Shown piece by piece: positions 1 through 64,000 of a stretch of 64,000 nt of DNA (position 1 is the stretch's first letter; each line of letters begins with the position of its first letter). The DNA lies in NCBI RefSeq assembly GCF_902713615.1, contig NC_052164.1, positions 77,475,830 to 77,539,829 of the forward strand, in the 5' to 3' direction. Below the pieces are notes generated by a model. It did not search any database. It saw only the letters and a list, made by a program, of their open reading frames with translations, and was not told where the DNA came from. The translations under genes were made by a program, and so were the position numbers. The stretch is from Scyliorhinus canicula (Eukaryota).

Positions 1-175
1 TCCAGAGGATGCCTGCCAAGGTCATCACAATCAACAGGGCCTTGCAAACAGGAGGCTGCCTCCACCTCTGCTGTGGGTGTTGCACTAACACATTGCGGCA
101 GGGTTAGAAAGATTATGAAACACTAATCGCACAGTGTGGGCTCAGGTGTTAAGCACCTTTTAAAAATTAACTTAC

Positions 176-1798
176 AGGATCAGGGTGTCACTGGCTAGAC
201 CAGCATTTATTGCCCATCCCTAGTTGTCCTTCAAAAGGTGATGGTGAACTGTCTTCTTGAACCGCTGCAGTCCAGGTGATGTAGGTACTCCCACAGTGCT
301 GTTCGAGAGGAAATTCCAGGATTCTGACAAAGCGACAGTGAAGGAATGGTGATATATTTCCAAATTAGGATGTTGAATGGCTTGCAGGGAACCTCCAGGT
401 GGTGGTGTTCCCAGGTATCTGCTGCTCTTGTCCTTCTAGATGGCAGTGGTCATGGATTTGGCAGGTGCTATCTAAGGAACCTTATACATAATGCTCATCT
501 CTGTAAATAAACTCTCCCTGATACACACTTTCTATGGCTCCTTGTTCCGATGAGCATTGCTGTGAGTTCAACCTGAAAACTGGATTCCTGTACCAGAAAA
601 AGACAAGGTGCTCTGTCTAGGAGTTCCTCCATGTGCTTTGTGAAAGGTTTCCAGCATATTGGTGAGTTCCTTCACAACGATTGATCGTATCAATCATACC
701 TATTTTTTTGTAGGGAATGAGGATGTCTCCCACAGTATACAGGGCTGTTAACACTCAATCCAGTCATTAACCATGTGTGCTCTCTGCGCCTTTGTAGATG
801 CAGCTGCTCCCTCAACCCATCTGCCGCAGTCTCTGGTGACAGTAAACCTCAAGGATTCAGCTTATGAAGGATGAAGCTACTTATTGCAGATGGTCATTGC
901 CTGGCATTTGTGTGGTGCAAATGTTACTTACCACTTGTCACCTCAAGCCTGGATATTGTCCAGGCTTTGCAGCATTTGCACATGGACTCCTTCAGTGTCA
1001 GAGGAGTCACAAATGGTGCTGAACATTGTGAAATCATCAGCTGATATCCTCACATCTGGCCTTATGTTGGAAGAAACGTGAAAGATGGAGCAGCTGAAGG
1101 TGGTTGGGCCTACGACACTGTTCTGAGGAACTCCTGCAGTGTTGTCCTGGGTCTGAGATGACTGACCTCAAATCACCACAACCATTGTCCTTTGTGCTAG
1201 ATATGACTTCAACCAGTGGAGAGTTATGCCCGATTCCCATTGATTCCATTTTTGCTGCGGCTCCTTGATGCCATACAAGATCAAATGCTGCCTTGATGTC
1301 AAGGATAGTCACTCTCACCTCACCTCTGGAGTTCAGCTGTTTTGTCCATGTTTGAGCCAAGGCTGGAATGAGGTCAGGAGCTGCGTGGCCCTGGCGGAAT
1401 CCAAACCGAGCATCAATGAGCTGGTTATTGCTAAGTAAGTGCTGCTTAAATAGCACTGTTGATGATCCTGTCCATCACTTTACTGATGATTGAAAGTAGA
1501 ATGATAGGGCAGTAATTGGCAGGGTTGGATTTGCCCAGCTTTTTGTGTGCAGGACAAACCCGGACAATGTTACACATTGCCTGGTAGATGCCAGTATTGT
1601 AGCTGTACTGAAACAGCTTGGCTGGGGGCATGGCAAGTTCTAGAGCACATATCTTCAGTGCTATTGCCGGAATATTGTCAGGGCCTACAACCTTTGCCGT
1701 ATCCAGTGCCTTCAGCCATTTCTTGATATCATGTGGGGTAAATCGAAATGGCTGAAGACTGGCGTCTGTGATGTTGGGGACCTCTGGAGGATACCCCA
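176..1798 (-). mobile_element. Decayed CR1/L2-group LINE (RT region and 3' end, in pieces)
   Basis: Minus-strand ORFs contain LDTAKVVGPDNIP, NYCPIILLSIISKVMD, FGFRQGHAAPDL and LDIKAAFDLVWHQG (RT motifs). The 3'-end sequence at 176-480 recurs at 22697 and 46680. Confidence 0.8.
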
Positions 1799-1974
1799 AA
1801 TGAGATTCCTGATAGTGAATGGCGGGACACGCGGCCCGCCGCTAACTGGGCGGGGGGGGGATGTACACGGCAAGCTTTCATGCCGACATAAAATGTGACT
1901 TTGTCCTTCTTACGGTATCCCCTCACCACATTGCTGAACCCACCCGACTGGATAGGTGGGGTTGTTTTCTTTGG

Positions 1975-2300
1975 AGCTGAGAACAAGGCTGAGGGGGACC
2001 CGATTGAGGTTTATAAAATTCTGAGGGACATACATAGGGTGGATAGGAAGAAACATTTCCCATTGGCAGAGGGACCAATAACCAAGGGGGCATGGATTTA
2101 AAGTACTGGGCAGGAGGATTGTAGGAGAAGTGAGGAAAAGGGTGATAGAGGCGGGAACCCTCACAACATTTTAGAAGTATTTAGATGATGACCTGAAATG
2201 CCGTAGCATAAATAACTCCAGGCGTAGTGCTGGAAAATGGGATGACAATAAATAGGTGTTTGATGGCTGGTGCAGACACAATGGGCTGAAGGGCCCCTTT
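1975..2300 (+). mobile_element. CR1 LINE 3' fragment
   Basis: EGDPIEVYKILRDIHRVDRKKHFPLAEGPITKG resembles the CR1 ORF2 C-terminal RGDLIEVYKI...TRGH motif. Confidence 0.75.
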
Positions 2301-2910
2301 CCATGTTATAAAAGCTCTACTAATGGGAATGGAGAATGCCGGCCAAAGTCATCCAGAGTTCGACCTATTTTTGACCAATCCTTCAAAGTTGATTCCAAAA
2401 AGGTTTAATTTTATTGTGGCCGATTAATACAGCAAACAGCTGCTCAACCACCCCGGCTTGTCGTACAGTTAAAGTCATAAAATAATGAAGTGTAGCTTTT
2501 CACTAACAGCAGCTCAAAGTATCCCAGCTGCCTTGCCAACCCATTATTTCACTAAAAGAAATTCCAAACTAAATCATTTAATTCAAAATGAGATTAACCA
2601 CAAAATTCATTGATGTTACAAACCTGAAAAATTAGTAGCATTATCAAAATCGTAGATAAGAAATGTCTTCACAGTTCTGAAACTACTTCATATTGATCAA
2701 GGTTCAAGTGTGAAATCTGAAAGAGCCCCTATTAAAATTTGGGCCTATGTCAAGCAAGCAAGGCAGTGTGAGAGCTCCCATACTATCTATCTAACGGTGA
2801 TTGTTCAACTATCAAAGATCAACTGCCCTCTAGTGTGAGTATTAAGTACTGCCTAGATGGAAAACTCTTGAATCGCAGTCACCTTTTTTGCCAAACGTAA
2901 GCTGAACACT

Positions 2911-3255
2911 TAGAGAATTTACAGTGCAGAAGGAAGCCTTTTGGCCCATCGGGTCTGCACCGTCTCTTGGAAAGAGCACCCTACCCAAGCCCACACCCCC
3001 ACCCTATCCCCATAACCCAGTAACCCCACCCAGCACTAAGTGCCATTTTGGACACTAAGGGCAATTTAGCATGGCCAATCCACCTAACCTGCACATCTTT
3101 GGACTGTGGGAGGAAACCGGAGCACCCGGAGGAAACCCACGCACACTCGGGGAGAACGTGCATACTCCACACAGACAGTGACCCAGTCGGGAATCGAATC
3201 TGGGACCCTGGAGCTGTGAAGCAATTTTGCTAACCACTGTGCTACCGTGCTGCCC
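2911..3255 (-). mobile_element. tRNA-derived V-domain SINE (HE1-like)
   Basis: On the minus strand: head GGGCAGCACGGTAGCACAGTGGTTAGC, central TCCCACAGTCCAAAGATGTGCAGGTTAGGTGGATTGGCCATGCTAAATTGCCC core, tail CTTCTGCACTGTAAATTCT. Many copies occur in the window. Confidence 0.85.
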
Positions 3256-3365
3256 TATAGACACACAGTGATCTAAAGATTGTGAATGACTGCAGTGTCA
3301 TTGCCCACTTGGCAACAGATTTGCAAGCCTTTCTTGATCTCTTCAATTCTGCATTAAAGAGACAA

Positions 3366-3696
3366 GGGACAGGATTCTCTAGTCTGCCAGCTGTGTTTAC
3401 AAGCGCAGCGCGCCCTCGCCGGTAACGGAACCTCCAGTCCAGCAGCCGGCCAATGGAATTAGATCAATGCCGTCGGGACTTCGGCCGGTTGGGGGCGGGG
3501 ACAGAGACTAGCTGGGCAGACCTCTGGCAATGGCCGCAGGTGGGTGACATACTGTGCGGTGTACTTCCCGGTACAACGCTTTTCGGGGGCCGGAGAATCG
3601 AGGAACCGGCGCATGTCCCGATTCCATGCATGGAAATGGATTCTCCACCCTGGCACCGGACGTGATTTCGGTATCGGGGTGCAGAGACTCCAGCCC
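3366..3696. mobile_element. Harbinger-type MITE
   Basis: Degenerate termini GGGACAGGATTCTC ... GAGACTCCAGCCC with a CpG-rich interior. Confidence 0.6.
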
Positions 3697-3759
3697 CATG
3701 TTTTTGGAAGAAGAGACTCTGGAATATGTTCAGCACTTCCTACATGCAGGAAGAGGCCA

Positions 3760-4735
3760 GGGTGACACGGTAGAGCAATGGGTATGCAGCCATCTAAGAT
3801 GGCCACCTGCAAAGGACCATGGGAATTATGGCCAACCCAGGACTCAGACACATACAGAGCCTATGTGTATCTGAAACACAGGTAACCAGGCCTGATCAAA
3901 AACCCCGCTCGTTTGCATTTTAATGGCCCATTTTCCCAGGACAATAGAACTCCAATCAAGCAACCGGTACAGCCACAGACTGATCGACGCCACTCCCTTT
4001 ACTCAGAAAGCCCAACTGCCAAGGTCAATGACCGCTAAGGACCCACCCAGCTACCAAGGCATCTGCCCCTTTATTGGCCAAAATCGAAGAGCGTGATCAG
4101 AGCCCTGTCGAACTATTGGGTCCAAGGTTAAGGACCGCCCCAAAGAGCGCAAAATCCCAGAGGGATAAAAGAGAGCACAGTCATGTGTTCTGTCTCTTTT
4201 GGATCCGGCCTGTGCCAACCTAATCGTAGCAGGAACAGCCAGCCAAGTTCAAGACCAACGATCGCTACCTGACGGATGAGCCCAGCAGAGACAGAGCCAC
4301 TTTCCTCGAACCCGCCAAATGAAATCCAGATAAAGGCCTTATCCATTTGCACAGTGCTGGTCGCCCTGAAGTTAAGTATAGGTTATTGTCGCTGATAAGT
4401 GTAGTTTAACTCGTAGTAGATATTGTGTTTGCTTGTCGAGATAACTCTTGTGTATGTAAATAAATCATCTTTTGAACGAACTAACTGGTTGTGTGATCAT
4501 TTGATCGATATAAGGGAAGGCTTGTGGTTCACCAACATTATTAATGGAGCAACAGTTAGCACTATTGCTCCATCGCGCCAAGGACGCGGGTTCAATCCCG
4601 GCCTTGTGTCACTTCCGTGTGAAGTTTGAACATTTTCCCCGTGTCTGCATGGGTCTCACCCCCACAACCCAAAGATATGGAAGATAGGTGGATTGGCCAT
4701 GTTAAATTGCCATTGAACTGGAAAAATAAAAAATA
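3760..4735 (+). mobile_element. V-SINE interrupted in its tRNA head by an LTR-like repeat
   Basis: GGGTGACACGGTAGAGCAATG (3760-3780) joins GTTAGCACTATTGCT (from 4555) to rebuild the SINE head. Confidence 0.75.
3781..4554 (+). repeat. LTR-like interspersed repeat, copy 1 (774 bp)
   Basis: Near-identical to 23236-24011. Contains a TATA-like GGGATAAAAG and an AATAAA, and ends in GAGCAACA. Confidence 0.75.
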
Positions 4736-4835
4736 AGAGGCCCTCCAGCTCATCGAGTCTACACCGACCGTTCCAAAGAAGACCATGCCTCGTCACAATC
4801 CCCCTACCCCATTCCCACCACCCCACCTAACCTTT

Positions 4836-5097
4836 GGTATGCAGCCATGTAAGATGGCCACCTGCAAAGTACCAGGGGAATTATGGCCAACCCAGGACTC
4901 AGACACATATAGAGCCTATGTGTATCTGAAACACAGGTAACCAGGCCTGATCAAAATCCCCACTCGTTTGCATTTTAATGGCCCATTTTCCCAGGACAAT
5001 AGAACTCCAATCAAGCAACCGGTACAGCCACAGACTGATCGGCGCCACTCCCCTTACTCAGAAAGCCCAACTGCCAAGGTCAATGACCGCTAAGGAC
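4836..5097 (+). repeat. 5' ~260-bp partial copy of the LTR-like repeat, inside a minus-strand SINE (about 4736-5287)
   Basis: Matches 3781-4042 almost base for base. The flanks CCTAACCTTT and TAAGAGGCAATTTAG are contiguous SINE sequence elsewhere. Confidence 0.75.
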
Positions 5098-5473
5098 TAA
5101 GAGGCAATTTAGTATGGCTAATTCACCTAACCTACATATCTTTGGACTGCGCAAGAAAACCAGAGGAAACATAGACACGGGGAGAACATACAAACTCGAC
5201 ACAGATAGTCACCCGAGGTCGGAATCAAACCCGGGTTCCTGGTGCTGTAAGGCAGCAGTGCTAACCACTGTGCCACCATGTCGCCCATACTTCATATACC
5301 ATGGCAGCCACTGGTCTCGCCATTGACAACAAGATGTAACACAGGATCAGCTGGGCCGTTCTACAAACAACGGCAGCGTGCGTTTGACAACAAAGATGTC
5401 CGCAAGCCAACAAAGTACTAGTGTACAGGACAATTGCTGTCACCACACTGTCCATGACTTCAGTGAGACCTGG

Positions 5474-6454
5474 TGTTAGGATACAGTTGTCAAACCTTTG
5501 TCAGCTCTTATTGTCCTTTCTAATTCCTGTCCTGTCTGCTTTTCATCTCCAATCTTCTTGCTAGCTGCTGCAAACAAAAAACACCCCTAGTAATCGACTA
5601 GCCCAGGACTTCCATTTTAGGTTCTGTGGCAGAGCCTGTGATGTCAGTTTGATAGACTTGGCAAGCAGCCAATCGGTGAAATTGAAATTCTGAGCCATCT
5701 CCTGTTGCTGCTTGCGATTGGTGGAAACAATCAGAATCTTCCAGAAGATTCAGGTCATGTGAAGAGCTCATTTTTGTCTTTAGTCAAAGACCCAACGGAA
5801 TGTGGGTCATACAGACCCATATCTCTGCTGAACGCAGACGCCAAAATACTGGCCAAAATCCTAGCCAAAAGGCTAGAAGACTGTGTACCTGAGGTGGTCA
5901 CAGAGGACCAGACGGGCTTCGTCAAAGGTAGACAGCTTACCTCAAACATCAGGCGCCTGCTGAACGTGATAATGACCCCCTCCGGGGAGAGAACACAAGA
6001 GGTGATCGTCTCCCTGGACGCAGAAAAGGCCTTTGACAGAGTCGAATGGAAATACCTCATAGAGGTACTGGAGCGATTCGGGCTTGGAACAGGGTTCACC
6101 GCTTGGGTAAAGCTCCTATACAATGCCCCCATGGCGAGTGTACGGACCAACAATACCAACTCCCAATACTTCCAGCTGCACAGGGGCACCAGACACGGAT
6201 GCCCACTGTCCCCACTGCTGTTCGCACTAGCAATCGAACCGCTAGCAATCGCGCTCAGGGCAGCAAAAAATTGGAGGGGGATCCGAAGGGGAGGCAGAGA
6301 GCACAGAGTCTCAATCTATGCAGATGATCTGCTCCTCTACATCTCGGACCCACAAAGCAGCATGGACGGAATCATTGCGCTCCTGAAAGAGTTTGGAGCC
6401 TTCTCGGGCTACAAACTCAACATGAGCGAAAGCGAGATCTTCCCAGTACACCTG

Positions 6455-6502
<48 letters not shown>

Positions 6503-9190
6503 CACTAAAGGGGCTGCCGTTCAAACAAGCCCGACACAAATTCCGCTACCTGGGGATCCAATTAGCCCATGACTGGAAAGGGATCCACAAATGGAACCTC
6601 GGAGGAAGCAAAAAAGGACCTGCAAAGATGGAACACACTCCCACTCTCCCTCGCGGGGAGAGCCCAGACGATCAAAATGAACGTACTGCCCAGGTTCCTC
6701 TTCCTGTTTAGATCCATTCCGATCTACATCCCCAAGGCCTTTTTCAAAGTGCTGGACAAACTTATCATGGCGTTCGTATGGGGGGGGTAAAAATGCTAGG
6801 ATCCCAAAGAAGGTCCTACAAGGAACAAAATCCAGGGGGGGGCTAGCCCTCCCGAATCTACAACTCTACCACTGGGCGGCAACAACCGAGCGAGTAAGGG
6901 GATGGATCCAGGAGCCAGAAGCCGAGTGGGTGCGTGCGGAGGAGGCCTCCTGCATGGGGACCTCCCTCCGGGCCCTCGCCACGGCAGCACTTCCATCTCC
7001 ACCCAAAAAACACTCCAGCAGCCCAGTGGTGACAGCCACCCTCCAATCCTGGAACCAACTGCGGCAGCAATTTGGCCTGACCAAAATGTCGGACAAGGCT
7101 CCCATCTGCAACAACCATAGGTTCACACCAGCACTGACTGACGCCACCTTCAAAAGGTGGAGGCAGGACGGGGGGACACTGACAGTCAGGGACCTATACA
7201 CGGACGACAGGATCGCAACACTGGACGAACTGGGGGGGAACGAGCTACGGTACCTGCAGCTCAAGGGCTTCCTACGAGGGGAGACAGGGACGTACCCACG
7301 GCCGCCACGACGGACACTACTGGAAGACCTACTGGACGCAAGTATCCTAGAGAAAGGGAACTGTAGCGACATGTATGACCGACTGGTAGAAAGGGACGAC
7401 ACCGTACTGGACGCAACAAGAATGAAATGGGAGGACGACCTGGGGATTGAGATAGGGTGGGGACTCTGGAGCGAAGCACTGCATAGGGTCAACTCCACCT
7501 CCACGTGCGCAAGGCTCAGCCTGACGCAACTAAAAGTGGTACATAGAGCCCACTTAACGAGAAACCGTATGAGTAGGTTCTTCCCGGAGGTGGAGGACAG
7601 AGGTGCCAAAGAGGCCCGGCCAACCACGCCCACATGTTCTGGTCTTGCCCCAGACTTGTGGAGTACTGGACAGCCTTCTTCGAGGCTATGTCCAAAGTGG
7701 TAGGGGTGAGGGTGGAGCCATGCCCGAGAGTGGCGGTCTTCGGGGTTTCAGACCAGCCAGATCTATTCCTGGGGAGGGCGGACGCCCTTGCCTTTGCCTC
7801 CCTGATCGCCCGCCGTAGAATCCTGTTTGGCTGCCGGTCAGCAGCACCGCCCAGAGCTGCAGACTGGCTGTCCGACCTCTCGGAATCTCTCCAAATGGAG
7901 AAAATCAAATTCGCCATCCGAGGGTCAGACAACGGCTTCCACAGAACGTGGGAGCCATTCATGCAATTGTTCCGGGACCTGTTTGTGGCCAACGTACAAG
8001 GGGAAGAATAGCCGGGTGGCCAAGACTCGGGAAAGTGGACGGGAATCGGGGTAAGGTAGCGGGGGGGGGCTGCGGGTTCGTTATGGGGGTTTGATGGCTA
8101 GCTAAGGCCCAAAACCAAACTGTAAATAAATGCCTATAAACATGTGCCTCGGCCATATTGGGGAATGTAAAATATGTATGCCGGCTAAAGGGGGCGGCCA
8201 CAGTTGTTATTATGAAGATGCTTACCTGTAAATAGACATGTTAATTTTTGCGTTTTTTTTCTCTCTAAAATAATTTGTAATTTGTTGGATATAAAATATG
8301 AAAACTCAATAAAAAACATTTATTAAAAAAACATTTTTTGTCTTTAGTTCTGTGAGGACATTCAGCCAGGAAGCAACTAGAAGACACTCTATCTCTGCTC
8401 TCTCTCTCTGCCAGATGATTTTAAAAATTCAGAGTCAGACCTGTGAAGGTACTTCTGTTTAAAAGACAGACAGCAGTCAAAACTGTGAAGGAACCTTCTG
8501 GAGTAAAAGATTGCAAACAGTCCCTCACCAGTTCTCTAATAACATAACCTTCTGTTTGAATGGCTGGGATGAACTCAAACTGAGAACTCTCTTTAGAATA
8601 CAGCCAGTGTTTCTGCACATAAGTCAGGTGAACGGAAAACCATGTAAAATTTTCAGGAATACCTCAGGGAGACAAAGGCTCCATCTGGTGGTTGGGGGTC
8701 AGAGTTGCACCGACCTGGATCTCCTGTGTAAAGCTCCATCTTGTGGTCAAATATCGGAATCACACCAACCTGAATCACTTGTATAAATCAATTTCCCAGA
8801 GGGTTGCATTCGGAGAAGTCAGGCGCCTGCAGAGGCCACAACAACAGCAGCAAAGATTAATTTCAAACCTTTTCCTTCAATTCCCATTGTTTTAGTTCTT
8901 CCCCTCTCCGTGCCATGTGTCTGTCTTGTGCGTGTGTCAGAGTGGAGGGTGGGACGTGTTTTTGGGAATAGGTGGACTGGTAGACCATTGTTCCATTATT
9001 TCCTTTACTCTTGCCATAAATAAACAATGTGTTCATGTTTTATTTATAAATCTGGTGCCAGTAACTCATTGGAGCAGTCAGGGCTTAAAGGTCGCAGGAA
9101 AACACTAATTATTGGTGACTTCACTTATGTAGGGACCCTGGGATCTGTGGAGCTGGAACTGACCTCGCACTCGCCCAGGGTGTCATAACA
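5474..9190 (+). mobile_element. Solo LTR (about 1.15 kb) with 4-bp TSD, interrupted by an L1
   Basis: Begins TGTTAGG and ends CATAACA, flanked by CTGG at 5470-5473 and 9191-9194. AATAAA near 9017. Confidence 0.7.
5785..8331 (+). mobile_element. 5'-truncated L1-clade LINE (ORF2 RT and C-terminus, frameshifted)
   Basis: SYRPISLLNADAKIL, SLDAEKAFDRVEW, RGTRHGCPLSPLLF and IYADDLLLY motifs. A-rich tail with AATAAA. TSD CATTTTT(T)GTCTTTAGT at 5769-5784 and 8332-8348. Confidence 0.92.
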
Positions 9191-11063
9191 CTGGACTGTG
9201 TGTCAGTGACTGGAGAAATTCCACTCGCAATGCCTCTGACACACCTTCAGTATTCAATGGGAGAACTGTTGAACAAATGCCAGTGTCCCTCTTGAAGCCA
9301 GCTCCATAAGCTTCCAAGCAAAACTCTTGTACAATTAACTGAGCATTGCATATGGTTGGCTGAAAAGTGTCAGTTTATCAACTCGCCAAAGGCCAGCATT
9401 CCAGGGTGGGGAAATAAAACACTGCATAGGCATTCTAAAACTCTTCTGGAAGTGTGGCAGCATTGACAGTAATGACTGAGAGGAGCTTGCTGCCAATTGT
9501 TCAAAATGGCAACAACGTGCCCATCAAGCCGGATCATGCTCTGAGTCACAACACCTTAATGATGAGGGAGAGCGTTGGCAGATGAGGAAAGAAAAGGAGG
9601 CAAACCCGGCATTTCTGGGCATTCCTGCCCCATTCGCCCAACGATCTACAAGTTGCAAATCATGTGAGCACCCATAGCAGAAACTTGCAACTCTGAGTAG
9701 ATGTCCTCGAATTGATGAACATCTATCCAAGGCACCTACTCCAGTTACATTTTGAATCAGTGATGATCCCCAAGATGTTGATGGTGAGTGATTTAGGGAT
9801 GGATTGCTGCAAAAGTCAGGATGAGGTGGTTGGGCCTCATGTTGATAGAGATGGGCATTATCTAGCAATGCAATAGCGCAAATGTTATGTGCCAATCGTC
9901 AGCCCGAGCTATCTAAATTTTCCTCCAGGTAGGAATGGGTTACATCATCGTCAGTGAGGCGTGGGAGTTATTATAATTTTTAAAGAATAAGAAAAAGTTG
10001 TGATCGCGGGGACCCATTTTGCCACTTTGTTTTTTGGCCAATGCCCAACATGGTAGGTAATAGCTCCAATCAAAAAAAGTGAATTCACAGCATTTTCTGC
10101 TGATCAGTTTGTTCTTTCAATCTTGAGTTAAAATTCTTTGTGAGTTTTGTTTATTCTTTGACAGGATGTGGGCCTCACTGACTGAGCCAATATTTATAGC
10201 CCACTCCGAATAGAAGGTGGTGTTGAGCCACTTTCTTGAACCACTGCAGTTCTTGTGGTATACATTGCTGTTGGGAAGGGCATTCCGGGATTTTTTGTTG
10301 TTATTGTCACCGCCAGGCTTATAAGTGGTTTTGTTTAGCTGTCCTTGCTGACTTCATTGAGCTGCTCCAGTTGTTGCCTGCTGGAGGAGTGAAATAAATG
10401 AGAATGCTGCAAATCCTGGAATGATCAAAACTGCTCTTGTTTCTGTCTAGTCCATAGCGGCTGTTTTGACTGCGCAGAACCTTAACAGCACTCCCGTCAG
10501 TCAACCAGGAGAATAAGACTGCAACGCAATTAATGTTCCCTGAATGGCTTAATGAGACAATGGCTGAGCTATGTGATCTCACCACACCCCAGGCAAATTC
10601 AACACAAGCCTTGCTCTACTTATGATTCATAAAGCAGCCAATATCATCACCCTGAATTATCATATCTAAGGGTTCTTCTCAGAGGTTTGACAGGTCTATC
10701 AGTGCACCATCTTAGTTGCAGCAGCAGAAATCTAAATTGGAGGGCCCTTTTGATAGTTTTTCAAGGGAGTGGGGCAATATTAATTCCACATCCATAACCG
10801 TTTGGCCTCCACCAGCATTCTACAGAAAATTAAAAGGGACATAAATCATTACGCAATGAGAGCACAGTGTCATATCGATCACCATCTTTATCAGTGCAAA
10901 GAGTCCTTGGAGCTTCCAGGAATCCTGCAGTTTGAAAGAACATTCAGGAGCAGTTCTGCGAAGATGTGAGGCTATTTGGATGGTTCCTGGAAGTTTCCGC
11001 CTCCCCTCCTCTGACTTGATGATTACCAATGGTCACTGTGCCATCTAATAAGTTCATCACAAT

Positions 11064-11220
11064 GGGGGCTGGTTTAGCTCACTTGGCTGGATGGCTGGTT
11101 CAGGATGTGGAATGATGGCAACAGTGCAAGTTCGATTCCTATACCGACTGAGGTTATTCGTGTTGGTTTTCTCAACCTTGCAGCAAAGACATGGCACCAC
11201 CATGCTAACTATTCTGTCAT
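11064..11220 (+). mobile_element. tRNA-derived SINE (second family; related copy at about 53465-53685)
   Basis: GGGGCTGGTTTAGCTCACTTGG...GTTCGATTCC pol III A/B-box-like head. Confidence 0.5.
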
Positions 11221-11893
11221 GCATTCTATATGATAATTAATAGACAGAGAGAACGAGTTAAATATTTTATTTTGCACTGACAGCTGTTACGATAATGGTC
11301 AAAGTGCATTCTGAATATTTGAGAATGTAAGAGTTGTTGAATGCTGCACTTAAACAAATGCCAGATCTGTTGAGTGATCGAACTGCATCAGGCTGCAGGT
11401 AAATATAATTAATGATGTAAAAATCAGCCATGGAACACTTTGAATATCATGTTAATAACCTCACTAAATCCTGCACAAACTAAGTTCTGTTTCTTGCCTG
11501 TGCTGCCACCATCTGTACAAAACAATAACAGCTAATTCTCAAATTAGGTTTTCTTTCATGGTACAAAAGATATTCTCTTGCTAAGAACTGCATCCCTAAA
11601 AAAGTGTCTTTTGCTTCTCTCTCCAATATGACCATGGCATTTTCCACACTGAAACTGAGCAGAATATGAAATTTGATTAATTTCCATCTCAGAATGCCGG
11701 AGGATCGTGAATGCTGTTGCACAACATCTGGTTGTTAGAACAGGTGGCAGATGAGTGACCTCAAAAGCCGAGAGGGTTTTTTTAAAACTTAATTTATGTG
11801 CTGGAATCATCCTGGTGTTCTGGGAAATGGGTGAATGAGGAAATTTGCTCCTGGCGTGTATGTGCATGGAGGTGGATGGGTGTTAAACTCTGC

Positions 11894-14040
11894 TGATGTT
11901 ATCTGAAAGAGTGTCTCAAAACCACGCAGGCTAACTTGAAACTCTGGTTTTAATGGGTGTATTTGTTTGGAATGATGTGAGGAGCAGTGAACAACCCAGT
12001 TAAAAACCAGACTAGTCATTGTGTAAACAATCATTGAAGAATATTTATTAAAGTGAAAGAAGAAAAAACACAACAAAAGGCTAATATTACAACACTTAAG
12101 TATATGAGTAACTAAACACACCGGATTATCTGAAGTTACCTCTTGTTCCCAAAATGTACCCACATTTCCTCAAATCAATGAAACATCCCTTTTCCTAAGC
12201 AACATCCAATTTTGGTAACTCTTTAGGTCAAGTCCAGTTGATAATTACCACACAATACCACTTCGGTGATCACGTCTAGGAAAATGTCTCATCCTGGTTC
12301 AGTGAAGGCACAAAACTGCATCTTTTAGAGGAGAATATCTGAAATCTGTCGTGGCTCTAAATGTTAGATGGAACTGGCCTCTGAGGCTCGGAACATAGAT
12401 GGAATTGGGCCATTTGACTGTTGGATGGAGAACTAGCCCCCTTCCCAATGAGGGTGCTGGCAATCTCTTTGATATTCCCCTCTGTGGATTTGGCTGTCTG
12501 CTCTCTACAATTCCTCACCTTTAGAAGTTATAACTTGGACAGCCCCACTGATCTTGAGTAAACAATGTTTCTGATATGGCCATTCACACCTCAATGTCTC
12601 TAGATGCCCGCTCTTCTTTTTCTTGACTTATTTTATTTTAATATCAAGTTTACTGTTAACCTCATTAATTACCCATATTCCATCACGTCTCCTCTTTTTA
12701 AAAATGAAACATCTTAAATTGAAAGACGCTTTCATTTCTCAATCATTTCTCAGCTGTTGGACCTTATCAACATTTACAAACATTTAAGAGCATGCATTAA
12801 CAATAAAATTATACCCCAGAGAATTTTGACCAATGTTCCCAAAAGTCTCTTTCATACTTGTGATAAAGCATCTGCAATGATGCTCTCTCTCCCAGCCACA
12901 TTAATAATTGTTTTAATTAAATGGTTGCAACAGGCTCCATTGGAATGCACTGGAGTTCCAATATCAAATGTTTTCTCAAACTTTTGGGAGATTATGGTCC
13001 ATATATATGATTGTTTCAACAGGATCACTGGCAACGTAAATCTGAAAATGTTCTAATGCCAGTACCAAGCATAACGGGCTGGATTCTCCGTTTGGGAGAC
13101 TAAGTGTTAATGCCAGCGGAGCATGTGTGGACTTTCACAACTGGAAAATCGGCGTGAAACCCTCACCGATTACGGTACTGGTGAGGGGCTAGCACCGGCG
13201 CTGACTGAAACCCCCGTGGACCGCACTGCAAATGGCAGGAAAATAGGCAGGTCCCAGGCCGCACATGCACACGGCTGATGACCTGCACTGGTTGTGCCAT
13301 ACATGGCGCCGGCTGTGCGTGTACCCAACCCGCCAACCGTGACCCCACAGCCCACCCCCCACCAGTCTCCCCAGCCCCAGAAGAGGCAACCCCCCCCCTC
13401 CCCCGCCCCCGGTCAGCGGCACGGACCTCGGCCAAGTGTGGCGGCGCTGGACACAGTCCGCTGCTGGGACACGGGGTTCCCGCACTGTTGGGACCACACG
13501 TGGCCTGCGCCTCGGGAGCACAGCCCATCGGGGATGGAACATCGTGGGTGGGCCGGCTGATGGCACGTCAACGCTGTTCAAACAGCGCGTGTCACGATGA
13601 TGCCAGTTTGAAGGGAGTGGACCGGCATCAAACTGGTGCCGGCCCTGATTTTGGCGTGGGAATCCATTCTCCCCTCGATCGCCGATCACGATTTCAGAGG
13701 CGGGCTACGTCTTTTTTTCAATCGTGGAATACTTCTGTTGGTGATGATTTAATTTCCTTGAGAAATATCCCACAGGTTTCTCAATGTCATGTTTATCTTC
13801 CTGCCGAAACACAACTCCCACACCAATGTCACTAGCATCCATGGTCAGTTTAAACTGCTTGTCATAGTTTGGAGCAGCTAACACCAGTTATGTTGTTAAC
13901 ACCTTTTTAAAATGTTGAATGCTCTTTTGCAGTTCTCCATCCAATTAAAGTACTTGTTCTACTTGAAAACCTTTGTGACTGGTTTTCTTTTCTTGTGGTG
14001 GGTTCCTAAAAATCTTAACTAGCCTGTTTTTTAGCATCTT
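11894..14040 (-). mobile_element. Gypsy LTR retrotransposon 3' part: RT-RNase H, PPT and 3' LTR
   Basis: The minus strand reads VLAAPNYDKQFKLTMDASDIGVGVVFRQEDKHDIEKPVGYFSRKLNHHQQKYSTIEK [MITE] LVLALEHFQIYV...ESIIADALSQV*. A purine tract AAAAAGAGGAGACG abuts an LTR bounded by TGATG (11894) and CATCA (12685). Confidence 0.8.
13076..13707. mobile_element. Harbinger-type MITE inserted in the Gypsy RNase H
   Basis: Left TIR GGGCTGGATTCTCC. The right TIR is missing. The Gypsy reading frame resumes on both sides. Confidence 0.7.
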
Positions 14041-14403
14041 CTGGTCAATGGTAACTGCCAGGAGATTGATAATAGGGGATTCAGTGATGGTAATGCCATT
14101 AAATGTCAAGTGCCGATGGTTAGATTCTCTCTTGTTGGGCCATGGTCATTGCCTGACACTTGTGAGGCTGCTATCACTGAAAGGCATATTACAAGGATCA
14201 CCCACTCCTAGAGGAAAGTTTAAGGGATACTTTGGCATCGGCGCCAACCTGTAGGAGTGGTGCAGAGGGGAGGGCTGGGCTGGGTGGTGGTGGCGAGGGG
14301 GGGGGGGGGGGTAGGGAGCGTTGGCAGTGCGATGAGAGCTCTGGCAGTTGGGTTTAGTGTTCTCTAATCTATCACAGCTCACAGACTTGATAATTCTCCC
14401 CCA

Positions 14404-15316
14404 GGATGCATGCTTGTTGACCAGTGTAGGCATCTAAGATGGCCACTAACGAACACAAAATGGAAGACTGCAAAGAGTGCAGGGAAAACGGACATGATAA
14501 AGAGCAAACAGCTTGCAGAGCAATTATGTATTGAGACAATTGCAGAAACCGGTTTCCCGACAGCTGCAGAGATCAGGCAGTGCTGTAAATGAGAAGCCTT
14601 TAGCATATTAATGAGGTGATACCGGGCCAGTCCCAGGTACAATGGACACAAATTAAGTATCAATCGATACATTCAATAGCAGACCAGACGGTGGAGCCAG
14701 AGAAGCCCAGGACAATAAGTCCTAAGAACCGCCCCAGCGATCAAGGAACGGCCCTAGGATTGGGGGGTTCAAACCATAGGCCCAATCGATCCCCAGCAGG
14801 TGAGGGAGCCCGCCCAAAGGGACCTCCTGGGACCTATAAAAAAAAGGTCCCACACATGGTTCAGTCTCCTGTCTCCGGCCTCCGACTCCAGCCTCCAGAC
14901 CCCTGTCTTCTACATCAGCCGTTGAGCAGCAGCCGCCAATACGTAAGTGCCTAAACAACGACCGCTACCTGAAACCGGCATTACTTACACCCTTGCCGAC
15001 TGATAGTGATCCGAAGCCTGCAGACCAGACCAGAACAAAGGGCTTGTTCCCTAACCTCGCAGTTCCTTCTTAGCTAAGTATTAGTTGTTTAGTGGTAGAA
15101 GTAGGTTTAATCTTTAGCGTGTGCATGAGTGTTATTATAATTGTGTTATAATAAACTCTAATTGTTTTGGACTTCCTAATTGGTGTACAGCTTTATTGCT
15201 TTGAACTTGACCTTGAAACTTGTGACGGTGTCTTTACGGCACCTGGCGACTCCAGAGCTTAGAACGAGAAACAGAGCCAAGTGAGTGTTAAGCACACTCA
15301 CCCAGAATGAGCAACA
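14404..15316 (+). repeat. LTR-like repeat, related subfamily
   Basis: Shares CATCTAAGATGGCCAC near the start, AACGACCGCTACCTGA, CCTATAAAA, AATAAA and terminal GAGCAACA with 3781-4554. Confidence 0.6.
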
Positions 15317-15319
15317 CCG

Positions 15320-16012
15320 GGACCCTCGCTCCATTCAATTGATAGACACAAACAAATCACTTATTTATTACGCACAATATAAAAATCCCAATTCTCATCA
15401 CTACAACAAGAGAAGTTCTATCATACACTGTATTACATGCACACAAATGATTCTACCTTCCTGCGCTACCACTATAAGGTCATAAGCATAGGTTTAATTG
15501 TTAATACTTATCCAGTAACCTTTTGTGTACCTCTGGAGACTTCACCACCCAGTCGCACTGGCCAAGCAAGAGAGGGGATCGGACTCTGTATTCAAGTTGG
15601 AGGCTTGAGATCGTCTGTGAAAATCTTGAGGTTTTGCATGCCTTGGTCACTTCTGAATTCATATTTATATCTTTCTTGGAACTGTGTGTCTGCTCGCCTA
15701 CATGCATTCTGCCACGTAACCGATAACCACTTCCCCTTACATCGGACAGACCACAGCAAATTAATGTTTTGGCCCGCTATGTTTGACCTCTGCTTATTTC
15801 TCATCCTTTCTCTTCCCAGGTGATCGTTCCCAGACCTTGTACTTGGCCACATTTCCCAACAGTCTTAGTATATCTTTTACTTGGGCACATTTCCCAGGAG
15901 GCTTTTTTCAAGGTCACATGCTAATTACTCCCAAACACAAGTCAAGATATTTGCAGGGCCAATGCATGCGTAAATACAATCACGTTCTGACACACATTGT
16001 GATGATTGTCAC
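15320..16012 (-). repeat. Probable LTR fragment
   Basis: Minus-strand TATA-like (ATATAAAT) and AATAAAT signals, with a TGTGACA start at 16012. No coding support. Confidence 0.3.
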
Positions 16013-16829
16013 AGCAGAATAAGGGTCAAATGGCCGGTGTGACCAATTGGGACTCAGAGTGTGGAATCTCGCGATGGTGAGGGAGGCAGAGACATTTTGG
16101 AAGCTAGCTTAAGGCATGACGCTGATGTTCGATTCTTATTAATAAATACCTTTTGAGTTAATTGATGAAAATGCATTGTTACATTTGGTGACGAGGATTA
16201 TCTATCATGACACTGACTCCAGCCCGATCCCTGTGAGTATCCTGTTTGAATCAAAGTTTGGAAAACAATGCTTTCGACCCATTATGAAGTATTTCCAGAC
16301 CCTGAGTAATGTAGAATCCAAAATGATGGACAGTTACAAATGGGTGGGCAATGGAGAGAACATGGGAAGACCGCTGGATCAGAATCAACAAGAAGACAAA
16401 GTGAAATACACAAACATCCCTCTACATACTTTGTAGACTAGCTGCAGCCCTGGAGGCTCAGTGTGGAATCACCCCATGGTGAGGGAATCTCCTCAGCAAA
16501 GACATTTTGGGAGCCACGAGGCTGCAGTACAATTCTTATTAATAAATGCCTTTTGTGTTCATTGATGAAGTCTGTGAAAGTGCATCTTCACACATGGGCA
16601 AATAGAAAACTGGCCACAGCATACAAAGACAAGGACTAACCAACAGGTGAATTCCAGGAGAATACTCATTCCAGGAAATGTGACCCGGGACAGGGAACAA
16701 AAGGCCAAATTATGAAACACTCCCAGAAAACCCCAGACAGGTAAATGATTCCATGGCATCAATTTGAAGAAGGGCAGAGGAGTTATCCCCACTGTCAAGT
16801 CCAATATCTATCCATAGATTCCTACAGTA

Positions 16830-17420
16830 CAGAAGGGGGTCATTCATCCCATCAAGTCTGCGCTGACCCTCTGAAAGAGCATCTTTCCTAGGCCCACTCC
16901 GCCACCTATCCCCATAATTCCACCTTACCTGCACACCTTTAGACACTAAGGGGCAATTTATCATAGAATTATCATAGCATTTACAGTGCAGAAGGAGGCA
17001 ATTCGGCCCATCGAGTCTGCACTGGCTCTTGAAAAGAGCACACTACACAAGCCCGCACCTCCACCCTATTCCCGTAACCCAGTAACCCCACCCAACTCTA
17101 AGGGCAATTTTGGACACTAAGGGCAATTTAGTACTGCCAATCTACCTAACCTGCACACCTTTGGACTGTGGGAGGAAGCCAGAGCACCCGGAGGAAACCC
17201 ACGCAAAGAATGTGCAAACTCCACACAGTCACCCGAGGCTGGAACTGAATCCGGGTCTCTGGTGCTGCGAGACAGCAGAACCAAAAGCCAAGTTCCACTG
17301 TGTATCCTTCAATGAACATCACCAAAAATAGCCTTGGGTGACTGCCTGTAAGGAGTTTGCACCTTCCCCCCATGTCTGCATGGGTTTCTTCAGAGTGCTC
17401 TGGCTTCCTCCCACAGTCAC
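16830..17420. mobile_element. Cluster of V-SINE pieces (full minus-strand copy at about 16965-17280)
   Basis: Same core and tail as 2911-3255, in both orientations. Confidence 0.75.
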
Positions 17421-18129
17421 AAAAAATAGATTTTCTGGTCATTTTTACCTTGTTCACCACACTCAAAATAGTTGATGGAATATGAATTAGTCTGTGATGG
17501 CAGCACAAACAAAGCAGAAACATAATATCCAATGTTTTTACTGTCAATTAATCAGTATGGACCCAGATTACTGTATATTATTTGTCGACTGTTTTCATGG
17601 ATGCAGCTTCAGTTCTGTCCAAGCAATTAATGGTTTGCTAAAATTTAGATTTCTCTTCCACGCCACCTGAGTAATTACCTGTGCTTTTACATAAACTCCT
17701 TTCTCTGAGTTACAAAGCCAATCATCGAATCGTAGAACCCCTACAGTGCAGAAGGAGGCCATTCAGCCCATCGAGTCTGCACCAGCCCTCTGAAAGAGCA
17801 CCCTAAGTAGGCCCAGTCCCCTGCCCTCTGCCTGTAACCACTGTGCCATTATGCCGCCTAATGTGCAGAGCGGACAGGGAAAGTGCTTAGTCCGTATCTT
17901 TGCTGGCTCCAAAGGCTAAGTCAAATTCAAATTCCATTACCTGTCAATAGCAAGCAAAAGCTTAACTGATCAGCTCAAACCTCTGAACTGAGATCACGCC
18001 GCAAAATAGCCTTTTAAATAAATCTGAGTTTCTGTTTCAATTCCCCTTGAGTGTTCTTTTCATTTTTGTGAACCTGCTATGACTCTGGTAGCAACATACC
18101 TGCTACCTGAATCAGTCTTTTCTTTAAAT

Positions 18130-18330
18130 CTTTTTTTTTCCCAATTAAGGGTCAATTTAGCGTGACCCCCCCCAATCCACCTCTCCTTCATATCTTTTGG
18201 GTTGTAAGACCCACAGAAACACGGGGAGAATATGCAAACTCCAGATGGACATTAATCCGGGGTGGGGGATTGAACCAGGTCCTCAGTGGCGTGAGGCAGC
18301 AGTGCTAACCACTACACCACCGTGCCACCC
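18130..18330 (-). mobile_element. V-SINE, short form
   Basis: GGGTGGCACGGTGGTGTAGTGGTTAGCACTGCTGCCTCAC head on the minus strand. Confidence 0.7.
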
Positions 18331-18334
18331 TGCC

Positions 18335-18740
18335 TTTGAATCACTCTTGGTGCAAGTCCCACTTCAGGGCTTCAGCTCAAGAAGCAAGGCTCAGTGCAGT
18401 ACTGAGGGAGCCCTGGACATTTGGCGGTGCTGTTTTTGCACAGGTATATTAAACTGAGGCCCTGTCTGCTCTCCCATCCCATGCCACAATTTCAAAAAAG
18501 GGTAGCATAGTGATCCCCCATTTCCTGGCCAATAGTTATCCCTTAGTTCAACATCACAAAAACAGATTATCCAGTCATTATGATATTGCTGTAAGAGGAA
18601 ACAATATGCGGTATGCATATTGGTTGCTGTATTACCTGCATTGCAGCTGTGAATATAATTCAAAATATACTTCATTGGCTGTAAAAGCACTTTAAGACAT
18701 CTGGTGATCGTAAAACGTTCTATATAAATGCAAACCTTTA
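18335..18740 (+). mobile_element. Ancient Deu-domain-type SINE (AmnSINE1/SacSINE1-like), diverged
   Basis: GGCGGTGCTG...TTAAACTGAGGCCCTGTC...CCTGGCCAA...GTAAAAGCACTTTAAGACATC...CTATATAAATGCAA resembles the DeuSINE core and tail as recalled. Not aligned. Confidence 0.5.
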
Positions 18741-18789
18741 CTTTTGTTTGAGGTACCTCCTCAAATAACGGGTAAAGTTTAAAAAATAT

Positions 18790-21700
18790 ATATTTTTATT
18801 CTCCTTTTTGACGTTTTCTCCTGAATTTACACCCACCAACAATTAACAATAATCAGCAACAGATATGTCAATCCCCATAACAATAACAACAATCCCATCC
18901 TCCCACCAACCCCCAAACATCAGCCCGCAATGTTTACATAAACAAATGACAAAAAGGAATCAGGAATCACCCATAGTCGCCATTAACACATACAGTCCCC
19001 CTCCCCCCAACCCTCCCAACCACCCCTTCCCCAACTAATGTTCGATGTTATCCAGTTCTTAAAAGTGCATAATAAATAAATAATGCCCATGACTTGTAGG
19101 ACCCTTCCGTCCTTCCCCTCAGTTCAAACTTAACTTTCTCAAGGGTCAAGAATTCCAACAGGTTCCCCCCACCACGCCAAGGCACAGTGTGGAGAGGCTG
19201 CTCTCCATCCCAGCAGGATCCGCCTTCAGGGGATCAACGAGGTGAAGGCTACGATATCTGCCTCTGCACCTGTTTCCAACCCTGGCTGGTCCGACACCCC
19301 GAATATGGCCTCCAGGGGACCCGGGTCCAGTTCCACGTGCACCACCTTGGAAATTACCCTAAAAACCTCCTTCCAGTAATCCTCTAGCTTTGGACAGGAG
19401 CAAAACATATGAAAGTGATCCCCCCACCCCCCCACCCCTCCGCAACTCGCACACACATCTTCTACTCCTTCAAAGAATCGGCTCATCCTCGCCATCGGGA
19501 GGTGTACTCTGTATACCACCTTCAGCTGTATCAGCCCCAACCTCGCACATGAGGTGGAGGCATTGACTCTCCGGTGCACCTCACACCAGACCACCTCCTC
19601 TATAACCTCTCCCAACTCTTCCTCCCACTTTGCTTTGATCCCTTCCAGTGGTGCCTTATCCTCGTCCAAAATAGCTCCATACACCGCTGACACTACCCCC
19701 TTCTCCAGTCCCCTTGTCGTCAGCACCTCCTCCAGCAATGTGGAGGCCGGTTCCTCCAGGAAGCTCTGATCTCCTTCCTGGCAAAATCTCGAACCTGCAT
19801 GTATCTAAACATTTCTCCCTGCTCCAGCCAATACTTCGCTTCCAGCTCCTTCAATCCTGCAAACCGACCCCTAAGAAACAAATCTTTTGGCGTCTTAATC
19901 CCCTTCTCTTCCCATTTCCAAAATCTTCCATCCCACTTCCCTGGCTCAAATCTGTGGTTCCCCCGAATCGGCATTTCCCTTGACCCTGCCCCCAACCCGA
20001 AGTGTTGGCGAAACTGCCTCCAGATTTTCAATGAAGCTACTATTACCAGACTCCTTGAGTATTTCCCCGTAGCTATCGGGAGCGGCGCTGTTGCTAGTGC
20101 TTTCAGTCCCGATCCCCTGCACAAACTCTCCTCCATTCTGACCCACTGGGAATCAACCCCTCTGACCCAGCTCCGCACCTTCTTCAAATTCGCCACCCAG
20201 TAGTAGTACATCAGGTTCGGGAGACCCAAACCCCCTGCCTGCCTTCCCCTCTGTAGCAGCACCTTTCACACTCTGGCCACCTTCCCTCCCCATATGAACA
20301 AGGAAATCCTTCCTCAATCTCCCTGAAAAAAGCCTTTGGCAGGAAAGGCATTGAAAAATAAACAGAAATCGCGGCCACACATTTTAGCTGCCTGTACCCG
20401 ACCCGCCAGTGACAGAGGGAGACCATCCCACCTTGCCAGATCGGCTTTCAATCTCCCCACCAAACTAGTGATGTTGTGCCTGCAAAGCCTCCCCCACTCC
20501 CGGGCCACCTGCACCCCCAGATACCTAAAGTGAGTCGCTACCCTACAGAATGGTAGCCCCCCCCCACCCCGGCCGAGACACCACAAAATATTCACTCTTG
20601 TCCAGTTTCAGCTTGTACCCCAAGAAAGACCCGAGAAATACTCGCGGTAGCCCCAATATTCCTCCTATTGACGTACTTGATTCCGACACATACAGCAGCA
20701 AGTTGTCGGGATATAAGGCCACCCTATGCTCTATCCCTCCCTGCACTATTCCTTTCCATGCTCCCGAACTTCTTAATGCGATGGCCAACGGTTCAATCGC
20801 AAGTGCTAACAACAGGGGGGACATAGGACATCCCTGCCTCGTCCCACGGTGGAGAGAAAAGTATCTCGAGCTGATATTGTTTGTGCAGACACTCGCCTTC
20901 GGCTCCTTGTATAATAGCTTTACCCAGTTCACAAATCTTGGTCCAATCCCAAACCGCTCCAGAACTGCCATCAGGTACCCCCATTCTACCCGGTCAAACG
21001 CCTTCTCAGCGTCCAATACCACAACCACCTCTGTTTCCTTCCCTTCCGCCGGTGCCATAATGACGTTCAAAACCCTCCTAATGTTCGAAAACAGCTGCCT
21101 CCCTTTCATGGACCCTGTCTGATCCTCACCTATCACCTTCGGGAGGCACTCCTCCAGCCTACCCGCCAGTACCTTCACCAATACTTTTGCGTCCACATTC
21201 AGAAGTGATATGGGCCTATACGACCCACACTCCATTGGATCCTTATCTTTTTTTAGCAACAGCGAAATCGATGTCTGCCCCAAGGTTTGTGGCAGCACCC
21301 CGTTCTCTATCGCCTCTTCAAACATCCCCACCATCAGGGGTGCTAACTTATCCTTGAATTTTTTATAATATTCCACAGGAAACCCATCCGGCCCTGCCAC
21401 CTTCCCTGACTGCATCCTCCCAATCCCATCCTTTATCTCCTGCTCCACCATTGCTCCTTTTAATATAGCCCTGTCTCCCTCCCCTAGCCTCGGGTCCTCC
21501 AACCCATCTAGAAATTCTTTCATCTCACAGTCTCCCCTGGGTGGCTCTGATCTGTACAACCTCTCATAAAACTCCTCAAAAACCTTGTTAATCCGCTCCG
21601 GAGCCACCACCAACATCTCTGCCCTATCCCTTACCTGAAGAATTTCCTTGCAGCTGCCTCCGTCCGGAGCTGACCTGCTAACATACCTCATCTCCATGTT

Positions 21701-22258
21701 CAAAAACTGCACCCCTTGTTCGTCTCAGTTGGTGCACCGCCTTCCTGGTGGACAGTCGGTCGAAGCTCGCCTGTCGTTCCTTCCTCTTTTCCAGCTTCGC
21801 TGTGTCCCCATCTTCTGTATAACTCCTATCTACCTCCAATATCTCATCTCTTACCCTCTGCCGCTCCAACCTCTCCTCTTTGTCCATCCTGGCCTTAAAC
21901 AAAATTACCTCACCCCTCACCACCACCTTTAGAGCCTCCTAGACAACTGCCTTCGACACCTCACCCATATATTTGAAACCTACATATTCCTTAATTGCCT
22001 TTTCAATTTTCTCACAGAACACTTGGTTCCCCCAAAAGCCCCACATCCAGCTTCATCCCTGGCCTCAGCGCTACCCCCTTCTCCAGTACCATATCCACCC
22101 ACTGCGGAGCGTGATCTGACACTGCAATTGCCAAGTATTCCGACTCCTTAACTCCAGCCAGCAAAGTCTTTCCCACCACAAAAAAGTCGATCCGCGAGTA
22201 TACCTTATGGACTGCTGAGAAAAACGAGTGCCCCTGTTCCCTTTCACACTCCTGTCCT
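18790..22258 (-). mobile_element. 5'-truncated L1-clade LINE (EN end, RT, C-terminus; frameshifted)
   Basis: HKVYSRIDFF and SDHAP (endonuclease), GPDGFPVEYYK, LDAEKAFDRVEW and RGTRQGCPMSPLL (RT), with a 3' UTR and A-tail at the low-coordinate end. Confidence 0.92.
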
Positions 22259-22696
22259 TCATCAATCTGATTTATTCTTTTTTTTTTGAAAAAAGGGGAG
22301 AAAAAAAAAACTTTCACCCAACATCTTTAAACTTTCTTTCTTTCTCCTCTACATACCCCCAGAGCTCCCCTGGGACCGGACTTCAGCCTTCTTTCTTTAT
22401 CCTAGGTGGGAGCCATCTGATGTGGGACACCCTACCTACATCATGGCGGGGGGGGGGGGTGATGCCTCAGGGAAATCCCCGAAATTGCCGCCAATCGTGG
22501 CCACCGGCGGTAGCTCTTCTTACTGCGGCCGCCCTGCTCGCCCACGCCACCGGAAGTCCCCAAACAAAGGGTAAAGTTATGTCCAAATTTGCATCTCTGG
22601 GGATGACATTGTGAAAATGTAGAGGTAAGCTTGTCCATCATATTAAATAAAGCAATGAAGCTCCACCATTTTTTTTTAACTAATTAAAGCAATGAG

Positions 22697-23130
22697 CCGT
22701 CACTGGCTAGGCCAGCATTCATTGCCCTTCTCTAATTTCCTCATGGGAAGGTGGTGGTGAACTGCCTTCTGGAACTGCTGCAGTCCTGTTAGAGAGGGCG
22801 TTCCAAGATTTTGACCCAGCGACAATGAAGGAATGGTGATATATTTCCAAGTCAGGATAGTGAGTGGCTTAGACGGGAATTTCCAGTTAGTGATGTGGTT
22901 CCCAGGTGTCTGCTGCCCTTGCCCTTTTAGATGGTAGCGGTTGTGCTGCCTAAGGAACATTGGTGAGTACCTGCAGAGCATCTTGTAGATGATACACACT
23001 GCATCTCCTATGCGTCAGGGTGGAGGGGGTGAATGTTTGTGGTTGGGGTGCCAATCAAGAGGGCTACTTGAGTGTTGTTGGAGCTGCACCCATCCAGGCA
23101 AGTGGAAAACATTCCATCACACTCCTCTGT
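22697..23130 (-). mobile_element. CR1/L2-group LINE 3' end
   Basis: Same sequence as 176-480 (CCAGCATT...TTGCCC...GGTGAACTG.CTTC...AAGGAATGGTGATATATTTCCAA). Confidence 0.7.
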
Positions 23131-23235
23131 GACCTTCTCATGTAAATAAAAAGGTGAATGCCACCATGCAAATAAGGTAAAGGGCAATGATTGATAATCA
23201 CTGGAAGGTGTGACACAATCCAGAACTACTATTGT

Positions 23236-24011
23236 GGGGCTGCATGCCGTCTAAGATGGCCACCTGCAAAGGACCATGGGAATTATGGCCAACCCAGGAC
23301 TCAGACAGATACAGAGCCTATATGTATCTGAAACACAGGTAACCAGGCCTGATCGAAACCCCCGCTCATTTGCATTTTAATGGCCCATTTTCCCAGGCCA
23401 ATAGAACTCCAATCAAGCAACATGTACAGCCACAGACTGATCAGCACCACCACCCTTACTCAGAAAGCCCAATTGCCAAGGTCAATGACCGCTAAGGACC
23501 CACCCAGCCACCAGGGCACCCATCCCTTTATTGGCCGAAATTGAAGACAGTGATCAGAGCCCTGTCGAACTATTGGGTCCAAGGTTAAGGACCGCCCCAA
23601 AGAGCGCAAAATCCCAGAGGGATAAAAGAGAGCACAGTCATGTATTCTGTCTCTTTTGGATCCGGCCTGTACCAACCCAATCGTAGCAGGAACAGCCAGC
23701 CAGGTTCAAGACCAACGATCGCTACCTGACAGATGTGCCCAGCAGAGAGAGAGACACTTTTTTCGAACCAGCCAAGTGAAATCCAGATAAAGGCCTTATC
23801 CATTTGCACAGTGCCGATCACCCTGAAGTTCAGTATAGGTTATTGTAGCTGATAGGTGTAGTTTAACTCATAGTAGATATTGTGTTTGCATATCGAGATA
23901 ACTCTTGTATATGTAAATAAACCATCTTTTGGACTAACTAACTGGTTGTGTGGTCATGTGATTGATATAAGGGAAGGCTTGTGGTTCACCAACATTATTA
24001 ATAGAGCAACA
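23236..24011 (+). repeat. LTR-like interspersed repeat, copy 3
   Basis: Colinear high-identity match to 3781-4554, ending ATTATTAATAGAGCAACA. Confidence 0.8.
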
Positions 24012-24509
24012 GGGCCAATGCAACCAAAATATTTTATTTCTTATTTGAAGTGTTTCTTTGCTTACTTAATTTTGAGCTGAAGCTATATAATATTTAAGGA
24101 GGGAATAATAACTTAAATGATGGACAGACAAGTTGAGATTTTGAGGGGAAATAGCCAATTTGAAAAACAGAGCGAAGGATATAATAACATCGTAAGTTCC
24201 AGAATAGCACTGCCCCATCTTTATCACTCAGTATCATAAATAATAAAAGGCTGACATAGCTTTTAAATAACAAAATGTCCCCAAGTGATTCTGAAGCCAA
24301 ACAAGGAATGGAAAAACGTGATCATGTGGGCAAACAACACGGTCAAATAGGTATCAATTAAAAAATATAGTCCATTAACAGGATGTAGCTGCACTGGCAA
24401 GGACAGCATTTATTGCCTTCCACAACTAATGAGTGACTTGAAAGCCATTTCAGCGAACAGTTAACAGTAAACCAAATTGCTGTGGGTCTAAAGTCACATG
24501 TAAACCAGG

Positions 24510-24800
24510 AATATAGGAATTAGGAGCAGAAGTAGGCAATTCAGCCCTTCGAGCCTGCTCCGCCATTCAATCAGATCATGGCTGATCTCTTTGTGGTCTC
24601 AAATCCACATCCCTGCCTGTTCACCATATCCCTTCAAACTCCTTTTTAAATCAGAAATATATCTATCTCCTTTTCGAAACCACTTAAAGACTCAGATTCC
24701 AACACCCTATGGGGCACAGAGTTTCTCAAATTCACCACCTTCTACGAGAAGTAGTTCCTCCTCATCTCAGTTCTAAATCTACAGCCTCTCAACCTATATC
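24510..24800 (-). mobile_element. CR1 3' tail
   Basis: GGAGCAGAAGTAGGC...TTCAGCCC.TCGAGCCTGCTCCGCCATTCAAT.AGATCATGGCTGATC is the reverse complement of the CR1 terminus. Similar sequence at about 58090-58630 and 59345-59700. Confidence 0.65.
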
Positions 24801-25576
24801 TGTGACCAGGTCAGGCAAGGATTGCAGGTTTCCTTCTCTAAAGGGAATTGGAGTTTTTAAGGCAATCCAGGATTTTCATGAATCCCTATTGCTGAGTGGA
24901 GCTTTTTGTTCCAAATTTATTAATGGAATTTAAATTCCCCAGCTATCACGGTGGAGTTTGAATTTATCATTGAGTCATTTGCCCGGTTTGAGGACTTTTT
25001 CAAGGTGGAGTGAATGTATGGGTGGAGAGGTTTTGAAAGAAAATTCCAGGGTCCAGCCATAAAGGAGAGTTGCAAGTGGTGTATGCGGATTCACAGAAGA
25101 CATTCAGCAAGTTGCTTCACGAGACTGAAGTGAGTAAAAAAACTCAGCAGGTTGACAAAAGGGAAAAGTTAAAAAGTTGGTTAATGAATAGGAAATCAAG
25201 AATTATGTTAAATAAGTATTTTCAGAAAGGCCGTCTGGCTGTAGGGTACCCCAAGGGTGAGTGCTGTCAAGTGTTCCTCTCAGGGTAACTGGATGATCTG
25301 GGCATTTGGACTTGAATTTTCAAGATGGCGCATGCTCAACAGCAACAAGCTTGGAGATGGCAGAGAACCCACCCCAACAGACCTACTGCCATTTTATGCT
25401 CAATTAGCATTGATTGATGGCAAGAGGAACATCCGTTTACCCTTGGATGGAGGCTACGCCTTGATTGGCCAATAGCTCTTCAGTCCCTCCAGACACAGTG
25501 CTGCAGTGGCCAGAAGAGGTACTGCAAGGCTGTGCCTTAACCCTAATCCTGGAACAGCACATCAAGTGAGTATCAG

Positions 25577-26096
25577 GGGCGGGATTCTCCCATCCCGCAG
25601 CAGAGTTTCCACGGCGTCGTACACGTCATCGTGTTTTACGACGGCATGAACGGGCCGCTGCCAGGACTAATGGCGCTGGAGCGGTTCACGCTGCTCCAGC
25701 TGCCGATGCCGGCGCGGACTATGCCAACGAGGGCATGCGCAGTGGTGCTGGATTCCTTCAACACGCCGGCCCCAACGCAACATGGCGCAGGACTACAGGG
25801 GCCGGCGCGTAGGAAAGGCGGCCCCCAGCCACAGACGCCCCAGTCCCACCGGCCCAGAGCAGTTTAGAACGGCGCCAGCAGGACTCAGCTCTTCTCTTAC
25901 GGCCACTCTGCCCATTCTGGCCTGAGAATCGGCGGACCGGCCGAGTAGAGTGGCCTGCGACCGGTGCCGCGCCAACCCAGCCGGCACCAATGGCACCGAC
26001 CTTCTGCTCTGCGGAGAATCGCGTGCCAACATCGGGGCGGCGTGGCCCATTCATGGGGACTCTCCGGCCCGGCCCAGGGCTGGGAAAATCCCGCCC
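25577..26096. mobile_element. Harbinger-type MITE with CAG TSD
   Basis: CAG|GGGCGGGATTCTCCC ... GGGAAAATCCCGCCC|CAG. Confidence 0.8.
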
Positions 26097-26804
26097 CAGA
26101 GTTCTCGGGGGCAGGAGGTTATGGGATGTTCTCGGGTTTCAGGAGGAGGGGGGGGGGCAATGATCTTGATGTCGAGGGTAAGTTGATGGATGGTGGTGGG
26201 GAGGGGGGTGTGCAGGGCCTGAGCTCCCAGGTCCAAGAGGGTGTGAATCTGATTTATTTACTCGTCACTTAGTCCGGAAGAAAGTACTCTCGAACACGTT
26301 TGTACTTCAGAATATTCTTTATTACGATCGGGGCCGCTCTCTAGGTATTCCGGAGAACCACCTTGGAGAGTGCCAAAGTTTTGCTCAAAACATCCTTCTT
26401 TTATATGTATTGTTAGGGGACTGTCCCTTACATTCACTTGAGCTCGCCCCCATTACAAAGCGTAAATTTGTTATTGCAATAGTTCCAGTACATAATTTTA
26501 CAGACTTTGGGGTTATCTATTGGCACATGAGTATGTAGCAGTCTTAGCTTAATTAGCAGGTGTTAGCTATAGTTGCAAGTGGCTCCCACATTTCATATCC
26601 TGTCATCTGGCCATCTTCCTTGTTTCTCAAGGTTATTCGGCTTACAGTCATGAGTCGGCTCACGACTTCAAATATCAACTCCCTTATCTCAGCAAGTTCA
26701 TTATCCTTCAATAACAAGCTCCTCCACTTGTGATTTTCCACTAATGTATCCCATTCATTCTGGCTCTTAAGCTTTGCTTCACATCCTCAAGGGGAGGGTG
26801 CCAG

Positions 26805-27229
26805 CAGGGCCGGCTCAAGGCACCGGCAACTTGGGCAGTCGCCCGGGGCGCCATGTGCTAGGGGGCGCCAGACTCGGGTCCCGCGCATGCGCAGTTGGGC
26901 CGGTGCCAACCAGCGCATGCGCGGTGGCCGCCCTCCCCCAGGGCGGCCCCGCCCCGCCGCTCAGTCCGCTCCCCCCGCCCCCCCCTCGGTCGCCCCCCGC
27001 CCCCTCCTCGGGTCCGCCCCCCCCCTCGGGTCCGCCCCCCCCCGCCTTCGGGTCCGCCCCCCCCTCGGGTCCGCCCCCCCGCCCCCCCTCGGCCCCGCCC
27101 CTCCTCGGCCCCGCCCACCTCGGCCTCGGCCCCGCCCCTCCTCGGCCCCGCCCCCACCCTCGGCCCCCCCCCCCAAGGGCGCCGAAGTTCAGCTTGCCCG
27201 GGGCGCCAGCAACCCTAGGGCCGGCGCTG
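26805..27229. mobile_element. hAT-type MITE with 8-bp TSD
   Basis: GGTGCCAG|CAGGGCCGGC ... GCCGGCGCTG|GGTGCCAG, with internal C-rich tandem repeats. Confidence 0.85.
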
Positions 27230-28283
27230 GGTGCCAGATATCTGATAGGTCACTCTGATTGAGGCACTGAACCCGCCCCCCTCCCGAGATATCTAACTTT
27301 TTCAGCTTCCCATTCTTCTCCGACCTAAAGTGACTATAAGCCTTGCCCACTCTACCATAAACTTGTAACTAGGTTAGGGCGAGCGGGATTCCCTCCATAC
27401 AATTTGACATCCCCAACACCTCAGAACCCGCCAGGTGGGAGTGTAAAATTCTGGCCTTGGATATAGGAAACAAATTTGAAATTTATTCAGCAAGATGTAC
27501 ATAGGGAAGCAAAACATGATACTAACCAAGGCAGTACAAAGTGGTTCCTGTGAACGTTAGCTTATTATATTTTTGGAGTGGTTATTCACAAAATCACCTG
27601 CCAGAAACTTAGTGGAAGAAACAGGGATAAAAGAGGCGTAAACAGTATTTACATCTTTCTTTACAGGTTTGCAGGGCCTGCCAGTTTGAGCTGAGTTTAG
27701 GATAAATGAATAAGGGATACACATGGAAATCCATCCCTTATTCTCAATTTAATAGATGACCCTATTCTCTGGTGGTTAGGCAAACTAGCAAAAACAATAT
27801 CAAAAGCTACAATGATTGTGCAATTAGTCCATCCTGCTCAATATCTGCTTCATAAAGAGTGATCCTGGTGCACATGAAAAAGCTGTAGGTAATTAGAGTT
27901 AAGGTATAGATCAGCTGTGACTTAACTGAATGGCTTGAGGGGCTCAATAACTTACTCCTGTTCCACGCTCACTGATATGATAATGTCAGAAAACATCTTA
28001 CAACTTAGAAAAGAGCAAACCTCCTCATTAGAAGTGTTTGAAGGCTCTGGGCACTCTGAACAGTGATGGGAAGACATAGCTCAGTGATTCAAAAATAAAA
28101 TGGCCACTGAGTTAATGACAGGCTGCAAAATGCACACACAGTCTGAAGACACAGCTGTCGAGGGCAGCTTCCAGGATGGGGTGGACATTTTACAATGAAG
28201 CCAAACTGAGAATGCGACAACAGCACTTACAGGAAACACTGTGGGTCCCCCGTACAAATATCTAAACTAATTATAACTACTTT

Positions 28284-28709
28284 GGGCGCGATTCTCCGCA
28301 CTCACGACGGTGCGGAGAATAGCGTGGCTCGTAAAATTTTACGGCCACGCTGTTCCGACGCCCTCCCGCTATTCTCCCCCCCCCCCCAACGCCCGACTCC
28401 CGATACGAATCGCTGCCGCCGTTTTTTTACGGCCAGCAGCGATTCTCAGCTGATCGATGGGCCGAGTTCCCAGCCCTTTACGGCTGTTTTTACGAACGGC
28501 AAACACACCTGGTCTGGCCGTTCGTAAAAACGGCCGTAAACTCTCGATTTTTAAAACCATGGCACCGATTGGCACGGCAGTACCACGGCCTAGCCCCGAC
28601 CGGGGACCAGAATCGGTTCCCGGTCGGGAAGGGGGGGGGGGCTGGCGTCAAACCCGTCCGGATTTGACGCCAGCCTTACGATTTCTCCCCATATGGGAGA
28701 ATCACGCCC
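28284..28709. mobile_element. Harbinger-type MITE
   Basis: TTT|GGGCGCGATTCTCC ... GGAGAATCACGCCC|TTT. Confidence 0.8.
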
Positions 28710-29229
28710 TTTATTTTTGAAATAAGTCCACAGAGGCTAAACACCCTTCACCAGAATCCCTTTAATCAACAAGGCCAACAGCAGTACAACCATAGCAAGT
28801 GAATTCAGCTTGCTATCTACACTGGGAGTGCAGAGGATCTGACACTCTCTATTATATATAAAGACGAGGTTTCCTGATTGGCCCACTAATCAGGGAATTC
28901 GTATTCCAATTGTTCAATCTCAAAAACTTGGTCTAAGTTATTACAATTTAAACATTTGCCACTAAACTTGAACAAAGCTCCAGAAATAGCATCTTATTGT
29001 TAACGTTGCATTTGCAGAGTCCAAACAAGATATTGTTTCAGAGGTGGCAATGAAGGACTCAGTGAAACTAATTTGTTGCAGTCAAATCTATTAACAGGCA
29101 CTAAATCCAGTTATACTGGGTTAATTTAATCACTAGGAATAATCAACAGGTCCAAAAGTATTTGGTATCCTTGACTTAATGAAACGAGCATCAAAATTAT
29201 AAATCTTTGCACTTGTCCAGTCTCAGCAA

Positions 29230-29640
29230 AAGTATGCTGTAAAGTGCTCAATTCAGGGTGCCACACTTTAGGCAGGATATCCTAGGTTGAACACGTAACG
29301 CAGGAGATTTTCTCTGAGGGATGAGGAACTTCAGTTATGTGGAAAGACTAGAGAAGCTGGGATTGTTCTCTTTATAGCAGAGAAGCTTAACGAACATTTA
29401 ATACACTGTTACATGTGGCTTTTAATAGAGGTGATCGGGGAAAACATTTCATAATGACAGGAGGGTTCGTAATGGATAGACACAGAATAAGATAATTGCC
29501 AAAAGTGCTGGGGAATAGGTGAGAAAATTATTTTTACATGCCAAGCTGCTGTGATCTGGAATGCACTGCCAGAAAGAGTGACAATAATAAATTAAATAGC
29601 AATTTGGATAGAAACATGAAAATTAAATATTTGCAGGGTT
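29230..29640 (+). mobile_element. Decayed CR1 ORF2 3' fragment
   Basis: GTTATGTGGAAAGACTAGAGAAGCTGGGATTGTTCTC...GGAATGCACTGCCAGAAAG resembles the CR1 terminal coding region. Confidence 0.55.
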
Positions 29641-31404
29641 TGGGTAGAGGCAAAGGGCTGTTACTCATTGGCTAATTCTTTCAGGGGCACAGATGACTGA
29701 TCAATTGGACTCACGCACGTAGCCATGACCCGATGAAGATGAGAGGCCATTTAACTTTTTAAAGCAGATTAGGGACGATTTGCCTCGGCAAAATGGAGTC
29801 CAAGGTCAGGTGACTTATTTTCTGGTTTCTGTACAGACAGGGACAAGCTTCATGTCTGGACATGCCACTGGAATGGCATTAAAATATAAATGTTCTTTTG
29901 GGAGAATCTTCCATTGAAGAGACATCAGAAAGCAACAGATCACTTGTGGAATTAACAGTTATTGTTTTCTGGATGTTTACAGAAACTCAAATACGATCGG
30001 TGCCCCAGATGATTATATCTGCAAACTTGAAATCTAACGAAGAATGGAGTGGAGGAACTACTTTATCTCAAATATATGATTATTCATTCCCATAGTCAGA
30101 CATTGGGTTATATCATCAAATAATTTGTGTAGATAATGGGAGTATTGAATTATTGGGGTCAGGGAGAAAACTCTCCAGTGATGGAGTCATTGGCTGGTAT
30201 GAAGGCAGATGGCTGAAGTTGTTAGAGGCTGATCCATAACAAGAAACATTCATGTTTTGCAAGTGGCAGGCTTCCGGGATCTACCAGGCTCACCGAGGAG
30301 ATCCCAACCGGGCGCTATTCAGCACTTGTCCCCACAAACGGGGACCAGCGGAATGGCGCTTTGTGAGGGACCCCCAGGTGATTGGAGGGCCTTGGGTTAG
30401 TTGGCCTCTGGGCCGGGTGGCACCCTTGGCTGCTGACGCCACCCGGGGGTAATAACCTGCATGTGACATGCATGAGGTTCATCCAGTTGGGGATGATTGT
30501 TCCCTTGCCCTGATTGGACTGGGAATTAACCAGCATTTGTATAATATGTCAGCCTCTGTATTAGTTGAGGAAAAAGGAGTAAGAACCCGGAAATGTGTAA
30601 CTAGGTCCTATGTATGTGCCACTAAAAAGCTGAATATACTTCACCCTGTGAACTTGCAGGACTTCCCTTGTCATTACTATACCGGGCAACTTGGCAGTGC
30701 CAGTCTGTCAGTGCCACCTGGGCACATTGGCAGTGCCACCCAGGTGCCAGCTTGACATTGCCAGAGTGCCCAGGTGGCACTGCCAGAGTGCCCAGTGGCA
30801 GTGCCAGGTTGCCAATCTCGCATTTTACCGGTGTCGCAGATCGGGCCTGGTGGTGACCTGCCTGTATGACATGTTGTGCACGGGGCTCGAAGACCCCCAA
30901 CAGGTGAGTTGGGGTATTGTGGGGGGGTTATGGGTGTCACGTCAGAGGGTCGGGAAAAGTGGGCACCATTTTTAAAAATAAATTTAGAGTCCTCAATTAT
31001 TTTTTTCCAATTACGGGGCAATTTGGCTTGGTCAATCCACCTACCCTGTGCATCTTTTGGGTTGTGATGGTGAGACCCAAACAGGACAGGGCGCCATTCT
31101 TAAATGGCACCAGATCTTTTCCTGATCGTCGGAGCTACGCCATACAGGAAATACAGCTGACGCAGCTTTGGTGGGGCGTTCTTCGTTGAGGCCTGAAAAA
31201 AACCCACAGCGCTATTAGATAGCAGGATCGCAATGGCCTGAAGAAAAGCAGAGTGCTGATAGACAGCAGGGTCACTCCTGATGCTTGTAGCGCCAGGAAA
31301 GACTCCTCGATTCCCCAAAAAACGGATTCAGGTTCCTTTTCGTTAGATCCTTCCCTATAACTCCCATCATTTGGCATTTAGTGGTATTATTATCATTGAA
31401 TTCC

Positions 31405-31743
31405 TCATAGAATTTACAGTGCAGAAGGAGGCCATTCAGCCCATCAAGTCTCCACCAGCCCTTGAAAAGAGCACCCTACTTAAGCCCACGACTCCACCCT
31501 ATTCCCGTAACCCAGTAACCCCACCTAACCTTTTTGGACACTAAGGGCAATTTATCATGGCCAATCCATCTAACCTGCACATCTTTTGACTGTGGGAGGA
31601 AACCAGAGCACCCGGAGGAAACTCACGCACTCTAGGGGAGAATGTGCAGACTCCGCACAGGCAGTGACTCAAGCCGGGAATCAAAACTGGGACCCTGGAG
31701 CTGTGAAGCAACTGTGCTAACTACTGGGCTACCATGCTGCCCA
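31405..31743 (-). mobile_element. V-SINE, full length
   Basis: Colinear with 2911-3255. Confidence 0.85.
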
Positions 31744-32189
31744 TGATCAATATCCTCAGGATACCATTCATCTCAAATAGTCCAACCAGATAAATGCAAT
31801 GTTCTTAGAGCATTGTTGAAAATGTGCTGTCAATTTCCAGCTCAGCACTTCAAAATCACTCAAGCATGAAGGAGTCTGATTGGAATGCACTTAACTCTCT
31901 TTGATGTGGTTGATGTTTGTAAACATTGTAGTGTCAACACTTAGAATTACTCATCCATGAAAAAGATGGATGAAGCAAGGCTTACAGCTGTTTTGTGAAA
32001 GCTGTCAAACACAGCCCATCACCCAAAATGAAGGAATGGCTTGCAGCTCAAGGATCTGAGGGGTTTAAACACAGGTCACAGCTGTTCTCTTTCCAGCAAT
32101 GGACACGGATGCTTCCAGGTGAATGTTAAAACTGTACCTTTTTTCAATGCCTCTGCCTGGATTGCTCTTTAGCTTCCAGAGAGGGGTCT

Positions 32190-33365
32190 GTTTTCTGGGG
32201 AGGTTTGTGGAGGGTCCCTATAGTTAGGGGGGTCTCTGTGGGTGGTCCCTTTACTTAGGGGATCACTTTAGTTAGGGGGTCTGTGAGTGAAAGAGCCCCT
32301 TTAGTTAGGGGGATCCCTGTGGGCCCCCTTTTGTTCGGGGTATCTGGGGTGTTCCCTTTCGTTAGCAGGCCTCTGGGGAGTCTCTTTAGTTAAGGGGTCC
32401 CTGCAGTAGGGAGTCCATGGGGAGGTCTACCTATTTAGGGGATCCCTGTGGGCGGGGGGGGTCTACCTATTTAGGGGTTCACTGAGGGGGTATCACTTTT
32501 TAGGGGATCTCTGTGGAGGGTCTCCCTATTTAGGGGGCCCTGAGGGAGCTCGCTTTAGTTAGGGGTCCCTGGGGGGGTGTCTTTTTAGTTTGCGAGTCTC
32601 TGGAGGTGTTCCTTCAGTTCGGAGGTTCTAGGAGAATCTCCCCATTTGTGGGGCTCCTGTGGGACATCTCTCTATTTAGGGGCTCTCTATGGAGGTGTCT
32701 TCCTACTAAGGTGGTCCCTATGGGGGACCCTTTATTTAGGGGTCCCTGGAGGGTCCATTTATTTTGGGGGTCCTGTGGGGATCTCCCTATTTCAGTGGTC
32801 CCTCTGGGGGGGGTTTCCCTATTTAGGGGGTCTCTGAAGGGATCTCCTATTTAATGGGTCCCGATGAGGTGTCCCTCTAGTTAGGGGGTCTCTGGGGTGG
32901 TCCTTTCAGTTAGGGGATCCCTGTGGGAGACTCCCTATTTAGGTGGTCTCTGTAGGGGCATCTCCCTGTTTAGGAAATCCTGGGGATGCCCTTATTTAGG
33001 AGGACTCTGTGGAGTGTTCGCCCTATTTATGGGGTCCTGTGAGGTCTCCCTATTTAGATGGTCTCTGTGGGGGTCTGTCCCTATTTAGGTGGTCCCTGTG
33101 TGGGTCTCCCTATCAAGATTGTCCCTATGGGGGGCCTCACTTTTTAATTGGTTGCCTGTAGGGGGGGTTCCCTAATTAGAGGGTCCTTTTGGGAGGTCAC
33201 CCTATTTGGGGGTCTCTGTGATGGGTCCCTTTACTTAGGGGTCTCTGGGGAACCCTTTTGTTTGGGGGTCTCATGGGGGGGGTCCCTTTAGTTAGGGAGT
33301 TCCTATCGGGGGGGGGTCTGCTATTTAAGGGGTGCTGTGGGAGAGTCTCCCTATTTAGGGGATCC
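32190..33365. repeat. Degenerate tandem array, unit about 30-35 bp
   Basis: Recurrent CCCTATTTAGGGG(G)TCTCTGTGGG motif, with strong G/T-rich strand bias. Confidence 0.85.
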
Positions 33366-33999
33366 CTGAATACCTGAATAAATGTGCATGGCGAGGGATA
33401 CTGAATTTTTGCTCCGCGAGAACTTTGTCTCCCAAACGGAGACCCATTTCAAATTAATTGCAGCGAAGTACCAGCCTATGGAAATGCTACTTGCATTATT
33501 GGTCAATAAAACAGTTTCCTAGTTGTGGTAAACCTGGCACGGCCTGTATTTTAGGGCCGATCAAATTGAACATTTTAAATTAAGAATTGGACATTTTAAA
33601 TCAAACTGCATTCAACCTCAGGCAGGTGATGTGAATTTAGACTTGACCAAAGTCAAATACACAACACACAGACAAACTGCCAGGACATGTCTAGACCTGC
33701 CCTGTCAATCACCCATTAGGAGACAATCAGCTCCAATCAGCTACATCGATTTGTTTTGGGTTGCCAAGATCGAGCCAGACTTTCTGGAACTAAGATTTCC
33801 TGTTGTTACCTTATATGGCAACAGATTACATACACGCAACACCACCAAAGATGAATACCTGGATGGGCGCAGACCCCGGTGTCCTGTCAAGTGGTCATTA
33901 TCTAATCCATTGGATGTTGGGACCCCCTCCTGACTAGGATCAGGCCTCATTAGCTGAATGCCAGTAAAGTTTCTGAAAAGGCAAGGGGAGGGGTATAAG

Positions 34000-35270
34000 A
34001 ATTATAAGCATCACTCTACGAGCCCAGTGGTAGCAGCCACTCTCTGGACATGGAACTAACTAAGACAACACGTTGGTCTGACCAAAATGTCCACTAGAAA
34101 TGTCTGTAACGATTGTAGGTTCATGCCAGATAAAACGGAGGCCACCTTCAAAAGAAGGAGACAGGACAGGGGGACACTGGCAATGAGGGACTTCTACATG
34201 GACAACAGATTGACAATGTTCGAAGAATGAAGGTGAGGCTCTAACTGAACAGGGGGAACGGGTTACATGTAGGTCAAAAAAGTCCTCTGTAAGAAAACAA
34301 AGACAAATCTACAGGCACCAGAACAATCAATATTAGAACTGTTAGACACAGGGAACTTAGCAGGGGAAAACTGCTGGGACTTTTAAGGATACTGTTGAGA
34401 AAAGCACAACCCCACTGGATGAGACAAGCAAAAGATAAGAGGAAGAGCTGGGTATTGAAATAGGGTGGGGACTCTGTAGGGAAGCACTGAACAGGGTCAA
34501 CTCCACTTCCACATGCACAAGGTTAAGCCTAATGCAGCGGAAAGTGGTACAAAGAGCCCACTTAACCAGAATCAGAATGATCAGGTTCTTTCCGCAGGTG
34601 GAGGACAAATGTGAATGGTGCCAAGGAGGCCCGGCCAACTACACTCACATGTTCTGGGCATGCCCCAGACTTGTTGGGTTATGGACAGTCTTCTTCTCGG
34701 GTGGTGAGGGTGGAGCAGTGCCCAAAGGTGGCAGTCTTCGGGGTATCAGACCAGCCAGAACTCTTTATGGGGAGTAGGACCGACACCTTACATTTTGCCT
34801 CCCTAATTGCCCGCCGAAGAATCCTGCTCAGCTGGCGATCAGCAGCACCACCTACAGCTGCAGATTGGCTGGCCGACCTCTCGGACTTTCTCCAACTGGA
34901 GAAAATCAAATTCACCATCCGGGGGTTGGAAGAGGGCTTCACACGCTGTAGAGGCCATTCACCAACTTGCTCCAGGACCTGTTCGTAGCAAACAGCCAAT
35001 AGGGCAAAGAGGAGGTGGGGTTCCACAGACGGACCACAAACATCAATGAAATGGGAGGGGGTGGAAAGAATAGGGAGGCACATACGCTGACCACACCCTA
35101 ACCACCCCCATTCTCCCCCCCCCTCCCCCCCCCCCCCCCCCCCCCCCCCCCAGCCCCCGGACCAAAAGTTTGTAAATACAGGCAGCTGAATAGGAGTAAC
35201 CTACCACAATGTAATATATGTGTCCCTCTATGACCCTACTATGTACGATATTGGAAAACCAATAAAGAAA
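34000..35270 (+). mobile_element. L1 3' fragment (decayed)
   Basis: KVVQRAHLTRIRMIRFFPQVEDKCEWCQGGPANYTHMFWACP and FASLIARRRILLSWRS match the C-terminus of the 5785 L1. Ends at AATAAA. Confidence 0.85.
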
Positions 35271-35699
35271 GTACACTGGGCTAGATTGTCATAAAAGGGG
35301 GCTATGTCCCCAGGTCAGTGTAAAAATGCAAACGTTTCACTCCCGAGTTTCCAATAAAGAAGAACAGTCGATTTACTCATCTGCAGGGGGCTAGCAGGAA
35401 CCCAAAGTAACAGTTTTAGCTGCCGATATGGACCCCTGCACATCTAGTTTGGAGTCCGCCCATGGGCACGGTGGCAGCCTCCAGCGGCCGCGGCGAGTGC
35501 CATGGCAGACTCGGACCGCGGAGGCAGCTTCGAAAGGCAGCCCCCCCCCCCCCCCCCCCCCCGATCGTCCGCGCGCCTGAAGATCCGTCCAGATCGAACT
35601 CTCCCCCGGCCGCCCCGGTGCCCGATCACCCCGCCCCCACCAGGGTGGCCGCGGACTGAGAATATTGTTGTTGTTGAATAAAATTGGTTTGACTTTATG

Positions 35700-36945
35700 A
35701 ATGAATGGATGGATTTGTTTATTGTCACATGCACCGAGGTACAGTGAAAAGTATTTTTCTGCGAGGAGCTCAACAGTTTATTAAGTACATGGGAAGAAAA
35801 GGGAATAAAAGAAAATACATAATTGGGCAACACAAGGTACACAATGTAGCTACATAAGCACTGGCATCGGATGAAGCATACAGGGTGTAGTGTTAATGAG
35901 GTCAGTCCATAAGAGGTCATTTCGGAGTCTGGTAACAGCGGGGAAGAAACTGTTTTTGAGTCTGTTTGTGCGTGTATCTCCTGCCCGATGGAAGAGGTTG
36001 GAAGAGTGAGTAAGCCGGGTGGGAGTGGTCTTTGATTATTCAGCCCACTTTCCCCAGGCAGTGGGAGGTGTAGATGGAGTCAATGGATGGGAGGCAGGTT
36101 CGTGTGATGGACTGGCCGGTGTTCACGACTCTCTGAAGTTTCTTGCGGTCCTGGGCCGAGCAGTTGCCATACCAAGCTGTGATACAGCCAGATAGGATGC
36201 TTTCTAAGGTGCATCTGTAAAAGTTGGTAAGGGTTAATGTGGACATGCTGCATTTCCTTAGTTTCCTGAGGAAGTATAGGCAGTTGTGCTTTCTTGGTGG
36301 TAGCGTCGACCGTGGGTGGACCAGGACAGATCTTTGGAGATGTGCACCCTTTGGAATTTGAAACTGCTAACCATCTCCACCTCGGCCCCGTTGATGCTGG
36401 CAGGGGTGTGTACAGTACTTTGCTTCCTGAAGTGAATGACCAGTTCTTTAGTTTTGCTGGCATTGAGGGAGAGATTGTTGTCGCTGCACCACTCCACTAG
36501 GTGCTCTATCTCCCTCCTGTATTTTGACTCGTCGTCATTCGAGATCCGGCCCACTATGGTCGTATCATTAGCAAACTTGTAGATGGAGTTGGAACCAAAT
36601 TTTGCCACACAGTCGTGTGTACAGGGCGTAGAGTCGGGGGCTAAGTACGCAGCCTTGCGGTGCCCCGGTATTGAGGACTATTGTGGAGGAGGTGTTGTTC
36701 ATTCTTACTGATTGTGGTCTGTTGGTCAGAAAATTGAGGATCCAGTTGCAGAGTGGGGAGCCAAGTCCTAGGTTTTGGAGCTTCGGTATGAGCTTGGCTG
36801 GGATTATGGTGTTGAAGGCGGAGCTGTAGTCAATAAATAGGAGTCTGATTTAGGAGTCGAGATGCTCTAGGGATGAGTGTAGGGCCAGGGAAATAGCATC
36901 TGCTGTGGACCGGTTGCGACGGTATGCAAACTGCAGTGGATCAAG
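35700..36945 (-). mobile_element. Rex1/Babar-clade LINE 3' fragment
   Basis: [37 protein letters not shown] and LTNFYRCTLESILSGCITAWYGNCSAQDRKKLQRVV. A matching tail lies in + orientation at about 47770-47870. Confidence 0.85.
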
Positions 36946-37059
36946 GTACTTGTTTTGTCCTTTGTTCTCCTCGCTAATAAAGTCATCTGGGCAAAACTTT
37001 TGATTAATATACTGGTTGAAGTAGATAAGATTTTACAAATACAACATAGTTAATTACGG

Positions 37060-37255
37060 GTGACATGGTGATGAAGTGGTTAGCACTGAGTTGCCTCTCG
37101 GCACTGAGGACCCAGGTTTGATCCCTGCCCCGGGTCACTGTCCATGTGGAGTTTGCACATTCCTGTGCCTGCGTGGGTCTCACCCCACAATCCAAAGATG
37201 TGCAGGTTAGGTGGATTGGCAGTGCTAAATTGCCCCTTAATTGGAACATTTAAAA
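37060..37255 (+). mobile_element. V-SINE, short form, about 300 bp upstream of the leader exon
   Basis: GGGTGACATGGTGATGAAGTGGTTAGCAC head plus the SINE core. Confidence 0.75.
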
Positions 37256-37563
37256 AAAACATAGTTAATTACATATATGTTTTGCTCAAAATATGTGGTT
37301 TCTGTGGTAAACGCCTTTAATGTTTCCATCACGCCATGGGTCAATTTGATGACTTGCTTGGTCAAAAAAAAACAGGTTTCCTTTCGAATCTCACCAAGTT
37401 TAGATAATGAAAGCAATTGGGTCTGTTTAAATACCATGGCTTGTCCCTTTCGCAGGAGTTGAATAATAGAGAAGATGACCTTATGTACAAACTAGGCACG
37501 AAAGCAGGATTTTAGCTCAATAAAGCACAATATCTGAAGGGAATGAACATTAAACCAGGAAGT

Positions 37564-37612
37564 ATGTTGGTGCAACTGAGTCTACTCCTACTTACAGGGT
37601 CAAGTGTAGCAG
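37564..37612 (+). CDS. Exon 1 (signal peptide) of an IgSF receptor gene
   Basis: ATG TTG GTG CAA CTG AGT CTA CTC CTA CTT ACA GGG TCA AGT GTA GCA G|GTACGT encodes MLVQLSLLLLTGSSVA, a hydrophobic leader ending at a phase-1 GT donor. It splices in frame to the V exon. A second in-frame ATG lies at 37543. Confidence 0.8.
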
Positions 37613-38567
37613 GTACGTGAACTGATTTAAGTCATGCAATATTGAATGCAAGAATTGAATTTACTTGCTCCAGAATTATGTCTGGTATTGTAGCTGGCTG
37701 TTACCCAGTGCAAGAATATTCTCAAGTATTTGAAGGATTGATCAGCAACAGTGATCCGAACCAACACCATCCAAATAAAATTTGTGCTGTTAAAATAATT
37801 TGAATATACATTAATACAGAAATGCCCTTAATTGGTTACTATTTCACTAAATACAGCGATCGAACATTCTTTCGGTAAATACTGATTGTCCTAAACCTAT
37901 GCAAGGAGTATTTCAGTATCTGTTGATTGAGAGGATTAAATACTGGTGTTTGGAGTGTTTTTGTACAACAGTACATGTGTGCTGCTATAGCAGGTTATTA
38001 TTCACCAAACACAATTTGTTATTACAATGTTATCATTTGTTTTATTATTGCGTAAATGCTGCGAGATTGAGATAACGTTCTGTGTTTAACATTCGGGTAA
38101 TCCTCTGTTATGGGTCAATGCATCTGTTGGGCTGGTAATGGATTTTATTCCAACATGTGTCCCAGTCACTGGATGGTGAAACATTTACTCGCACATTGCC
38201 TCTCTCTTCCTCTATACAACATAAACTACTTCAGAGCAACCCAATATGTCAAGAAGATTACTTTTCCTATATTAATGATTCTACCTTTTACAACTAACAC
38301 AAGGCACTGTAAACAAGAATATTTTATCACAATCGGATAAGTAAGTGCAAGTCAATAAACCAGGGGATTACCATTATTTTAGTATTGTGAAATCCATCAA
38401 ATGTGTTTGATGCTTTCGAAGCAATTTACTTTGTCGCCTGATTACTTTCTGGCTTTGGAGAAAAATTGGAACTGGGTGAATGTTACACAGTTATAATTTC
38501 ACAATAAATAGGAAATATTCTTCATTATTTGTAGATCAGTCCGACTGAATTTAAGATTACATTCAAC

Positions 38568-38790
38568 AGGGCAGCACGGTGGCGCAGTGGTTAGCCCTGC
38601 TGCCTCACAGCGCCGAGGTCCCAGGTCTGATCCCGGCTCTGGGTCACTGCCCGTGTGGAGTTTGCACAGCCTCCCCGTGTCTGCGTGGGTTTCATGCCCA
38701 CAACCCAAAGATGTGCAGGGTAGGTGGATTGGCCACGCTAAGTTGCCCCTCAATTGGAAAAAATTAATTGGGTACTCTAAATTTTGAAAA
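38568..38790 (+). mobile_element. V-SINE in intron 1
   Basis: GGGCAGCACGGTGGCGCAGTGGTTAGC head plus the SINE core. Confidence 0.85.
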
Positions 38791-39392
38791 GGAAAAGAAA
38801 AGATTACATTCAACAATTGAAACATTTTATCCCATGAGGTAATCAGGTAACTGGGAGGTGACTCTTAGGTCTAGTCAGCATCTGGTGAAGAACGTCACTT
38901 ACATTATTGATCTATCCACTTAATTACAGTGCAAATCACAGTGATTGGATCCATACAGTGTGAGACATGAGCTTTGGAAGAATGATTGACCGTATCGATA
39001 AAGGGTGGGAGCTTACCTGCATCCCTAATATTGCTTGGGGTGATTTTAGCCACTCTGCTCTCTTATTGAATATGGAAGATTGAAATGTTTCATTTGTTGA
39101 ATATTATTCAAAGTAGTCACTGCTACTTCATTGAACGAGAAGCAAAGATCTCCCTTAGAATATTGTGGTGGTATTCTAATCACTAAACAGTAGTTTATAT
39201 GGAACAAAATAAATTCAACACTGTGAGAAACTATTAATGCAGAATATCAGGTCTCAAACCCTCACATAGTTTAGTAATCAGGCTTAAAAAGATTTTTCAC
39301 ATTCCAGGTTGCTTCAATTGAGTTTTTGTTGTTAATTATTTATGACCGACTGACCTCAAAATTAAAATGACAAATCTTTTTTATTCCATCAG

Positions 39393-39737
39393 GTGTCCGA
39401 ATCATCGGTGAAGTGAGTCAGCCGCACCTGGTCAGTGTGCTGAGAGGAGAGTCAGTCACAATAAACTGTACATTCATTTATCATGGGACTGATGTTGACT
39501 GGATCCATATAAACTGGTACAGGATCACTCCGGGATCCAACTATTCTTTTGAAGTAAACAAACCAACCTGTATTCCTGATGTTTCTCTGGGTGGTTTGAC
39601 CCACTGTGTTGTTTCACTGAAAATTGAAAATGTTTCTTTTGAACAGTCTGATTCTAATTATATCTGCATGGCGAGGATGCCACTTATCTACCCGCCAATA
39701 GTGAGAAGAGGACAAGGAACACGGATACAGATTTATG
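39393..39737 (+). CDS. Exon 2: V-set Ig domain with germline-joined J-like segment (NKp30/CD28-family-like)
   Basis: Acceptor tttttattccatcAG|GT and donor TATG|GTAAAG give a 345-nt exon, phase 1 at both ends. Translation GVRIIGEVSQPHLVSVLRGESVTINCTF...INWYR...VSLKIENVSFEQSDSNYICMARMPLIYPPIVRRGQGTRIQIY shows the B-strand Cys, C-strand Trp, YxC and a GxGT G-strand. Confidence 0.92.
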
Positions 39738-42329
39738 GTAAAGTATTTGCATGTATGATTACAGTTAGATAAACAGTGATATGTATAATTTACATACACA
39801 CACACACATAATATAAATATATCTCAGGTTTAGTGTAATGTACACTCGCAGGACCAAGTTGTAGGACATGTTGTGCTTTATCCAGCAGGATGACCCTGAC
39901 TCTATAAATCGCTGCTTGGACGCCAGCTTCTGGGGGACACTGAGCCACTGGATATTTCTGTTATGAGGGGATGGGTGCCATCATCCACTTTCTCAACAAA
40001 ACAGAATTGAAATGCTGCATTTGAGACTTTGAGTGCATTCTAGTATCCGTGCTGGGCCCAGCATGGATTGGAACGAGCCGGTTAGATCGCAGGAGAGGCC
40101 AAAACCAGGAACCTCGCCTGACGCCAAACGGTTTGCAATCTACGTTGGTCACTCCTGTTTGTGGATTCAGGATCCCACCTAGATATGGTGAGAAACCAAT
40201 AATCAGCAATTAAGGGCAATCGCCATCTCATTAACAAGACGCTCGCCCTATCTAAAGGCCTCCTGGGATCTGACCGGCTATCCTGCGGGACTTCATGCCA
40301 CCATCGATTAGTAGACCTATTTAAAAACGGGAACCTAGCGCAATGGCTGCTGAGGGAACGGAGGAGATGAGCAGCCTTCCTCAGCATCGGACACGCAGCC
40401 CAGGGACACTGGAGCTGCCGCCCCAGTGCTCGGGGAAAGGGTTGTGGAGCCCCTAAAGGGGGAAGGGTCTGGTCTGGAAGGGTGGAATCAGTCAGGCGTT
40501 ACTCTGTGGGCAGGGACCCAGCACTTGTGAGCCTAACTCCGAATATGTGTGTACTCATCACAGGGGCAGATGTTTCTCAGTCCCATCGCGCACATCCAGG
40601 AGAGAGCCTTGTTCCTGGATTTAATCGGGAGGTCACTGGAAGTCCCTCTGACTATGAGCGGCCTCTGGTCGTGCAGCTCATTCTAATACTGAGAAGGAGT
40701 TGGCATTGTTAGGTACGCGAGCACTTTGCAGCTCTTAAGCGCATTCTCAGGGGTACACCTGCCATTTTTCAGACAATGATTACTGCATCGCATTCCAAAC
40801 TGTGAGGTCTGAATACTTTGCCTAAACCCTGGAGGCTTCAACACCATACAGGCAGCAACCAACGCACAGCCTGGGGCACAGTACTGGGAAACACCCCACA
40901 AAAGGAGGGTGAGGTGTGCATGGGGGTGGGGGGGGGGGGGGGGGGGGGGGGGGGCAGATGGCAACAGGGGAAGATGGTGCATCCTGGTCCGCTGTGTGGA
41001 ATAATGTGACAGGTTTCTCATGCACAAGGTATTTTAATAGTGTACAATCGAAAGCCCCATTGTCCCTAACTACCGATGGTGTCCCCTTCCGGCCCAGTGC
41101 CCACTCAGTTATCCCGAACTTCCTTAGCCCTCTGCACTCTGCAGTTACATCAAGGTGTGAGCGCAGGATGCACATCTGAAGTGGAGGCAGTCAGTTTCTC
41201 TTCGAGCCATGTATGGCTTTGATGATTTTGGCGGATGTTCTCTGGAGGGCCTGGAACCAAAGGTGCCCGGCCGACTTACCAGTGGCTCTTGCCTCGCCTG
41301 TGCCACCCTGCTCTTCCCCCTGCCCATGTGAAATGCATGGGAGAGTTGGAAATGCCTGTTATCTCCGTGGTGGGAGGCACCAGCTCGGGCTCCAGCACTT
41401 CCTCCTACCGGATGGTGTCCATGGGGTCCTGAGGATTTCCATGGGACAGAATGGCAGCTGGAGTGGGCTCCATAGGCATCTGTGCAATCTGCTCTGCCGG
41501 CCCTAACACCTCCTCATTGTCTGCACCATGGTGTCGATGCCTTCAGTGATGTCGCTCAGTGACTGGGCCATGCTCTGCGGTGCCCTGCCAATATCCACCT
41601 GCACCTGGGACACGTTCATCAGCGACTGGGACATGATGTCGAGGCCCTCAGCCATGGCCGCCACTGACTGAGTCTTGCCTTGGAAACCACCACTCATGGT
41701 TCAGGCGTTGTGCTGCAGGCTTTCCACTGTAGACGTCACCCCAGCAGTGTTGGCCTCAGGGCCACGCATTACGGTGCCATCTCCTGCACCCCTAGCCTTT
41801 CGGACTCCCCAGTCAGCTATGGACCCACAGGATTTTCACTGACATCCCCCTCTGAATCTCATGGCTGCACCCTCATAGCGACAGCATCAATTCCAGGATG
41901 GTCTGGCCCAAAGTCTCGACATCTGACTGGGACTCAGCTGAATCCTGGGATCCAGCACTCCTCCCTTTGGATCCTTTGGATGTTCCTGCTTCCAGCTGAT
42001 GTGCATCAGCAACTGTGTGGTGCTCACCAGATTGTGCCTCAGAAGCCTATCCACGACTGTGGTCCCGCCGAGGTGTGTCTCTGCGCTGGTGGAAGGTCGA
42101 TGCGATAGCTATAGCTGTGATGCATTGATGGTGTTCTCTTCAGAACTTTCCTGCAAGGTGTTCTCGTGGGTGGCAGGGCAGGGGGCCCAGTCCCATCAGG
42201 TGGAGTTCCTGCGGGAGGGAGAGTGATCATGTCACCCTCAGTGAGACGGAAGGGTCATTGTTCCCTGACATGTACCACTCACTTGAGACAGGACATCTGA
42301 ATGGGGGGGGGCAGTGGATCCTCACCTCT

Positions 42330-42970
42330 GTGGTGCAGGCTAACCTCACCATCGGTGATCGCTCTACTCTTGGGTAACCCCACAATCTCCCAAGCCCGTT
42401 CCTCATAGGGGTAAGGGCTCAGATGTCTGACACACCACCATTTGTTTGGGACCTCTCCTACCTGTTGTGCGCCAGCTTCTCCTGAGAGTACAATGAGAGG
42501 GCATTGTGAGCCAAACACCTGATGCATCAGGGGTGTCTTTGGCAGGTGGCTTGTTCAGGCAGCACACCTGGGCATGGAGGGAAGGTGCTGATGGTTTCCA
42601 CCATGTGCTGGGGCACAGAGATTATGTTGTGCTGGGTGGTGGGGGGAGAGCTTGTGGTTCCAGCCGATGACATATCTGGTGGGGGGAAGAGTCAAGGCGC
42701 TGGCAGGCAGGACTGGTACCAGGGGGTCGGTGTCGACTTACCGTGTTGGAGGTTATTGAGCTTCTTGTTACATTGAAATTCGGTCCCCTTGGTCAGGTTG
42801 CCTGCACTGGTGGCTGCTGCCATTGTTGCCCAGGTGGCATTGGTGGCCCTGTTGCTGGTTCTCTGACGTCCTTGGAGGGGGGAGGGGGGGGGCATGTTCT
42901 GTCTCGTGATCATGGCGTCCAGCAGCCCAGCCAGGTTGGCATTCCTGGAGTATGGAACTGTTCCATACAG
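42330..42970 (-). pseudogene. Harbinger Myb/SANT-like DNA-binding gene relic (two or more exons)
   Basis: PYSRNANLAGLLDAM...ATNATWATMAAATSAGNLTKGTEFQCNKKLNNL, then a GTAAGT donor. The next exon reads EKLAHNRRERSQTNGG...LTPYEERAWEIVG. Confidence 0.75.
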
Positions 42971-43529
42971 TGGCACTGTTGTGTGGTGACTGGTGTGTGT
43001 TCGGAGGCACAACTATTATGTGCTGCTGCTGCATGTTAGTGAGGAGGTGCCGAGCGAGGGTCCCGACGAATCGACTGATGGAGCAGCCAATTCCACCGAG
43101 AAACACCTGGGGTTAGTTGCGGCCCTAATTAATGTTATACACAGGTCAGGGGCTCGCCAACGCAGATCGACGGGGCCATGTGATGACCTGGCCAGCTCGC
43201 ATGCAGGAATCACCCAGGTGGAAGGTGGTATTGTGTGCATGGGTCAGACATTGTCATACGATGTGGAGAACCAGAGCTCATCGCAGAGCGGGTTGTCATC
43301 ATCCCCCATCCCATGGACCAGACCCGCTGTCACTGCCAACCCAGGGCCCCCAGTTCTTTAGCTCCACAGGGGTGTGCAAGCGGGTGGTTTGACGATGTGG
43401 GGGGGGGGGTGTGGGATGTGCTGCCCATGTCTCTGGCCAGCTGCGCCCCACTCCTCTCTACCCCATCCCTCCTAGCCGGTAAACTGGAGACGATCAAAGC
43501 GTACCGTGCGCATTGGCCCTAGTGATAAT

Positions 43530-43785
43530 ATCGTGCGGCCTCCTATCCCTGGCCCCAACTTTTGCTCATCATCCCCCTCCCCGCATCCTCGTCGTTGGAC
43601 GACGCCTGCCCTTCCTCCTCATCATCCTCTTCCAGCACTTTGCCCCCCTGCTGTGCGATGCTGTGGAGGATGCAGCAGGCCACCACAATGCGGGTGGTCC
43701 AGGTACCTGAACCGCATCTTCAGGATGCTGAAGCACTGCTCGATCACACTCCTGGTCGCTGTATAGCCGTCACTGTAGCAGGTCT
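43530..43785 (-). pseudogene. Harbinger transposase C-terminal fragment
   Basis: TRSVIEQCFSILKMRFRYL followed by RIVVACCILHSIA and an acidic tail (HARBI1-like ERxFGxLKxRF and ACCxLHN motifs). Confidence 0.75.
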
Positions 43786-43789
43786 CCAC

Positions 43790-44958
43790 GATAATCTGTG
43801 GTCTCTCACTTTTTGTTCTGCTAGGGCAATTTGTTCTTTTTCCTTTTCTTCTCTCTCTTCTTTTTCCCTAATCTGTACCTCCCTTTCTTTTTCCCTTTCT
43901 TCTCTCTCCTTTTATTTTTCCCTGATCTGTACCTCCCCTTCTCTTTCTTTGTCCCCCATTTCGTATTCAAGCTGCTTTAATTCTTTTTCATATTCAAGCT
44001 GCTTGATCTGTAATTGAATTCTTTTCATTTCCAATGATTCTGACTGTGTCTCAGGCAATTTTTAATGCTCAGCTACCTGCGCAATTACCTCTTCTGTTCG
44101 TATTTTGTCAGGCAATGCTAACTGCAATGTTTTTGCCAAATCTAAAAGCCTTTTTTTAGTCTCTGTTTGTGGGGCACTGTGTGTGACCTTTTCCACGCCC
44201 AAAAATGTCTGAGCCTCTGAAAGAGCCATTGTCCACAACACCCTATTTAAACTTGAAAACAACACCTGAAAAAAAAACAGAAATATGCTCACCCCTCACT
44301 ATCTTTAAGTTCACTGAGCCAACCCACTCATGAAAGATAGACTTTTATCCGAGACAAGCCCCCAATTTTGTTATGGGCCAGGGCTGAGAAAACTCCAAAG
44401 TATATTATGGGAGTTAACCTGACATATAACTAACTGTTTCTTGATTTTGGCGAGGATGAACAGAAGAGCCTGCCTTTCAGGTGTTATTCAACAGACTCTT
44501 AAACCAAACAATAACAAGCTTTATTCTACGAATTTAGTTAACATTTGTATGAACACACACAGCAAGAATTTTTTTCAACTACAATCATAAATACCCACAC
44601 AGCTACAGTAATCTATGTATAACCCTTAATGAATTCCCCCCTAACTGTTCCAATTCAATAACAAGATCCCATAAACCAAAAACCCCTTTTAGCAAAATAG
44701 CAGGTAACTATACTCATTGGGTTTCTTCCTTGGAATACCTCTTTAAAATTGAGAATAGAGAGACAGTCCAAATTACTTATCTGTCTGAGTCTACAGCAGC
44801 CAAATGTGAAAACAAAAGTAAAAACTCACAGAGCCACCAACCAGCTCCAAGACTCAAAGCGAAAATAGAAACTAACAGAGCCACAGCCCAGCTCCACCCA
44901 CACGATGACATAATTGAAGCCATGTGAAAACCTTTCTTAAATGGACACTCCCATGACA
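43790..44958 (-). mobile_element. Gypsy-type 5' LTR, tRNA-Pro-like PBS and truncated gag
   Basis: The LTR spans 44369-44958 (TGTTATGGG...CCCATGACA). The adjacent minus-strand TGGGGGCTTGTCTCGGAT resembles the tRNA-Pro PBS TGGGGGCTCGTCCGGGAT. The ORF from 44229 reads MALSEAQTFLGVEK...RLLDLAKTLQL, followed by an E/R/K-rich coiled coil. Confidence 0.75.
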
Positions 44959-46679
44959 TGGTGCATTCTCCAGTGCCCAGCCAGGTTCCATGGGCTACAC
45001 CGTGGCCCGGTTGGCACTGCAGACCCCACCCATGCATGTTCCCCCCCCACACCCCTGACCCATCGGTATCCAGCACCGTTGGCCCCTCCAGTCCTGGAAC
45101 CTGCTCCTGCTGCCAGGGGTACTATTGGTTGGCACTGCCCTCACTGGCGGCTTCCCTGGGTTATCCCCCAGTGGGTGCCGTCCAGTTGGGTGGGGTGTTG
45201 TGGGGCGGTACACTTTGCTGGGGTTGGTGTGCGGGGATGGGCACACCCATATGACCAGTATCACTGTGTAGAGCCAGGGGCTGAGATGGGTGGTCAGTGG
45301 GTGTGCAGCAAGATGGCCGCCGTAATGGAGGTCGGTGACTGGGCACCGCCCCAATCCTTAGGGTGCGGGTGCACCCCGGCTGCTCGGCATGTTCCCTCCA
45401 TTACCCCTCCCCTCCCCAGGCCCAGGCAGGGGTACCCCCCCCCCCACCCCACCCCCCGCCGCAGCCAGCATGGACGGTGACTGGGCCGGAGGCTCGCACT
45501 CACTCCATGCCATTTACTACCTCCTCTCTCTCTTGCTCAGCAGTCGCTGATTTGCGATTTCGCCGTTGGACAACGAACAATCCAGCCCTAATTGCTGATG
45601 CTGGGACTGAATCACAAGTGTTCTATGTTCATGAAAGCGGTGCCAGTCCAGGAGCAATTGAGGTCTTGTTAATACAATAGCACCGGTGCCACTGTAACTT
45701 GTGCGATTCCAATGCATGCCGACCGTCATCTCAGCCAAGATGACGGCACTGGTTGCGCTGGAGCACACCCATCCCATTGATGGGTCAGCTGGGGCCAGAG
45801 GATGCCTGACGAGGGGAGGGGGGGGTTTAGCCTGGTGGGGGGCACCAATACAACTCGTGGTGCTAGGTTCACAGTGGCAGTCAGCAGTGTGTACAGCCGG
45901 ATGACAATTGCAGTCTAAGGGAATGGTAGTCCATGCCTGGCCACCCTGACCCCACGGCCCAATTCCTGGCCGTCCCCCACTACTCTCCCCACCCATGGCA
46001 GATGTCTCCCAGCCAGCAGCACAAGCATCAACACACAATAGTGATGTTGGGAACTCTTCCCCTCTCTTCCCATGGCGCCTGTTTCCCGATTGTAAATGCC
46101 ACAAGCGAACCTTGCCTTCGGTAATTCCTCCTGGCAGAGGCGGAGCACCGCAGGAGGCGTGGAAAATGCCGGGTCGGGCCTGTTAACGATATGGCAATGG
46201 CGTTTACTGTACAATTTGCATTTCCACGCCGGTGTGGGGTGTAGAACGCATTCACGCTGCTGTTGAGGGACTGGAGTATGGCATTCCTTTCAGTCCCCGG
46301 TGATAACTTCGATATTCAGTTGACGCCGAATTCTCCACCCGATCGTATTTGACAATTCCGACGTCGCTGGATGGAGAACCAAATGTTTCAAATGACTTAT
46401 GAAGAGCATTTAGAGAAGACACCTTTGGTAATATTTAAAGACCCTGATGTCCAGGCATTTTTCATATCTGACGGATGTAACTTTGGAGTTGATCCACAGC
46501 TGATGCTTAATCTGGTGAAACGTCCTATCCACAGGACTTTCAAAACTTTGTGCCCTGATTTACAAATCTCTTCATGTGCACACCTCATCCGAACTAACCT
46601 ATAGCCTTACATCATAAAGTAGATGTCCTTTGTCAACCAATCGTGGCCATAAGTGCATGCCCCCCCCCGACCCCCATCT

Positions 46680-47530
46680 ATACATTTTGAAAAATGCATT
46701 TTTTGATGGGATATGGGCATCACTGGCCCGGCCAGTATTTGTTCCTCATTATTGCCCTTGTCAAAATGGTGGTGAACTGTCTTCCTGGTCTTCTGCATTC
46801 CAAGTTGTGTATCCACAGTGCTGTTAGGATGGGAGTTACACGACGTAAACCCAGCAACAGTAAAGGAACGACAATAAATGTGTGTCTTGAAGGGGAACCT
46901 ACAGGTGTTCCTATGCATCTGATGCCCTTGTCCTGCTAGGTGGTAGAAGTTGTGTTTTTGGGATGTGCTGTAGAAGGACCCCCGGTAAGTTGCAGTGCAT
47001 CTTTCCAGATAGTGCATTCTGCTGCTGTTGTGTTTCAGTGGGCAGGGGAGTAAATGTTGAAGGTGGTGGATGGGGTCCAAGTCAACTGGGCTGCTTTGTC
47101 CTGGATGGTGTTGGGCAATCTTGAGGGTTGTTGGAGCCGCACTTGTACAGGCAAGCGGAAAATATTTCATTAAACTCCTGACTTTTTCCTTGTAAATAGT
47201 GGAAATGTTTTGGGAACTCAGGATGTGAGTTACTTTTCACAGAATTCGTGGTCTCTTACCTGCTCTTGGAACAACTATTCATATGGCAGTTCCAGTTCAA
47301 TTTCTCGCCAATGGTAACCCCCAGGATGTTAGGAGAGGGGGATTCAGCCAAAGCGATGCCATTGACTATGAATGGAGGATGATTAGATTATCTCTTGTTA
47401 GGGATGGTTATTGCCTGGCCTTTTATTCCATGAATCCCATGACTATTACTTGTCACTTCTCAGTCAGAAGTCTGAATGTTGTCCAGGTCTTGATATCTGA
47501 GCAGTTGCAAATGATGCAATTCAATCAGTA
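46680..47530 (-). mobile_element. CR1/L2-group LINE 3' region
   Basis: Same family as 176-480 and 22697-23130. A + strand copy lies at about 52330-52810. Confidence 0.65.
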
Positions 47531-48524
47531 GCAAAAACATTCCTACTTATCATAGAATCATAGATTCATAGAAAATTTACAGCACAGAAGGAGGCCATTC
47601 AGCCCATCATGTCCATGCCAGCCTGAGGACACACAGGTGCCCTTTCTAATCCCACCTTCCTGCACCCGGTCCATAGCCCTGTAGCTTATAGCAGTTACGG
47701 TGCAGATACCGGTGTCTATAGATTTACATTGTGCACCTTGCGTCGCCCTATTATGTATTTTCTTTTTCTTTTCTTTCCAGGTACTTAATGATCTGTTTGA
47801 GCTGCTCGCAGAAAAATACTTTTCACTGCACCTCGGTACACGTGACAATAAACAAATCCAATCCAATCCAAAAGAGTTAAGTGTCTCTGCCGCCACCATC
47901 AACTTAGGCAGTGAATTCCAGACTCCCACTACCTCCCGGACTTGGAGGGAAGGCCATTGATCAAACAGCTGAAGTTATTGTGTCTGGGCCACGACTGTGA
48001 GAAACCCCTGGAAATTAGATGATTGGCCTCCAACAATGAGCTTTGTACTAGGTGTGACTTCAACTAGTGGACTGCTTACCCCCCTGATTCCCATTGACAT
48101 CAATTGTGCTGTTTCTCCTTGATGCCATACTTGGTCAAATTATGTCAAGAGAGATCATTCTTACCTCACCTCTTGAGTTCAGCTCTTTTGTTCACATTTG
48201 GACCAATGCTGTAATGAGATCAGGAACCAAGGATCTCCAGCAGAAACAGAACTGAGTGTCAGTGGGAAGGTTATTTCCAAATACAAAATATTATCAGATG
48301 GCTATGTTTTAAATTGTCTACTTTAAATTAAGGAAAATCAGAACACCCTGGAATGATTTTCATTTCAATGATCATACTTAACTCTGTCTGGAGACAAACT
48401 CATGGAATCAGTAAATAAAATCTATTGAAAATCAAAAGATAGGTTTCACATCTGGAGCGGCTGCTTACAAACAGAGTCGATGTTAGCCATGATGTGGAGA
48501 TGCCGGCGTTGGACTGGGGTGAGC

Positions 48525-48680
48525 ACAGTAAGAAGTCTTACAACACCAGGTTAAAGTCCAACAGGTTTGTTTCAAACACGAGCTTTCGGAGCGCACCTGA
48601 GGAAGGAGCTGCGCTCCGAAAGCTCGTGTTTGAAACAAACCTGTTGGACTTTAACCTGGTGTTCTAAGACTTCTTACTGT
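48525..48680. repeat. Long inverted repeat (71-bp arms, 14-nt spacer) of Penelope-like terminal sequence
   Basis: 48525-48595 is the reverse complement of 48610-48680 with one mismatch. Confidence 0.85.
48594..48628 (+). ncRNA. Minimal type I hammerhead ribozyme motif
   Basis: CAC-CTGAGGA-A-GGAGC(TGC)GCTCC-GAAA-GCTC-GTG: stem I CAC/GTG, CUGANGA core, 5-bp stem II, GAAA, palindromic AGCU stem III and a CUC cleavage triplet. Confidence 0.7.
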
Positions 48681-49347
48681 ACAAACAGAGTGACACAGAG
48701 GTTCAAAAGATAATTCACTACTGTGGGGAGACACAACCTCTATTGCTGTGAAGATCTGGATGAACTGATTTTGCATTGATAGATAAGTAGAATGCTTGTA
48801 TAATTTGGTTTTCTGTTTCAAAGTATCACTGGAGTGGTTCTTGGTGCTGGATGTTGGCTTGGGGTTACTGAGTGGACCGAGTGGGACATTGTTTAAAGCC
48901 TTAAATTTGTGGGTTATTGTACTGTATTGTTCCATTGGTCACTGGTCATTGGAAATTCAAATCTTTTATTAAGTTATCAGTCTCTGTAGGGATTGTCAGA
49001 ACTTCATTACTGTGTGAGTTCCACTTGGGTAGCACTGTCGACGACACAATCCATCACTTATCTGATGATCAAGAGCAGTCTAATGGAGTGGTAAATGGCC
49101 TGTGTGGATTTGTCTTGCTAATTGTAAACAGGATAAAACCTGGATAATTAGTATAATAAAGTGCTTGAAAATTCAAGATGAACGATAAATTCTTTTACAT
49201 TATGATAATGAGTACGTTTTCAAAATACTGTCACTAGGAATTGCTAAAAATGTTGCCAATATCTTCAGTGTAGTTGATGTGATTAAATGTTCACAAGGTA
49301 GGATATTAACTTTAAAGTTTAATCCATGATGATTTCTAATCTCTCAG

Positions 49348-49650
49348 GACCCCCTGAAATCTCCACTGTTACTGGTGCTTTGGTAGCTGGACGTAAGTGC
49401 CACCTGATCTGCTCCACCAAGGGGTTGTACTCTGAGAATATCTTCTTTACCTGGACATGCCATGGAACAAACAGCTTCACAAACATCACAACATCAACCT
49501 CAAAGAGAACAGTGAATGGCACATCTGTCACTAGCTGCCAGCTTGAGATCATCCTCAAAACAGCTGACCATGGAACTGTCTGTACATGTCAGATAAACCA
49601 TGTAACTTTCAGACAGCCAGTGACAACTGAGATCAAACTACATGTTTTGT
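49348..49650 (+). CDS. Exon 3: C1-type Ig domain
   Basis: Acceptor tttctaatctctcAG|GA and donor TTGT|GTGAGT give a 303-nt exon, phase 1/1. GPPEISTVTGALVAGRKCHLICSTKGLYSENIFFTW...DHGTVCTCQINHVTFRQPVTTEIKLHVL matches C1-set patterns CxxxGxY..I..TW and CxxxHxxxxxP. Confidence 0.88.
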
Positions 49651-49810
49651 GTGAGTAATTTTCAGTCATGGCTATGTGCGTGAGGTGAATGAAAAATGCT
49701 TCTTGTCCAATTATCAATTCCTCTTTAGCCTGTGGTTTACAACTTATGTCAGCTTTGTTTAGCTTGCATCACTCTCATCTCTGCATTAGAAAGAATGCAA
49801 TAGAAATTAT

Positions 49811-50103
49811 GGGCAGCACTGTAGCACAGTGGTTAGCACTGCTGCTTCACAGTGCCAATTTACGGCTTGCGTCACTCTCTGTGCGGAGTCTGCACGGTCT
49901 CCCCGTGTTCTCGTAGGTTTCATCCGGGTGCTCCGGTTTCTTTCCACAAGTCCTGAAAGACGTACTTGTTAGGTGAATTGGACATTCTAAATTCTCCCTC
50001 CATGTACCCGAACAGGCGCCGGAGTGTGGTGACGAAGGGATTTTCACAGTAACTTCATTGCAGCGTTAATGTTAGCCTACTTGTAACAATAATAAAGATT
50101 ATT
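49811..50103 (+). mobile_element. V-SINE variant with a different tail, in intron 3
   Basis: GGGCAGCACTGTAGCACAGTGGTTAGC head. The tail TTCACAGTAACTTCATT...GCCTACTTGTAACAATAATAAAG is shared with the minus-strand element at about 61205-61361. Confidence 0.75.
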
Positions 50104-50642
50104 GTAAATTGAGGTTTTGCACTTCACAGCTGGACATGGACTCATAATCTGGACTGAATTTGCCCCCGATATGAGAATATGCTACATCACAGAGAATACC
50201 CTCCATCGGGAAGGTTAAAACAAGATCCTGCCTGCTGGATAAAGTGAATTTTGTAACTGCCTTAGTTCGATTTGAAGATTAGTTAAGAGTTAGTGTGCTG
50301 ATCAATATTCACCCAAGCAGCAAATGATAAAGAAATTAACCATTAGTTCACCTAATTGTTGTTTGGGGCCATTCTGGGATAGGAAAGTTGCTGCATTCAA
50401 CGACATGCAGCCACAATATTCTGAACACATAAATCATTGTTCATTTAAAAAGAAAACAGAACATCCTGCAAACACTTCCATTTAGAATTCCTTTTTGACA
50501 TTCTGTAGAAGGATCATTTAGGTCTAAAATGTTAAACCTCTGTTTCTCTGTCCACAGATGCTGCCTGACCTGCTTCGTTTATCCAATATGTTCTGTTTTT
50601 ATTTCTGATATCCAGCAGTATTTTCATTTATTTTAGACTTAG

Positions 50643-51364
50643 GGGCAGGTTTCTCTCTTACCCAGCCGGGCAGGGGGTCCCGGCGACATGGAGTGGAGTG
50701 ATCCCCTCCACCATCGGGCCACCCCAAAGGTGCGGAATCTCCGGACCTTCAGGCCCGCCCTGGAGTGTTTTGTGCCCCGCCGGCCGGCAGGAAAGGGGCT
50801 TGGCGCCACGCCAACCGGCGCCGAAGGGCTTCCGCCATCCGGCACGAGTTGGCACATTCGCGGGAGCGTCAGCGCGCGCTGGCGCCAACCCCGCACATGC
50901 GCAGAGGGCTTTGTTTTCGTACTGGGAATGGCGGACCGGTACAGCCTCCGGTGCGGAAAGATAGAGTGCCCCACAGTACAGGCCCGCCCGCAGATCGGTG
51001 GGCCCCGATTACGGGCCAGGCCATTGTGGTGGCACCTCCCAGGGCCAGATCCCCCCGCGCCTTCCCAAGAACCCCGGAGCCTGCCCCTGCCGCCAGGTCC
51101 CGCCGGTAAGGGACCTATTCCAAGTTTGCTGGCAGGACTGGGAAAAGATGGGCGGGACTTAAGCCCATTGCGGGCCGGAGAATTCGGGCAGCCCTGGCGC
51201 CCATTGAGTTGCGCTGGACCCCGCCGTTCTCTGCGGCGGGCAGCGCGACTCACGCCACGCCGATTTTTGGGGGGGCCGGAGAATTAGGAGGACGGCGGGG
51301 CAAGATTCACGCCGATCCCCGGCGATTCTCCAACCCGACGGGGGGGGGTCGGAGAATCCCGCCC
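50643..51364. mobile_element. Harbinger-type MITE in intron 3
   Basis: GGGCAGGTTTCTC ... GGAGAATCCCGCCC termini, with an interior related to 58637-59342. Confidence 0.7.
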
Positions 51365-51414
51365 CCATGTTCTGTTTGGAATCAAAACTTGTCGTACTGT
51401 CCACTACACTTCTT

Positions 51415-51620
51415 TTTTTTATTAGAGTACCCAATTATTTTTTTCTAATTAAGGAGCAATTTAGTGTGGCCAATCCACCTAACCTGCAAATCTTTGGGTT
51501 GTGAGGGTAAAACCCACGCAGACATGGGGAGAATGTGCAAACTCCACACAGACAGGGATCGAACCTGAGTCCTCAGCGTTGCAGGCAGCAGTGCTAACCA
51601 CTACGTCACCGTGCCACCCG
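51415..51620 (-). mobile_element. V-SINE, short form
   Basis: Reverse complement of the SINE head and core. Confidence 0.75.
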
Positions 51621-51944
51621 TACTGTCCACTACTCTAACTCAGCCTCTGCCAGGTTCTCCAAATTGTACAACATCTCATCAACTTTCTTCCTCTCACAAT
51701 CTTTTGAAACCAGAGCCGGACCTTACCTGACAACCTGTACCTGAGCAACCTCGTCGACACGTTTTAAATTAGCTCATGTCCCAACCAGAGACTTTGACCT
51801 TTCAACCAGATTTCACATACAATACAATGTGTTGATATATAACATGGATTTAAACATTAATTTGCAGTTGTAAAATTTGGTCCATTTTGATTACTCTCTG
51901 TACAAATATCCTTGAACAATCTTTTTATTTCATTTTACTGTTAG

Positions 51945-52259
51945 ATGGACCACAAGATCCCATAATAATGTACAAGATTAGTAACAGTGGAAGTTACCAT
52001 TCAGGGACAAGTAGCCTCATCACTGTCCCAATGGACTCATTCCTGGAACTGAGATGCTCCGTGGATAGTAATCCAGTCTCTTCTGTGATCTGGATGAAGG
52101 AGAATGAAAAGTACACTGAAATGTCACAGATCACAGCTGGATTAAATAGTTCAAAAGTAAAGATGACAAATTTCCAATCTGAAGATGAAGGAATCTACTG
52201 GTGCCTGGTGAACAATAGCTACGGCTGGAGAAAAGCAAGTGTAAAGGTTGAAAGTGAAG
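51945..52259 (+). CDS. Exon 4: C2/I-type Ig domain
   Basis: Acceptor ttttactgttAG|AT and donor GAAG|GTAAAT give a 315-nt exon, phase 1/1. YGPQDP...LELRCSVDSNPVSSVIWMK...FQSEDEGIYWCLVNNSYG shows the CxxDSNP, W and DEGxYxC motifs. Confidence 0.9.
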
Positions 52260-54168
52260 GTAAATAATTTTTTTTAAATTATGAATTTGATGTATGAGTG
52301 TTTCTCCCTAAGCTTGTCCACCATCCACAAGTCACATATCAGGAGTGTGATGGAATACTCTTGAGTTGCCTGGACGAGTGCAGCTCCACAACACTTAAGA
52401 AGCACAACATCATCCAAGGCAAAGCAGCCCACTCGATTGGCACCTCATCCACCAACTACGACACCGCCCACCACTAATACACAGTGGCAGCAGTGTTTAC
52501 CATTTACAAGATGCACTGCAATAACTCATCAAGTTGCCACCAAGACCACCTTCCGAACCCACAACCTCCACCACCCAGAGGGACCCGAGCAACAGATGCA
52601 AAGGAAACCATCACCTGCAATACCCCTTCAAGCCACACATCGTCCTGACTTGGAGCTATGTCATTTTTCCTCCACTGTTGTTGGCTGAAAATCGTGGAAC
52701 TCCCTTCCTAATAGCACTGTGGCTCTACCTACCGCACATGGACTCCATTGGTTCAAGAATGTGGCTCACCATCAACTTTTCAAAGACGTTTAGGGATGGA
52801 CAATAAATACTGGCCCAGATATGATGGGTGTGGGCTACATCCCACATCATGTATAACATATTTCTATTCCATATCAAATAAAATCATAGCTCGGATATTG
52901 TTCTGAATTTAGACAACTATCAGTTGATTTAAAGGAATTTATATTGCTTAGAAGACAAAATCATAATCAGATGGAAAATAATGCCAGATTAATAGATTAG
53001 CTGACATGGTTTACCTCTTTATATATTATTGCTTTCAAAACAAAAAATAACCAGGTTAAGATTAGTGAATAATACCACTAATTTGTGAAACAGTCGGCAT
53101 GTTAGTTACTGTGGAAAGAATGGAGATCATTGGCCCAGAGTTTACTGCAGCAGTGCATCTCATGACGTATCCTGTTGGTTAGATTTGTTTGTGCATATTT
53201 AAATTTCAAAACATACACCCGTAAAGTTGCTAGAAATGTGAGCTGATGTGGGCACAGTGTGGGTAACAGAGAATGTGGAATCTTGGTGGGCAATGGCACA
53301 AACAGTGCTTTTTCTTAACCAAGGATGAAAAAAAAAATGATTGAGAATGTAAGGAAATATTTCCAGCAATAATTGACCACCTGAAGGATTAAAAGTCTAC
53401 ATTTGATTGTCCACCTTCTGGGCAAGATATGTTGATAGGCAAGAATGATGATGTTAATTGTAAGGGGCTTTGTTCAGCTCAGTGGTTGGGTCGTTGGTTC
53501 ATACTGCAGAGTGAGACCAGTAGCGTGGGTTCAATCCTTGTAGCAGCTGAGATTATTCATCAAAGCCCCACCTTCTCAACCATGCTCTTCAACTGAGGCA
53601 TGGTGATCTTAAGGCCAATTCACCACCAGTCAGCTTTCCCCTTTGAGGGGAAAGCAACCTATGTTCATCTGGGACTATGGTGACGTTACAATTATCAGAG
53701 TAAGCTTTTGTGATCAGTTTAATTGGCATTTAAGGTGTAAATGCAACAAACTCATGAAAGTCATGGGGCGGTTAGGGAAACATTGGAATTTTTGCGAAGG
53801 CAGAATATTTTACAAATGGATCATCAACCTGTGGTAATCCACATTTCTCGGGGTATGTCTTCCTCACAATAAGCCGCTGTCCAATTTGCACACGTTATTC
53901 ATTTTCAGCACATTTTGGACCAATGTCCAGACAGAAATTACAGAAGACCTTGAGGAGAAAATGAAACCCTCCGGATTTTCCTCCTTCTCCACCCCTTCCA
54001 AGAACAATGGGACAGGGTCCAGAGAGATTGAAATGTTGTGTTTCTGTTTACCAGTTTTAACATTTTTGATTGATTAAGCAATAAAGCAGTTGGAATCTTT
54101 ATGATCTAAACTATCAAAAGTTGCCTTGTTTAAAAATGATACACTGATCTTTCACAAATTTCTTATAG

Positions 54169-54266
54169 GTGATACATGGCTTTGGATTTTTATTGTGCGA
54201 TCCATTTCAGTTGCTGCATTCATTTTGATTCTAGTCACATTGAGCTACTTGTTAACTGCTGAATAA
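54169..54266 (+). CDS. Exon 5: transmembrane exon with charged Arg and stop codon
   Basis: Acceptor tttcttatAG|GT gives GDTWLWIFIVRSISVAAFILILVTLSYLLTAE* (TAA at 54264-54266), followed by CAG|GTAATG. The five exons total 1110 nt, i.e. 369 aa plus stop, with no frameshift. Confidence 0.85.
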
Positions 54267-55199
54267 CAGGTAATGATGTAAAGCTTAAAGCACCAAGAAA
54301 TGTTATAGAATCGATATTTTCCTTTCAATCAATAATGGTAAAATAATTCAGCTTTCACAACTAATGTAATGATTGTAGTCATTTAGAGATTTAACCCACC
54401 ATATGAATTTCTCTTGATTAAATAAGTCATTACCTATTCTTATGTAACTTTCCGTTAAATTGTTTAGATTGCGTTGGGTGGTAGTGGATGTTTTTGGGTC
54501 TGTTCAGGCGTCCCTCCCTTGGGACTATTCTTTTCTCTTCTTTTCATTATGTTGGTAGGCAGGGTACCTTTTTCTGGTCAAGCATTTTGGGGAACGTTCC
54601 CGTGGTCGTACCGGGGAGGAGGGATTCGGCCTCCCTCCCAGGGTACCTAATTGTTGGGTGTATTGACTGTTCTTCTTCCCCTCAGGATGAGGTCTCCTGA
54701 TCCCTTGTTATCCTGTGGATTAGTTCTCGTAATTCTAGCTCTTTCTCTTTTCTTTTTCCTTCTTGGGTGGTCCTGAATGTTAGATCATATTCCGAACATG
54801 CTGTAGATGATCATCTCCGCACAATTGTTTGGAATGATGTTGGTTCTACACTGGGCCTGAGATTGGAGTTAAGTTATGTTGTGTGGTACATATGTAACTT
54901 CCATTGGAACTGGGGCTTTCCTGTAATTTGGTTGTTTTTTTGTAAGAGTGGGTATGAATAATCTGCACTTGACTCCTTCTTGGGTGCATATGGGTTTAGT
55001 ATCTGATGAAAGTAGGCTGTGACGGGTCATTGGTACCTTTGGTGCTGCTGGAGCTGAGGGAAATGTATGTTGATGCGCACCCCAACATGACATAAAAACA
55101 TATCCTGCAATTCTCATGGTAAATTGCAAGTTGACACAGCATGGAGAGGGTGCACCATATTACATGTTTTCTCATGGCCTCATCCTGTTTCTCCCTTGG

Positions 55200-55395
55200 C
55201 CTCTGGCAGGGCTACTGAAGGTATCTAGTTATGTCTAATGATTGTATCAAACCATTTATGATGTTGTTCTCCTGCCCCTCCCTGTGCTTATGAATGTTAA
55301 GCTGTTTTATTCCCTTGTTTATGGTGATGTATTATTTCATAATTTTGTTTCATCATTTTCTAAAATGTAAAACCTTAATAAACATACTTAAAAAA
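55200..55395 (+). mobile_element. L1-like 3' UTR and poly(A) remnant
   Basis: T-rich stretch ending AAACCTTAATAAACATACTTAAAAAAAA, like the other L1 tails. Confidence 0.45.
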
Positions 55396-55919
55396 AACCA
55401 CTTAGACATGTGAGAGTGTTTATGTACATGTATCAATAGGTTTAAGATTATCATTCAACTGATAGGAGAAAGATTAGATCCAAAGAGGTAAAATTATTTG
55501 GGGAAATGGTGACTATTTTGTTCTTCTTCGTGAAACTGCCTCACAATGAAAACTGAAACAGCAGGAAAAGTGGCACTAGGTACATGTGTAAATTTAGACA
55601 GTACAATGTAGGGCGGCTAGGTGACACAATGGTTAGCATTGATGCCTCTCAGTGCGAGGCACCTGGCCTCAGGTGACTGTGTGAAATTTGAATGTTCTCC
55701 CCGTGTCTGTGTGGGTTTCCTCCAAGTGCCTTGATTTCATCCCACAGTCCAAAGATGTGCAGGTTAGGTGTGATCACGGACATAGAGTGAGTGGGGGGGG
55801 GGGGGGGGGGGGGGGTTGCTGGGTATGGTGCTCCTTGTCAGCCCAATCCACGTGCTGTTTCAGCTTGACAGGTGCTGCTTCATTATTAGAGGTGTTGTGT
55901 ATACAGCTCGACGCTGTGG

Positions 55920-56272
55920 AATTATCATAGAATTTACAGTGTAGAAGGAGGCCATTCGGCCCATCGAATCTGCACCGGCTCTTGTAAAGAGCACCCTACC
56001 CAAGGTCAACACCTCCACCCTATCCCCATAACCCAGTAACCCCACCCAACACCAAGGGCAATTTTGGACGCTAAGGGCAATTTATCATGGCCAATCCACC
56101 TAACCTGCACATCTTTGGACTGTGAGAGGAAACCGGAGCACCCGGAGGAAACCCACGCACACACGGGGAGGATGTGCAGACTCTGCACAGACAGTGACCC
56201 AAGCCGGAATCGAACCTGGGACCCTGAAGCTGTGAAGCGGTTGTGCTATCCACAATGCTACCGTCCTGCCCC
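55920..56272 (-). mobile_element. V-SINE, full length
   Basis: Colinear with 2911-3255, including the ATCATAGAATTTACAGTG tail. Confidence 0.85.
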
Positions 56273-57169
56273 ATGGAAAGTGAACAATCTATATCCTGAC
56301 ACAGTGATGCAAGAAATGTCAATGATGCTGAAGATGTTGGCCTGAGGACATTTCCCTGAGGAACCGCTGCAGTGAAATACTGAAGCTGTACTTATTGTCT
56401 GACGATAAATAACACCACATTCCTTATGGAGAGGATGGTTAACTCGTGGTTGGTATTTTAAAGAGGAAATGAGATGATCAATGCCAGCTGGTTTGGGGAC
56501 TACGATAAGTGAGCAAACACTCAGTTGTTTTGAAAATAAAGGAACTAGGTATTGCTTTTGCCATTTGTGAGTGGGAAACTAATGTGTGGGGAGAGAAAAT
56601 AAGTAAGGACACATGGGAGATGGCTGATGATGGTAATCATGAATCTAAAGCCAGTTTAGTTGTTGGCGCTGATGGTTTTCAGTGGTCTGTGGTAAATAGT
56701 TTCCACCAGAAACATCCAGCAGACCATTCAGAATGCCACAAAAACTTTTAAAAAATCATGCTCAACAACCAATTTTCTGTTTAGCGTCTATCACATCGAC
56801 AAATTTACATATCTTCATCTATTGAGAATTAAAGTATATGAGTGTGGGACCTGCAAGCACATATTTAAAGAAACAAAAATCAATGTAAATGTGACAACAA
56901 GACATTGGTTCCCAGATAAATGAGCCTGTGTTTAGTAGGTGTTTTATCTATCATGAAGATTGCGTTCGATGGTGTCAGTCAAGTATTCTTGTCTGGTTAC
57001 TGTTTTCCACCCCGATTTTTTGACTGTGGTTTTTGGATTTACCAAGCGCCTGGTCTGAATAATTAAAACAGACCTCACTGCCTCTCTGAAACTTTAAAAA
57101 AATGTGTTTTCTTTCATGTGAATCTGAGATAATTAAATACATTTATTTATCTTTAATGCAAAAATATGA

Positions 57170-57863
57170 GTTTGGGATTCTCCATTGCCCGTCGGCGAAA
57201 TCGGGAACGCTGATCAGGCGGCGAATAGATCATGACGCCGAAATTGCGTCAGGTGCCGGTTTGACGCCGGGTTGCGATGCTCCGCCCCCTCCAAGTCGGC
57301 ATCAATGCGATGTGCAATGTGTGCAGTTGCAACCATGTTCGCATCTCATTATTGGACCCACTCCGATGCTCCGCCTCCGATGGGCCGTGTTCCTGACGGC
57401 ACGGTCCACGTGTTGTCTCAAAAGTCCAGAGCCTGGCATGGCGCCTGTGCAGAGAGAGAGCATGTGGACAGTGTCCAGCACCGCCATACTTCGCCGACAG
57501 TAATGCCGCTGGCCAAGTGGCTTCTGCCAGCGCTGAGGGGAGTAGTGAGGGGTGGCAAGGAGGTGGGCTGTGGGTTCGGGGTGGACAGGTACGCGATCCA
57601 GCTGAACTGGCGCCATCTTTTCGGGTGCGATCAGAGCATGTGTGGGGGGATGTAAGTGTACGCTCGTCAGCTCTGCGTGTATGCATCACCGACCTGGTGA
57701 TTTCCTAATCGGTTTTCACGTGTTCTGCAGGTGTTTCACACGGCGCCGCTGCTAACCCCTCACCGGTAGTGGAATCGATGTGTTGCACTAATTTTTCCGT
57801 CGTGGAACTCCACAGGTCCTCCATTGGCGTCAGCACTTAGACGCAGGAACGGAGAATCCAGCC
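57170..57863. mobile_element. Harbinger-type MITE
   Basis: GGGATTCTCC ... GGAGAATCCAGCC termini. Confidence 0.65.
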
Positions 57864-58636
57864 ACCTTACTTTCAAAGCGTTTCATCCTGTACGTTTCCG
57901 GATAATTTGAAAGAATATCAAATTTAAAGGGAACAACAATTTATACCACATGAGGAGAGCGCTCATAAACAAAGTTTGGGTTTAACTGGTATAGGCTCTA
58001 TGGCAACGCCTCTACCAATCAGAGTCTACTTGCCAACCCATCAACGTTCACTTCTCTCGAATGCAATATAAATTATTGTTCCCTATATATTTTTCTATTA
58101 TACGAACATACAATCATATGAAATCGGAGCAAACGTTGGCCATTCAGTCCCTCGGGCCTGCTGCGCCATTCGGACAGATCATGGCTGATCTGTTTGTATT
58201 TCAAGTTTTACATTCCAAACTACTGCTAATAACTTTTGATTCCTTTCTATAACAAGAATCTACCTTAAAAATATTTAGTGACCCCATCCCTTGCTCTCCA
58301 CCACCTGGGGCAGAGTTTCAAAGTTGCACAACTCTCTGATAGAACACAATTCTCCTAATCTCTGTCCTGACAAGGTGACCCTCAATTTTAAAACAGTGCC
58401 CCCTCATTCTGGACTCACCCACAAGAGGGGATATTCCAGCCACCCTGTCAAGACCATCCTGGATCTTATATACTTAAATCAAGTTACCTCTCACTTTTCG
58501 AAACTCCAGTAAAATCAAATCCTTTCCTCATAAGACAAACTGCTCATTCTAGGTATCAATCTTGTAAACCTCCCCTGAATAGCCTCCAATGCATTTACAT
58601 CCTTCCATTAATAAGGAGACCAAAGCTTCACACAAT

Positions 58637-59342
58637 GGGCAAAATTCTCCGACCCCCAGCAGGGTCGGAGAATCGCCTGGGGCCGCCGAAAATCCCGCCC
58701 CCGCCGTGGCAGAGATTCTCTGCCACCCGGGAAGTGGTGGTGGCGGGAATCTCGCCACTCCGATCGGAGAGGCCCCTACGGTGATTCTCCGGCCCGAATG
58801 GGCCGAAGTCCCACCGCTGGGATTCCTCTCCCACCGCCGAGGTTGAACCACCTCTGGAACGGCGGTTTCAGCGGCGCAAGCGGGCCCCAGGGTCCTGGGG
58901 GGGGGGGGGGGGGCGGGGGGGGGTGATTGAACCCCGGGGGGTGCCCCCACGGTGGCCGGGCCCGCGATCGGGGCCCCCCGCTCAGACTCCGGGCCAGTGC
59001 CCTGGGTGCACTATTTCTCCTCCGCGGCCGCCACGGCCTTCGCCTTGGCGGAAGCGGAAGAGAACCCCACATCGTGCATGCGCCAGCAGTGACGTCAGCG
59101 GCCAGCTGCCGCTGACATTACTGCCGGCACATGCGCCGACCAGCGAAAGCCTTTCGGCCAGCCCCGCTGCCGGGGGCGCTGTTGTTTTGCGCCAGTCTTC
59201 TGGTGCAAACCGCTCCGGCGCGGGGCTGACCCCCAAAGGTGGGGAGAATTCCCCACCTTTGGGGAGGCCCGACCCCTGAGTGATTGGCGCTACTCCCCTA
59301 CGCCGGCACCTCCGTCATGCCGGGTAGGGGAGAATCCCGCCC
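58637..59342. mobile_element. Harbinger-type MITE with AAT TSD, inside a CR1 tail
   Basis: AAT|GGGCAAAATTCTCC ... GGAGAATCCCGCCC|AAT. Confidence 0.8.
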
Positions 59343-59914
59343 AATATTTGAGATGTGGTCTCAACAAAGCCGCGTATAACTGAAGCATGTGACACTTATG
59401 TTCAGTTCCCCTCATAATGACAGATGGCATTCCATTAGCCTTCTTAGTTACCTGCTGTACCTGACTATGTTTTTGTGCTTCATGCACTAAAACATCGAGA
59501 TCCTTCTGCACTTCAGAATTCTGCAGCCATTCTCCGTTTAATACTCAGCTTCCCTCAGCTTCCTGCCAAAATAAACAACTTCACATTTTTCCTTCACTGC
59601 ACTCCAACTACCAGATTGTTGCCCACTCACTGAACCGACCTATATCTATCTGCAGCCTCCTTATGTCCTCTTCGTAACATAACTACAGAACCTCCAAGGT
59701 TACAATCCGTAGACAAATCCATAGAATCCCCACAGTGCAAAGGAGGCCATTTGGCCCATCGAGTCTGCACCGACTCTCCAAGAGAGTACTCTACCTAGGC
59801 CCACTCCTCACACTATCTCTGTAACCCCACCTAACCTGGACATCTTTTGGACAATAAGGGGCAATTTAGCATGGCCAATCCACCAACCTGCACATCTTTG
59901 GACTCTCTGGCTTA

Positions 59915-62272
59915 TTACCTGATTATTTCCTGAACTACGTGCAAATTGGCATAGGGTACATGAAATTAGAGAGATGAATATGTGGCTCAAAGACTGGTGT
60001 GGGAGAAGTGGGTTTCGGTTTGTGGGGCACTGGCATCATACTGGGGAAAGTGGGGGTTGTATCTTTAGGACGGCCTACATTGGAACTGTGCTGGGAGTAG
60101 TGTTCTTGCAAACTGCATAACCAGGGAAGTAGAGAGGATTTTAAACTAAATCAAGGGGAGGCCGATTCTGAAGAGGGTATGTAGGCTTACAAAGAAAAGG
60201 ATAGCACAGCATTACAAGGCAATTATTTAGATAATAATGCCCAGAGTGTGACAGAAAGGGACAGAGTGTACAAACATAAAAAAAACAAGTGGTGTCAAAA
60301 AGAGAAAGAAACGGTATCAAGGCAAAATTAATGGTTCCTACTTAAATGCATGTAGTATTTAGCACAAAATAAATGAATTAACGGCACAAATTCAGGTCAA
60401 TTGGTGTGATATTATAGTCATTACAGAGATGTGGTTACAGGGAGATAAAAATTGGGGACTACACATTCAGGGTATGTGATTTTTCATAAAGACCAGTAGG
60501 CAGGAAAATGTGGTGGGGTAGCTTTGTCAATATGAGATTGAATAAGTACAATGCAAGAAATGATCTTGGATCAGAAGATTTAGAATACATATGGGTGGAG
60601 CCAAAAATTATCAATGGGAAGAAGACAGTGGTGGGGGTAGTCGAAAGGCCCCCAAATAGTTGCTATACCGTAGAATGGTGATTACATCATAAGATAATAA
60701 TGGCATATAAATAAGGCAGTAGTTATCATAGGTGACTTTAATCTTCATGTGGATAGGGAAAATCAAACTGGCAGAGGTAGCCATCAGGAAGAATTTATAG
60801 AGTGTTTCGAGACAGTTTCCTGGAACAATATGTTGTGGATCAAACCAGCGATCTGGCTATTTTGGATTTGGTAATGTGTAATGAGGCAGGTTTAATGAAC
60901 AATCTCAGAGTAAAAGATCCCCGAGGAAGCAGTGACCATAACATGGTAGAATTTAACATTCAATTTGAGAATGAGAAAGTTGGACCAGAAACAACCTTGC
61001 CATACATAAATAGGGGTAATTATAAAGGAATGAAGGCAGAGTTGGCTGGAATGGACTGGGTGAAGGCATTTAACAGGAGAGATGGTTGATCAGCAACGGC
61101 AGATATTTTAAAAAATATTTCAAGGCTCGCAACAAAATATATTCCAGTGAGGAAGAAGGATTCTGGGAAGGAGATAAATTAACCATGGTTAACCAATGAA
61201 AATAAAAATCACTTATTGTCACAAGTAGGCTTCAAATGAAGTTACTGTGAAAAGCCACTAGTCGCCACATTCCGGTGCCTGTTCGGGGAGGCTGGTACTG
61301 GAATTGAACCGTGCTGCTGGCCTGCTTTGAAAGCCAGCGATTTAGCCCTGTGCTAAACCAGGAAGTGAAAGATAACATTAAACTGAAAGGAAAAGCATAT
61401 AATCTGGCAAAGATCAGTGGTAAACCAGAGGATTGGTAAAGTTTTAAAACCAACAAAAGATGACCAAAAAAACAGAGAGGGAGGAGATAACTATGAGGGT
61501 CAACTTGTAAGTAATGTAAAATGGATAGCAAGAGTTTCTTTAAATATATAACAAAGATGAGAGACGCTAAAGTGAACATAGGTCCCTCAAAGACTATGGA
61601 AATAATAATGGGAAACCAGGAAATGGCAGAGGAGTTAAACAAGTTCTCTACATTATTCTTCACAGTGGAAGACACTAATAACATTCCAAAATAAATAATC
61701 AAGGTGCTGAAGGGGAGAGGAAATAAATACAATAATAATCACTCGAGAAAAAGTACTCAGGAAACTAATGGGCTCAAGGCCGATAAATCCTTTGGACCTG
61801 ATGGGTTGCATTGCAGGATTTTAAAGGAAGTAGCTGCAGAGATAGTGGATGAGCTGGTAATAATCTTCCAAAAATCATTTAAAAATTCCCAGAGGTTTGT
61901 AAAACTGCTAATGTAACACCTGTATTCAAAAAAGGAGGGAGACAAAGAAGAAGTAACGATATGCCAATTAGCTTAACTTCTGTCACTGGGAATATGTTAG
62001 AGTCGATCATAAAGGGTGTAATAGCAAAGCATTTAGATATACATTATATAATCAAGCAGGGCCAGCGTGGCTTGAAGAAGGGGAAATCATGCCTGACCAA
62101 TTTCTTAGAATTCGTTGAGGTGGTAACGAGCAGGGTAGATGAAGGGAAACCAGTAAATTAAATATACTTGGATTTCCAAAAAGCGTTCGATCAGGTACCG
62201 CACAAAAGGCTACTTATTAAGATAAGAGTCCATGGTGATGGGGCAGTGTGTTAGCATGGATAGAGGATTGAA
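59915..62272 (+). mobile_element. Decayed CR1 LINE: ORF1 end, endonuclease and RT start
   Basis: NMWLKDWCGRSGFRFVGHW and DGLHWN (ORF1 esterase-like), AILDLVMCN and SSDHNMVEF (APE), GPDGLHCRILKE, KGKSCLTNFLEF and YLDFQKAFD (RT). Many stop codons. Confidence 0.85.
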
Positions 62273-62949
62273 ACACCAGTTTCTTTGCTAATTGCATGCT
62301 GCACTTGCCTGTTGACTTTCTGTAATTCATGTGCAAAACACCCAAATCCCTGAATACCAATATTTACCCATCTCTTACTTAAAAAAATAATTTAAAAATT
62401 CCTGCCAAGTGCATGGTCGAAGATGCAGCTCTAGGGGAAGGCTCATCAGCCATCCTAAAACCCACAGAAACCATGACCAGTAACATGGAGTCTCTTAGGT
62501 GGGCAATCATACTCATCAGCAAGTGATCGTCGAAGAAGAAGATTAAAAAAATAATATCCTGGCCCAGATCTTCGAGTTGCCGGATGGTTGGAAACCAGTC
62601 GTAACCCAGACGATGCGCTATGGGACCCCTTGGAAGTTCTAACACCGGGACTCTGTGAGAATTGCCCAGGACGTTTGAACTTCCAATCATTTATTCACCT
62701 GCTCACCAGAACCCTCTTCTGACTCATGTTTCCCCACATTATATTCCCAAACAGTTCACTGTTTTTTTCACACTGAATTTAGAAAGTGATCTTATTGAAA
62801 CATATGAAATTATTTTCAAGTATTATTTATACCAAGTGGCTGGTTCACTTGGGTGAAAGATCTGGAAAGAATGGTCATATCCCTTAGCTGGTTTGATGGG
62901 CAACATAGGCTCATAACCCAAAAGAAAAAAGCAATTCAGGCCTGTATTC

Positions 62950-64000
62950 TTGGACTAAATTTCTCAGCTTATGATGCCGCAAACGTGAACCGTGATCGGA
63001 CGGAGAATTGGACGTCAGCTAAAATCGAGATTTGTGCCCGTGAAAAAACGGACAGTCCCTCGCTGGTGGTGATAATGACGTCACGTTCTGCGAAAGCGGC
63101 ATTTGAAGTAATTTAAATGTGATTGGCAGGTTTGACCCACAATGCTCCAGGACTCCGCGATGCTCCACCCTTCTCGGACGGCAGCCATGCGGATGCCGTT
63201 CACTACAGGAATTTACAAGTGGGAACTAAACAGCATGGCTGCTGCAGGGGTGAGAGAAGGTAAGCAAACATGTGGAGGGTCGAGCTAAAGTGCAACTCAG
63301 GGTCACCATGTTGTCTTTTGGATCCGAATGGGTAAGGGAATACTCAGCTGGCTAACATGGCTTCTCTTCCCCCCCCCACTCCTTGCAGAGAATGAATTTA
63401 GGAGCACCGCCAGGAATGCTCCATATCTACCTGATCACAGTAGCCATTGCGGACGCATGGAGGCTGGAGGTACAGGCTGCTCAGGACGGACCCTGCACAA
63501 GAGAAGCCTTTCCCAGAAGAGCAAGGGCAGGCCAGTGAGAGTCCAGTGTCAGGTCGAACAGGCTGAGAAGGAAGTGCACCTCCCCGTGTCTGCGTGGGTT
63601 TCACCCCCACAACCCAAAAGATGTGCAGGATAGGTAGATTGACCACTCTAAATTGCCCCTTAATTGGAAAAAATAATTGGGTATTCTAAATTTTTTTAAA
63701 AGAAAAAAAAAGAGAAGGAAGTGCAAAAGAGGCGCCACATCAGGCCACGTGTATACCATCAGCGCCTGTCCTTTGAGGAGATGCAGAATCGTCTGTGACA
63801 ACAAAGGCTACAGCTAACCAGGAAGACTGTAAGCCACCTGTGCCAGATGATGGTGGATATGGCACCACGGGGGTAGTGAGGCAGGTGATGGCCTTCCTAA
63901 GCCTTCATGTCTCTGGGTCTTTTCGGGGGCCGAGCAGAGACCTGTTTGGGATCTCACAGACATCTATACAGAGGTACATCCGTGCTGTGACAGATATCTT
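62950..64000 (+). mobile_element. Harbinger left arm and transposase N-terminus (SINE at about 63580-63715); runs off the window
   Basis: RPRVYHQRLSFEEM...RLQLTRKTVSHLCQ...SGSFRGPSRDLFGISQTSIQRYIRAVTD is a HARBI1-like HTH region. Confidence 0.75.

Follow-up and report, generated by a model that had tools for sequence, protein, structure and literature searches.

The exon at 39393-39737 of a 64,000-nucleotide stretch of the genome of the catshark Scyliorhinus canicula (contig NC_052164.1; the whole stretch is referred to here as the window) probably encodes the V domain that stands farthest from the membrane and binds the ligand in the activating-type member of a paired-receptor family, with a proline-bearing FG loop as the contact, a C59-C71 disulfide as a staple and a membrane arginine for an adaptor. 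In such a receptor, the arginine of the anchor would recruit an ITAM adaptor, and the tips of the V domains of the activating and inhibitory forms would bind the same ligand or similar ones. The contact surface would be the FG loop, stiffened by its prolines and carrying, four residues ahead of the GxG bulge, the motif P-x-x-[Y/F]-P-P, and the C59-C71 disulfide would staple a compact hairpin in place of the usual C''-D-E arrangement. The evidence comprises the gene model and its transcripts, conservation among elasmobranch relatives, two predicted structures and the organisation of a three-gene cluster.

The V exon and its gene

The V exon lies on the forward strand between an acceptor AG at 39391-39392 and a donor GT at 39738, with phase 1 at both ends, and translation of 39395-39736 yields a V-set domain of 114 residues in which the V and J-like parts form one uninterrupted reading frame. 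Pfam assigns this domain to the V-set family (E 7.5e-6), as a generic call alone, and the canonical C25, W41 and C91 are all present. The F-G segment reads YICMARMPLIYPPIVRRGQGTRIQIY. The only heptamer-like sequence in the exon, CACTGTG at 39602, sits inside the codons of His70 and Cys71 and has no accompanying nonamer, and the exon is accordingly considered free of an RSS; a rearranging reading was dropped for want of a heptamer-nonamer pair. The next exon encodes a C1-set domain (E 2.2e-6), so that V and J-like strand in one RSS-free exon are followed directly by C1, the arrangement of a non-rearranging VJ-C1 gene. An earlier note on this DNA had described a VSQP start, the F-G sequence, a J-like strand, an extra cysteine pair and a single exon without RSS, and each of these is found where that note had placed it.

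The complete gene is modelled as five exons on the same strand with phase-1 introns throughout (Table 1). Their predicted join gives an open coding sequence for a 369-residue protein with the order leader, V, C1, I-set, Arg-bearing anchor and three-residue tail. The exon-3 domain also matches the Pfam CD80-like C2-set family (7e-4), and among solved structures the C1 domain of an orthologue matches UrIg2 C3 (E 1e-7) and IgM C-mu. The I-set domain bears a CxxDSNP signature and, in the comparison of family orthologues, matches MAG and Siglec-8. The same Arg-bearing anchor occurs in short forms from Heptranchias and Pristiophorus. No stalk cysteine lies between the V-C1-I-set ectodomain and the anchor of the window gene, and both a CD28-type tail tyrosine motif and an anchor YxxxxT are absent; the tail reads TAE, and the anchor has SYLLT (Y+3).

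Table 1. Positions in the window of the receptor exons, of the main features of the V domain and of an exon relic
Feature	Position	Strand	Evidence
Exon 1: start codon and most of the leader (MLVQLSLLLLTGSSVA plus 1 nt), phase-1 donor	37564..37612	+	Reading; contig support
Intron 1: decayed V-exon relic with two in-frame stops	38919..39098	+	tblastn to P0002 residues 32-89, E 5e-6; translation
Exon 2: V-set domain with germline-joined J-like G strand	39393..39737	+	Reading; Pfam; contig ends; AlphaFold2 model
A-strand VSQP, residues 7-10	39413..39424	+	Translation; Q9 invariant, P10 at least 90%, 7-8 variable
Extra cysteine C59 (KPTC)	39569..39571	+	Invariant in 20/20 elasmobranch V domains; in model strand 58-62
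Extra cysteine C71 (THC), start of strand E	39605..39607	+	Invariant in all family members
FG loop P96-L-I-Y-P-P101	39680..39697	+	Outside the strands in both models, F being 88-95 and G 102-105
J-like G-Q-G-T, beta-bulge of strand G	39710..39721	+	G106 and G108 invariant; T109 in 19/20
Exon 3: C1-set domain	49348..49650	+	Pfam C1-set 2.2e-6; tblastn to orthologues, 61-70% identity
Exon 4: I-set domain	51945..52259	+	Pfam I-set 5.2e-11; tblastn to orthologues
Exon 5: membrane anchor WLWIFIVRSISVAAFILILVTLSYLL with Arg, tail TAE, stop	54169..54266	+	Reading

Transcription was assessed with contigs from public RNA runs aligned to 37300-41300. One contig, covering 37475-37614 without differences, ends at the leader donor, its 11 further letters mapping elsewhere. 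Another begins at 39391, with 191 upstream letters that map elsewhere, and two end at 39737/8 with 126-184 further letters elsewhere, one of them without differences. No read depth was found in the intron bins of this region that flank the V exon. Because the contigs break at the exon ends and the adjoining intron bins are empty, the V exon is transcribed and is spliced at the predicted exon ends. A pseudogene is ruled out by the open frame, the canonical splice sites and the spliced contigs.

Several other features of the locus deserve mention. The C1 domain of the window gene contains two cysteines (GRKC-HLIC and VTSC-QLEI) at which the inhibitory neighbour described below and the orthologues checked have S, T or N; since they lie on strands B and E, which are adjacent in the C1-set sheet, they may form an extra disulfide specific to this copy. 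Further extra cysteines, W(T/A)C and VCxC, are conserved in the C1 domain across the family. The decayed V exon in intron 1 lies about 300 bp upstream of the functional one and, with its DWIHTV, TCIPN and GDFSH elements, resembles the subfamily of gene B (see below). The Hemiscyllium orthologue has two intact V domains in tandem, and together the catshark relic and this tandem show that duplication of the V exon recurs in the family.

The introns of the receptor gene consist largely of transposon debris. An interspersed repeat occupies 38506-38907, where the summed depth is very high in each of the four RNA runs (up to about 900,000) and the contigs have many internal joints. Its minus-strand open reading frame (motif LAWPIHLPCTSLGCG..ETHA.TGR.CKLHT) recurs at 17146-17547 (-), at 56064-56345 (+) and in locus L002, and the repeat is probably an abundant transcribed element derived from a SINE or LINE. 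Long reverse-transcriptase-like reading frames, fragments of LINEs, are found at 5705-6508 (+), 20543-21712 (-) and 1037-1799 (-), and such fragments fill much of the window.

Distribution and conservation of the family

Six strong matches (E 1e-29 to 1e-41), followed by a gap to 1e-13, came from a profile search carried out exhaustively on 1.84 billion representatives. A word-indexed protein search with the full-length protein P0052 recovered 16 proteins, and the same search with the V region of P0003 only two. By the profile and this second search, the family is present in 17 elasmobranch species, which include the sharks Scyliorhinus (two species), Mustelus, Carcharodon, Cetorhinus, Rhincodon, Stegostoma, Chiloscyllium, Hemiscyllium, Heterodontus, Heptranchias and Pristiophorus and the rays Rhinoraja, Leucoraja, Narcine and Mobula. 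More distant relatives with the V-C1-I-set order occur in the coelacanth and in bonefish, a basal teleost. The names that these proteins carry in NCBI and UniRef are automatic only ("Siglec 5/8/11/12/13/14", "MAG-like", "sialoadhesin-like" and "uncharacterized"), and a literature search of incomplete coverage on paired receptors, Siglecs and SIRPs in cartilaginous fish found no published description of the family.

Conservation was measured on an alignment of 20 elasmobranch V domains from the 17 species, with a mean column identity of 66%. Fourteen columns are invariant, and these include C59, C71, P100, P101, G106 and G108; six out of 14 is, judged from the alignment, beyond chance. P96 is retained in 19 of the 20 domains, as is T109. 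The proline pair always stands four residues before GxG, and the residue that precedes it, position 99, is Y in 14 domains, F in two, N in two, K in one and S in one, and never P. Asparagine is found in the sister species S. torazame and in Cetorhinus, lysine in Carcharodon and serine in the activating form of Heptranchias; with N, K or S in four of the 20 domains, the aromatic residue is not essential everywhere. Positions 97-98 are variable. Thus, where the earlier note had looked to orthologues for conservation of LIYPP and of the cysteine pair, the string as a whole varies, and its two prolines and both cysteines are constant throughout (20/20). The VSQP start, which had been likened to that of NKp30, does not bear out that likeness: the family conserves only its Q-P, as light chains do.

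Beyond the elasmobranchs, the extra cysteine pair extends to the coelacanth and teleost relatives, and the proline pair is kept in the coelacanth (VPP) and absent in the teleost relatives. The entropy of the FG loop (1.01) is lower than that of the whole domain (1.28), strand C' being the most variable element (2.41). Since the putative contact loop varies less than the domain does on average, a conserved host molecule seems a more likely ligand than a variable foreign one.

Predicted structure of the V domain

AlphaFold2 models were obtained for the catshark domain (pLDDT 88.1) and for its orthologue from the electric ray Narcine (pLDDT 87.2). In both, the six residues of P-x-x-Y-P-P lie outside the strands, in the loop that joins F to G, and the placement of the proline motif in the FG loop, on which the earlier note had depended, holds in each. 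The G strand is interrupted at GxG (106-108).

Neither model has a separate D strand of the light-chain (IgL) type. The first extra cysteine lies instead on a short strand (58-62; 57-60 in Narcine), which leads through a turn into a long E strand that opens with the second, and the strand register of the models sets C59 opposite C71 (C58 opposite C70 in Narcine). A second disulfide between C59 and C71 is therefore predicted from the models. In textbook VL geometry, a light-chain-type alignment would put the two cysteines at opposite ends of the D-E hairpin; because it would separate them in this way, a restructured and stapled hairpin appears the more coherent reading. Compared with lambda light chains, the V domain lacks about three residues, which belong to C'/C''. 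The suggestion that the cysteines staple a shortened C'-D-E region is thus upheld by the models as regards the pairing, which the hairpin register favours, and needs correction as regards the shortening, which falls in C'/C'' and not in D-E. In sum, the structural half of the first reading of this DNA, with prolines in the FG loop and paired cysteines, is supported by the models.

An activating and inhibitory pair in a three-gene cluster

Three such V exons occur in the 4.22 Gb catshark genome, clustered in some 110 kb of a single 106.7-Mb contig, and tblastn over 289 kb resolved the cluster into three genes. Gene B lies upstream on the minus strand (-45936 to -35880 on the scale of the window) and has V, C1 and I-set exons; its V domain is 48-49% identical, and it represents a second subfamily. 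The RefSeq protein for this gene (XP_038635083, "siglec 11") is partial, omitting a C1 exon that tblastn locates at -39348..-38998. The third gene, referred to here as the inhibitory neighbour, lies 32 kb downstream of the window gene and spans about 54 kb (71901-125436 on the same scale). Its V, C1 and I-set exons are followed by an uncharged anchor and by tail exons in which the ITIM-like motifs SYADIVI and SEYSxx occur, and its V domain is identical to that of the S. canicula RefSeq entry "sialic acid-binding Ig-like lectin 13 isoform X2". The two ITIM-type tail exons are situated about 40 kb past the anchor exon. The window gene and its neighbour are therefore linked genes of which one combines an Arg anchor with the tail TAE and the other an uncharged anchor with an ITIM-like tail, as in other paired activating and inhibitory Ig-like receptors.

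The similarity between the two genes falls steeply from one end to the other. Their V domains share 90% of amino acids and 95.6% of nucleotides (dS 0.047, dN 0.045), their C1 domains 80% of amino acids (dS 0.156) and their I-set domains 50% (dS 0.585), and the anchors are unrelated (30%). For its I-set and anchor, the window gene shows 65% and 57% identity to the Arg-anchored short forms of Heptranchias and Pristiophorus, as against 50% and 30% to the neighbour, and activating and inhibitory forms both exist in distant sharks. By this greater closeness to distant short forms, the split into activating and inhibitory forms is old, and the V end has been homogenised in the catshark lineage. The V and C1 exons have been kept alike in the catshark pair and the I-set and anchor exons are old and form-specific, and the rise in dS from 0.05 in V to 0.59 in the I-set indicates gene conversion or a chimeric 5' end. 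A homogenised ligand-binding end together with an old split is the usual signature of paired receptors.

The dN/dS ratio of the V pair is about 1, a value that derives from 15 differences only and is hence little informative. Three of the 11 V replacements between the pair flank the FG loop (M92V, R94K and V103E), and E103, otherwise common, is lost in the activating copy alone. These changes would fit a tuned difference in affinity between the members of the pair, and are not proof of it.

Relationships to known receptors

In sequence searches with either the single domain or the family profile, the best 60 matches were antibody V domains, mostly of light chains (with one TCR-alpha V domain for the profile), and CTLA-4, CD28 and NKp30 were absent from these 60. 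The same three were absent from the best 30-50 fold matches listed by Foldseek on the PDB, by VIA-align and for the AlphaFold Swiss-Prot set. The best Foldseek match was a lambda-6 VL, and the best AlphaFold Swiss-Prot folds were Ig kappa, IGSF6, TCR-gamma and NFAM1; VIA-align placed TCR V domains (Z 11.9), PD-1 (11.4) and SIRP-alpha (11.2) in a tie. IgH V domains were also among the top folds. Because the top V-type matches are all tied (Z 10.8-11.9), the fold searches neither support nor exclude CTLA-4, NKp30 or SIRP.

CTLA-4 binds B7 proteins through its MYPPP loop, and NKp30 starts with VSQP and binds B7-H6; from these likenesses the earlier note had derived a B7-family ligand. The domain would then be a CD28/CTLA-4-like or NKp30-like module whose YPP loop engages that ligand, a reading that must be considered quite unlikely. 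The Arg anchor and minimal tail do recall NKp30, and clusters of CTLA-4 rank 16th and 21st among the language-model look-alikes, with the most shared features, which is a lead only. The spacing of four residues between the proline pair and GxG also agrees with the CD28X signature YxCx6PPPx4/5GxG, from which the family motif departs only in having an additional residue ahead of the prolines and Y for the first P (PMC11599192). A paddlefish "CD28-like" protein, picked up by the family profile (E 9e-5), has CTLA-4, as its first match, CD28 and NKp30 as its own best solved relatives, and its VPPPITSRGNGT falls on VYPPLERKGQGT in the MAFFT alignment as well as in that of hhalign. The hhalign comparison with the family (97.9%, E 4.5e-13) sets PPP-x4-GxG on YPP-x4-GxG with a score of 74, against 68 for a Xenopus VJ domain, 60 for a mudskipper VJ domain and 37 for a gar kappa V without J; the margin over unrelated VJ domains is small, however, and owes much to the FG-G segment. 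Also opposed to a CD28-like origin are the three-domain ectodomain without stalk cysteine or YxxM-type tail, the missing third proline, the aromatic residue lost in four of 20 orthologues and the absence of CTLA-4, CD28 and NKp30 from the best sequence and fold matches listed, which are of IgL and TCR type. The predicted extra disulfide is likewise away from the CTLA-4 positions: the extra cysteines of CTLA-4 are 17 residues apart, with the second about ten residues before strand E, and those of the catshark are 11 apart, with the second abutting E. Moreover, hhalign puts the extra cysteine pair of the mudskipper domain (Periophthalmus, residues 150-262, possibly NITR-like) on C59/C71. The pair is for this reason not peculiar to a CD28-like lineage, and the extra disulfide may be an older feature common to several non-rearranging VJ receptor lineages. 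The finding itself is narrower than the B7 proposal: the features are real and conserved, and what speaks for a B7-family ligand is the resemblance of a motif. It is improbable to much the same degree that the V domain shares a specific ancestry with the CD28/CTLA-4 family, carried on an antigen-receptor-like V-C1 stem in paired forms and with a B7-family ligand; if true, such an ancestry would connect the receptors of costimulation with paired innate receptors and with the non-rearranging forerunners of antigen receptors.

Three further identities bear on the ectodomain as a whole. A SIRP-like VJ-C1 paired receptor would read a broadly expressed "self" marker comparable to CD47, with the inhibitory form restraining myeloid or NK-like cells and the activating form countering decoys. 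The tail motifs of SIRP-alpha are xTYADL and SEYASV, which xSYADIVI and SEYSVV in the inhibitory neighbour resemble; the N-terminal VJ followed by C1, the charged-anchor activating twin whose V is nearly identical, and the presence of SIRP-alpha V among the tied fold matches (Z 11.2) agree with such a receptor as well. The third domain, however, is I-set and not C1, SIRP is not among the sequence matches listed, and SIRP V domains are not known to have the extra cysteine pair or the PP loop; a SIRP-like system is unlikely here. The order V, C1-like and C2/I, together with the CD80-like C2-set match of the second domain (7e-4), would also suit a nectin/PVR/TIGIT-type domain, in which the aromatic-proline element of the FG loop is the "key" of a lock-and-key contact between V domains. 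The FG motif of the PVR family is T(F/Y)P, with which the alternation of Y and F before the prolines compares well, but this (I/V)(Y/F)P-like element was the only nectin/PVR motif found: a reading of the 20-domain alignment showed neither (V/I)(S/T)Q on strand C nor AX6G in C'-C''. With no nectin or PVR among the best matches listed either, and no GxGT strand known in the PVR family, a domain of this type is very unlikely. A true Siglec, binding sialic acid through its V-set domain, is hardly credible, for all that the database names say Siglec, MAG-like or sialoadhesin-like, that the I-set domain has the CxxDSNP signature with matches to MAG and Siglec-8, and that the inhibitory tail bears an ITIM and an ITIM-like motif. 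The hallmarks of a Siglec V domain are an intrasheet B-E disulfide and an essential arginine on strand F. The present domain retains the canonical B-F cysteines and core tryptophan (C25, C91 and W41) and has no conserved F-strand arginine, position 94 being K in 14, R in two, Q in two, N in one and V in one; on these grounds a Siglec identity was set aside. A GxGT J-like strand and a C1-set second domain are likewise not known in Siglecs, and the Pfam call is V-set in general. The automatic Siglec names are thus not borne out by the V domain.

Significance and comparison with known systems

Germline-joined VJ genes with C1 domains are the class from which the rearranging antigen receptors are thought to derive (PMC12227049). 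To this class the present family adds a VJ-C1-I-set architecture in activating and inhibitory pairs, kept across sharks and rays, which the databases file under misleading Siglec or MAG names. The conserved proline FG loop and the predicted, family-specific second disulfide offer handles for ligand hunting and mutagenesis.

UrIg and UrIg2 are non-rearranging antigen-receptor-like genes of elasmobranchs (PMC12227049). They share with the catshark gene a single-exon VJ, part of the leader on the V exon and a C1-set domain next (PMC12227049), and the family C1 matches UrIg2 C3 as noted above (E 1e-7). UrIg has three C1 domains and is secreted and UrIg2 has nine or more, whereas the present family has one C1 and one I-set domain and paired anchors.

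The CD28/CTLA-4 receptors resemble the family in their VJ-type V domain, a proline-rich FG loop, GxG after four or five residues and a second intradomain disulfide, which in the family is predicted. Their FG (CDR3) loop bears P-[P/L]-P ahead of GxG (PMC11599192). They have a single V domain on a stalk with an interchain cysteine and signal through a YxxM/YVKM tail; the catshark receptors have three Ig domains, no stalk cysteine and no third proline, and are of the Arg-anchor or ITIM signalling type. NKp30 (NCR3) likewise has a germline VJ-type domain, an arginine in its membrane anchor and a very short tail, but it consists of one domain in place of three and lacks both the PP motif and the extra cysteine pair. 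Siglecs have the I-set/C2 domain signature and ITIM-type tails in common with the family, which differs from them in its canonical disulfide, J-like strand and C1 second domain.

In overall design, our comparison puts the family nearest to SIRP-alpha and SIRP-beta, with VJ-C1, an activating twin and ITIM motifs of the types YADx and SEYxxV in common. In both systems a non-rearranging VJ is followed by C1, a form with ITIMs is accompanied by one with a charged anchor and minimal tail, and the V domains of the pair are near-identical. The third domain differs, being C1 in SIRPs, where the anchor residue is lysine, and I-set in the catshark receptors, where it is arginine and where the V domain bears the extra cysteine pair and the PP loop.
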